Below, piece by piece: positions 1 through 64,000 of a stretch of 64,000 nucleotides of DNA. This DNA is from Octopus vulgaris (Eukaryota), in NCBI GenBank assembly GCA_951406725.2, contig OX597817.1, forward strand, positions 140,492,001 to 140,556,000. Direction: 5' to 3'. Every line of letters starts with the position of its first letter. Position 1 is the stretch's first letter. The notes under the pieces were generated by a model. The model did no database searches, had not been told where the DNA came from, and was given only the letters and a program-made list of their open reading frames with translations. The position numbers and the translations under genes are program-made.

Positions 1-886
1 AGAGAGAGAGAGAGAGAGAGTGTGTGAAAGAGAGAATGTAACAACGGATACATTATCTGAAAATAAGTTGGAGTAGTCATGGCCAAAACGTTTTATAGAA
101 TTCAGGGACCAAAGTTGTCATAGGTTTAAACTATGAAAGCAGAACATTGGCCGACGTTCCTAAGGACAAATGACCGTCGGTGAATGTGAAATTGCATACC
201 ATACGTGTTAACACTTTATTTGATGTCTTGGGTCTGTCAACGGGGATCTCAGTAGCAAATTTTGATATATATGTAACCTTTATAGTAGATATATAAACAG
301 ACAGAATTGTGTGTATGTGTGTGTGTGTACCTTCATAATTGATTGCTAGTATCATACTGATGTGACTTGCACTTAAGCTAAAGAAACTACAAGTAAAAGT
401 ACTCAATACTGTGAAAGAAGCGGAATAATATTCTCATATCATGTTATATTATTATTATTATTTTCTCTCGGACATACTTGTTAGCTGATATCTGCCGCTG
501 CTTCATTGGTCTTTTCAATTTTCTTCGAATAACATTCCAAGTCTTGAACGTCAAGTACTTTTAGGTCTTTATTTTTGTTTGTTGTAATTTTTTTTCTATT
601 GGCCAGACTGGCGATGGGAAGGGGCGAGCATGTCGCTACGTATTTCCTGTCATTCGTAAGAAATAATCAATCGTGTTGTTTTTGTATATATTTGCATATA
701 TTTGCATTAATTTTCGGATGGAAAGCAATTGACATCTCTTAGACCACAGTTTAGAGAGAGGTACCACTTAGAAAATCATCCGTTATCACAGAACAGGATT
801 CTCTGTTACATTAGCGTCCATATCACTTATGACAAGGAATATTGATTTCGTCTACATAGAAAACACAACACCAAATTTTGTAGTAG

Positions 887-887
<1 letters not shown>

Positions 888-974
<87 letters not shown>
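888..974. repeat. (CAG)n-(TAG)n compound trinucleotide microsatellite
   Basis: Directly visible CAG run followed by a TAG run. Confidence 0.95.
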
Positions 975-975
<1 letters not shown>

Positions 976-1264
976 CGAAGGTGCGTGTGGCAGCAGCAGT
1001 AGCTTTACTGCATGTTATTCCACCCTAGGTGTAAAACTGATATTTGTTTCATCGACCCTATTGATTGAAAAACTGTGTTGACCTTAGCTGGACGGGAATT
1101 AGAACGACCATATATATATATATATATACAGAGAGAGAGAGAGAGAGAGAGAAGAATACTCCAGTATTTAAACTTCCACTCAGCTATTTACAATAACTTA
1201 TCACCATTATTATGGTCATGAGCTGTTGTCATTAGTATGCGTGTATACATATATACAAATATAT

Positions 1265-1334
<70 letters not shown>

Positions 1335-1708
1335 TTTCATTATATTAAGGGCTATTACTACACGTAAATGCCTCACGCTGTTAAGGGGCTCTGAAGTCAA
1401 ACTACTTGAATAAATATTCACGGCACCGAATGCGGGGGAATGCAATTTGGAAGATGCCTTTTAAAAACAGATTTAGTAGCAAATCATTAATGATTTTATG
1501 GTTAGCGTACTTAATACACTTTCCAATCATCAGAACACATAAACATAAACATTTGTACATACCAAGTGAACAGCAAACATATCCAACATAGTATACACAA
1601 ATGCTCACACTTATATATCCCTGTAAAAGGAGGGCTTCTCAAATTACATCTCAGTATACGTGTATAGTCGGAATAATTCAGCACTGAATATATTCCAGTT
1701 TAATTTTA

Positions 1709-1749
<41 letters not shown>

Positions 1750-1752
<3 letters not shown>

Positions 1753-1840
1753 AGAGTTTACGAAAAAAATAAAAAAACAAAAGATGAAGACGGGTGGTGT
1801 ACAAAACAAACAGATCTATTATATTAATACGTTTCGAGCC
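1750..1840 (-). mobile_element. Partial copy of the dispersed ~160-bp HHR-like module (putative PLE pseudo-LTR derivative)
   Basis: GGGAGAGTTTACGAAAA...GGTGGTGTACAAAACAAACAGAT...ACGTTTCGAGCC matches copies at 14061, 26904, 39752, 47008 and 63041; internally deleted; abuts (TA)n. Confidence 0.7.
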
Positions 1841-2078
1841 TTGGGAGTATATCTCGCCAAAGAAAGACTTTGTGAGTTGCTGCTCGCAGTCCCGAATATT
1901 TCATGAGGTTAATGCTTTTGTGTGGCTGTTTGAGTGAAAATTTTTTAGCTCTCATTTCTAGGAATTGTAGGTGCAATTTTGCACCCTTGTTTATTAATTT
2001 TTACCTTGCTGGTCTTAATTGGTATAACCACGTATATCATAATATATTATGGCCGCAATCAAATGACTGAAACAAATA

Positions 2079-5700
<3,622 letters not shown>

Positions 5701-5734
5701 TTAAATATATATATATATATATATATAATGTGTA

Positions 5735-5786
<52 letters not shown>

Positions 5787-5879
5787 ATATGAGGAGTATA
5801 CGTCAGAATAACAAAAACTAGTAGGTATGCGTTCTTAGTACTCAAACGAGTATGCCGTGTGTCTGTGTGGATATGTATG

Positions 5880-5916
<37 letters not shown>

Positions 5917-6066
5917 GTATATATCTTGTCTGAGTCATTAGACTCCGACCGTACTGGAGTACCACCATAATAATATATTTTCATGTTTTGAGTGCTATTT
6001 TCTTGTTTGCATCACCAAATATATCTATCTATGTGTCTATCTATCTGTCTATACACACACACACAA

Positions 6067-6099
<33 letters not shown>

Positions 6100-6308
6100 C
6101 AGGGTGCAAAAAAGTTCCTGGGTCGCGCGAAAGGCCTGGTTGAATGCCGAAACTTCAGAATTTTTTTACGGGTCTTAGAAAAACTGAAGGACCACTGCAA
6201 TAATTGTATGAATCCGAGTGAAGACTATGCTAAATAAAATCACAACTAACTGATTCTCCTGTCTTTTCTTTTACCCAAAGCCAGGAACTTTTCCTGCACT
6301 CTCTCGTA
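6100..6308 (+). mobile_element. Internally deleted mariner-type element (MITE-sized)
   Basis: Imperfect TIRs AGGGTGCAAAAAAGTTCCTGG / CCAGGAACTTTTCCTGCACTCT, ending at TA; interior encodes LEKLKDHCNNCMNPSEDYAK*, resembling a mariner transposase C-terminus. Confidence 0.7.
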
Positions 6309-6357
6309 TATATGTGTATGCATGTATGCATATATTGCTGCTTATCTATATATATAT

Positions 6358-6434
6358 AAATAAGCAACAAAGATATCCAAGGTAGTGTAGTACAATTGTT
6401 TCATGCTACTTCATTTTATCTTTGTTGCTTATTT
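6358..6434. repeat. Short fold-back next to a TA run, with an HHR 3'-half remnant
   Basis: 18-bp inverted repeat AAATAAGCAACAAAGATA (6358-6375) / TATCTTTGTTGCTTATTT (6417-6434); spacer on the minus strand reads GAAACAATTGTA. Confidence 0.6.
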
Positions 6435-7994
6435 TGATTATAATCACCTCATTTGATTTATATGGATAATACCATACTAAATTCTGGTGTCTTTAACTTA
6501 AGTACCATATTCATCTGAATCTAAATTTTGCTGAACTTGTACATACATATATATATATATAATGTTGGTGGGTATGTATGTATATATGAATGTATGTAAT
6601 CTTTCCGACCATGTTCATAACGCTCGACCGAAGGAATTCGTTTCCACCCCCACCCCTCCCCGCTATGTTGAATCATATCATCTGAAAAAAGAACATATTC
6701 CACGCAACACAAATTTTCAGTTTAAACTTCCATTCCGACTTCATTCCGTCTACCCTTCTATTCAAACTGCATAGATTAAAATCTTTTCTTTTAACTCTGT
6801 CTACGAACGTTACTTTGCCATCGCTTTTATTTCATTGTGATATTTATTTAGAATAATTTCAATAAACTTCTTTTTTTTTTTACATGAGATCGGATGATGC
6901 GTTTTTGTGAATTAATACAATCGAACAAATTGAAAGCCCCGAACACACACACACACACACACACGCACACTCATATATATTACATGGTAGGTGAATATGT
7001 ATATATTCATATTCTTAGAAATGTATTTACCCCCGTGTAATATATAATATAACACACACACACACACATACGCACATATATACACCCACATCTCAACACA
7101 TAGTTCCATACAAATATTTAGAGAGAATTGACAAGTGTGTAATATTGCGATATTGCTTCGTTTGCAGCTTTAAGTAAATAGTAGTAACATGCCTGCTGGT
7201 AGTTTATTGGATACAGATCAGCGCACACGTGCCGGAAAAGATGTGTGCTTCCACCTACACAAATAAGCCTCTATGTATATTTGTAGGCAGAAAGAGAAAG
7301 AGGGGGGAGAGAGAGATGTATTATAAAATTTAGAATCTTCGAAAAGCAGGGTTTTTGCAGATGTGAGTTCGAGTCCCACGGGTACCTTCGACTTACTTCA
7401 TTCAAGGGGTTTTTTAAGCTATATCTATAACTTTATCTACTTCGGGTTGCACCATTAAAACAATTTACACACACACACACACACATGCACGCAGAGTTTA
7501 AAGAAAAGATGTACTGCAATATGATTGCATGTGGTAGCGATACCCGAACAGGAGCTTTGGAAAGCATGGTATGAGTTTATTACCCAAATAATATTAACGT
7601 GTATACATACATATTTATACGCACACACTCACACACGCGCACACATACATACACGCACGCACACAACACACACATACACTTCTGCATGCACACACGTGTA
7701 CACATGTAGTTGTTCCTATGTTTGCAGAGTAACTCAAATTTTTACAGCTTGGGCAAATATATTTTCATACATCATTAACTCATTTACTTCTCTTATATTA
7801 CATAAACACTATGTTGTCCCTTCGTTTCCAATGGCGTAGCTGCCATAGGAGCAAAGAGCGCTACCGCTCATCCTGAGCACACTTTTTCAAAATTGGCGTT
7901 TACCACAGTTTTTTTTTTTAAACTTTTTAGTTCACTTATGCGATAAAAGTCGAATCTTTTTATTTATTTATTTAATTATTTATCTATTTATCTA

Positions 7995-8218
7995 TTTCTT
8001 TATTATCCACAAGGGGCTAAACATAGAGAGGACAAACAAAGACAGACAAACGGATTAAGTCGATTACATCGACCCCAATGCGTAACTGGTACTTAATTTA
8101 TCGACTCCGAAAGGATGAAAGGCAAAGTCGACCTCGGCGGAATTTGAACTCAGAACATAAAGGCAGACGAAATACGGCTACGCATTTCGCCCGGCGTGCT
8201 AACGTTTCTGCCAGCTCG
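7995..8218 (-). mobile_element. tRNA-derived SINE, family C
   Basis: Minus strand GCGAGCTGGCAGAAACGTTAGCACGCCGGGCGAAATG...GAGTTCAAATTCCGCCGAGGTCGACTTTGCC; same family at 31.7-32.1, 50.9, 51.2, 55.1 and 55.4 kb. Confidence 0.85.
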
Positions 8219-8238
8219 CGTATATATATATATATATA

Positions 8239-8294
<56 letters not shown>

Positions 8295-8591
8295 CGTGCG
8301 CGCGCGTGTGTACACCAAGATATACATATGTCTCCAACATAGAGAAGCATACAAATACAGACACGTACATACGCGCGCGGACTTATCTAATTTTGGTCGT
8401 TCTACTCATGTCACCAATTAATCCCATCAGTTTCCTTTTATTTCAAGTACTTTCCTTTTAACTCTTTCGGTATTCCCACAACCAATGGAGGCGGTTGTTC
8501 ATCAAAAGAGACATGTTTAGAACTGTTTATTATCTGGTATTAACAGTTCCATCTCCTTGTCACCACCACCATCGTCAAGAGCGACGGCAGT

Positions 8592-8960
8592 GGATGCGCA
8601 ATGGCCCAGTGGTTAGGGCAGCGGACTCGCGGTCTGAGGATCGCGGTTTCCATTCCCAGACCGGGCGTTGTGTGTGTTTATTGAGCGAAAACACCTAAAG
8701 CTCCACGAGACTCCGGCAAGAGGTGGTGGCGACCCCTGTTGTACTCTTTCGCCCCAACTTTCTCTCCCTCTTTCTTCCTGTTTCTTTTCCCCGACTTCCT
8801 ATGCAACCGCTGAGCCTGGATGCGCATTCATCCATCCGTCGATGCTCTCAGTGTCGGGGGTTGACCTGCTCTCTCTTCTGCGGGTCTTACGAATAGCAAA
8901 GGACCACGCTTCGGACTTCTCCCATCTTGCGAGCTCTGGGACGAAGACCGTTCGCTCAAC
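8592..8960 (+). mobile_element. tRNA-derived SINE, family A subtype 1
   Basis: Head GCGCAATGGCCCAGTGGTTAGGGCAGCGGACTCGCGGTC...; near-identical copies at 51.5 and 56.5 kb; followed by (CAG/CAA)n. Confidence 0.88.
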
Positions 8961-10119
8961 TGCAACAGCAGCAGCAACAGCAACGACAACAACAAAGGCA
9001 CCGGTTTTGTCGTTGTTGTATGAAAGAAGAGGAAAGCGGTGAGAAAAAGTTATTAATCCTCTTCGGTTTTGTCTCTTTTCATTCTATTCAAATATTTATT
9101 CTTACTTATTAACATATTTTTATTGCTTTCAAATCCTCTCTGTATGTATGCATGTATGTATTCGTATATCTTCGGTACACTTGCATATGTTCTAACACAT
9201 ATCTGCACCAACACAAAGGCATGCACACCAGCATAAATACTTAAAATATGTAAAAATGCATGAGTGTACGCATCTATGTATGCATACTTGCATGTGTGTG
9301 TGTGTTTATATATACATACATATATATATATATTTGTATATATGTAATATTTATGTGAGTTTGTGTGTGTGTGTGTGTGTGTGTAATGGTCGCACTCGTG
9401 GATTTCGACGCATGAGTGTTTGAAGGAGAGGATTTAAAGTTAAAGAGAGAAATAAAAGCAAAGGGAAAAGAGAAATCACCTTTCTGTGGTGTGTATCGTT
9501 ATCTGCGCATGCGTTTGCGCTTGTATCTCTGTGTGCACGTGTGCCCCTGTCTATATGTTTCGTATATGTGTGTTGTGTGTGTGTGTCCACAGTGTATGTC
9601 CTCTATTTAATTTTATTTTATTCATTCATTTACTTATGTATTTCTCAATTTTTCTCTCATTCCCTCTTAAGTACGTGTATGTGTGCCTTGTGTGTGTTTT
9701 TTGAGTTTATGTATGATACTTCTTTTATCTGTGTCTTTTTTTCTCATTCTGACTTTAGTCATCATGTTGCGCAGTGTGAAGGGAAGTTATTGCTCTATTG
9801 CTGTTTTCAGTTGAGGCTCGGCCTGTCAATTACTATGTGTATGACCTCTGTAATCTGTCAAAGTGACGTGTCTGTTATATATGTTGATAATACCTTAACA
9901 TCTTTGTTATTAACCGAGACTCTATGTTCTAATTGAGCATATTGGTAGACCACTGACAAGCTTCTTTCCTGTTTGAGCTCCCGCCAACGCTCACCTTTCC
10001 GCTCCTTTATGCTATGTGTTATATCCTCAATGCATGTTGTTCTACATTCCCAATCTGACAGTTGACCTGTGGGTTCATCCTACATACTTGACAGTTATCC
10101 ATCCGTACATGACGGCTTT

Positions 10120-10134
10120 CATTATATATATATG

Positions 10135-10165
<31 letters not shown>

Positions 10166-10203
10166 GTATGTATCTATCTATATTATCTATGTATGTATGT
10201 ATA

Positions 10204-10258
<55 letters not shown>

Positions 10259-10371
10259 TTGTCTGTCTGTATGTATGTATGTATGTATGTATGTACGTAA
10301 GTACCTACCTACCTACCTATCTATCTATCTATCTATCTATCTATATATCTATCTATCTATCTATCTATCTA

Positions 10372-10446
<75 letters not shown>

Positions 10447-10460
10447 GCTCAAGCATATAT

Positions 10461-10496
<36 letters not shown>

Positions 10497-10553
10497 ATAT
10501 ATATATATATATCTATATCTATATATCTCTATATATATATCTATATCTATATA

Positions 10554-10603
<50 letters not shown>
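10120..10603. repeat. Compound (TA)n/(TATC)n/(TATG)n/(TC)n microsatellite
   Basis: Directly visible. Confidence 0.95.
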
Positions 10604-10605
<2 letters not shown>

Positions 10606-10777
10606 CTCAAGCATTTTCAAGCGCGGGACGGCGAAAGATTCTTGAATGCAATAACATAAATATTCTATTTCTTTTATTTTAGTTTATTTCTATCTAATAT
10701 CTTGAAAATAACTTCTTCTGTATGTGAAAAAAGATATAAATGAACTAAAGAGAATTTCTCGCATTTCGTCTAGCATT

Positions 10778-10783
10778 CTTCTT

Positions 10784-10865
<82 letters not shown>
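10778..10865. repeat. (CTT)n-(TTA)n microsatellite
   Basis: Directly visible. Confidence 0.95.
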
Positions 10866-10868
<3 letters not shown>

Positions 10869-10967
10869 ATTTATTATATATAAATGTGTGTGTGTGTGTG
10901 TATATTTACAAACACTGACGCATACACACAGACACGCACATATATTTATATATATATATATATATGC

Positions 10968-11060
10968 ATCTGCCAAACAACCTCAGAAATTCGGTGATTT
11001 TTTGAGGCGTGGAGTGGATGTCTTCAAAAGGCGTTTGAACAGATTCTTATCTGAGATAGA
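10968..11060 (+). mobile_element. Small decayed CR1-group LINE 3' fragment
   Basis: GVDVFKRRLNRFLSEI resembles GVDTDVFKMKLDLFLSGV at the end of ORF 2967-5096. Confidence 0.5.
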
Positions 11061-11361
11061 ACGTTTTCCTTCCTTTCGATAATGTCATTCATGACATAAG
11101 TACACGTTGTTTTGAAGTTGCTAAAAGCCAACCGACTCAGATGCTTGTCTTCGTTTTTATTTATTGTTCAAATATCAAATTCACTTGCATCAAATTGTAT
11201 CGCAGTTTCTGCCGAATCACTTTTGTTTTGAAGTTGATATCATACCATATTTAATGGTATTTCAGACTTAAAAATAAAAAAAATTTTAAGTTCATGAAAG
11301 TTCACACAGGTTCCTATATGCGAAACTGGGCTCATATTACATGCTTTAATGCACTGAAAAT

Positions 11362-12681
11362 GTATAAACTAGTCGAAATATATAAACTGGGGAAGGTACG
11401 AAAGGTGATGATGCTGAGAGAGTCGAATGACGTGGAAATCAGGCGTAATCCATCAGATGTGAAAACAGCCAGGAAGTGGAAAGCAGAAGCATAGACTGAT
11501 GACATTCTGTCATTTCTTACACACCAAGATATGGTGGGTGCATCGCAAATTCATCGGAAGGGGTTGGTTTTGGCGCAGATCGGTTCAGACCGTTTGCAAG
11601 TATGATGCGGAACGAACGCAGATCTGTTGTTAGCAACAGCGTCAAAACAAGGGAAGCAGAGAGAAGAGAGCTTCATTTGATTCACTTCCCTCAACAAGGA
11701 CAGACAGGAGGAACATGTTGAAAACAAAAATAAGTTGGAATGAGATATGGAGGTGGACCAAAATCTCGGCGAAGTTTTCTGATTCGTTCATCCTCTCATG
11801 TTCTGTCATCACCTGCAAATCTAGCAAGATGGAACTTCTGAGGGAATGATATATGCAAATGCGGTAGGAACACTGAAACATATTCTTTCCAACTGTTTAC
11901 TGGCATTGAACAGATATACATGAAGACACAATCTGCTCCTTAAAGTTATTTTCGATGCTATAAAGAACCAAATTGCTCTCATCAACAGTGGCCAAAATTC
12001 ATTGAAAGAAACAACCAGAGGTTTCATTACCTTCGTGTGCTCAGGACGGTAGACCCGTATCAAGAAGAAACTTCTTGTGAGCAATGAAAAATGGAACGGC
12101 TATTGGGTGGTGGCTGCAGATTTACCAGGGTGCCAAGGATTCTTTCCCAACACAATTACGAAGAATCCGGATATCATAATATGGTATGAAAGAAAGTGGT
12201 AAATCTAGTTGCGTTAACGGTTCCTCATGAAGATAACATGGACGCAGCTCGGGCTCGAAAGATTGTCCGTCATGTAAACCTCCTCGGGGAATGTGAAGAC
12301 GCAAGGTGGAAAGCGGAGCATTTTCCACTCGAAGTCCGATGTAAAGGATTCGTTAGATACAGTGTGAGGCGACTGTTGTTATCGTTAGGCCTAACTCATC
12401 GTAAAGCAAATACCACCATGAGTGATATCCAAACTACAGTGGAAAGGGCTAGCCACTTGATTTGGTTAAAAAGAGACGATGAGCGATGGTTAGAAGAATA
12501 TTGAGTTATATCTGATAACCAGTTGACCTAGCAAACGGGGATTCATTTCAGTGGGGGGGGGGGGGCGTATGATGCTGTCGAGAGGTAGGCGCATTCTCTC
12601 CTGATGACTCCATACGCTTGCTGGCTTCCGATATGCGGAGCTTTCGACTGGTATCACTTGCATGTACAAGTTGTTTGCAAA
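11362..12681 (+). mobile_element. 5'-truncated HERO-like (R2-superclade, REL endonuclease) non-LTR retrotransposon
   Basis: ORF 12196-12504 LTVPHEDNMDAARARK...WKAEHFPLEVRCKGF...VERASHLIWLKR fits the HERO-type REL C-terminus (ELTVPWE..K..KY..GW...PIEVGCRGF..AEKASRWLW); PDIIIW-like motif near 12167; flanked by a ~115-120-bp direct duplication. Confidence 0.8.
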
Positions 12682-13354
12682 ATACCATATTTAGTGGTAT
12701 TTCAGACGAAAAAAAAATCTAAAAGCCCTTAAGAGTTCACACAGGTTCCTATATTCGAATCTGGGCTAATATTACATGCTTTAATGCACTGAAAATACTT
12801 TTTACTGAATATACGCTGCTGCAATTGAGTTAAGCTTCATTCGACTGTGCGCCTTTTATGCCACCAACTACGAGAATAATTAAATTTGTATTTGGAGAAT
12901 AATCAAATTTGTCGACATTTCAAACCTTATTAATTAATCTTGAAAATAATTTTTTTAAATATCAAAACGTGTTACATTAAGGTTTGATCTGCCTCGTTAT
13001 TTACGAGGCGGAATGAAACTGGTATGAAAGGAAAATGAACAGTAGAGTAGTTAGGTTGTGAAGGGAGAAAGGAGGAGGGAGCACATAAAAAAAAAGGCAC
13101 CATCGCACTTAACAGTATTTTCACAAATTTCTCTTATATTACGCGAAATATTTCATTGGTTGTAATACACGTAGTTGTATTCTACGTTCATTAATTTTCT
13201 ATTTCAGTAACAAAGTCTTTATGTATAAAAGGTACAACTACTAACATAGGTATGGCGTGAAAAAGATGAAACTTCACGGAATCGTCCAGTGTCGTGAGGT
13301 TATGATGTCAGGGTTTGTTTTGGTTCTTCAGCGACAAATTCACAGCGACAATGC

Positions 13355-13582
13355 ACTTCTCAATATGTGTGACGAACCAGTTAAGACAATCTTTTGCACT
13401 TCCTGGGTGGATGGTAGGCTAGGGAATCATTCTCAAATAATTATCATTTCCATATCATTCCAAGTGCTGCTGCAATCACTGGTGTTGTAACCGTCTGGAT
13501 GCCTCATCTTTTCGATGTTAATCAGCAAATCTTTATATTTTCTGAGCTTATCCAATTCTTTTGCCGAAATATTATGATCACA
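13355..13582 (-). mobile_element. R4/Dong-like REL retroelement 3' fragment
   Basis: Clear nucleotide similarity to 21105-21335 (CCAGTTAAGACAA.CTTTTGCACTTC, CAATCACTGGTGTTGTAAC). Confidence 0.65.
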
Positions 13583-13723
13583 GTACTTCTTTCCTTTATA
13601 AGCCTGGTACTTATTCTATCGGTCTCTTTTATCGAGCCGCTAAGTTACGGAGACGTAAACACACTAGCAACAGTTGTCAAGCAGTGGATGGGGAGACGAA
13701 CACAGACACTAACACAGACACTA

Positions 13724-13758
<35 letters not shown>

Positions 13759-13932
13759 CCCACATATATATACGATGGGCTTCTTTCAGTTTCCGTCTAT
13801 CAAACCTATTACAAGGCTTTGTCGGCCTGAGGCTATAGAAGACACTTGTCCAAGGTTTTACGCAATGGGGACTAAACCCGTTCCACTGTGGTTGGGAAGC
13901 AAGCTTCTTATCTCACAGCCACGCCTGCGCCT
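13583..13932 (-). mobile_element. tRNA-derived SINE, family D (3'-truncated)
   Basis: Matches the full copies at 33095-33513 and 38397-38807, including the internal (CA)/(TA) tract. Confidence 0.8.
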
Positions 13933-14032
13933 ATTATTTATTTCTCTATTGTTAATCGTATGGCCTTAGAAGAACTTTCTGGAATCATTCATTCATTTGA
14001 CGAACCTCCCGTGTTTTTGAACTGTCTACTCA

Positions 14033-14060
<28 letters not shown>

Positions 14061-14064
<4 letters not shown>

Positions 14065-14252
14065 TTAACGAAACAAACAAAAGACGAAGGCAGGTGGTGT
14101 ACAAAACAAACAGATGTATTAGTATAACGCTCAGGAATAGAAAAAGTCTTTTACGTTTCGAGCCTACGCTCTTCTACAGAAAGGGACACAGAAAAAAACA
14201 AGGAGAGAAACAAAAAGGAGAGAAAAAAGACAGAAAAAAGGAGAGAAAAAAA
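14061..14252 (-). mobile_element. Dispersed ~160-bp module with a minimal HHR-like motif (14148-14183)
   Basis: Minus strand CTTT-CTGTAGAA-GAGC GTAG GCTC-GAAAC-GTA-AAAG; six copies in the window; abuts (TA)n(GA)n. Confidence 0.75.
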
Positions 14253-14737
14253 TATATATATACATAGTCAAAATGATGGTACCCCGGAGCTCTCGAGATT
14301 AAATTGGAAAAGAAAATATATGTATGTGTGTGTGTGTGTGTGTGTATGAATATATTCTATTTAGTCACACGTACCGAGTAGCTTGTCTATATTTTTCTTG
14401 GTGCAGATTGCACTCGAAGAAAGAGAAAAAGAATTTTAATTATTCGTTGTCACATATTTGCAATAGTGAGAAGAAATGTAGCAATGTGATGAAGATCCAT
14501 CATAATTATTAATTAAATATGTCGCATATGTTGCAGGAGAATATATAAATATATTGTAGACAGGAACATATTTAACGTGGTGCCGTGAAACGCACCAATC
14601 AAAAAGAAATAATGAAAACCTAATTTCCAACATTAATAAAACACAGAACAAACTGTGAAAATTAACGTTTTCGTTCTTTAATATTGCAACATTTCATATA
14701 TATTTTTCTGTATGTGTGTGGGAGCTATATGGAATAG

Positions 14738-14796
<59 letters not shown>

Positions 14797-14934
14797 TTAT
14801 ATAATATATATACATATTTAAATGCATATGTTTTTGTGGAGGGTAGATGGACATACACACACATATGTCTGTGAGTGTGTATTTCTATAAATGTATATGC
14901 ATGTCTATATAGTTATACATACATACATTATACA

Positions 14935-15432
<498 letters not shown>

Positions 15433-15784
15433 CAGTCAGATTCATATGGCTGTGTGGATGTATCTTTATAGTAGTCAAACACGCTTCTACAAAATTGATT
15501 AAGCTAAGTTCATCATGTGACCGTTAGTTATTTACAATATTTTATGCCTGTGCATGTCTCCATACTTTTTATAGAGTGGACGAAACCGTTGATTGCCTGG
15601 CTTCTGCTTTATTAATTCCGCAGTTAATGGAATCTCTCGTCTCACATATTTGATAAATAATGCAATTAGTGAGCGGTTGATATGACGAGAGAACTATATT
15701 GCTATGTGGCTATGAAGTAAGACATGAGAATAAGATGTCAAATCAAGAAGAAATGTCGATAGTTGATTACTCCTGCCGCCAGTA

Positions 15785-16066
15785 CAGTAGAATTTCGGTT
15801 TACGAACGCCTCACATCACGAACAAACCGGTTTATGAAGGATTACGGCGTCGCACGTTACGAATACGCAAACCGGTAACAATGACTGGCAACCAGCTGGA
15901 AATATCAACGGGAGAGCGTCGGCTGCTGTTTAGTTTTTGTTCAGTGCACATCACGGCTCAAATTCACCGTGTCTTCTCTTAAATTTCCTATGGTTTCGGT
16001 TTACGAACATTTCGGGTGACGAACTGCTTTCAGGAACGAATTAAATTCGTAACAGAGGTTCCACTG
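15785..16066. mobile_element. Tc1/pogo (Tigger-like) MITE
   Basis: TA|CAGTAGAA...TTCCACTG|TA termini with TA target duplication; repeated subterminal GGTTTACGAAC motifs; non-coding. Confidence 0.75.
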
Positions 16067-18071
16067 TAATTGATAAACTGCGTCCACCTTTTAAGTACTA
16101 TACCTTTATATCATCGTTTGACCTGCTAAAAATATCAACTGAATTTCCCCCGTGTTTTGGTATTTCTCATAGGAAGGATGCTGGGAGGATTGAAAAAGGT
16201 GGAGCATTTAGCATCTCCAACGAACGGATTACTCAGATAGATAAGGCCGTTAATCCAAAAGCAGCTGGGGCGGGGGAGAGCCATTTTCTATTCTGCATTA
16301 ACTCCCTAATTGGCAGATGCAAATGTATCTGAAACCTAGACTCATCTTTCCAAAAGATATATTAATACTTTGACCAGACATGGTGCTTCTATCGAGGAGT
16401 ATGAAGCACATTCATTGTGTTCCAACTGACTGTGACTTCGAAGGACAAACTTCACATTTCTCACCGACTTTCAATATCAGAACTCGGATGTTCAGGCTTT
16501 TATCAAAGAATGGAATATAGCCTGAGTCCCCATTCAAACGGTTGCTGCGGTTACCCAGCAAGATCGGTGCACTATTTTATGCAGAAGATTGATTTTGGAA
16601 CCCAAACAACTGAAGGGACCCACTAGGGATAGCAACTGAGACCATAGCAAATGAGAACAACTCAAAATTGTTGATTGACGAAAGAAGGAACCGTTCTGTT
16701 GGCGAACTCTCAAGGAGCGAAACCCTTGTGACCATGTGGTACATGCTGAATATGTAGACGGGTTCCCTACACTACGATAACTTTAGTCACATCAAAAGAA
16801 AAGCTTACAACATCTTTGGATAGCTTGGAGCAAAGCGACTAAGGTATTTCACAAAGATGGGATTAACCATTTTGAATTTATTCAACACTATAGCGAAGAA
16901 AGAAACAGAATTACATAAATGCAAGCTCTATTTTGTTTTCGCATCAAAAGAATAGAGGAGAGAGGTGAAATTTTCGTTTTTGGTGGTGATGATGGAGTTC
17001 GGTATTCGTCAGCATGAGAGTCATTGCCCTATGGTTTCACATCAAACAGTAGTCCCATGAACAAACCCAGTGGGTAGTTAGGCACTCCACTGGAGATGAA
17101 TCTAGAGAAACTAAAATCTTTCTTTTAATTACTTTTGCCTTGGTCATCGCCAGAATCTTTATGAATTCCTCAAATAGGGTGGACAGTGGAGAAAATCCTG
17201 TCTACCCAAACCACTAAACTTCACGCTTAGCAAACTGGTCCTCAACAGTGAAGAAGCATTGTATACATATCTAGGGTCGGGGTTTCGTTGACCAAGTAAC
17301 AATAATCTTTAATCACTCATTAGGGTTCGATCGCAACAATAGATCAATAATTGGAACTATTTCAAAATGTCTGAAACGAGAGACTTCAAAACAAAAATGA
17401 AAGAAAAAACCAAGAAGCAAAGAAACAGAAAGATCTATGGCACAGACCTTGCTCGACTTCTGCTCGTAATAACAAATATGTCTAAATATTTTTGGTGTTA
17501 ATATCTAAACATTTCATTTCTCTAAATGGCGTTAGTTATTCGTTTCACTACATTTTCCATTATGTTACACAGAACAAATCACATATTTACTCAGGCGAAT
17601 TCTTTTATGGGTATATTTTTCTATTTTGTATTTATTGAAGAAGTATAGGCACAATTGTACACCTGAAAGACTTCATTTGTGATTAAATCTGCAGATTTCA
17701 AGAAAACTCCGCAGTAAATCTGTTCATTTCTACATCACAGTATGGTACATTGTTTCATAGAAGGAAAACTTATAATGAATTCCATCATAAAAACCCATTA
17801 TTTACACAACTCTTAGCTTTATTTGTCGTAGAACTATAAAATATTTTTGGAAAGTTATGGACTCCTTAATAGTTATTTTATAACCAACTTACATAAAAAT
17901 GTATAGTTATGCCTGTTACATACATATACGTATACATTTGTACAAATATACATACATACACACATATACTCACATATATATATCTTCATACATACGTTTA
18001 TACGTATGTACATACGTACATATACGCACGCACGCACGCACACACACACACAAGACATATCTATATATCTT

Positions 18072-18117
<46 letters not shown>

Positions 18118-19000
18118 AGTACAGCTAGAAACAGCTTCTCCTTGAAGTGTATTCTGCTGAAAGCAAAAATCTTTTCCAGGTTTACACATTTTAATAATTT
18201 GTCATATATCTTTATGAGATTTTTTCATAGATGGGTGAATTTCAAAAGATTTATCATCGCAAGCCCACACTGGTTTTGAATTTATATTTACGCTTCTATA
18301 AACCATATTGTCTCACTATTTTAATAGCAGAGCTAGGGGTAGCGTTCATATTTACTTTAGGCTTTTGCGAGGTTCGGAGATTTAAGTAGCTGGTATAGGT
18401 TTGGTGCCGTTAATGTTTGATTTGAAATGTTGTAAACCAGTCATTTAAGTGAAAATGCGGCTGGAGAATGTCTTCGAAGGATGAAGTTAACAGAAATATA
18501 GAGTTAAGTACGGAATCTCGAAGGTTGTGTGTAGCAATGGTTTGACGTGTATATAAAATAGTAGAGCACCCTTAAATTTAGAAAGCAAGGAACCCTGTTA
18601 TTAAGGCTAGAATACTCAATGTCTTCAGGTAAAATACAAACGAAGAGCGTACTGAAATAGAGGTCTACATTTCTGGAGAAGAAGAATGCTTAGTGTCAGG
18701 CCTGGAATGTAGAAAGCAGCTGGTTTAACAAGAAAAATAAAGCCCAAAGTGTAAGGTGGATTTGGAAGGAATATACAGATAGCTGAATGAGAGTCATTTA
18801 CAAGTGCCTGACAAGAAAAAGTTGGCTCAGTGAGCTAGGAATTGGTGTATGTTGATGAATAAAGCAGTGGTACCATCCCTGATGTGTGAGTCTTCAAATG
18901 TGTGTGTTAACTGAGTCAGTTTTTGTTCAAATCTCAACCATTTCCTCGACCTAAAGAAGAAAACTATTTTTGCGATACAACTTATGTAATGATTTATAGT

Positions 19001-19370
19001 GGAGGCGAAATGGCCCAGTGTTTAGGGCAGCGGACTCGCGATCATACGATCGCGGTTTCGATTCCCAGACCGGGCGTTGTGAGTGTTTATTGAGCGAAAG
19101 CACCTAAATCTCCACGAGGCTCCGTTAGGCGGGGTGGCGAACCCTGCTGTATTCTTTCACCACAACTTTCACTGTTCCTGTTTCTGTTGTATCTGTATTT
19201 CAAAGGGGCCAGCCTTGTCACACTCTGTCACGCCGAATCTCCCCGAGAACTACATTAAGGGTACACGTATCTGTGGAGTGCTCAGCCACTTGCACGTTAA
19301 TTTTACGAGCAGGCTGTTCCGTTGATCGGATCAACTGGAACCCTCGTCGTCGTAACCGACGGAGCGCCGC
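19001..19370 (+). mobile_element. tRNA-derived SINE, family A subtype 2
   Basis: Same head as 8592 but 3' half (TATTTCAAAGGG...CTCGTCGTCGTAACCGACGGAG) shared with family B. Confidence 0.88.
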
Positions 19371-20049
19371 TTAATGGTTTATACAGAAGGACGGCATCAG
19401 ATTTCAAAAATATTTATCTGTGAGTGTTGTGGATACGATTCTAGGTGTATGAGTTAGTATGAGTTTATAAAAGATAAGTAAAAGATGTGGATTAAAATAT
19501 TCTCTCGCTTCAAAAGAGAACCAACTGTGATATTGTCTTGGTCATGTAAGATGTTTGGATCTCCCTGATAGGTGATCGCAGGTTGCTGTGTCTAGCATCG
19601 TAGACTGAACTGTGGTTGGTTGAAGAGTTGAAAGAGAGAGGAAATAATGTGGGATTATACAGTGTTGTTACCTCGCATGTTAATGAAATATATCTTACCA
19701 TGATAACTACCGTTAGATGAAGTGGCTAACGAAGAACGGAATAAGTGTATTGCAGGCACAAGCTAATGTTTTTCGCAGAAAAGTGTCTGAAAATCCGTTG
19801 TGGATGGGCACTCAATGATTCCGGCAGCTGAGATTTGACTTTCCACTCCCCACTTCTCTCTCTCTCTTTCTCGATATGCATACACATATAACCGCACACA
19901 CACACACGTGTGTGTGTGTGTGTGTGTGTGTGGTGTATTCCTCTTAGCCATGCTACTTTGTAAGAATTTGTAGACTACAGGAGAGATCTTGTATATCTCA
20001 AGGGCCTTGAGTACCCAGTTACGTGGGTCACTATCAAACGCTTTCCTCT

Positions 20050-20830
20050 AGTTTATCAATGTTATACTAAGGTGCTTTGTTTTTCTCCTGAAATCATTTT
20101 ATTTATGAGTAATTGATCTTTGCATCCATAAGAATTCTTTTTACAACCTTTTTGAGTTTGTGGAAGGATTGATCTCTGTTCAAGGAAAGCGTTAATATGG
20201 ATGTGAAGAACTTGAAGATGTAATTGGTCGGTCGTTCTTTGGATTTTTTGTGTCTTCAATTTTTGGTACAAGGTGTGTTGTTCCTTCAGTCAATCAGGCA
20301 AGTATTTGCTCTGGGTTGTGGATGACATCAGTTGGGGATGCAGCAAAATATTGGTATACTTCTGTCAAACAATTCAGCCAGAAGTTAGGGATCCGGTCCA
20401 TTCCTGGGGTTTTCCATTTGTGAAACTTTCTAAGTTCTTCTACTCCTGTTCCTTCCCATTTCTGCTCTTCAACTTCATCCAATCTCACTTTCTCACGCTC
20501 TATCCAGTCAGTTTTAACGTTATGTTCTATTTTGTTGCTCCAGATCTTCTTCTAGAACTTTTCCATTTCCTCCGTCTTAGTTGCTTCCTTTACTTCTATC
20601 TTGTTTTTGCCAATTTCCCAATGAAATTTCTTTGCATCCGTCCTGAATGCCATTTTTTGTCGATAAAATTCGATTCTTTTGTCTTACCTTCTAAGCCGTT
20701 GGGCTTTCAGTTGTATTCGTGGTTTCACTAGTTCGTTGGTTTGACGTAGGTTTATAAAGTTTGCGATTTTATATTTTTGCTAGATTTTTCTAGCTTGTTT
20801 CGTCTTAACATTTACTCCGCTAGCAAGTTC
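20050..20830 (-). mobile_element. R4/Dong-like non-LTR retrotransposon, decayed RT N-terminal region
   Basis: WKTPGMDRIPNFWLNCL (ORF 20294-20488) and LPQTQKGCKKNSYGCKDQLLINKMI (ORF 20062-20271); adjacent (TTA)n at about 20835. Confidence 0.75.
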
Positions 20831-21099
20831 ATTTATTATTATTATTATTATTATTATAATTTTCATTAGCATCTATCAATTCCGTTTCCATTTCTTGCCG
20901 AGTGTCTTCCTCACACATAGGACAGAGAAAAGTGCTGTATACATTGATAGGCCAATAAAACAAGCACACGATATTGTTCATTTACAGAGTCATGTAATAG
21001 AGAAAAGGGGGAAGACAGAGAGTAAAAGGAAAAAATACAAAATTCGAAAAGTAAACAAATAAAATAAAGGTGGGTGGGGAAGCAAAATTCACAGTGACG

Positions 21100-21760
21100 A
21101 TGTTCTTCTTGATACGTGTCACATACCAGTTAAGACAACCTTTTGCACTTCTTGTATGGATGGTAAGCCAGGGATCATTCTTAAATAATTTTCAGTTCCT
21201 TTTTTTTATCATTCCAATTGCTCCTACAATCACTGGTGTTGTAACTGTCTTGAGATGCCACATCTTTTCCATTATCAAATTGTTATATTTTCTGAACTCG
21301 TCAAATTCTTTTTGCCGAGATATTATCGTCACAGGATATGCTCATGCCGATCAATAAATAGACTTTATTCTTTTGATCTTTCGCAACAATATCTGGTTTA
21401 TTTGCTTTGATGGTCCGGTATGTACATACTGGGAAGTCCCAAAGAATAGTTACATTTTCTCCCTCAGTTACAGCCTCAGGCGGTGTTCGTACCACTTGTC
21501 AGCAGTTTTGATTTTATAATATCGACACATTATCCAATATAGATATTGACCAACTCTGTCAAATCTTGATTTGTATTCTACAGGTGTTAAGACCTTCCAT
21601 CCGGAGATTAGGTGGTCCACTATTTCTATCTCATAGTTCCAGAATCGGCACTTTGGGTCAACACTATTTTTCATCACATTGGCTAGTTATTATTTTATGT
21701 TTGACTTTTGCTTTGTGTTTATACAAGTTGACTCCAAGTCTCACCCAGAGACCTCAAGAG
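21100..21760 (-). mobile_element. R4/Dong-like retrotransposon, zinc knuckle + REL endonuclease fragment
   Basis: KCRF...EIVDHLISG...EYKSR.DRVGQYLYW..C...KWYEH and VTILWDFPV.T.RTIKANKPDIV motifs; (TTA)n at about 21835. Confidence 0.8.
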
Positions 21761-21869
21761 ACAACAAATTAGAAGTTCATGTTGGTGTGATGCCTAGGGT
21801 GTCACATTCGAGTTACCTCTATTTCCAGGTCTCATTATTATTATTATTATTACTATTATTATTATTTAA

Positions 21870-22745
21870 ATATCACACAGTATCCAATATCATGATGTTG
21901 TTGAGTGAAGATATTATTTGTACCGGGCATTTGTACTTTCTGACAAATCATAACAAAGACCTCAGATAGTATTTTACGCAGTTCCAAGTAATGCAAATTT
22001 TTGCAGATCTCATGGAATAAATCCACTCAGCATTGTGGTTGTGGGAAAATTCTTTGCCCCAAATGTTATTCCAAAATTGGCAGGTTTCCTCTGCTTCTGG
22101 AGGTATATTATGTTCTGTATCTCCTACTAAGCTCTTACAAAACTGTCTCTGGTTATTTGAGAATAACCTCTTTTGATGGAACTGCGATATGCGATCAGTG
22201 TAGCGTTGCACCTTTAATGTATTTGTCTTCATACGTTGTTTTAGGATTTCGATAACAGTTTTGAACCCTTTCTTTTCTATTTGGCATTTCGCGTCAAGAT
22301 ATGCCCTTGCACCTTTTAGCATTTTCCCATTGCCCTTTGGACCATTCTGCTATGCGACTCAGATCTTTACGCAAAGTTTTAATATCGGCTTCAACTCTTC
22401 GCTTCCACCATGGCTCCTCTCCGTCTGCTTTCCTCTCTTTCTTTCCAACTAGTTCAGCAACTAAAACTGAAGCGGATCTGATCATGTCCCTTGTTTCCGT
22501 TTGATCTTTTGTCAGAATGTATTTCAGAATCTCTTCAACATTTTGTGTCGCGCGTTTCACATTGTTACAGTCGAAGCATCTTAAATTCCCCGGCGGCTTG
22601 GTCTCTGCTTTTGTAACTATTATATCCTCGAGTCTTGTTCTGGGGTTTCTCTTTCCCTCAGTCATATTCTCTTGTAATACACGGTTTTCTACATTACACT
22701 GACTGGCCGGCATTTCCTCTACTATAACCCCACCTTGCCTACGAA
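21870..22745 (-). mobile_element. R4/Dong-like retrotransposon N-terminal fragment (same family as 53830-54245)
   Basis: EEPWWKRRVEADIKTLRKDLSRI and LKVQRYTDRISQFHQKRLFSNNQRQF; 22360-22745 is highly similar to 53855-54245. Confidence 0.75.
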
Positions 22746-22765
22746 TTCAATGATTGGACGGCTTA

Positions 22766-22825
<60 letters not shown>

Positions 22826-24769
22826 ATTATTGGTAACAAAATCACATTTACTTGGTAACTTGTTGGCCCCTAGGGCGGTAACATTTCTTCGGGTTTCGAA
22901 GCAAAGAAACATTCAATAATCATTCTAAACATCTTCACAATTAATACACTTTTCTCCCTTTAAATAATGTTACACAGCTATGGAAGATGATAATTAGATG
23001 GTGTAATATCAGGACATGTGGGGTTTTGCGTTATCGTGAAAGAGCAACACCCCTTTCCCAGCTTTCCAGGGTTAAGTGGAGTTGGAAATACAATCCACGT
23101 TTACCAAAACTCACAAATCAAAGCTATTTCATATTTCTTTACTTTCAATATTTTAGAACCTTTCGAATAGTTCTTTTATTGAAGTCAAAGCGATGTTTCT
23201 GCTAGTTATTTTCGTTTTCAAATCGAATCCCTCCGAACTCAAAAGGGCTACTTTCGCGCTTAAATTACAGACAATTACTTTATAACATTCAATTTTCCTT
23301 GTAAATATTTAAAAGTTATTTCGCTAATCTCTGTAGATTTCTTTTCATATTTCAGTGTTGCATAAGATTCCATATTACTTAAAAAAACATGCACATAAGT
23401 ACACACACACACACACAATGATATGCAAATGCAAGATCCAAAAGATCCAGGTATAGGAAGTAAGCTTCAAGCAGTCCGTAGAAGGTATAATAATCATCTT
23501 CCAGGGACGGTAGTGGTTTATTGGCGTAGAAGGTTGTAAAGTTTTCCCGTATAGAAGTTCGATAAGCTGAAAAAAAACGTTTTGTTGTTGCTCACGGTTA
23601 GCAACTAGGGTTGCTATGTATGCGAATAAAAATCCAAATTGAAGGAATAGATCAGGAAAAATCCAGGCTACACATGTTTCCTAGCTAGCAGAACCTCGGA
23701 AATAATAATTACTCAACGATGGTTACATTATCGTCAAGGGATCGCAAGTTTACTCGCTGGAGATTTCGATCAAATCTCTAGTATTTATGCATGTATATAT
23801 TTATATCAAATACGACAGAATGCCCATTCCCAGACTATATCCCACACGTTTGAAGAAAGATGTGTTAATTTCTCCTTCTTTACTGTTCCCCATGATTAAT
23901 AGCGAACTAGTAATATATTCTTATCGACAAGCAAATATTTATATGTTGTGATTATTTTCAAAACGCCATTTGTATTACGATCATATATTTCGGTATTTGA
24001 GAATGATGCTGTGGCTACTGTCATACATCTAAAACGTATCTTATTTCATGTGAGATGGCGCCAAGTGTAAATCAATTTTGTTATTGTTGTTGTTACTTCC
24101 ATTATTTTACCTAAATAGGTTTTGAATGTTAGTTAATGACTTTGCTTCTTATCCAGTTTCATGTTGAGGGAATGGCAAATCGCGAGTAAAGTAGATGCTA
24201 TGTTGTCTACTTAGCCTGGCTGCTACTTTCAACGATGTTGTTGCCAACTATGATTAAAGATTCACTGATTTAAGTGGAAATTCACTGAAATCTCGATCCT
24301 TCAAGACGTTTGATGTTTGACGCGGTGTTTAATCGTATGCTTTTTGTTTTTGTTTTTTTTAATGTCAAAAACAAACAGCAAATATAAAACAGTGTACGTC
24401 ATGCAAAGAGGGTGAGAGCAAGAGTGAGGAAGAGAGACAGGCTGACAGACAGAAAGAGAGGTGGGAGAAGGAGAATGGGATAACAGGATGCCCAAAAAGA
24501 TAAACAGACAGATAAACAGGCAGATAAATTTAGATAGACAGATAGAAAGAGAGAGAGAGAAAGATGGAAGAAAATGAGGTAGATGACAGGAAAGCGGGAT
24601 AGATAGACATTTAGAGAGAGAGAGAGAGAGAGAGGAAGGAAAAGTGAGCTAGAGATATGCATGGAAAGATACAGAGAAAGAGAGGGAGAGAGAGAAAGAG
24701 TGAGATAGAGAACTTCTATGTAAATCTGATCGACAAACATACTTTAATTTGTGTGCACACAAAACTCAC

Positions 24770-24823
<54 letters not shown>

Positions 24824-26429
24824 GAAATGAAGAAAATGCTGACAAAATACTTTAATTTGTGTGCACACAAAACTCACGTATATATATATATATATATATA
24901 TTATAAATACGTGTGTGTGAGAGAGAGAGATAGAGTGTGTGTGTATGTGTGTAGTTGTTCAAGAATCCATAAATCAGGAAAATATGTACCCATATTTGTC
25001 AATAGAATTGGTGTATTAATCAGTGTTTAGTATTATATACCAATTAAGGCCAACTTTACCAATCAGCTTTGCATTGCGTGTTAAACCGGGTGTTAGATAA
25101 CAGCTCGGTTATATAATAACATGTATTCGTCACAGGTAGCAGACATGGGACAAAAAGTAATGTACCTGCTCTTTGTTACTGGAGGTAAAAAGACCGCATA
25201 TGGCTTTTGGATGCTGTGAAAAAAGAGAAAACGAACGAAAAAAACGGTCTTATAAAGAGTTATGTACCTTGGCTTTAAAGATTTCTGAGATGCTGTAAGC
25301 TTATAAAAGTTCTCTGAAAATGTGTGTAAAGATTGGTGAATGCATTCGTGTAGGGTTGTTATGTGTAGTGTTTTGACGAGGGATGAAGTGCTGTGCGAGA
25401 GCCCGAACGCTTAAGAATTTTAATCATACGCGATGGACTGCAGGTTCCATGCTCTGATTGTGCAGTAAGCGGGCGGGCTTGCATAGTCGGCGATCCGGCG
25501 CCTTCAGGCTCCATTGATATGTATAAACCGTGTGGTACAGCGCGAACAGAGACGAGAAGGAAACGTTAAGAAACGTTTCACGGGAAAGGGAGATAAATGT
25601 TACTTCCCTTTACCCCGTAAATGAAGAATATTATTAATATTGATGATTAAATCAAAAAAATAAAATAAAAGTGGCGGTAGTTGAATGGGGAAAGGGTGAA
25701 GTATGTTAAGCTGTCTAATCCGGGGAAATGAGGGCTTTCAGTTCGATAACAGAAGCTGGTGGAGATGCATACATTTTGTAAACGTTTCTGATCTCGAGAT
25801 TAGAAGGTCAGTGCACTTCTTCAATTTGTATTTCTGCCATAGAGAGCGCACACTTTTATGACCCATTAGTGTAAAACCTTGTTTTCTCAACAAATTTCTA
25901 CCTACTAATGTATGACATATTGCAGTCCTTCGAGTTGCATATATGACTTGCTAGCTTTGTGCTTTTCCATTTGTCTAAGTGTTTGAAATAACGGTGATTG
26001 TTGCTGCATCTGTTTTTGAAGTCACTTTCCCCACAGACCAACATTTGTTTTGCTTTTCGCTTCCTTTATTTGGCGGATCAGAGGTGACTTTGGCTTTGTA
26101 GACGACTGAGGTAACCATACATGCTTATTCTACTTAGCCAGTAACTTGGTTGCTGTTTGTGTCAGTCTAAAGCATACTTTTGGGTTGACTTACGTGAGAT
26201 GATGCTTTGCAAATCAGGCTAACAATTGTGAGAAACTTTCACAGAGTATCAACTGATTATTTCTTACATCTATACCTACCCAGAATATGTTTGTCCACCA
26301 AAACTAGGAATTCGTTACCAACATTAGTCCAAAATTTCAAGGGTAGTGGTGGAGGGAACCATATAACTTTACTAAATCTATTTTAAAGCTGGGTTCTTGT
26401 TTATACTATATCCCCTTTTAAAGTAGTCG

Positions 26430-26515
26430 GTGAGGGTGCTACTGTGGTAAGGAGCTGCCTTATCAAAACTTGCTTCTGAGGAAGAGTGGTTTGTGATCCT
26501 GTTCCTAACGCCCGT
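26430..26515 (-). mobile_element. Penelope-like element RT C-terminal protein fragment
   Basis: GVRNRITNHSSSEASFDKAAPYHSSTL resembles the PLE motif I.RRIS.LSS....F..A.PYY..AL..SG (recalled family knowledge, not searched). Confidence 0.55.
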
Positions 26516-26662
26516 CTTATCACTGCACAATCCAAACATGAAACTTGAAATATCCATAAATAACCCCTCTCTTAAAAGACAAAACAAAACAGTGACATAC
26601 ATACATACATACATAGATACTTACATACATACATACATACTCATATATTCGTTGTGTGGATG

Positions 26663-26903
<241 letters not shown>

Positions 26904-26906
<3 letters not shown>

Positions 26907-27069
26907 GTTTACGAAAAAAACAAACGACGAAGACAGGCGGTGTACAAGACAAACAGATGTATTAGTATAACGCTCAGGAATAGAAAAAGTCTTTTACGTT
27001 TCGAGCCTACGCTCTTCTACAGAAAGGGACACAGAAAAAACAAGGAGAGAAAAAAGGAGAGGAAAAAAG
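26904..27069 (-). mobile_element. Dispersed ~160-bp module with a minimal HHR-like motif (26991-27026)
   Basis: Near-identical to the 14061 copy; abuts (GATA)n. Confidence 0.75.
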
Positions 27070-27179
27070 GATGTGTGTGTATGTGTGCGTATATATATAA
27101 TGTACAAGCCAGAGTAAGCACATAAACGTGAAACAAAGTGAGAAAAGATAGTACTCGAATACGGAGGTAGAGTAATGTG

Positions 27180-27296
27180 CTTTATTAGTTAAGCTGCAAA
27201 ACATCACAAAACTGTGCTACTCAGTTTCCGTTCGTCTGGAACGTGAAACTCTGAGTAACAGTTTTTAGTGGTGTTTTCGCAGCTTTAATAATAAAG
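27180..27296. repeat. Imperfect fold-back with HHR remnant
   Basis: Arms 27180-27233 and 27239-27296; right arm has GAAACTCTGAGTA (27245-27257). Confidence 0.7.
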
Positions 27297-27421
27297 TGTA
27301 TATATGTATATACCAAATAATAATAATAAGATAAAGAAAATTCTTTAACACCTCTTTAATAGTTCGTTGCAATTGTTACTGTACCAACTCTGCTTGCAAC
27401 GCCAGGTTACGCAGACATTCG

Positions 27422-27479
27422 AATATGTATGTATACATATATATATGTGTGTGTATGTGTGTGTATATATACACATATG

Positions 27480-27517
<38 letters not shown>

Positions 27518-27541
27518 CGTGTGTATATGTATGTATATATG

Positions 27542-27584
<43 letters not shown>

Positions 27585-27587
27585 ATG

Positions 27588-27618
<31 letters not shown>

Positions 27619-27706
27619 ATATGTATGTATGTATTTATATATGTATATGTATGTATTTATATATGTATATGTATGTATGTATTTATATATGTATATGTAT
27701 ATATGT

Positions 27707-27738
<32 letters not shown>

Positions 27739-27739
27739 G

Positions 27740-27784
<45 letters not shown>

Positions 27785-27860
27785 ATATATATATATGTAC
27801 ATATATATGTATATATATGTATGTAGATATAGTTACATATATACACGCACATACACACGC
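27422..27860. repeat. Degenerate (TA)n/(TG)n/(TATATG)n tract
   Basis: Directly visible. Confidence 0.95.
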
Positions 27861-28173
27861 AACATATGTGTGTAGCATGATTAAGCACCCAGCTGGTTTT
27901 ATAGTTCTAAATTTGTTTACTGTAGACATAAATGTGTATTTATATGCATAGATATGTATTTATTGTTTCATTTCATATTCTTATTTGGAATTGGACCGAA
28001 ACCATGCAGCAGGAGCTGTCGATAATGACTTGTGTACTGTTCAGGTTCTGGTTCATGTGTGTGTTTGTATGTGAGTGTGTGTGCGCGTGTGTCTGTGGTG
28101 GAACGTGTGTGTATGTACATATGTATGTGTGGAAGTTTACACGCCTATATCTATCTATCTAGCTAGCTAGCTA

Positions 28174-28214
<41 letters not shown>

Positions 28215-28544
28215 CACGATGCTCATATGATATGCACGCCCATAAAACGATAAGAGTTCACCTATATCTGACTTGCATATCTCTATTTGTATACAGGAAT
28301 TTTTCATAGATATTTTTTTAGAGGAAATATAGAAAGCCAAACTTTTCCTCATATACTAATATGCACTAGTATTCACACAAACACACTTATGTACACAATC
28401 ATATACACGCATACATGGAATCTATAATTCACGAGAAGTTGTTTTCTGATACGAGATCATCTCAGGGTGTATGTGATAATTGAATATAAATACGATATTA
28501 ATATAAATATCATATTTATATATCACACATTTTCACAGACACTC

Positions 28545-30448
28545 CGTTACACGCATGCAACGTGTTGAACTCCACCTCCGTCACTAATGATGACGTCATA
28601 ATGTCTGTTCCACAGCACACTGAAATACCGGAACCAACATTCCTGGAAGTGGTAAACTCTATAAAACTGATCTCTTCTGGTAAAGCGCCTGTCCCTCTTG
28701 AAATCTTCAAGCATGGTGGACAGAAGCTTTTTAAGAAACTGCATGACCTCTTCATAAACATCTTGAAGGTAGGCCGTGTGCCACAGGACTTCAAGGATGC
28801 TTCAATTCAACATCTTTATAAGAACAAAGGCAACAGAAGTGTCTGTGATAATTATTGTGGAATATCGCTTCTGTCTATTGCTGGTAAGATTCTTGCTCGA
28901 CTCATTCTTGACAAGATCATCAAACACGTTGTAAATGATATCTATCCAGAATCACAATGCGGATTTCGCCCTGGTCGTGGCGCTATCGACATGATCTTTT
29001 CCTTTCCTCAGGTCATGGAGAAGGCACGTGAAAGAAATCAAGAGCTGTTCATCGTTGATTTTACTAAAGCCTTCGACACTGTTAACCGACAAACACTCTG
29101 GAAAGTTCTGAAAAAGCTTGGGTATACCTGACAAGATGTTGAATGTTATCATCTACTTTCATGGGGGAATGAAGGCTGCTGTCGTGTCCGGTGGGGAATT
29201 TTTGGCTTCCTTCGACGTTACAAATGTCACAAAGCAAGGTTGTATTATGTCCCCTGTTTTGTTTGCACTCTTCTTTTCAGTGATGCTGAGGTATGCTTTT
29301 GGCGACATACAAAATGGTGTCAAATTCCTGTTCCGAACAAGGGGTAGACTATTCAATCATCAGCGTGTTTCAAAGCCAGAACACTACTACGCACCAGTAT
29401 CATTCGTGATCTACTTTTTGCAGATGCTGCTGCACTAGTAGCAACTTCTGTAGAGGAAGCTCAGACAACTCTGGACCGTTTTTCTGCTGCATGTAAGGTC
29501 TTTTGGTTTGACCATCAGCATAAAGAAGACGGAAATAATCCACCTACCTTTGCCCTACTCCAAAACAAATTCGTGGTGTCAAGCAGAGGCCACCGGTTCA
29601 CAATTTTCCTGACATTCCTATGCAGGTTAATTGGAAAAGCCTAAATTATGTGAAGTCATTTACATATCTTGGTAGTAAAGGGAATTCGAGCTCTTCCGTT
29701 GATGATTAAATCGTCAACCGTTTTACAAGGGCAACCAACGCATTTGGCCAACTCCGTCATCGCCTGTGGAATGAAAGGGGCCTCTAACTTGACGCCAAAG
29801 TACAGGTCTATAAAGTTGCCATTCTTACTACTCTCTTGTATGGCTCAGAATCGTGGATACCCTATAGACGACACATCGATCAATTAGACATCTCCCGAAA
29901 AGGCTGTCACTAAAAGACAGAGTTTCCAATGCCGACCTGTTTAGCAAGTGTGAGATTGGTGGAATCGAGAGCTTCCTTATGCAGTCACAATTGTGCTAGG
30001 CTGGCCATGTCGGCAGAATGAGTGACGAAGGAATACCCAAAGTCCTTATGTACATCCAGCTTGAGAGTGAGCACAAGAATGTTGGTCAACCATTGCTCAG
30101 ATATAAGGACAAGCTGAGGAGTAACCTCTGAGTGATGAATTTAGCTCACAAAAAATTTGAGCGAACGGCCTTGGAATGAACAAAATGGAGATCGTTGTGT
30201 CAAAATGGCATTGATAACTTTAACTTTGTTGCAACCAGCATTAACAGGCTTCGGGATGCAAGGCAAAGGAGAAAAGCGGCAGCAAGTATACCCCATGCAC
30301 TGACCTGTAATCCTCATACTTGCAACATCTGTGGCCTTCTTTGCAAATCGTTGGTGGGACTTAAATGTGACATTCAACATAAGCATTATGACTGACAAAG
30401 AAAGAGTACGTTGTCGGAGCCTCATACGTCGAAACCGACAGGAGGGTA

Positions 30449-30452
<4 letters not shown>
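28545..30452 (+). mobile_element. Decayed, 5'-truncated RTE-clade (BovB-like) LINE
   Basis: SGKAP..LEIFKHGG, VPQDFKDASIQHLYKNKGNRSVCDNY.GISLLSIAGKILAR, PESQCGFRPGRGAIDMIF, DFTKAFDTVNR, KQGCIMSPVLF, LLFADAA; C-terminal C2H2-like HTCNICGLLCKS; multiple frameshifts; ends CATCA(TA)n. Confidence 0.9.
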
Positions 30453-30487
<35 letters not shown>

Positions 30488-30577
30488 ACACATACATATA
30501 TATGCACATAGTATATATACACACAGATAAATATGATATATCCATCCAAATGCGTATTACTGAATTTGACCGCAGAC

Positions 30578-30640
30578 GTTTAGATTGCTGCTCTGAACTG
30601 TGGTCACCACACAGCGTAAGATTGACGACTGAACTGGAAG
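30578..30640 (+). mobile_element. Tiny CR1-group LINE fragment
   Basis: LDCCSELWSPHSVRLTTELE matches FDYCSQLWSPSSVKLITELE in ORF 2967-5096. Confidence 0.6.
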
Positions 30641-30739
30641 TGTGTGTGATTATAAAATATCCCGGAAACAGCTGTAAGACCTATTTATAAATGTTCTGAA
30701 ATCTTTAAAGCCTTGGATGATTTTTATCTCATTCTGTTA

Positions 30740-30795
<56 letters not shown>

Positions 30796-30838
30796 GTGTG
30801 TGTGTGTAGCTATATATACTCACAGAACATAAGGTGTG

Positions 30839-30905
<67 letters not shown>

Positions 30906-31300
30906 TCATACATACATATACACACATACATACACACACATATGTATATGAACACAGTTCTAATTTAACAATCAGCTCGTCTGATGTAACCTAACAAGTA
31001 ACAGTAAGAACTATTTTTATTCTTTATTCTTTATTGATTTGTTAGACGTCAGACAATAATCACTACACAACACCGCTGATAACCGATATCGCTATAGCAG
31101 ATAATCAACGTATCACATTCGTGGAGCTTTTAGACAGATTATCACACTTTTGTCAGTAATTACGACAGCTTTACTTTTATTATTGTAGGATATCAGGCAG
31201 GTAATGTAATATCACTCGAGTAACTAATAGTTTTGTGTGGTTCCCATCAACGTGTCATCATCGTGAATTATGTCTGATACATCAGCCCAATTTTCTAAAG

Positions 31301-31349
<49 letters not shown>

Positions 31350-31375
31350 ACATTTGTTGCCTTGGTTTTGACACC

Positions 31376-31615
31376 TCATCATCACCAGCATCACTGCCAT
31401 GATCATCTTCATTATCAAACCATCGTCTCGAACGTCACCGTCGTTGTCATCATCATCATCATCATCATTACCTACAGCATAATCCTCTTTATCATCATCA
31501 TCATCATCATCATCCTGACCATCTGCAGCGTTGTCATTATTGTCATCAAAATCATCATGGTCGCCATCACCGTCTCTCTTATTATACTCGTCCTCGTCGT
31601 CTCTATTCTCGTCAC
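31376..31615. repeat. Degenerate (ATC)n trinucleotide repeat
   Basis: Directly visible; produces the spurious Asp-rich ORF 31224-31646. Confidence 0.9.
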
Positions 31616-31671
31616 AAACGTTATATTCTTGCTTGATTCCATCCATATACAGCCATAAGCTAATTCTTTAA

Positions 31672-32090
31672 TACCTATTTCTTTACTACCCACAAGGGGC
31701 TAAACACAGAGAGGACAAACAAGGACAGACAAACGGATTAAGTCGATTATATTGACCCCAGTGCGTAACTGGTACTTATTTAATCGACCCCGAAAGGATG
31801 AAAGGCAAAGTCGACCTCGGCGGAATTTGAACTCATAACGTAACGCAGACGAAATACCTATATTTCTTTATTACCCACAAGGGGCTAAACACAGTAGGGA
31901 CAAACAAGGACAGACATAGGTATTAAGTCGATTACATCGACCCCAATGCGTAACTGGTACTTATTTAATCGACCCCGAAAGGATGAAAGGCAAAGTCGAC
32001 CTCGGCGGAATTTGAACTCACAACGTAACGCAGACGAAATACCGCTAAGCATTTCGCCCGGCGTGCTAACGTTTCTGCCAGCTCGCCGCC
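31672..32090 (-). mobile_element. Family C SINE with tandem duplication of its 3' ~185 bp, inside one target-site duplication
   Basis: 31677-31860 repeats 31861-32045; TAATTCTTTAA at 31661-31671 and 32091-32101. Confidence 0.85.
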
Positions 32091-32132
32091 TAATTCTTTA
32101 AAATCGCAAAGAACTGTAAATGCTACTGCTCG

Positions 32133-32167
<35 letters not shown>

Positions 32168-32629
32168 CTCTTCTTCTCCACCCCCAATAAAAATATTTTT
32201 TTTACTTTCCTATTTCCTTGCTGTATGCAAGGATATAAATACATATAAATCTATGCGTGCAAGTCTGTCTGTGTGTATGTGCTTGAGTCGTCTCACAGGA
32301 TCAACCATCACTCGGGGATTAACCGGCTTTCCATTGCACTTAAAACACCCGTTGGATTTTTCACAATTGATATCTGATGACAATAGTGTACAGAATCAGT
32401 CGATCGTTCAAATAACCTCCTTTTCATAAGAGATCGTGCTTCTACGTTGTTGCCTGACCTCCCTAAAAAAAAAAAGAAATAGACGGTACATAAGATAACT
32501 TAGACAAACTGACTGATAGGTGACGGTCGTTTAGAGTATGAGCGGGCTAAGACTACGCGCCTTCACTAGTCAGTTAAGGTGAGACAGTGTCACGTGACAA
32601 CTTGCTGGGGCTGCCTGCTGGAGCCTAGC

Positions 32630-32960
32630 AGCAGGTATTTAAAGGGGAAAATTTGACAAGTCAATCAGTCACCGGCTGACACTCACTGACGATACATCGA
32701 AGAGGCCAGGGAACAGAAGAAAGAAGACATGCGCCCAACACCAGAGCTGAAGACACCGCCGAAAGTGGGGGGACGTCAAAACGGTAGAGGAGTAGGGGCC
32801 GAAACCGGACGTGGTTCCTCCTGATGATGTCTTGAGCTATATGGATCCTATAAAGGAGCTGTTGTGGTAGAAGACCACGAAACACGGTTGTAATTCCTGG
32901 AAAATTGACGAGCTGAAGAAAACAGCACAAGAACAAAATAAACAAACAAAGACCATCAAA
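32630..32960 (+). other. Cluster of hammerhead-core-like motifs downstream of a TATA-like box (possible PLE-type terminal repeat)
   Basis: TATTTAAAGGGG at about 32636; CTGANGA at 32686, 32747, 32821, 32913; GAAA(C) at 32761, 32801, 32879; hairpin GTGGT-AGAAG-ACCAC directly before GAAAC. Confidence 0.45.
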
Positions 32961-33094
32961 TGCAGTCAGAACAGCTGGAACTGTCAATTCGGTGTGGGCT
33001 TTCACAGCCATAGATGTTGCTCTGCTAACAAAGCTGATGCATCACTTTCTCGACAGATATCCATGATCTCGCGAGACTAATGTGTGAGTATATA

Positions 33095-33513
33095 CTCTTT
33101 ACTCTTTTACTCTTTTACTTGTTTCAGTCATTTGACTGCGGCCATGCTGGAGCACCGCCTTTAGTCGAACAAATCGACCCCGGGACTTATTCTTTGTAAG
33201 CCCAGTACTTATTCTATCGGTCTCTTTTGCCGAACCGCTAAGTTACGGGGACGTAAACACACCAGCATCGGTTGTCAAGCAATGCTAGGGGGACAAACAC
33301 AGACACACAAACATATACACACACACTTATATATATATATACATATATACGACAGACTTCTTTCAGTTTCCGTCTACCAAATCCACTCACAAGGCATTGG
33401 TCGGCCCGGGGCTATAGCAGAAGACACTTGCCCAAGATGTCACGCAGTAGGACTGAACCCGGAACCATGTGGTTGGTTAGCAAGCTACTTACCACACAGC
33501 CACTCCTGCGCCT
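33095..33513 (-). mobile_element. tRNA-derived SINE, family D, full length, CR1-like tail
   Basis: Head GGCGCAGGAGTGGCTGTGTGGTAAG...GGGTTCAGTCC; tail GGCGGTGCTCCAGCATGGCCGCAGTCAAATGACTGAAACAAG then (TAAAAGAG)n. Confidence 0.9.
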
Positions 33514-35404
33514 ATATGTATATACATACAACAAAAATGGGGTGAAATCTACAAAAACGTTAAAACAACTGTATTCTTAATTTTTTTTTTTTAATTAAAT
33601 GGCAAAAACAAATGTATCTCATTTACACGTATTAAAACTTATTATCGTAGATTCCAACCTGTTTTCTATCTGAAAAGTAATCACTGTAATGAGAATATGG
33701 AGACATGTGAAATTGTTGCTGGTGGATGGGGAATAAAGGTATCAAAATACTCGGCAAGGAGTGTTCAGTAAAGAAAGTTTTTAAACAATAGACTGACCTC
33801 GGGAGGTTGACGGACAGAAACAGTAATGAGAATCAGAAAGGGTGGGGAAGTTTTGCACTTCAGTGTGTTGTGGGTGAAAGAAAGATGAAGATATCAGCGT
33901 ATAAGGTAAGGAGTGGTTAACTGAATTTTGGATCCGATGACGTCATAAATATTGAAGTACTTAATGTGGCCATCTAATGCAAAATAGAAAGAAGGATATA
34001 CAAATAACTAGAAAGATTAATAGGCGGAATAACTTGTAACAGTTTATGTTGCTCACCAGATTGTGTCTCGAAATTTGCGTGTGAGAACGTGAAAAGGAAA
34101 ACTCCCTAACGGATATTAATTTGCCTTATCGACAAACAGCTCGAGTGACACACTAGGTTCTATTGAAATGATATTATCTCCTTCAAATATATGGCTTTTC
34201 TGTTAATGTTCGTGTGACACAAAATATAGAAATACCGCAATGGACCGGCGTCTCACTTATACGCCATGGAAACCGAATGACTAGTTCTAGGACTCGAGGC
34301 AGTGATATGCAGAGATTGACAATAACGATGATGATGAACACGGTTGGAATGCCTTTGTTCATGAGTTTACTCGATCGGGACTGACCCTGGGTTAAACAAA
34401 ATTAAAAACCGCCACCACCACTAATTCTATTGCTTCAACACAAACAACTACGACGTTAGAAACTGTATTATTGGCATAAAACGTTAAGATTTTAGGAGCA
34501 GAATTCCACGATTTATACCATTCCCCAAAGTATTTTAATAAAAAATAGATGAAGCTTCTTTCCTGGTTGGTTCGTAAATAAGGTTCGTTTGTAGATAAAA
34601 CCACTTACAACAGCTGTTCATGTAATGATTTTTTATTTGAAACACCAGGCTGTGTACCTTGTGATTATTGATGGGAGAGACAAGGGAGTGGAATATCTCT
34701 TCCTCGCCAAACAACATTAGTTAATGGCGTCCATTAAATTGACACCAGTCTGTTACCAATGACTATTTAATCGATTCTGGAGGCTTTAAATGCAAAATTG
34801 TAGGATTCCAAAGCAAATACATAAATTATCTATGACCTAGGTTGGTGTGTGGTCCTATCCAATGAAATCAAGACCACTCCTAGCAGCTGTGAATAAAATA
34901 TAGGGTTCGAACTTATGGCAAATATCACTTGATATATTCTAATGCTTCCGCAACAAAAACGGTCACAATTGCTTTATTAGGTGATGGATGGCTGCGCGGT
35001 TCTATTACGAACCTCTTGGTACAGGGTTTGCTCCTCCTGTGTGGCACTTTGAGCATCTGACTTTTACTACAGCCTCCGAGTAACAAATAACTTGAGGTTA
35101 AGTATATGTATGTATATATGTATATAAATATAAAAATGGAACAAAAACGCAATAGAGGGCATTAAAACGTTCGGACAGATAGACGACACAGAGGCGAACA
35201 AGAGAAACAACATTTAGGACAGGCAAAAAAGACGGGTCATTCTTAGTTTCTTTTCTTCAGTCAAGTACCAGAAGTCATGACTATTTCGGACAGAGGGTTC
35301 GATCTGGTTGTCCCCCAAAAAGTCTAAGCTAAGAGCATTAGACCCCTTTGTAAGAAAGTTGGCGAATGTATACGGCAACAAAGACAAGAAAACAAACAAA
35401 AAAT

Positions 35405-35462
<58 letters not shown>

Positions 35463-35546
35463 CTCAAAGCCACTCCCCAGATGACGTGCAAGTCCACAGT
35501 TATTGCTGGATCATGTTCATATAATATTCGTGTAACATTATGGAGT

Positions 35547-35765
35547 GAAGGCACCTGGATTAGTGGTTCGAGTATTCCCGGCGGTGTGCTGTGTCCTTGA
35601 GCAAGACACTTATTTCATATTGCTCCGCTCCACTCAGAACTGCATCTATATTTCAAAGGGCCAGTCTTGTCACATTCTGTGACACACTGAATCTTACTGA
35701 AAGTTATGTAAAAGGTTCGCACGTTTTTGGAGTGCTCAGGCTGTTCCGTTGATCAGATCAAGCGC
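35547..35765 (+). mobile_element. Decayed family B SINE
   Basis: GTCCTTGAGCAAGACACTT, TTTCAAAGGGCCAG and GCTGTTCCGTTGATC blocks shared with 5381-5700. Confidence 0.7.
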
Positions 35766-35872
35766 CCACCCACCATCGGTAATTAACAGCTGATGCTAAT
35801 GTACAGAAATATTTGGTCTAATTTGGATTGATGTAAGTTGGTGTAAACTGTTCTTTCTACACACACACACAC

Positions 35873-36752
35873 CAGGGCTAGTTCTGTAGCGCACCAATAA
35901 ATGGCAGCACACGGCTGTATGCGCAATGAGAGCTAGCAGTGACCTTCATGGGGCAGTGTGCCGAGTGACGTCGCTGTGCTTGCTTCGCAAGTTGTGAAAT
36001 TTGTGTTTTTGTGGTCATGTGTATGCTTTAGTCTGCAATTTTGTCATGGATGGGAAGTTGGAAGAAAGAACCAACATGAAATTTTGTATTAAACTTAGAA
36101 AGTCTGCTACAGAGACATTGAGCATGCTTCTACAAACTTGCAGCAATGAGGCAATGGTTCGGATGCAATGTTTTGAGTGGCATGAACACTTCAAAAGTGG
36201 AAGAACGTCTCTGGAAGACGACGAGCGATCTGGAAGACCTGCCATGAGCATCACCTCCGGAAATGTGGAGAGAATTCATTAGCTTTTGCATGAGGATTGT
36301 CGGAGGACAAACAACGACGTTTTGAAGCGTTTGAGTGAGGAGATTCGGCGAAAGTGACGGATTTATGGAGCGCGAAGAATTGGATTCTTCACGAGGACAA
36401 TGCATTTTGTCACCGAGCTTTCCTCACGCGTGAGTTTCTTGTCAAAAACAACTTGGTGTCGTTTCCTTTACCCGCGCCCTATTCAGCAGATACGGCACCT
36501 GTGGACTTCCATCTCTTGCCCACGATGAAAATGCAGCGCAAAGGTCGCCGCTTTAACACCGTTGTCGACATCAAGAGCAATTCGCAGAAGATCCTCGATT
36601 CGCTTACGGAAAACGACTTCTGGGCTGGATTCCAAAAAGTAGCAGGAACGCTGAAACCGATGTATTACTGCGCAAGATGACCATTTCGAAGGAGATTATA
36701 TTAAAACTTAGGTAAACATAACTAGTCCAAAAACCTTTTGATACCATCTTGT
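35873..36752 (+). mobile_element. Internally deleted mariner transposon (transposase pseudogene)
   Basis: EERTNMKFCIKLRKSATET...FEWHEHFKSGRTSLEDDERSGRP (HTH region) and WILHEDNA..H...PYSADTAPVDFHL (HDNA and YSPDLAP.D motifs); middle missing; right-end TIR-like sequence at 36721-36752. Confidence 0.9.
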
Positions 36753-37649
36753 GTGCGTGTATGTGTGTGCGTGTATGTGTGTGTGTGTATGTGTGTAAAA
36801 TATTTGTATGCATGCATAATGTGCCTGTGTGCGTGATCATCCGTCTGACTCACCACTTCCGGTTAAAGGTTAAAAGCACATCAAAAAGTAGACTTGGTCA
36901 AAATATAGATTCAACTCCAGGTTGAATTATTTACAAGGATCGACATGTGACCAAAGCCTTGAAAACAGTGCTGCAGCATGACCGTGATGCATTGACTGAA
37001 ACCAGTGAAATAATAATTTAAGTTTGAAATACACTCATGCCTTTCTTAAGAGGCCGATATCTTTCATGGAAAATAATCAGCAGAACAAAATATTTCTTGA
37101 CGTTTTTCCAACCTGTCTTATAACGAATGAAGCGGTAGCAACTGATTTCTCAAACCTTCGTATAAAGTCGGTTCTTTGAGACTTGACGATATGTATTTGG
37201 GTACGCAGATATTTTGAAAATACCCCACGGAGTAGCGACTGTGCCCTGCATAGTTACTGGCTGGCATAGCACTTCTGGAAGGTGGCAGTCTTGGGAATCT
37301 GCGAAAGCGCAACGAAAAAACGAAAAAAGTGATATGCATCGGCCAACATCTAACCCCACATAAAGCGAAACAGAAGCAACTATTTCAATCCTCCGTTTAA
37401 CAAGGTTTTAAACTTATAAACAGAATAATTTAAAGAAAAAAATCTCCTTCTCCAAGAATAACCCTCTTCTTCAAAATAAGTACAAAAAATATTTCAAAGA
37501 AATTCTTGAAAAAATATCGTTAATTCCACCGTAGCTGTCTATCATGAAAAACAACTGCCATGAACCACATCTGTCACAAACCACATCTTTCATAAAACAT
37601 ATCTGTCATAAACCGCATCCATACCTAGAGCTTTTTCCATTACTTTCAA

Positions 37650-38030
37650 GCATGACTCTGTGCTTAAGAATCTCGCATTGTAGCCATGTGGTTTTGGGTT
37701 CTGTCCTACTGCGCGGCATTTGACCAACTATAGTCCCGAGCCGACCAATTCTTTGTGAGTGAATTTTGTAGACGGAAACTGCGTGCAAGACCGACGTATA
37801 TATAGTTTGTGTATGAGTATATATATATGCGTGTGTCATTGTGTTTGTAATTGTTCTGTACTAACGCTTGGCAACCGGTATTAGTTTGTTTACGTTTCCG
37901 TTATCTAGTAATTCCGCAAAAAAGGCCGATAGAATAAGTACTACACTTTAAGTATATGTACTGGGATTGATCTGTTCACCTTCAAGGTGGTGCCATAACA
38001 TGGCCATACTCCAATAACTGAAACAAATAA
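37650..38030 (+). mobile_element. Old family D SINE
   Basis: Diverged match to 38397-38807 (GAGCCGACCAA, GTAGACGGAAACTG, GATAGAATAAGTAC, ACTGAAACAA). Confidence 0.7.
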
Positions 38031-38396
38031 GAGAAAATCAAACGGATGAATAAACTTCCAATTGCAGCGATCCATATAAACTGGGGCTCAACCATAACTT
38101 TTCGTTGAAAGGGACTATTTACTGCGCGCCACGATATCAATCGAACTACTCAGGACCTAAAAGATTCCTCAGATTAGCTTCGAGTTCGTTCAAAATACGT
38201 TACAATGAAGGTCTTTGCTCTATTCTGCCATGAACTTTGAAGCGCTGACACGAGTTTGTCGTCATTGTATTTCAAGCCTTAAATCTAATAACCCAAATGG
38301 ATCGATTGTAGATTTATGTATATTCCAAACCTTATAACCATTCCCACAGACATGTGTATTTTATATTTCTGAACGTTATGAAATATTGTTCCACAT

Positions 38397-38807
38397 GAGT
38401 GGCTGTGTGGTAAGTAGCTTGCTTACCAACCACATGGTTCTGGGTTCAGTCCCACTGCGTGGCACCTTGGGCAAGTGTCTTCTACTATAGCCTCGGGCCG
38501 ACCAAAGCCTTATGAGTGAATTTGGTAGACGGAAACTGGAAGAAGCCCATCGTATATAAGTATATATATGTGTATGTGTGTGTATATGTTTGTGTGTCTG
38601 TGTTTTTTCCCCCAAAATCGCTTGACAACAGACGCTGGTATGTTTACGTCCCCGTAACTTAGCGGTTCGGCAAAAGAGACCGATAGAATAAGTACTAGGT
38701 TTACAAAGAATAAGTCCTGGGGTCGATTTGCTCGACTAAAAGGCGGTGCTCAAGTATGGCCGCAGTCAAATGACTGAAACAAGTAAAAGAGTAAAAAAGA
38801 GTAAAAG
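38397..38807 (+). mobile_element. tRNA-derived SINE, family D
   Basis: Near-identical to the reverse complement of 33095-33513. Confidence 0.9.
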
Positions 38808-39391
38808 AATTTAATTCTCTTTAACTGCCGCTTACACTCTGTATCGTTCTTGTATGCATAAATGTTCTAGAATACCCAGAAAGTTTCAAGTTGTTTTATG
38901 AGTCCAAATAATCGAAAATTATAAATAAGAATGATTTCCTCTCACAAGCGACTTCTTTTCGAATAAAAGTATTTCACTTCTGAAACAGATCTGATCACAA
39001 GAAGACCACCTCAGACCGAACTGATCGCAGGAAACCCAATAACTTACTGTGTAAACAAAACAAATATTTCTCTATATTTTAAATCTACCCGTTTAGGTCG
39101 AATGCTCCTTTCATCGTTGACAACCATCCTTCCTCTTTCCCATTTCTCCCTCTTAACATATTTCTTATACTTTCACTCTGTTCCCTACCACTCCCCACCT
39201 CCCACTCTTCCTCAACATTGCATATGTAATATTATATCAAAAATTCTTCATTCTCATTCTGACGGTTCGACATATGAGACTACGATAATGTACGAACCCA
39301 AACATTTTTCACCTTCAGCAGATATCTATACTCTCCTACTCTCAATATCGACTACTTTGTATTCGTTGTCGTTTGAACTTTAGTAAAAACA

Positions 39392-39393
<2 letters not shown>

Positions 39394-39472
<79 letters not shown>

Positions 39473-39484
39473 CATCATCATCAT
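39394..39484. repeat. (TTA)n-(TCA)n microsatellite
   Basis: Directly visible. Confidence 0.95.
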
Positions 39485-39751
39485 TGTGCGATTGCAATCG
39501 TTGTCAGAACGTCAAACTGTGCATCTTATATTACCACCTTACAATACGCTGCACATTTAATGCACATCTTTGCTTGAAGCAATATCCCCTTCATTATCTT
39601 CTTAGATTTCTATTTCTTAAACAACAAAAGCACTTTTCTTTCGCTCAAACTTCTTTTCTCTTTCATTTTTGTCTTTCCCAATTGCTTCCACATACGCGCG
39701 CACACACACACACACACACACTATATATATATATATATATATACATATATA

Positions 39752-39891
39752 GGGAGAGTTTACGAAAAAGACGAAGACAGGTGGTGTAGAAAACAAACAG
39801 ATGTATTAGTATAACGCTCAGGAATAGAAAGTCTTTTACGTTTCGAGCCTACGCTCTTCTACAGAAAGGGACACAGAAAAAAACAAGGAGA

Positions 39892-39894
<3 letters not shown>
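39752..39894 (-). mobile_element. Dispersed ~160-bp module with a minimal HHR-like motif (39833-39868)
   Basis: Same sequence as the 14061 copy; (TA)n on both sides. Confidence 0.75.
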
Positions 39895-39943
<49 letters not shown>

Positions 39944-40275
39944 TGACATGTGTGTATGTCTGAGTGTATGTGTGTATTTATATGTATGTTGTCTGTATGA
40001 ATATATGCTTGAAAAGAGAGGGGAAAGAGAACGTGAATGAGAGAATGAGACGGCGAGAAAGTGTGTGTGACTCACAGGCAGATACAGATAAAGCTCTCTG
40101 TAATATAATAAAGATGTATAGTCTAGATGAAACAGAGTAAATCATATTATAGAAAGTTGCTTCAATACATTTTGGAAGAATAACAGCGAGAAAGCAAGAC
40201 GAAACAACCATCAAGACGCTTAACTTTTATTTCAATATTTCGGGTTTATAAACATATTAACGATATAGAATAGGA

Positions 40276-40654
40276 GCACTCCGTCGGTTGCGACGACGAG
40301 GGTCCCAGCTGATACGATCAACGGAACAGCTTGCTCGTGATATTAACGTGCAAGTGGCTGAGCACTCCACAGACACGTGTACCCTTAACGTAGTTCTCGA
40401 GGAGATTCAGCGTGACACACATAATGTGACAAGGCTGGTCCTTTGAAATACAGGTACAAGAGAAACAGGAAGAAAGAGCGAGAGAAAGTTGTGGTGAAAG
40501 AGTACAGCAGGGTTCACCACCACCCTCTGCCGGAGCCTCGTGGAGCTTTAGGTGTTTTCGCTCAATAAACACTCACAATGCCCGGTCTGGGAATCGAAAC
40601 CGCGATCCTCCGACCGCGAGTCCGCTGCCCTGACTACTGGGCTATTGCGCCTCC
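40276..40654 (-). mobile_element. Family A subtype 2 SINE with target-site duplication
   Basis: Full head and tail; CATATTAACGATA at 40253-40265 and 40654-40666. Confidence 0.9.
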
Positions 40655-41049
40655 ATATTAACGATAGCAAATGGAGAATAAGCTAAGGTCTGACTTGTAC
40701 ACAAATGTTGAAATGGATGGTGGGATGCAGCATGCACAGGTTGACAGTGTCAAATACTATCACACATTATTTGTCTGTTGTTAATTCATGGGTTTCATTT
40801 ATCAAAACCCTTAATCGCTAGTTTATCAAAATTAAATAGGTGTTCATTAACATACATGCTCTGTATGAGCACGATGCATCACATATATCTTCACATCTAT
40901 TACATGTATCAGATGCTGTGTAATACACCTTGTAAGCCTCTACACACATATGTTTCATAGCGATCGGAACCTCGGATGTGGTAAACATCCAAGCGAGGTA
41001 TATACTGCAGGCAACTCTTCAAGCCAAGGGTATCTTGATGAAATTCGAG

Positions 41050-41225
41050 TTTGCTCTTAATGTGCAAACTCGAGTAACCAACATCTTCTACTCCCTACTC
41101 GATAAGCATTTTCTTAAATCCAGCCCCTTTAGAAAAATATCTGCCCCCCAATCTATAAAATTATCTTACTCCACCAATATTGGCGAAATAATCCGACATT
41201 TTAACAATAAGAGACTCAGAAATCC
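41050..41225 (+). mobile_element. Penelope-like element protein fragment (region between RT and GIY-YIG)
   Basis: NVQTRVTNIFYSLLDKHFLKSSPFRKISAPQSIKLSYSTNIGEIIRHFNNK resembles the PLE motif NVKTNIG..FL.LIDKHFP....L.KIFN...VK.SYSCM.N...II..HN.K (recalled, not searched). Confidence 0.65.
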
Positions 41226-42325
41226 ACAACCAGCTAACCCCTATCCTAATAACGTAACTCAACTTAACCTCCAGCTCCATACATATAAATTCAGAACATC
41301 AAATAACTTCCTTACAAACCACGGGGAGGTGGAGTTCTAAATTTATTCCAAGGAGTTTTATTCTGACCCTATGCCCAGGAAATACCGTATGTGTGTGTAT
41401 ATGTGTGTGCGTGTGCGTACGTGTGTTTGTAGACACACCTGGATAGATACACAGATACAGGCATGCGTGTACATAGATATTACTGTAAATATACTGTGAA
41501 GTTTGAGTTCACCGGGATTTTAAAATTACATATTATGTGAGTGCGTGCACGCGTGCGTTTTTGCGTGTATATGTGCGTGCTCATTTTTGTGTCTCCACAT
41601 CAGCATGCGTGCTTAAGCGAAAGCAGGGTATTGTAATCACTTGTCTTTGTGCTTGCAAAATTACTGGGAAACGGCTGAACGAATTTCCACCATATTTGGT
41701 AGAAATACTCATTGTTCAAATTTCCCAATAAGCAAATGGTCATATTATTTTGTTCACTTTCTTTTTCATATGAATCGAGCTTAGCCTGCGTGTTTGTTGA
41801 TCATGGTGTACCTATGCGCATAGACACGTTGGGTACATACATATATACATATATATGCGACTGTGTGTGCGTGTATTTGTGTGTACATTGATGGATTCGA
41901 GCGTTTCGTTTATTTACGAGTTGATTCCTAAACTTCACCGAAGTATAAATACCTATAATGGTGATACTTACAAAAAAAAAAAAAAAAGGAAAGCTTAATT
42001 CAGGCCAATTAAAAAGTATGGTTGAGGCAACGCATTGTAAGCCACACTAGAATTTGTGAAAAAATTTATCTGTGCGCAGGATATGAATCACTCCTTCGAT
42101 AACTGTTTTCTTTCATTATTGCTAAACTCGCTTGAAAATAATAAATTCAGTTTAACTTGAGTGTGTGTATCTGTATGTGTGTGTGTTAGTGTGCACGTAT
42201 GGATATACAGAGAGACGTAAAATATACATTAAAACACTTCTGTATAATGTATGTCCTGCAAAAACGCCATAAAATTTTATTTTTATTTTACTATTGACAA
42301 CCTTGTTGTTGTTTCATTTTTCCAG

Positions 42326-42472
42326 GGACTTAACATGGAATGGTTAGCCTATACATTGATTATTTGTGTAACCTTGACAACAGTGTCTGTGTGTCGCTAT
42401 AAGCCAGGATCAGCCAATGTTTTAAATCTAATTCTCGCCAATCTTTCTCAACAACCGAATCAAGGTTCCTAG
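42326..42472 (+). CDS. Candidate first coding exon or small ORF with signal-peptide-like N-terminus (MEWLAYTLIICVTLTTVS...)
   Basis: Branch-like TTGAC, pyrimidine tract and CAG acceptor ending at 42325; AACATGG context at ATG 42335; hydrophobic 18-aa stretch; only a weak donor (TCT|GTGTGT after 42388); in-frame stop at 42470-42472. Confidence 0.3.
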   Translation, partial: GLNMEWLAYTLIICVTLTTVSVCRYKPGSANVLNLILANLSQQPNQGS

Positions 42473-43324
42473 TTACATCATATTAAAAAGAAACAATGGC
42501 TTCCTTGATTTTTAACTTTTAAGCCGCGAGAATATTTCCTTCTTTTTCTTGGTCTTTTATTACTCTTTATATATATATATTGCCTTCTTGTTGATGTTGT
42601 TATTGTTGTTATAGTTGATGATGTTATTTAACCCCACGTGAACACAAACTAGACAGGTTTATGATCAAAGTCATTCAATTTGTTACCATCCTGTCTTTTT
42701 GTAAAGGTGTGATGTATCTAGGATTATATCAGCCAATATGCAAAGTTGCTTTTAAAAAGCATTGAGGCACTCTTTACAAAGAAAGGTATAAAAAGTTCTT
42801 AGGAATGGCATGCAGTAGTGCCTTATCAAGAATGAACTGTTTAGGCTAGCGAGGTCTTCGAGAAGGATTAGAATAAAAAAAAAGATAAAGAAAGCTATCG
42901 TCCTTTTCATGGCGGCCTGTTGATCTCGTTTTGTATTATGTTGTTCTTGTTATTGACAGAACAAGCTTTTATGCTCCAATCTCAACTTTTGATCAACTCA
43001 CAAACACGCGTTCAATCTGAACGCATTCGCGTTTCTGTGGATAAGAGGCAACAATGCGGTTTCAGGTTCGATGCTTCCTTAAGCCGCCGCACCTTAAACG
43101 TTTGCGTAAGATACTTCATGACAGCCGAAGCTTTTGAGGGGAAATTGGTGGATGAAAAGTGCGTGGAAACCGACTTAACGGTTATTAAAATACCAGTTAT
43201 ATACTGGGATTGCTTCTATACTCTTCTATAGATCTTCTTCCTTGTGTTAATGCAGGAAATCCTTATTCTTAATTATTTAATCAAAGTGTTTAACTGGCAC
43301 AATCTTTAATCCGGCGGCATTAAA

Positions 43325-43701
43325 TCCGGATTAGGATTGATTCCGGATTAGAAGCATTTATTCCAGCTTAGAAGCCTTTTTTGCGGCTTAGCAGCATTTA
43401 TTCCGGTTTAGAAGTATTTATTAAGGCTTAGAAGCATTTATTCCGGTTTAGAAGCATTTAATCCGGCTTAGCAGCATTTAATCCGGCTTAGCAGCATTTA
43501 CTCCGGCTTAGCAGCATTTATTCCGGCTTAGAAGCATTTATTCAGGTTTAGAAGCATTTATTCCGGTTTAGAAGCATTTATTCTGACTTAGAAGCATTTA
43601 TTCCGGCTCGGGAGTATTATTCCGGCTTAGCAGCATTTATTCCGGTTTCGAATTATTTATTCCGGTTTCGAATTATTTATTCCGGTTTAGAAGCATTTAT
43701 T
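43325..43701. repeat. 20-bp minisatellite (TTCCGGCTTAGAAGCATTTA)n, roughly 18 units
   Basis: Directly visible tandem units with point variants. Confidence 0.95.
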
Positions 43702-43747
43702 CTACCTTTTGATATTCTGGGTTCAAATGCCGCCAATGTTACTTTTA

Positions 43748-44080
43748 AAGCAGTGAGCTGGCTGAATCGTTAGCACGTCTGACAAAATTCTAGATGATAT
43801 TTCCTCTTGGATCGATAAAATAAGTGAACAGTGGAATCGATGGACTTGACCAGCCCCAACCCGCCCCACAAAATTTTAGGTCTTGTGCCTACCGTACAAC
43901 GAGTTTTCAGTGGTGAAGAATTCGTCTCTCTACAAATCCATTGTCTTTCCTATAAATATTGGTTCCAAATTCTAGCACAAGGCCAGTAATTTGAAGGGAG
44001 GGGAAGTCGATTAAGTCGCCGCCAGTGATTAACCGATTCTTATTTTATCAATCCCCAAAGGATGAAAGGCAAAGCCGATC
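43748..44080. mobile_element. Two decayed family C SINE fragments in opposite orientations
   Basis: GCAGTGAGCTGGCTGAATCGTTAGCACG (+) at about 43750; AAGGATGAAAGGCAAAG (-) at about 44060. Confidence 0.6.
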
Positions 44081-45787
44081 AATACCAGCTAGTGACACTA
44101 ATATCTTTCAGGTGTTCTGTAGACATTCGTAATGAGGAAATGTGATCGCAGGTTCAAGTCTAGTTATTGCCTAACCCTTAGCCTAAAGTGTACGACAATC
44201 CCTCGACTGATTTTCTATACAAACATGTTAAGAAAAACACCACATACATGCATACAGATATCTAGTACACAAGGTAGAAAATACCCTATGCATTTAAAAG
44301 CCTAATATTTTTGTTGATAGCTGTGTTCGGTCATTAAATTTAGGGTTTTATACCCGCAGAAACAAAACGAAACTTCTTAAACAGCAAAGTTGTGCCAATA
44401 TTTATCTTTTAATATATTTATAATTTAATTGTGAGACACGGCAAAATATCATTTTGAGAAGTGAGTAACAATAACGTTGCATATTATTGATGGAGATGTC
44501 CCTATCTCTGCTACATTCTATTAAAAGCAATGAAGAACCTTTTGTTTTTCTTGAATATATTGACTGTCTTTCTTAACCAATAAATTATCTTACATCGTTC
44601 TTGCATTATTCCGGTGAGTGCAGTAAATAAAGGAGATCTTTCAGAATGGTTTGATGTATAGCAATCTCGATGTATTCACACATTTCAGGTGAATTCAGAG
44701 GACTGTTTCAAAATTACATTAGCATATAGATTCCAGCTTTTATAAAAAGCACGATTCTATAGACGAAAGTCATTCTCAAAGAACCGAGTAAGCTGGATAG
44801 TTTCTATCCACAGAGAGTTTCGTTCAATGTGAATGGAATGGGCGATGGTGAATCGGTGAATTGGTTGTGTTGTCTTCAATAGCACCGATCAATCCTTCAC
44901 AGTGTGTGAGAATTATACAATGGTTTGGGGAGAGATTCCCGTTGTAACGAGGAAATGGAAATGCTTAAAAAACTCTTCGGGAGACTCACCTGGCCATTGT
45001 TGGCTTTAATTATGTGTTCTTCAGATGAATGAAAATATTTACCTGCATATGACCTACCTATTACTGCTAGTTTAATGGGTTAAAGAATTAAGTTATCTCT
45101 CATACTGAAATATTTGCACTGAAGATGTCGTTGTTGTTGATTGACCCTTGGTCAATTCATGAAGCAGACTTTCCACTTGTGACCATCTCTCATTTTTTTT
45201 TCGGATACTGTGTGTCTATGACATTTTTTAAAGCTAAAATTGTCCTTCCTTTTCCAAAATATTGCGACTTGTTTATTTGGCAGCTATGGCTACCAGAACA
45301 AGCGTGAAAACCTCCAGTTTTCTGCAGTGAACTAAAAAACCAAAATGTTTTGAATTGTCCTCAGCTAGAGAATTCAAACTGTATTGTTGGACAGGGTTAG
45401 GTGGGCATTTGACATTTTTCTACGATAAATCTCAAAGATTCAAACATTATTAGTGGAAGGGAAGTAGATGCTAGCAGGAATTGGAACAGTGTCACTATGT
45501 TTTGTAGGCGGATATTTCCTCTAACTTGCCTCCAACTTATTAACATAGAATAACCTAGACTAACGACTTCGAAATTTCAGCTTGCTTACCTTCACCAGAC
45601 TGCTGAATGGAAGAAAGCCAAAACTTCGAAGTCCCTGTCAACCTTCTCCATGTAAAGTTAATAAATATCTGCTTTAGTAGAATGTATTGGATGATCCTTC
45701 AGTTCAATGTTAAATTACTATAAAACACGCAAACACACAGACACACAGAGACACACACACGCGTACGCACAGATACACACACACACT

Positions 45788-45853
<66 letters not shown>

Positions 45854-45880
45854 TTATAATATGACCATAACAACAAACAT

Positions 45881-45942
<62 letters not shown>

Positions 45943-46976
45943 TAGATAGATAGATAAGAGAGAGGAAAAATAATTATCGAATGGGTTATATGTGAATGCA
46001 AACTTTCAATCGATCCCTTAAAAATCAATGAATACTTATCAATCATTTCCGTACTTCTAGTCACAAAATAATAATTTCAATGATTGTTGAAGACTGATGT
46101 GTAGAACAGAGATGAATGTTGAGGATTTGTATTTTCATAGAGTTTGTTGTTGTTGTGATTGTTGTTGCTGTCGTTGTCGTCGTTGTTGTTATTGTTGTCG
46201 TCGTTGTTGTTGTTCGGATGATGATGATGGTGGTGATTCTCTCGAAGAGTTTTAAAAATAGTGAATGTTGATGGGAGCATTCAGATGTTGAAAACGTTGG
46301 AATTAAGACTCCTGCCTCCATTTCTATTCTACAGCGAAGCAGTGTTGTCTCATATATGACGAAGGTTTTAAGCGAAAGTCAGCATGGAATTTTGCCTAAT
46401 TCATTTTGACGTAGAAGCGTCCATTTGTCTACCCTGAGCGAAGATTATTCACAAATCTGATCGGGCATTCAAAGATACGAAGAGCAACCCAAAGAATTTT
46501 CAGTTTTTAAAATATCCCTATATACCAGTGAACAGGCCCAGGTGTTGCTAGGCCCAGGTGCTGCTCCCCGGAATTTCTTTGAAGATATCTCGTAACAAAC
46601 CTCATGACGGTGCCCCCATGTCTGCAAAAGCTGCACTGAGGAATTTTATTGTGCTGAGTGCGTCAATCCTTTGAATGAAATTGACAGAAACTTCCCACTC
46701 ATGGGCAGAAGAGCTCTCTCTGCTATTCTTCGAGGAAGCAGATTTGTCTCCCTTGGTTTTGTAGCTAGTATATGCATACACACATAACACACGCACACAC
46801 CCACACACATACATTCATAAATACACATTAGTTTCATAACGTAAAATATCAAAATAACTTAACATCATAATGAAGGATTACTCAATAGTTATCTGCAGAG
46901 AACATGTTTATTAACATCAAATTTTCGGGTTTCTAGCATACATTTGACGGTCTGATGAAGGCAGGCAAGATATACA

Positions 46977-47007
<31 letters not shown>

Positions 47008-47009
<2 letters not shown>

Positions 47010-47180
47010 TCGTTTGCCACTACACACATTTTTTTCTCTCCTTGTTTTTTCTGTGTCCCTTTCTGTAGAAGAGCGTAAGCTCGAAACGTAAAAGACTTTT
47101 TCTATTCCTGAGCGTTATACTGATACATGTTTGTTTTGTACACCACCTGCCTTCGTCTTTTGTTTGTTTCGTTAACTCTC
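47008..47180 (+). mobile_element. Dispersed ~160-bp module with HHR-like motif on the plus strand (47059-47094)
   Basis: CTTT-CTGTAGAA-GAGC GTAA GCTC-GAAAC-GTA-AAAG; between (TA)n and (TC)n(TA)n. Confidence 0.75.
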
Positions 47181-47208
47181 TCTCTCTCTGTCTCTCTCTC
47201 TCTCTCTG

Positions 47209-47250
<42 letters not shown>

Positions 47251-47338
47251 ACTTTTTAAATCCTTCCTCTGGAGAAGGAACTGGTTTCTAAAAAAGATAC
47301 AAAACTCCATCTTTGGGATGTAGATAATAAAAACAATG

Positions 47339-47575
47339 TCATATTTTAAACTTGAGAAAAACTTCGCATATTTTTACTGTTCCACTAACAGATTGCATTT
47401 GTAATATGCGAGTTACTTGGTTGATTACTTTAAATTCTGAAAAGCCTAGCTTATCCATACTGTCACCGAAGAGTTTACTCCCAAAACCAACTGCATTAAA
47501 TAGTATTAGTACAAATGTGAATTTATGATCCGGATATAGAAGCTGGAGGTTTCGAAGCGGTTGTCCATGGTGATC
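47339..47575 (-). mobile_element. C-terminal REL-domain fragment of an R2-superclade non-LTR element
   Basis: PLRNLQLLYPDHKFTFVLILFNAVG...LGF...LQMQSVSGTVKIC resembles REL C-termini (KY..L......PIIVGALG...LQ...L.GT.KI). Confidence 0.5.
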
Positions 47576-47869
47576 CACTTTCTTTAATTTTCAAAGAAAT
47601 ATTCACATCAACAACACAGCTAACTCCCAGTTCACTCAGCTGCAAAATGGGTAACACTGCGACGAATTGGTGTGCTAGAGTGAGATGGTAACTCAGGAAA
47701 ATGAGTGGAACTCAGGCCCCACGAGCCATATTTTGTATTCACTGAACGAAAGGATGAGTAGTACAAACCGCACTATGAATTCCGACTGGTTGGGGTTTGG
47801 TTGTTCAACCATGTCGATGGTTGGTTGGTTGACTAACTGTTTGATTGATTGAGTGATTGATTAATTGGT

Positions 47870-48031
47870 GTACGACGAGCTTCTTCCAGCTTCTGTCTAC
47901 CGAATCCACTCTCTAGTGTTTGGTCGGCCCGAGGCTTGAGCAGGAGGCTCTTGACCAGGATTCCACACAATGGGACTGAACACAAAAACATGTTGGTTGG
48001 GAAGCAAATTTCTTACCACATAGCCACGCAA

Positions 48032-48035
<4 letters not shown>
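47870..48035 (-). mobile_element. Family D SINE 5' fragment
   Basis: Matches the head half of 33095-33513. Confidence 0.7.
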
Positions 48036-48080
<45 letters not shown>

Positions 48081-48083
<3 letters not shown>

Positions 48084-48314
48084 TTCAAAACAGGAAATTG
48101 GAAAAGTTATTTTTGGTATTATTTGTTCTCCATTACATGTGTTTCATTTGCTAATAGGAATTACAAAGTCTTTCATATTGGATTTCTAATAAGAAATTTC
48201 TTACATGTTTATCCAACATGTACAACTCTGCAATTTCTATTAGCAAATGAAACATGTGTAATGAATAACAAATAATACAAAAAAAAACTTTTTCCAATTT
48301 CCTGTTTTGAGATA
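48081..48314. repeat. Fold-back element, ~89-bp imperfect arms, ~55-bp spacer, next to (TG)n
   Basis: TATTTCAAAACAGGAAATTGGAAAA...CTAATAGGAATTACAAAGT (48081-48169) is the reverse complement of 48225-48314 with scattered mismatches. Confidence 0.85.
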
Positions 48315-48514
48315 TTATTACTCTGTAAACAATATTTCCAGAATTTTAAACTCTAATGTTTGTCTCACTTAAATATAACGTCTACATACGAAATTGTAAT
48401 ACTGGAATAAGCTGAAGTGCTTCAAGTGGACACGGCTTGGATTTTAACCCTATCTACATAAAATTACAAGTTATTATAGTCCACTCTGCACTGTTGTGCC
48501 ATTCAAGACACGTT

Positions 48515-48584
<70 letters not shown>

Positions 48585-49115
48585 TATTATTATGAAAATA
48601 TAGAACTACTTAAGGAGTGATCGGTTCGAACCCGAAACAAAAGATAAGAATTAAGATATAACTCAAATTAGGCAATCATATTCATACAGTTATAAATTCG
48701 ACTTAAACTGCATATACATATATTAATACATATCGACACATGAATATTTGAAAAAATATTTATGAAATATAAATATACATAAAAAGACATGTAAATAAAG
48801 CCCATGTGGCATACGTCTGGAAGGCAGCGTGAAAAAAAGGGAACTGATAAAAACTCTGTTGTAATATTAAGAGCGGTTAAGAGTTCCAATTAAAAAAGTC
48901 CATAGAGTTCGATGTGTTCTTTAAAACTATACAAATGGGTATATAAGCTATAAAATACAGTTCGAGGAAATCCACTTTCTACGGCCATTTCCAGAGTTCA
49001 TGTCCTGGTAGAATAATTAATTAAAAAATCTTACAAACCATGCTGACAATGTCCCCTTCATCAGGAAAGGTATATGTATATATATATGTATGTATGTGTG
49101 TGTATACATACATAC

Positions 49116-49147
<32 letters not shown>

Positions 49148-49178
49148 GTGTGTGTGTATACATATATGTGTGTGTGTG

Positions 49179-49754
<576 letters not shown>

Positions 49755-50509
49755 TATGTGTGTGTCGGGTGTGTGTGTGTGTGTGTGTGTTTATATATAT
49801 ATATATATAACTTCAAAAATAGATCACTGTTATTATAGTTGTGAATCTTGTTGATGTTGTTGTAATTGCTAATGTTGAATCTTTGTTGAATTCCTTTGAA
49901 GATAGAAAACAGTTCTTGTTCGGTTCATGTATTGTTATTCGTTTCCATTTATTTATCTTTGCCACATACTGTTCTAATTCTCCATTAAATATTTCCCAAG
50001 CTTCTTGTGGCAGAGAACACCATGCTTTTCTATATTTGAAGTAAATATAATCTTTCTGTGTCGGTTTTTAGCTGATGTACCCTACACCCAGTCAATATTA
50101 TATTTACTTTCCTTGACTAGTTTTGCTACTTCACTCAGTCTCCAGCAGAGCATACCACTAACTTACTACAGGAATATCTAACATATTCCTACCTATTACC
50201 TTTCTTACCTTGACTAGTTTTGCTTTTCCACGCGCTTTCCAGCTGGGAATATTATACTATTAACTTACTCCTGGAACAGCTAAAGTATCTATAGCCATTA
50301 TCTTAGTTTTTACATTTACTTCTCCTATAAGTATTAATCTAATGCGTCTATAATATTACTTCTTAACCTTTTCTTTCGTGTGTACATGTTTTCTGCTTTA
50401 TCTACTTCATTAATTCCGAATTATTTCTTAGTCTGGATTTCGTTAAATTCTCTTTGTTTAAGTATCTAACATGATTCTAGTGCATTTTAGTTTTCCTTAC
50501 TACATTTAT

Positions 50510-50522
50510 GTTGTTTTTATTG

Positions 50523-50594
<72 letters not shown>

Positions 50595-50615
50595 GATATT
50601 ATTATTATTATTAGA

Positions 50616-50648
<33 letters not shown>

Positions 50649-50687
50649 CATTAGTTATTATCATTATTATATTATTAGTTATTATTA

Positions 50688-50767
<80 letters not shown>

Positions 50768-50784
50768 TATTGTTATTATTATTA

Positions 50785-50828
<44 letters not shown>

Positions 50829-50832
50829 GTTG

Positions 50833-50863
<31 letters not shown>

Positions 50864-50880
50864 TATTGTTATTATTATTA

Positions 50881-50946
<66 letters not shown>
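50510..50946. repeat. Long (TTA)n microsatellite with variants
   Basis: Directly visible, about 430 bp. Confidence 0.97.
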
Positions 50947-51395
50947 GGCAGTGAGCTGGCTGAATCGTTAGCACGCTAAGCGAAATGCTCAACAGTAATT
51001 CCTCCGCCTTCACGTTTTCAGTTCAAATTTCACCGAGGTCGACTTTGCCTATCACCCTTTCGGAGTCGATGAAATAAGTACCAGTTACGCACTGGGGTTG
51101 ATATAAGCAAGTATTTTCCTCCCCACCAAAATTTGAGGCCTTGTACCTTTAGTAGAAAGGATTATTATCATCACCAAATATGGCGGCTGGTGGACGGAAT
51201 CGTTTGCACGCCGAACAAAATGTTTAGCGTCATTTCATCGGTCTTTACGTTCTGAGTACAAATTTCGCCGAGGGCGACTTTGCTTTTCATCATTTCGGGA
51301 TCGATAAAATGAGTACCAGTTGTGCACTGGGGTCGATATAATCGACTCATCCCCCTCCCTCGAAATTGCTAGCCATGTGCCAAAATTTTAAACCA
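50947..51395 (+). mobile_element. Two tandem family C SINEs (about 50947-51160 and 51181-51395)
   Basis: Each has a GCTGG...GAATCGTT head and CCGAGG.CGACTTTGC.T.TCA.C.TTTCGG core. Confidence 0.75.
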
Positions 51396-51502
51396 TTATT
51401 ATTGTTATCATCCTCCTCATTATAATGACCGTCATCATCATCATCGACGTCGTTGTTGTTTTTGATGTTGTTGTAGTTGCTATTTTTGTCGTTGTTGTTG
51501 CT

Positions 51503-51800
51503 GATGGGAGAAGTCCGAAACGTAGTCCTTTGCTATTTGTAAGACCCGCAGAAGAGAAAGCAGGTCAACCCCAAATACCGAGAGCATCGACGGATGGATG
51601 AATGCGCATCCTGGCTCAGTGGTTGCGTAGGAAGTCGGGGACAAGAAACAGGAAGAAAGAGTGAGAGAAAGTTGGGGCGAAAGAGTACAACAGGGGTCGC
51701 CACCAACCCCTGCCTCGTGGAGCTTTTAGGTGTTTTCGCTCAATAAACACACACAACGCCCGGTCTGGGAATCGAAACCATTGGTCCATTGCGCCTCCAC
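51503..51800 (-). mobile_element. Family A subtype 1 SINE with small deletion in the head
   Basis: Reverse complement of 8592-8925. Confidence 0.85.
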
Positions 51801-51894
51801 TGCTGCTGCTCTTGTGGTTGTTGCTGTTGTTGTCATTATCTTTTTTTTGTTGTTGTTCAATTACTTGCTATATTAGTAGATTGTTTTCTTCGGA

Positions 51895-52165
51895 TTTTGT
51901 GATGTTACGTCAAATCTTAAGCGTCTTTGGATTCTTGCAGAATATAGGATTGCACTTTTCTGTAGATCGATTAATCATGTCTCAATTCCAATAGGCTTCA
52001 GTAACAGTTTCTCTCTTGTAATAATTGCACAAACCATCACAGCAATAGTTGTTCTCTTAGTTTTCCACAATCTCTTCATCTCTCTGGCTAACTCCTCATA
52101 ATTTTTAATTTTCTCACTTTCTTTGATATCCATTCTGTTGTCATAAGACGTCGCACAGCATCCAA
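51895..52165 (-). mobile_element. R4/Dong-like REL C-terminal fragment
   Basis: YDNRMDIKESEKIKNYEELAREMKRLWK...IAVMVCA (ORF 51975-52307). Confidence 0.7.
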
Positions 52166-52229
52166 TATCCTGATATTGTTGATTGAAGATGTTGCATCTG
52201 CCGGGGGTTTCTACTGTCTGGAAAGTCAC

Positions 52230-54380
52230 AACAAGGGTCTCAGACAGACAGTACTTTACACAATATGCATGCAGTTCCGAGCAAAGCCGACTTTTGCAAT
52301 ACACCAAGATTGTAGGGTATTTCTAAAGTGTCCAGATGTTTCTTTAGGTTGGGTGGTATTGAACCCAATGCTCTGATGACAATAGGGATAATCTTTATGT
52401 TTGACGCTCGTAGGTGACTCATGTTGACGATCTCGATTCTCAGGTCCCCATATCTACCAATATTTTCCTTTTCTTTCATGATAATATTTCGATCTACTGG
52501 AACTGCCACTTCCATTATTAGGCGCTCTTGTTTGTCCCTCCTAAACGTTTCTATATTTGGCCTATATCTGCTTTAACATCTTGTCTCTGTGGAAGTCAAA
52601 GTCCCAGAGGATTTTTGCCTTCCCCTTATCGTCCATTACCTTTTCCGGTGTATGTTGGTACCAAGCATCCGTTACTTCGTACCTATACTTCCGGCAGACT
52701 AGCCAGTGAAAATTTGGGGCTCCCTTATTGTGTTTGCGCTTGTACTCTTTCTGCACAAGACTTTCACAAACACTAACAATGTGAGACACGCTTTCGACCC
52801 TTTTCCCATACATTCCGCAGAGATTCATTGCACTTCTGTGGTTTATATCCCTTTTCACTGAGTAGGTATTCAATGCCTCGTCCTTTTTTGGGCTATTCGT
52901 GATCGGAATTCTTGAGCACTCCCAAGTCCATTTGGGGAAATTCCTTTTGCATTAGTAGCATATTGTAGCAGGTCTTCTTGCTGTTTACCAAATATTCTGC
53001 CATGTTTCTTCTTTCACTGTTGATGCACTCCCGGACATTAATCAGCCCACGTCTACATTTACACCTCTTCATGCAAAGCCTGTGTACGTTCGAATTAGGG
53101 TACCATGCATTGTCATTGTCTTTCATAGGGCGCGTTAACTTTGCGTAAGGCTACAGAAAGTGGGGTCAAGGCTATAACAAATAACAAAGGTGAGCACGAG
53201 TCTTCCTGGAAGATACCTCTATTATTGGTTGTTGCAGAAAAGACATGTTTTGCAACGAAGCATGCTGTTCTTAATCAGTGCACACACGTTCTCAACTTTT
53301 CTACACATGTCGGGTGTTTCCAAAATCCGCGAAAGCGTCAACATGTCGTAAGCATTTTTAAAGTTAATCCAGGCCGTGCCTAAGTTTTTTTGGTACAGTT
53401 TACAGTTCTTCAGTACAACCTTATCTATCACAAGGTGGTCCTTGGTGCCCTTGGATACTTTTCGGCATCCCATTTCTACTGGAAGTAGATTGTTTTCCGC
53501 AAGGAACGTATGAATTTTCCATGCGAAAAATGCCCGTTAACACTTTCTATAAGAGGTTAAGACAAGCGATGGGTTTATAATTACCAACCTCATTGCCGTT
53601 TGACCGATCATTTATCAATAATGTTGTCTTTCTCTCTAAAATCCATTCCAGATCTGCCCCACTCAGTAGGCAATTGTTTTATTGCAATGTAATTCGCTTG
53701 TGTGTGGAACTAAGCTACTTGGGTCAGTAGCCTTGAATCCGGTCTGGTCCTGCCGCTTTCCAGTTTGGTAGTCTTGATACCTGTGCAATTATACCATCCG
53801 TTGTTATGCGCACGTGGTCCTGTCGAGGAGCCTCGGGATGATGGAGTTCGGATCTCACGGAATCTTTACGCAAAGTTTTTAATATCGGCTTCAACACTCG
53901 CTCCCACTATGGCTCCTCTCCGTCTGCTTTCCTCTCTTTCTTTCCAACCAGTTCACCTACTAAAATTGAAGCGGATCTGATCAAGTCCCTTGTTTCCGTT
54001 TGATCTTTTGTCGAATGTATTTCAGAATCTCATCAACATTTTGTATCGCGCATTTCACATTGTTACGGTCGAAACTTCTCAAATTCCCCGGCGGCTTGGT
54101 CTCTGTTTTTGTAACTATTATATCCTCGAGTCTTGTTCTGGGGTTTCTCTTTCCCTCAGTCATATTCTCTCGTAATACACGGTTTTCTACATTACACTGA
54201 GTGGCCGGCCTCACCTCTACTACAACCCCACCTTGCCTACGCATTCACTGTTCTTCACCTACATTAACCTGCTCGAGGATATCACCACCGTCGAAGCTTT
54301 TCCTGATTGTCTTAATCTGGGCCACATTAAGAAAGCTTCTATTCCGAATTATTCTCATCTGATTCATGAGCCCATTTTCA
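52230..54380 (-). mobile_element. Decayed, internally deleted R4/Dong-like retrotransposon
   Basis: N-terminus (53981-54244), RT (GCRKVSKGTKDHLVIDK...AWINFKNAYD), YPNSNVHRLC..R..RRGL, ESVSHIVSVC..L...EYKRKHN, KILWDF, and REL EVAVPVDRNI..KEKE...Y.DL...IPIVI.ALG...LQKSALLGTA.IL.KVL. Confidence 0.85.
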
Positions 54381-55136
54381 AAAGAATCGACTGAGCCTCT
54401 CCCCGTAAAATTGCTGGCCTTGAGACAAAATTTGAAATATCTGTTATTATTGTTGCTGTTGTTATTGTTGTTATTAGCTGTCCTAATCGTTGCTGCTGCA
54501 GAAAATGCAGGATTTGTTCCGAGTTTCAAGTTCAAATTGCTCAAACTCTCTCGTTTCATCAGAGTTTATTAAATGATTATTTACCAGTCACATAATTGAA
54601 TTTAAGAATATTTATATTTCTATATACATCAAGGATTATCTAATTACAAGAATTATTTTTGAAGATTTCACAAGGATTTGAAGAACGATTATTAAAAATA
54701 ATATAGTTTTCACATGTTTGCTGCATTTTCTAATTATTCCTAATTATACACTGTGGAGATTGGCATATTGTGGCAACATTAAAGTTCGTATAATCTAATT
54801 AAACCTAATTAAATATTATTATGTTCACACACACACATACACGCATAAATATGTGTATATGTGTGTGTGAGTAAATAATATGTGTGTGTGTGTGTTTGTG
54901 TGTGTGTACTTCATAGTAAACATTTCAATTTATCTAAAGTTGAGGAATATGACAGTGAGAGTGCTAAATAAATAATTGAAAATGAATAGTCGGAGCTATG
55001 ACAACAACGGGTATCTGAATGAAACAGAACGGAATGGAATGCTCTCGAACTTAATACACATACACTCAGCTGTTATCCATCTGGATGTGTTGACAAAGTT
55101 CACATTCTATTAACTCGGTTTTCAGAGCTCAATATT

Positions 55137-55355
55137 TATTTCTTTACTACCCACAAGGGGCTAAACATAGAAGGGACAAACAAAGGGATTAAGTCGATTA
55201 TATCGACCCCAGTGCGTAACTGGTACTTAATTTATCGACCCCGAAAGGATGAAAGGCAAAGTCGACCTCGGCGGAATTTGAACCCAGAACACGTGACAGC
55301 AGACGAAATACGGCTACGCATTTCGCCCTGCGTGCTAACGATTCTGCCAGCTTCC
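55137..55355 (-). mobile_element. Family C SINE with 11-bp target-site duplication
   Basis: AGCTCAATATT at 55126-55136 and 55356-55366. Confidence 0.88.
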
Positions 55356-55445
55356 AGCTCAATATTGCTGCTCCTTCTGCACATCAATGATTTACGTAGC
55401 ATCCCATCCATGATCATCCACTCTTCATTACTACTTAACCTTTAA

Positions 55446-55662
55446 AGGCAGCGAGCTGGCAAAATTGATATCGCGCCGAACAAAATGCTTAAGCCGCACT
55501 TTTTCTGACTTTACATTCTGAGTTCAAATTCTGGAGGGGTCGAATTTTTGCCTTTCATTCTTTGGGGTTGATGAAATAAGTAACATTTGAACACTAGGGT
55601 CGATGTAATCGACTTAACCTCCCCTACCGAAATTGCTGGCCTTGAGCCAAAATTTGAAATCC
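55446..55662 (+). mobile_element. Older family C SINE
   Basis: GGCAGCGAGCTGGCAAAA...GAGTTCAAATTC...GGGTCGATGTAATCGACTTAA. Confidence 0.75.
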
Positions 55663-55725
55663 TTCTTACTTAACATTCTACAACCATGCATCATCCACGT
55701 CCACACCACGTGTCAAACACTCTGA

Positions 55726-56146
55726 CTTTACTCTTTTACTTGTTTTAGTCATTTCACTGTGGTCATGCTGGAGTATCACCTTATAGTCGCGCAAATCGAC
55801 CCCAGGACTTATTCTTTGTAAGCCTAGTACTTATTCTATCGGTCTATTTTGCCGAACCGCTAAGTTACGGGGACGTAAACACACCAGCATCGGTTGTCAA
55901 GCGATGTTGGGGGGGGGGCGACAAACACAAACACACAAACACACAAACACACACACATACACATATATATATATACATATATACGACGGACTTCTTTCAG
56001 TTTCCATCTACCAAATCCACTCACAAGACTTTGGTCGGCCCGAGGCTATAGTAGAAGACACTTACCCAAGGTGCCACGCAGTGGGACTGAACCTGGAACC
56101 ATGTGGTTTGTAAGCAAGCTACTTACCACACAGCCACTCCTACGCC
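55726..56146 (-). mobile_element. Family D SINE, full length
   Basis: Near-identical to 33095-33513. Confidence 0.9.
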
Positions 56147-56494
56147 TTATTAAAAACCAAACAACAACTCAAAAGCATTTTTCGATTTTGTCCCTTTTAG
56201 CATAAAATAAAAATACAAACACAACTCAATCAAGAAACCATCATTGCCCCTTAATCAGGAACAGCACTCAGCGGCAGCCCTCATAATCAGTCCAAATGCT
56301 AGCTGTTCCTATCCTGGGTGGATGAAAGCAAGAACTGCATCCCAATGATTAGCCTTTCTTTTCAAGAGCACAACCTGCCTCATAACCCGACCATTATTGA
56401 TAATCTACGAAGCTCAAGTAACGCTCACCATAAAATATGGTTTCCTCGTCTGGAACAATGATACCGCTGCTGTTGTTTGTTTGCTTGTTTGTTT

Positions 56495-56857
56495 GTTGAG
56501 CGAAGAGGTCTTCGTCCCAAAGTGAGAGAAGTCCGAAACGTTGTCTTTTGCTATTCGTAAGACCCGCAGAAGAGAAAGCAGGTCAACCCTCGACACCGAA
56601 AGCATCGACGGATGGATGAATGCGCATCCAGGCTCAGCGGTTGCGTAGGAAGTCGGGGACAAGAAACAGGAAGAAAGTATGAGAGAAAGTTGGAGCGAAA
56701 GAGTACAACAGGGGTCGCCACCAACCCCTGCCGGAGCCTCGTGGAGCTTTAGGTGTTTTGGCTCAATAAACACACACAACGCCCGGTCTGGGAATGGAAA
56801 CCGCGATCCTCCGACCGCGAGTCCGCTACCCTAACCATTGGTCCATTGCGCCTCTAC
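56495..56857 (-). mobile_element. Family A subtype 1 SINE
   Basis: Reverse complement of 8592-8960; (CAAA)n tail on the element strand. Confidence 0.88.
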
Positions 56858-58736
56858 TGCTGCTGCTGCTCCTCACTGGGAAACCCTAGACGATATCCAG
56901 AAAAAGAAGTCCTGATCAGAATAAAGTCACTCACAAACACACTATATTCTCTACACCACAAACCTACTGTTTTCTTTCCACCTCTAGCTGGGCTCGTAGG
57001 GCCTCTACTCAGGCAATGTTGTCCTACTCATCTCTTTTCTGCATCCACCTCCCCCTTTTTTTCATTCATCCCCACCAGGCCCCACGCTAATCATCTCCAA
57101 TCCACCTCCACAAGAAAAAAAATGGCAGTATTGCTATCCCATTTCTTGTTTATGTCTTTCACAGCTTTTAAATTTCAATGGTGCGAATGGAACATTAATT
57201 GCAATAATGCCATCGATGAAGGGAAGCTTAGGAAAGCCATAGCCACCATTACTTTCACTACATTCAGCAAGTAAACAGACAGACACACACACAAAGACAG
57301 ACAGAGCAATCTAAAGAAAAACAATAGGAAGACGAGATACGTTCCTGATCCAAAAGATTTGTCTTTCGCTGAGAGAGATGGAAAGAGTTAATGAAGTTCC
57401 GGATGTTATCTTTCTTTGGAAGATGGGTATTGAGGGGAGGATAGAAGAGGAAAACCAATGTATGAATGTACGTGTGTGTGTGTGTCTGTGTGTGTGTGCA
57501 TACAAAAATATACATACGATGCACATATACATATCTATGTGTATATATATTTATCTATCGATACATACATACATACATACAAGCTCATAATTATGGATAG
57601 TGTTTTAGAATGCTGTTGGCTTCAGAAGCTTTAAATAACAATTTCAACCCATCTTCACAAACTAACAAAGCGCTTAATATTCCTGCAGTACTCCTGCTCC
57701 TTACACTGATAAACTGTGCCTATCTATTCACATAGAGAAAAATTACCTGAGCTGAAAGAGATGATATGCATGATGTTGAAAATGTGAATCTTAGATCGAT
57801 AATTGGCAACGTCACAAGGATTGGTGCTCTTGGGAAAAGAACTCTATATACACACCGTACACATTATATACACTTCACGGACTGTACTACGTCTCCCAAG
57901 GTTAAATTAGCTTCAAGTAAAGGCGAAAAAATTGATAGGTTTTATGTGGTTATTAAGTGCATTGTGGTGCGTCGTTTTAGAATAAGGTGGCATTTAGTGT
58001 GAAAATCTTGAATGTTTTTGGTTTGAGACCAAGTCACTTTCCCACATGGTTTGCATACGTGATGGCAAGACAGGTGGCACAGAGATGACTAATTTGTGAA
58101 GTTTTGTGGAGGCTTTGCAGCATAGAGAAGTAAAATAGACAGTGTATAACTATATTGAGGCTCTCTCTTTACGGGCCTAATTACACAGCCATTATAATAG
58201 GAGTCCACGCAGCTGGTAGAGATTGTTTTAGTAAAGGGGCCAAAAAGACTGGATAAAGTTTGGAGGTCAGGAGAGCTGTCATGAAAGTGTTTTTGCTTTT
58301 CAACTGTTCTTGCAGGTGTTGTAGTAGGAGACACTCGTCACCCAGCTGTTAGAGGTGGGGATTTTTTATGCTAAATTTGTAGTCTATCCTTGTCTATCCT
58401 AGTGCTACAATACAAAGATACATTTCCCTCCCAAAGGGCTTAAGTTATTGGCTTTGGTTTTGTGAGAGATGCAAAGAGACATTATTCGAACTGGTTTACA
58501 ATTGATACAGGTGAGGGTAGGGCTAAAGCACATGTCCAATTTAATTACAGTAAAACTGGTAGAACTCCACTTACGAGTATTCAGTAGAGATCGTGGGTCG
58601 AAAGGTCCTGTAGGATATATGGATATGCAGTGAGCAGCCATATCTGGACAGTGGCCCATAAATCCACTAGGTATACATCCACAAAGCTAGAACTTTCTGA
58701 ATCGATTCTTTGTAAGTCTGACATTTAGACTGAAGG

Positions 58737-58775
<39 letters not shown>

Positions 58776-58938
58776 ATAAAAATGATAAGACAACAAAAGA
58801 AAGAAAGAGACCTCGATATTATGTAAATAGAGGAATTTATCTGTAAATGTAATATGTGACAATTATTCGGTAGCCATGATAAAACTCCGAGGTTCGGATG
58901 CCGAGGTGGAAATCCACGCTGCCATCTCTTCAGTTATC

Positions 58939-59053
58939 CGGCCATATCACGTTGAAAAGACCGGTTCTCGTCCGATCACCGAAGTTAAGCAACGTCGAGC
59001 CTAGTTAGTACTTAGATGGGTGACCTCTTGGGAAACCTAGGTGCTGTAAGCAT
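58939..59053 (+). rRNA. 5S rRNA copy (probable pseudogene; first ~5 nt missing)
   Basis: CGGCCATATCACGTTGAAA..ACCGGTTCTCGTCCGATCACCGAAGTTAAGCAACGTCGAGCCTAGTTAGTACTTAGATGGGTGACC.CTTGGGAA.CCTAGGTGCTGTAAGCAT is an animal 5S sequence with box A (AGTTAAGC) and box C (TAGATGGGTGACC); 115 nt; T7 at 59063-59069. Confidence 0.92.
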
Positions 59054-59075
59054 CATACATTGTTTTTTTCCGATG

Positions 59076-59145
59076 GCCGGATAACTGAAGAGATGGAGGC
59101 GTGGATTTCTACTTCGGCATCCGAAACTCGGAGTTTTATCACGGC
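59076..59145 (+). ncRNA. Type I hammerhead ribozyme motif (PLE-type)
   Basis: Stem I GCCG-GATAA / TTATC-A-CGGC; core CTGAAGA (59085-59091); stem II GATG...CATC(C); GAAA (59123-59126); near-palindromic stem III ACTC-G-GAGT; GUU triplet, predicted cleavage after 59135. The antisense copy in the left arm has GAAC instead of GAAA. Confidence 0.7.
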
Positions 59146-59242
59146 TACCGAATAATTGTCACATATTACATTTACAGATAAATTCCTCTATTTACATAAA
59201 ATCGAGGTCTCTTATTTTCTTTTGTTGTCTTACCATTTTTAT

Positions 59243-59303
<61 letters not shown>

Positions 59304-59307
<4 letters not shown>

Positions 59308-59411
59308 GAGGTAGTCAGAATTTTGGGTAATTACATATTTTGCGCTTTCATCTCATTTCGGAGATGAAAGCGTTGAATAAATAATTATCCAAAATTCCGA
59401 CTACCTCCTTT
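59304..59411. repeat. 108-bp imperfect hairpin abutting (TA)n
   Basis: AAAGGAGGTAGTCAGAATTTTGGGTAATTA...CGCTTTCATCTC-ATTTCG-GAGATGAAAGCG...TAATTATCCAAAATTCCGACTACCTCCTTT. Confidence 0.85.
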
Positions 59412-59446
59412 TTTCTGAATGTTTGAACTAAATTTGTACATCATTT

Positions 59447-59483
<37 letters not shown>

Positions 59484-59617
59484 TGCGTGCGTTTGCATAT
59501 CTATCTATATATATGTGTGTGTGTGTGTGTGTGTACGTGTCTGTGTTAATATCAAGCTTGCTTTATTACTGTTTTGGTGCATTATTATGTATATCTGTTT
59601 GCATAATACATATTAGG

Positions 59618-59664
<47 letters not shown>

Positions 59665-59833
59665 CGTGTCTGGGAATACATTGGCATAATCGCAATACTA
59701 GGAGGATGGGAATCAATTACATTCGACGAAAATACCATTTACAGATTAAAAACCGAAAGAAAAACAAGTACGGAGGGATTTCTAATCAATCGAGGATCAA
59801 CTGATTCTTTTCCTAATCAGGATTAATGTCACT

Positions 59834-59868
<35 letters not shown>

Positions 59869-60203
59869 AGTCTATCTATCAATCAATATATTTGTCTTTT
59901 TATCTATGTGTCTGCCGATCTATCTGTCAATTATTCTATTTATCAATCTTCCTATCAATATATTTTTGTGCAAGACAACCCTACCTACCGAAGCAGTTAC
60001 TTAGCGCCAAAAAAAATCCCTTTTATAATGTGTTATTTAAAGGTCAAGTTATATTTTTAAAACGGAGAAATATTTTTTTCCTGCTTTTTAAGTGATTAAA
60101 TTACTAAGAATGACAGACTGACACAGGTGTAACACAACGTCAACCAAAACAACATTGATATTCAACAACAACATCAGTTACATGGGAGTAAACAGACGTA
60201 GAT

Positions 60204-60360
60204 ATGGCTGTGTGGTGGCTAAGAAGTCTGCTGCGCAAACACGAGATTTTGAGATCGATGCTACTGCCTGAGATCCTGAGCAAGAATTCTATGGTCTCAG
60301 ATCGACCAAAAGCTTGTCAGGGAAATCTGGTTGAGGGAAACTGCTTGGATTCTTGTCGAA
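60204..60360 (+). mobile_element. Highly decayed family D SINE head
   Basis: ATGGCTGTGTGG...AAGAAG, CGACCAAAAGCTTGT, GGAAACTG blocks. Confidence 0.5.
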
Positions 60361-61120
60361 GGTTTCCATTGGTGTCTTTTGAATGATGTACACAATCCAT
60401 CGCCTGTTTCACACCACATTATGGTCCTTGGGTATCTTTCACCGAATCTGCACTGTTGCAAACATTTGGTGCAAGATTTTCAACACTGGCATAACAAGGG
60501 TTCTCAGCACACGCGGAGAGTGACTGCTTTTCTGCCTCAATTTAATTAACGTACATGATAAACAAAATGAAATTTTGCACCTGGAGATGGCTGGCCCCTC
60601 TCTTTCTTTTGCTATGGATGAGGAACCTGAAATGAGTTATGTACGTGGTCTTGGTTGCCATATAAACCAGTGGAAAAAATTGAGAAAAGGTATGTTAAAC
60701 AATGTTAGGTGGAACATACGGACATATCAAAAAGGGTTAGTAAAAGAATATTAAAAAGAAGCGGAAAAGAAAAGGGGTAGAAATCGAAGGGTATGTGAGA
60801 AGAAGAAGAAGAAGAAGAAGAAGGCGACGACGACATGTACAAAAAGAAAATTTACATCTACGACAGCCACCTGAATATTAACAGAAAGACAAGAAAACAA
60901 TAGTTACAATAATATTAAAAATATATAACCAGCAATAAATAAATAAAATAAACATGTTCAACACCCCTACCGTCGCCATTATTACTGAAGACACCAACGA
61001 GAAGTTTAATGGATAATGACAGCAACAAGAACAATAACAACAATGAAAACAGCTACTACAAAAACACTAATAAAAGCAGCACCACTAACAAGAACAACGA
61101 CAAGCAGAAACGACTTGCTT

Positions 61121-61155
61121 GCTCACCGTAACTTGTTTAGTAACAAAATGGCGGC
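61121..61155 (-). promoter_or_regulatory. YY1-type motif next to a minus-strand splice donor (possible first non-coding exon)
   Basis: CAAAATGGCGGC at 61144-61155; minus-strand ACG|GTGAGC with the intron starting at 61126. Confidence 0.3.
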
Positions 61156-61487
61156 TATGTGTTGGTGTTGATTTCGATGCATGTGTAAAGATGAAGTTTC
61201 TAGGATCTACGTTTATGTTAGTAAACATTGCATTTGAAAATTGAATTAATGAGCGTTAATTACTTGTGTTAATCAATGCAATCTCACTTTAATGTGTTCC
61301 GTATTGCCATTAATGGAATATTTCACAGCAGTGAAATCCCAATTATTGAGTAAAGATTATTTTTAAAAGGTACATTTATCAATATCAATTTTTATCTGAT
61401 ACATGCGCACTCACACACACACAAATACACACACGCACACGCAATCAAACTTATATGAATATATACACATATATAAAAAATATATTT

Positions 61488-61518
<31 letters not shown>

Positions 61519-61762
61519 CAAACGAATATATGTGTGTGTGTGTGTGTGTGTGTACTCACATAACTAAACTCATATGTGTGTGTGTATGTGTGTATGCAAA
61601 TTTCCATAGAAATTTATAGAAATTTATAAATATATACTTATATATGTATATTCTTATATACATATAAAATATATAGATACATACATACATGCATACATTT
61701 ATAGATATATACATACATATATATTGATATGTACATATACATACTTACATACACACACACAC

Positions 61763-61872
<110 letters not shown>

Positions 61873-62931
61873 ATGTACATACACACTAATACAGAGATAG
61901 AGAGATGGAGAGAGGCAAAACTTAGAAAAATAATAATATTGGCATCAACTTTAATTCTGATATATCATTATATTTAATATATGTTTCGTTGTTGTTGTTT
62001 GTGTTTTTTTTTTGTCTTATTTTTAACATTTTATTAAATTTCAACATATTTATATTTATTATTTAGTCACATCAATATCAATGTTTTGCTATAACAGATC
62101 TTTTTTAATCCGTATTGATTTCCTATAAATATAGTGCCAGAGAAGAAATATACCAGAGTGATGCTTATGCATTCCGAAGTGTATTAGCTGTGGAACTTGA
62201 AGGAAATTGGCTTCAATCGAGTTAAAGCGAACGTAACCCTTTAATCCTCGGAATTTTTTCCTCCCCCTAATATCCGCATCTCGTATCAATTGTATTTTGG
62301 GTGAACGCAGTTACTTTTTATGCAGATGGTGGCTTTTCTCCATTGAACAGAGTCAAATATTTTACTGGAACTAGTTTCCTTTTTTATATTTCTTGGTCTC
62401 ATTACATTTCGATTATTAACAACTTCACTCCTTGTTTTTCATGCAGAAAGCATACCTAGGTACTTTAGTCTCAGGCATTATCTTATGTTATCACATTATT
62501 TATTGTACATTAATTCACTCCAAATCTCTCGCTTTCTCCTCTCTTCCCCCCTCTCTTTCTCTCTCTCTCTCTTTGTGTGTATTTATGTATATATTTATGT
62601 AAGGGCGTATCTATCACAACATGATGGAAAGACAATGCCACATTTTATCTACTGCATCATGCAACTCCAACAATCGATTCTATTAAGTAAGCATGTTCTA
62701 GACATTTGCCTCGATACATACATGTGTGAGTGCGTCTTGGTGTGTGTGTGTGTGTTGTTTTAATTTTCACTTTTCTATTCTTTGCGTAGGTCAGATGGAA
62801 TTGGTAAAGGCAGAGTTTTTCAGCCAGATGGCCTTCTTGTCGCCAATTTTCACTTGTTTCAAAGCAGAGTAACATTTCGCAACGGTCCGTTGTCGTGTGA
62901 TGTCAAAACACAAGAAGACACATACACGGAC

Positions 62932-62975
<44 letters not shown>

Positions 62976-62988
62976 ATACACACAAATA

Positions 62989-63040
<52 letters not shown>

Positions 63041-63043
<3 letters not shown>

Positions 63044-63211
63044 AAAGTTTACGAAAAAAACCAAAGACAAAGACAGGTGGTGTACAAAACAAACAGATGT
63101 ATTAGTATAACGCTCAGGAATAGAAAAAATATTTTACGTTTCGAGCCTATGCTCTTCTACAGAAAGGAACACAGAAAAACAACAAGGAGAGAAAAAAATG
63201 TGTGTAGTGGC
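63041..63211 (-). mobile_element. Dispersed ~160-bp module with HHR-like motif
   Basis: Same family as 14061; abuts (TA)n; followed by a decayed family D SINE fragment (about 63215-63370). Confidence 0.75.
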
Positions 63212-63638
63212 TACACAACAGGTTTCTTTCGGTTTCCGTCTACCAAATCCATCCACAGGATTTGTTCAGCTTGAAACTATAGCGGAAGAAACTTGGCCAA
63301 AGTAACACACAACAGAACTGAACCCAAAAGCATTTGGTTAGGAAACAAACATTTTAACCACACATCACACTTGTGCAAAAGTTTAAGCGTCAGTCACGAA
63401 GCTGAAGTGGTGCCTTACACCCTACACTCACTATTTTTGGTCCATTTTATTGCAAGCAGATCCAAACAATCACCCGAATCTCCCAACTTTGTCCTAGTGA
63501 AACATCCTGAGTGTGATATCTGAAGGGAGAGCTGCCCCAAAAGTCCACTGCAGTAAAGTGCTTTGCTCAGTGATACAACGTACTGCTTAATCCAGGATTT
63601 GAATCCATGAGCTTATAATCAAAAGTCTACCACCGTAA

Positions 63639-63676
<38 letters not shown>

Positions 63677-63925
63677 TATTTGAGGGAATATAAATCCAAA
63701 CTTACAGGGAAAAAAATTCAATTTAGAAATACTAAATCAAATTTCACACAATATAATATATATGTATATATAAAATTATACGTTTTTATTATTTTTTTTG
63801 AAATTTACTGAATCATTGATATTTTATTGTTATTTTAATTTTAATACTTCTATTATATGTAATTTTCCAGATTGTGTAATTTAATTGTTCATTTTGAATT
63901 GATAAAAGGTGTTTTTTTTTCTTTC

Positions 63926-63963
<38 letters not shown>

Positions 63964-64000
63964 CTAAACAAGAAAGATTAATTGTATGTCCACTTTATAT

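Follow-up and report, generated by a model that had tools for sequence, protein, structure and literature searches.

The locus described here lies in a 64,000-nt stretch of Octopus vulgaris DNA, referred to below as the window, and consists of a palindrome set in a (TA)n tract with a 5S rRNA copy enclosed between its arms. As the original prediction had described, the inverted arms (58771-58945 and 59073-59247) are 175 nt each; they carry 10 mismatches, and the inverted repeat reaches 208 nt at 95% complementarity when the target tracts on the left (58738-58770) and on the right (59248-59304) are counted in, the whole element being predicted to fold into a hairpin of -310.9 kcal/mol. The left arm, on the minus strand, runs from 58770/58771 to 58945, its limits drawn from the arm alignment and from counts of tail ends, and is an inverted end of a Hydra-clade Penelope-like element (PLE) that comprises a hammerhead and a 64-nt tail. 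The right arm, on the plus strand, occupies 59065-59248 as a 5'-truncated copy of the same end, made up of pseudo-LTR (pLTR) and tail, and would correspond to the first-strand cDNA. Directly to the right of the TA tract there is a MITE-like element of about 107 bp (59304-59410) with terminal inverted repeats and 81% self-complementarity, of which no further copy was present among the loci fetched.

The enclosed 5S copy, on the plus strand, gave the sole Rfam match at gathering score within the window (RF00001, 58934-59052, 98.7 bits). It had been put at 115 nt with 9 nt of flank; both parts stand, at slightly different lengths, the copy being 114 nt (58939-59052, nt 6-119 of 5S, and of a G61/A102 variant by comparison with dispersed copies) and the flank being a 10-nt 3' trailer of the 5S precursor (59053-59062, plus strand), whose class motif is TCACACATT(G) followed by a T-run. 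The run of seven T's comes next (59063-59069). Microhomology is present at both 5S junctions: on the left CGGCCAT (58939-58945, plus strand), which, as predicted, is both the last seven bases of the left arm and nt 6-12 of 5S, and on the right the T-run. The latter is not just the terminator of 5S that it had been taken for. In intact PLE copies CATAGCATTTTTCCG immediately precedes the arm. The T-run and CCG at 59065-59072 accordingly belong to the PLE, whose part of the right arm begins by 59065; at least T5-CCG having been supplied by the PLE, the T7 is therefore an overlap between its T5 and the U-tail of the 5S trailer. The original prediction had overlooked this share, along with a mutation in the left hammerhead core and the fusion of 5S to many other retroelements.

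The arm itself is a high-copy repeat of the genome searched (2.8 Gb, 227 contigs), as seen in the best 40 of 3638 candidates scored. A coding fragment between the arms of one copy, L119, led (20 loci fetched) to the decayed near-full-length elements L147 and L156, in which an ORF is followed by a TG-rich 3' region and then by the arm; in other copies the arm continues into the ORF start. These parent elements are about 3.2 kb long and carry RT and EN motifs, all copies seen being decayed or broken. A search for the arm at the ends of RT+GIY-YIG ORFs had been suggested, and the arm indeed proves to be the pLTR and tail, that is, the hammerhead-bearing end, of elements whose RT and EN are recognized by motif. 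The ORF pieces contain RWK, DKT, QFDIV, MGSYDG, CxCX5C, a Y-G-E-FK EN core without CCHH, and CxxC: RWK lies near the N-terminus in L147, L156, L160, L161 and L165, DKG has become DKT in L148, L160 and L165, and a CxCX5C linker precedes a C-terminal EN that has no CCHH but a CxxC before the conserved E in L147, L156 and L160. Because Pfam gave no match for four ORF fragments or for three homologues, the RT and EN identity rests on these motifs and on alignment to the 23 longer homologues found for the parent protein, the best of which is 43% identical.

By motif and alignment, then, the parent can be assigned to the Hydra clade of PLEs, as an abundant family that inserts in (TA)n. The clade is defined by RWK, DKT, the CxCX5C linker, an EN without CCHH, and CxxC (PMC8557442), and its other two marks, a (TA)n target and a hammerhead in the pLTR, are likewise found here, 61 of the 84 tail ends running into in-phase (AT)n. 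With Hydra-1_Obim of Octopus bimaculoides, whose protein the parent protein resembles when judged by eye, and other Hydra-clade PLEs the family shares RWK, DKT, the CxCX5C linker and the lack of CCHH, and with the clade the (TA)n target, the type I hammerhead, inverted 5'-truncated copies and a tail at one end only, a feature already known (PMC8557442). Its hammerhead stems differ from those in the File S2 row for Hydra-1_Obim when compared by eye, which makes this a separate family, of about 3.2 kb; its tail is 64 nt long where those of the published elements are 30-40, and small-RNA capture, seen here, is not mentioned in the available text of PMC8557442.

Arm ends in this family fall at about position 111 or 175, and how they are paired bears on the origin of the palindrome. 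Among 61 loci not selected on arm ends there are 31 inverted pairs, comprising 27 short/tail, 3 short/short and 1 tail/tail, a distribution that departs from independent choice (binomial p 1.5e-5); because pair ends and inner sequences are unlike, two RNA-templated events are taken to be the family norm. The window pair is tail/tail. Its arms moreover join the target out of phase, in a register found at 3 of 79 tail-target junctions (84 tail ends minus 5 that read on into PLE), two of which are the window arms, the rare-register count thus being based on three junctions. In the other tail/tail pair, L139, two variants are common to both arms and absent from all other copies (2/139, 2/95). The window arms have no private substitution in common and share only the common allele 144T, so substitutions do not prove that they had one template. 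The right arm and L236 share the uncommon 25A and 128A, absent from the left arm; 25A recurs (5/145), and the idea of two different template RNAs from subfamily variants was rejected, the sharing with L236 being judged within chance. A further idea on the PLE 5' end was also given up, that of a cap-derived G marking one start site: among the matches listed (100 of 170 exact ones) a G precedes the GCATTTTT run in 7, and junctions spread from about -24 to -8. In many inter-arm loops (L136-L166, L264-L293) a piece of the ORF start is fused to the arm close to its T-run, by which partial tandems might arise.

The right arm carries, as originally described, a putative type I hammerhead with palindromic stem III (59074-59147, plus strand, constrained fold and descriptor). 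Its intact core at 59085-59091, GAA at 59123-59125, palindromic stem III at 59126-59134 and GUU triplet, with predicted cleavage after 59135, provide the CUGANGA and GAAA core, the UH site and stems I and II expected of this type, with U at position 17. The left arm, where A15.1 has changed to C at 58892, fails our own type I descriptor, whose only match on both strands of the whole 64-kb window is at 59085; the core is kept in 71 of 103 family copies. The proposed Infernal check thus had a divided outcome: RF00001 recovered the 5S copy, but no Rfam hammerhead model matched the right-arm motif at E<=10. Folding as a monomer requires constraint (-18.3 kcal/mol against -24.0 for the free fold, i.e. 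5.7 above it) and stem III forms a self-duplex of -9.7 kcal/mol; a dimer is therefore predicted to be necessary, as it is for other PLE hammerheads, whose cleavage in vitro is weak (PMC4209133).

Related metagenome loci contain the motif in 28 of 77 cases on the sense strand and in 0 of 77 on the antisense strand, with unlike stems I and II; pairing is built into the descriptor, and the strand bias serves as the control for these counts. Stem pairing is thereby kept amid sequence change, with an identical stem III in two of these loci, and the four subfamily changes inside the octopus hammerhead either keep a pair or fall at unpaired sites, none being two-sided. The marine metagenome Hydra-like loci (L324-L400) have type I hammerheads with palindromic stem III and mostly A17 (20/28). 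The motif derives from the PLE, and at the present locus it is a putative ribozyme; in the PLE PAc, cleavage is dispensable for insertion in vitro (PMC11167929).

Pol III terminates at oligo-T. Since it would stop at the T7, and since any read-through RNA would trap both ribozymes in a 175-bp hairpin, this copy can be regarded as dead and the locus is probably inert.

The 5S copy belongs to a class that is widely dispersed. A pattern of 5S end plus trailer had 78 exact matches, all dispersed. Of 100 dispersed 5S copies whose 3' end is intact, in a sample picked by similarity to the window 5S and trailer, 92 bear the trailer. Under family labels of our own, the partners of these 92 are a SINE_A head (56), a short SINE-like 3' end (16), a second SINE head (5), a (GAT)n-tailed end (5), another head (1) and a PLE (1, the window locus), with 8 copies lacking an assigned partner; the 53 clean SINE_A junctions show 30 different linkers. 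Dispersed trailer copies are marked by G61/A102 and are 5.0% diverged, whereas the assembled 5S array (C4:35.2-35.3 Mb) has A61/C102. The suggested comparison with the flanks of true 5S arrays found the trailer in 0 of 32 array copies, and its recurrence on dispersed copies indicates, at the level of sequence, that it is a real 3' extension of 5S, the source gene being absent from the assembled array.

Several related observations concern small RNAs elsewhere in the genome. At least 92 dispersed trailer copies (L021-L114, L167-L202) are joined to several SINE or LINE-like ends, and several 5S copies of 97-99% identity bear array-type trailers, which suggests that chimera formation continued. 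The 5S cluster at G000:C4:35.20-35.34 Mb (L027, L034-L042, L214-L228) contains copies in either orientation, with spacers and terminators of several types. In L230, L231, L094, L095 and L098 the 5S is truncated at nt 35-92 and continues as SINE_A sequence; two of these, L230 and L231, are near-identical and lie 420 kb apart. Target-site duplications (TSDs) of at least 9 nt at 5S-SINE fusions number 9/85 against 5.4 in shuffles, and 5/58 against 3.0 in a second count, both without a plain-SINE control; because they show no excess over shuffles, a single-event origin of these fusions rests on adjacency. U6 behaves similarly, 16 of 30 fetched copies (L294-L323) being joined to the same SINE partners as 5S; L311 joins U6 to a tRNA-like head, and U6 forms a small tandem at C1:139.42 Mb. 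A U6-to-arm junction pattern had no match, and L298, in which U6 is followed in turn by a SINE end, (AT)n and a PLE end, probably reflects sequential insertions.

A central question is whether the window locus is one chimera or a member of a family. Searching with the right junction returned only the window locus as spanning 5S to arm (1 of the best 40 of 2283 candidates), and an exact genome-wide pattern, which diverged copies could escape, had 2 matches, one of them without 5S. The left-junction search found the window locus and L208 (2 of the best 40 scored). At L208 (G000:C1:111928228-111928477) one side is a short PLE arm; the other, oppositely oriented, is an antisense 5S that carries a trailer of the array type and directly adjoins (TA)n; junction, trailer and orientation are all unlike those of the window, so these are two independent 5S/PLE chimeras and not a family. 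The search of the 5S-T7-arm junction that had been proposed as the deciding one thus finds a single junction, and the window locus is one old chimeric insertion, not a spreading 5S-headed family. The original alternative, a SINE3-like family in which a 5S promoter drives a hammerhead module moved in trans by a PLE, is highly improbable: the internal promoter region of 5S is kept and SINE3 families do exist (bioRxiv 10.1101/2025.02.02.635956), but the junction occurs at one locus and L208 differs from it in every respect named above. SINE3 has the 5S head in common, but many of its copies share one 5S-body junction and have head and body uninterrupted by a Pol III terminator, whereas here the unit is unamplified and the T7 (59063-59069) lies ahead of the body and its hammerhead. 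Non-LTR retrozymes likewise carry type I hammerheads from PLE pLTRs, but as tandem direct units with a complete hammerhead each (bioRxiv 10.64898/2026.07.22.740005), where the present arms are inverted and one core is mutated. What the locus does show is the arrangement of a small-RNA/retroelement chimera, with the small RNA directly 5' of a retroelement end at a unique junction. An assembly fold-back would be a very improbable source of such a structure: contigs from four public runs compared with 58860-59160 included none bridging either junction among the matches listed, but the arms differ at 10 sites, the flanks are unlike, and related anatomy recurs in 31 other inverted pairs.

The reading we favour, and consider reasonably probable, is that of an old 5'-truncated Hydra-PLE insertion in (TA)n during which the RT jumped to the U-tail of a 3'-extended 5S RNA, the second arm arising by fold-back of the cDNA. 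The endonuclease would have cut (TA)n, and the RT would have begun at the tail start site. It would next have copied the 183 nt of PLE RNA now seen in the right arm up to the U5 run, where the A-run of the cDNA can pair with the terminal U's of the 5S precursor, the T7 being the presumed switch point. The 5S would then have been copied back to about nt 6, and the cDNA end, ATGGCCG, would have paired with CGGCCAT in the same strand, priming the copying of the arm as DNA through the target junction; the new (TA)n end could finally have annealed to the opposite side of the break. If first-strand cDNA is cut at 5S nt 6, its predicted DNA fold (-16.6 kcal/mol) pairs exactly those seven bases at the 3' end. 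A PLE RT switch onto 3'-extended 5S with closure by an inverted arm at the 7-nt match was the first of the two origins originally proposed, and it gains support from the pLTR nature of the arm, from the recurrence of the trailer and from the microhomologies. Because the pair is tail/tail (1/31) and in a rare register (3/79), both of them small counts, snap-back at CGGCCAT, with the right arm serving as template for the left, is the probable route to the second arm; given the family norm of two RNA-templated events (27/31 short/tail), such a snap-back would be an exception.

The alternative with most in its favour, which we regard as less likely than snap-back though not negligible, is twin priming: the same switch onto 5S would have taken place, but the left arm would be a second RNA-templated cDNA begun at the other nick and joined at the 7-nt match. 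It agrees with the unlike ends, and often unlike inner sequence, of the 27 of 31 pairs. It also agrees with the excess of non-CpG subfamily variants shared by arms of the same insertion (45 observed against 15.8 +/- 4.0 permuted; 39/45 pairs, at least 40 shared columns). L208 fits it too, as a locus with an arm on one side and, on the other, a 5S primed directly in (TA)n as the primary template in opposite orientation. PAc extends both strands in vitro, with no strand difference in start site, from which the pair count here differs (PMC11167929). Twin priming must account, however, for a tail/tail pair with the same rare register on both sides (1/77 among other tail junctions); one read-through RNA carrying source flank, or an arm conversion early or later in the life of the copy, could likewise yield such matching ends. 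Two other origins appear improbable. Another retroelement could later have placed a 5S retrocopy in the middle of a PLE palindrome already present, LINE-type machinery often copying trailer 5S in this genome, but no duplication of its own surrounds the 5S copy, as had been suggested for recognizing a later insertion (any TSD of the whole unit is masked by (TA)n), and the expected continuation of the left arm is missing exactly at the 7-nt match. Nearly all trailer copies, besides, place the 5S 5' of a partner, and the divergences agree, the arms differing at 10/175 positions and the 5S at 4/114 from its class. Hammerhead cleavage leaves a 5'-OH, which would suit ligation of 5S to PLE RNA before reverse transcription of the fused molecule, by an RtcB-like reaction as described for U6/L1 (PMC6789731). 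Against it, the junction is at the shared T-run, some 70 nt upstream of where cleavage is predicted, and PLE 5' junctions, which often fall in the last 25 nt or so ahead of the arm start, show no pile-up at the cleavage site (2/124 at 62-69, in a sample biased to full arms).

Parts of this picture have precedents. Self-priming and template jumps have been proposed earlier for PLEs, on antisense RNA, in connection with captures between pLTRs in Adineta vaga, which share with the window unrelated cargo between PLE ends and microhomology at the 5' junction; the cargo there is genomic or genic DNA with TSDs, with no rRNA mentioned in the available text (PMC3846280), whereas the present unit contains a defined Pol III RNA, the junction being at its U-tail. 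Small-RNA chimeras are known for L1, L2, RTE and SINEs, and U6/5S chimeras of this kind share with the window a one-off Pol III RNA placed 5' of a retroelement end (PMC4476161; bioRxiv 10.1101/2025.02.02.635956). In the same sources 5S/L1 chimeras are in many cases antisense, with twin priming given as their origin, as might apply to L208, while the window 5S is in sense, nearly full length and with its 3' trailer kept; its partner is a PLE, an inverted arm closes the unit, and any TSD would be hidden in the (TA)n. The literature search found no PLE/5S or PLE/small-RNA chimera, in a scope that left out most subscription papers and Repbase Reports, and absence from print is thus unproven. The ingredients, namely Hydra PLEs, inverted pLTRs, capture between pLTRs and small-RNA chimeras, are known; their combination and the end-pairing counts seem new.

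The window locus likely records how PLEs capture other RNAs. We put forward a wider reading only tentatively: the PLE RT may be a template-jumping, self-priming enzyme with two routes to inverted ends, namely two start sites, one per nicked strand (27/31), and a rare snap-back yielding tail/tail pairs, with the window locus and L208 as the first small-RNA chimeras ascribed to PLEs and at least 92 copies keeping a 3'-extended 5S variant missing from the array. The formation of inverted ends and tails in PLEs has been called unresolved (PMC8557442, PMC11167929), and this locus and its family offer countable fossils of it and predictions that can be tested: a single start site for each strand, jumps at U-runs, and snap-back for symmetric pairs. 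Chimera formation with small RNAs, known for L1, L2 and RTE, would thereby extend to a telomerase-related RT, and the capture of a small RNA by a PLE may be a first step toward a possible Pol III-headed, PLE-dependent element.
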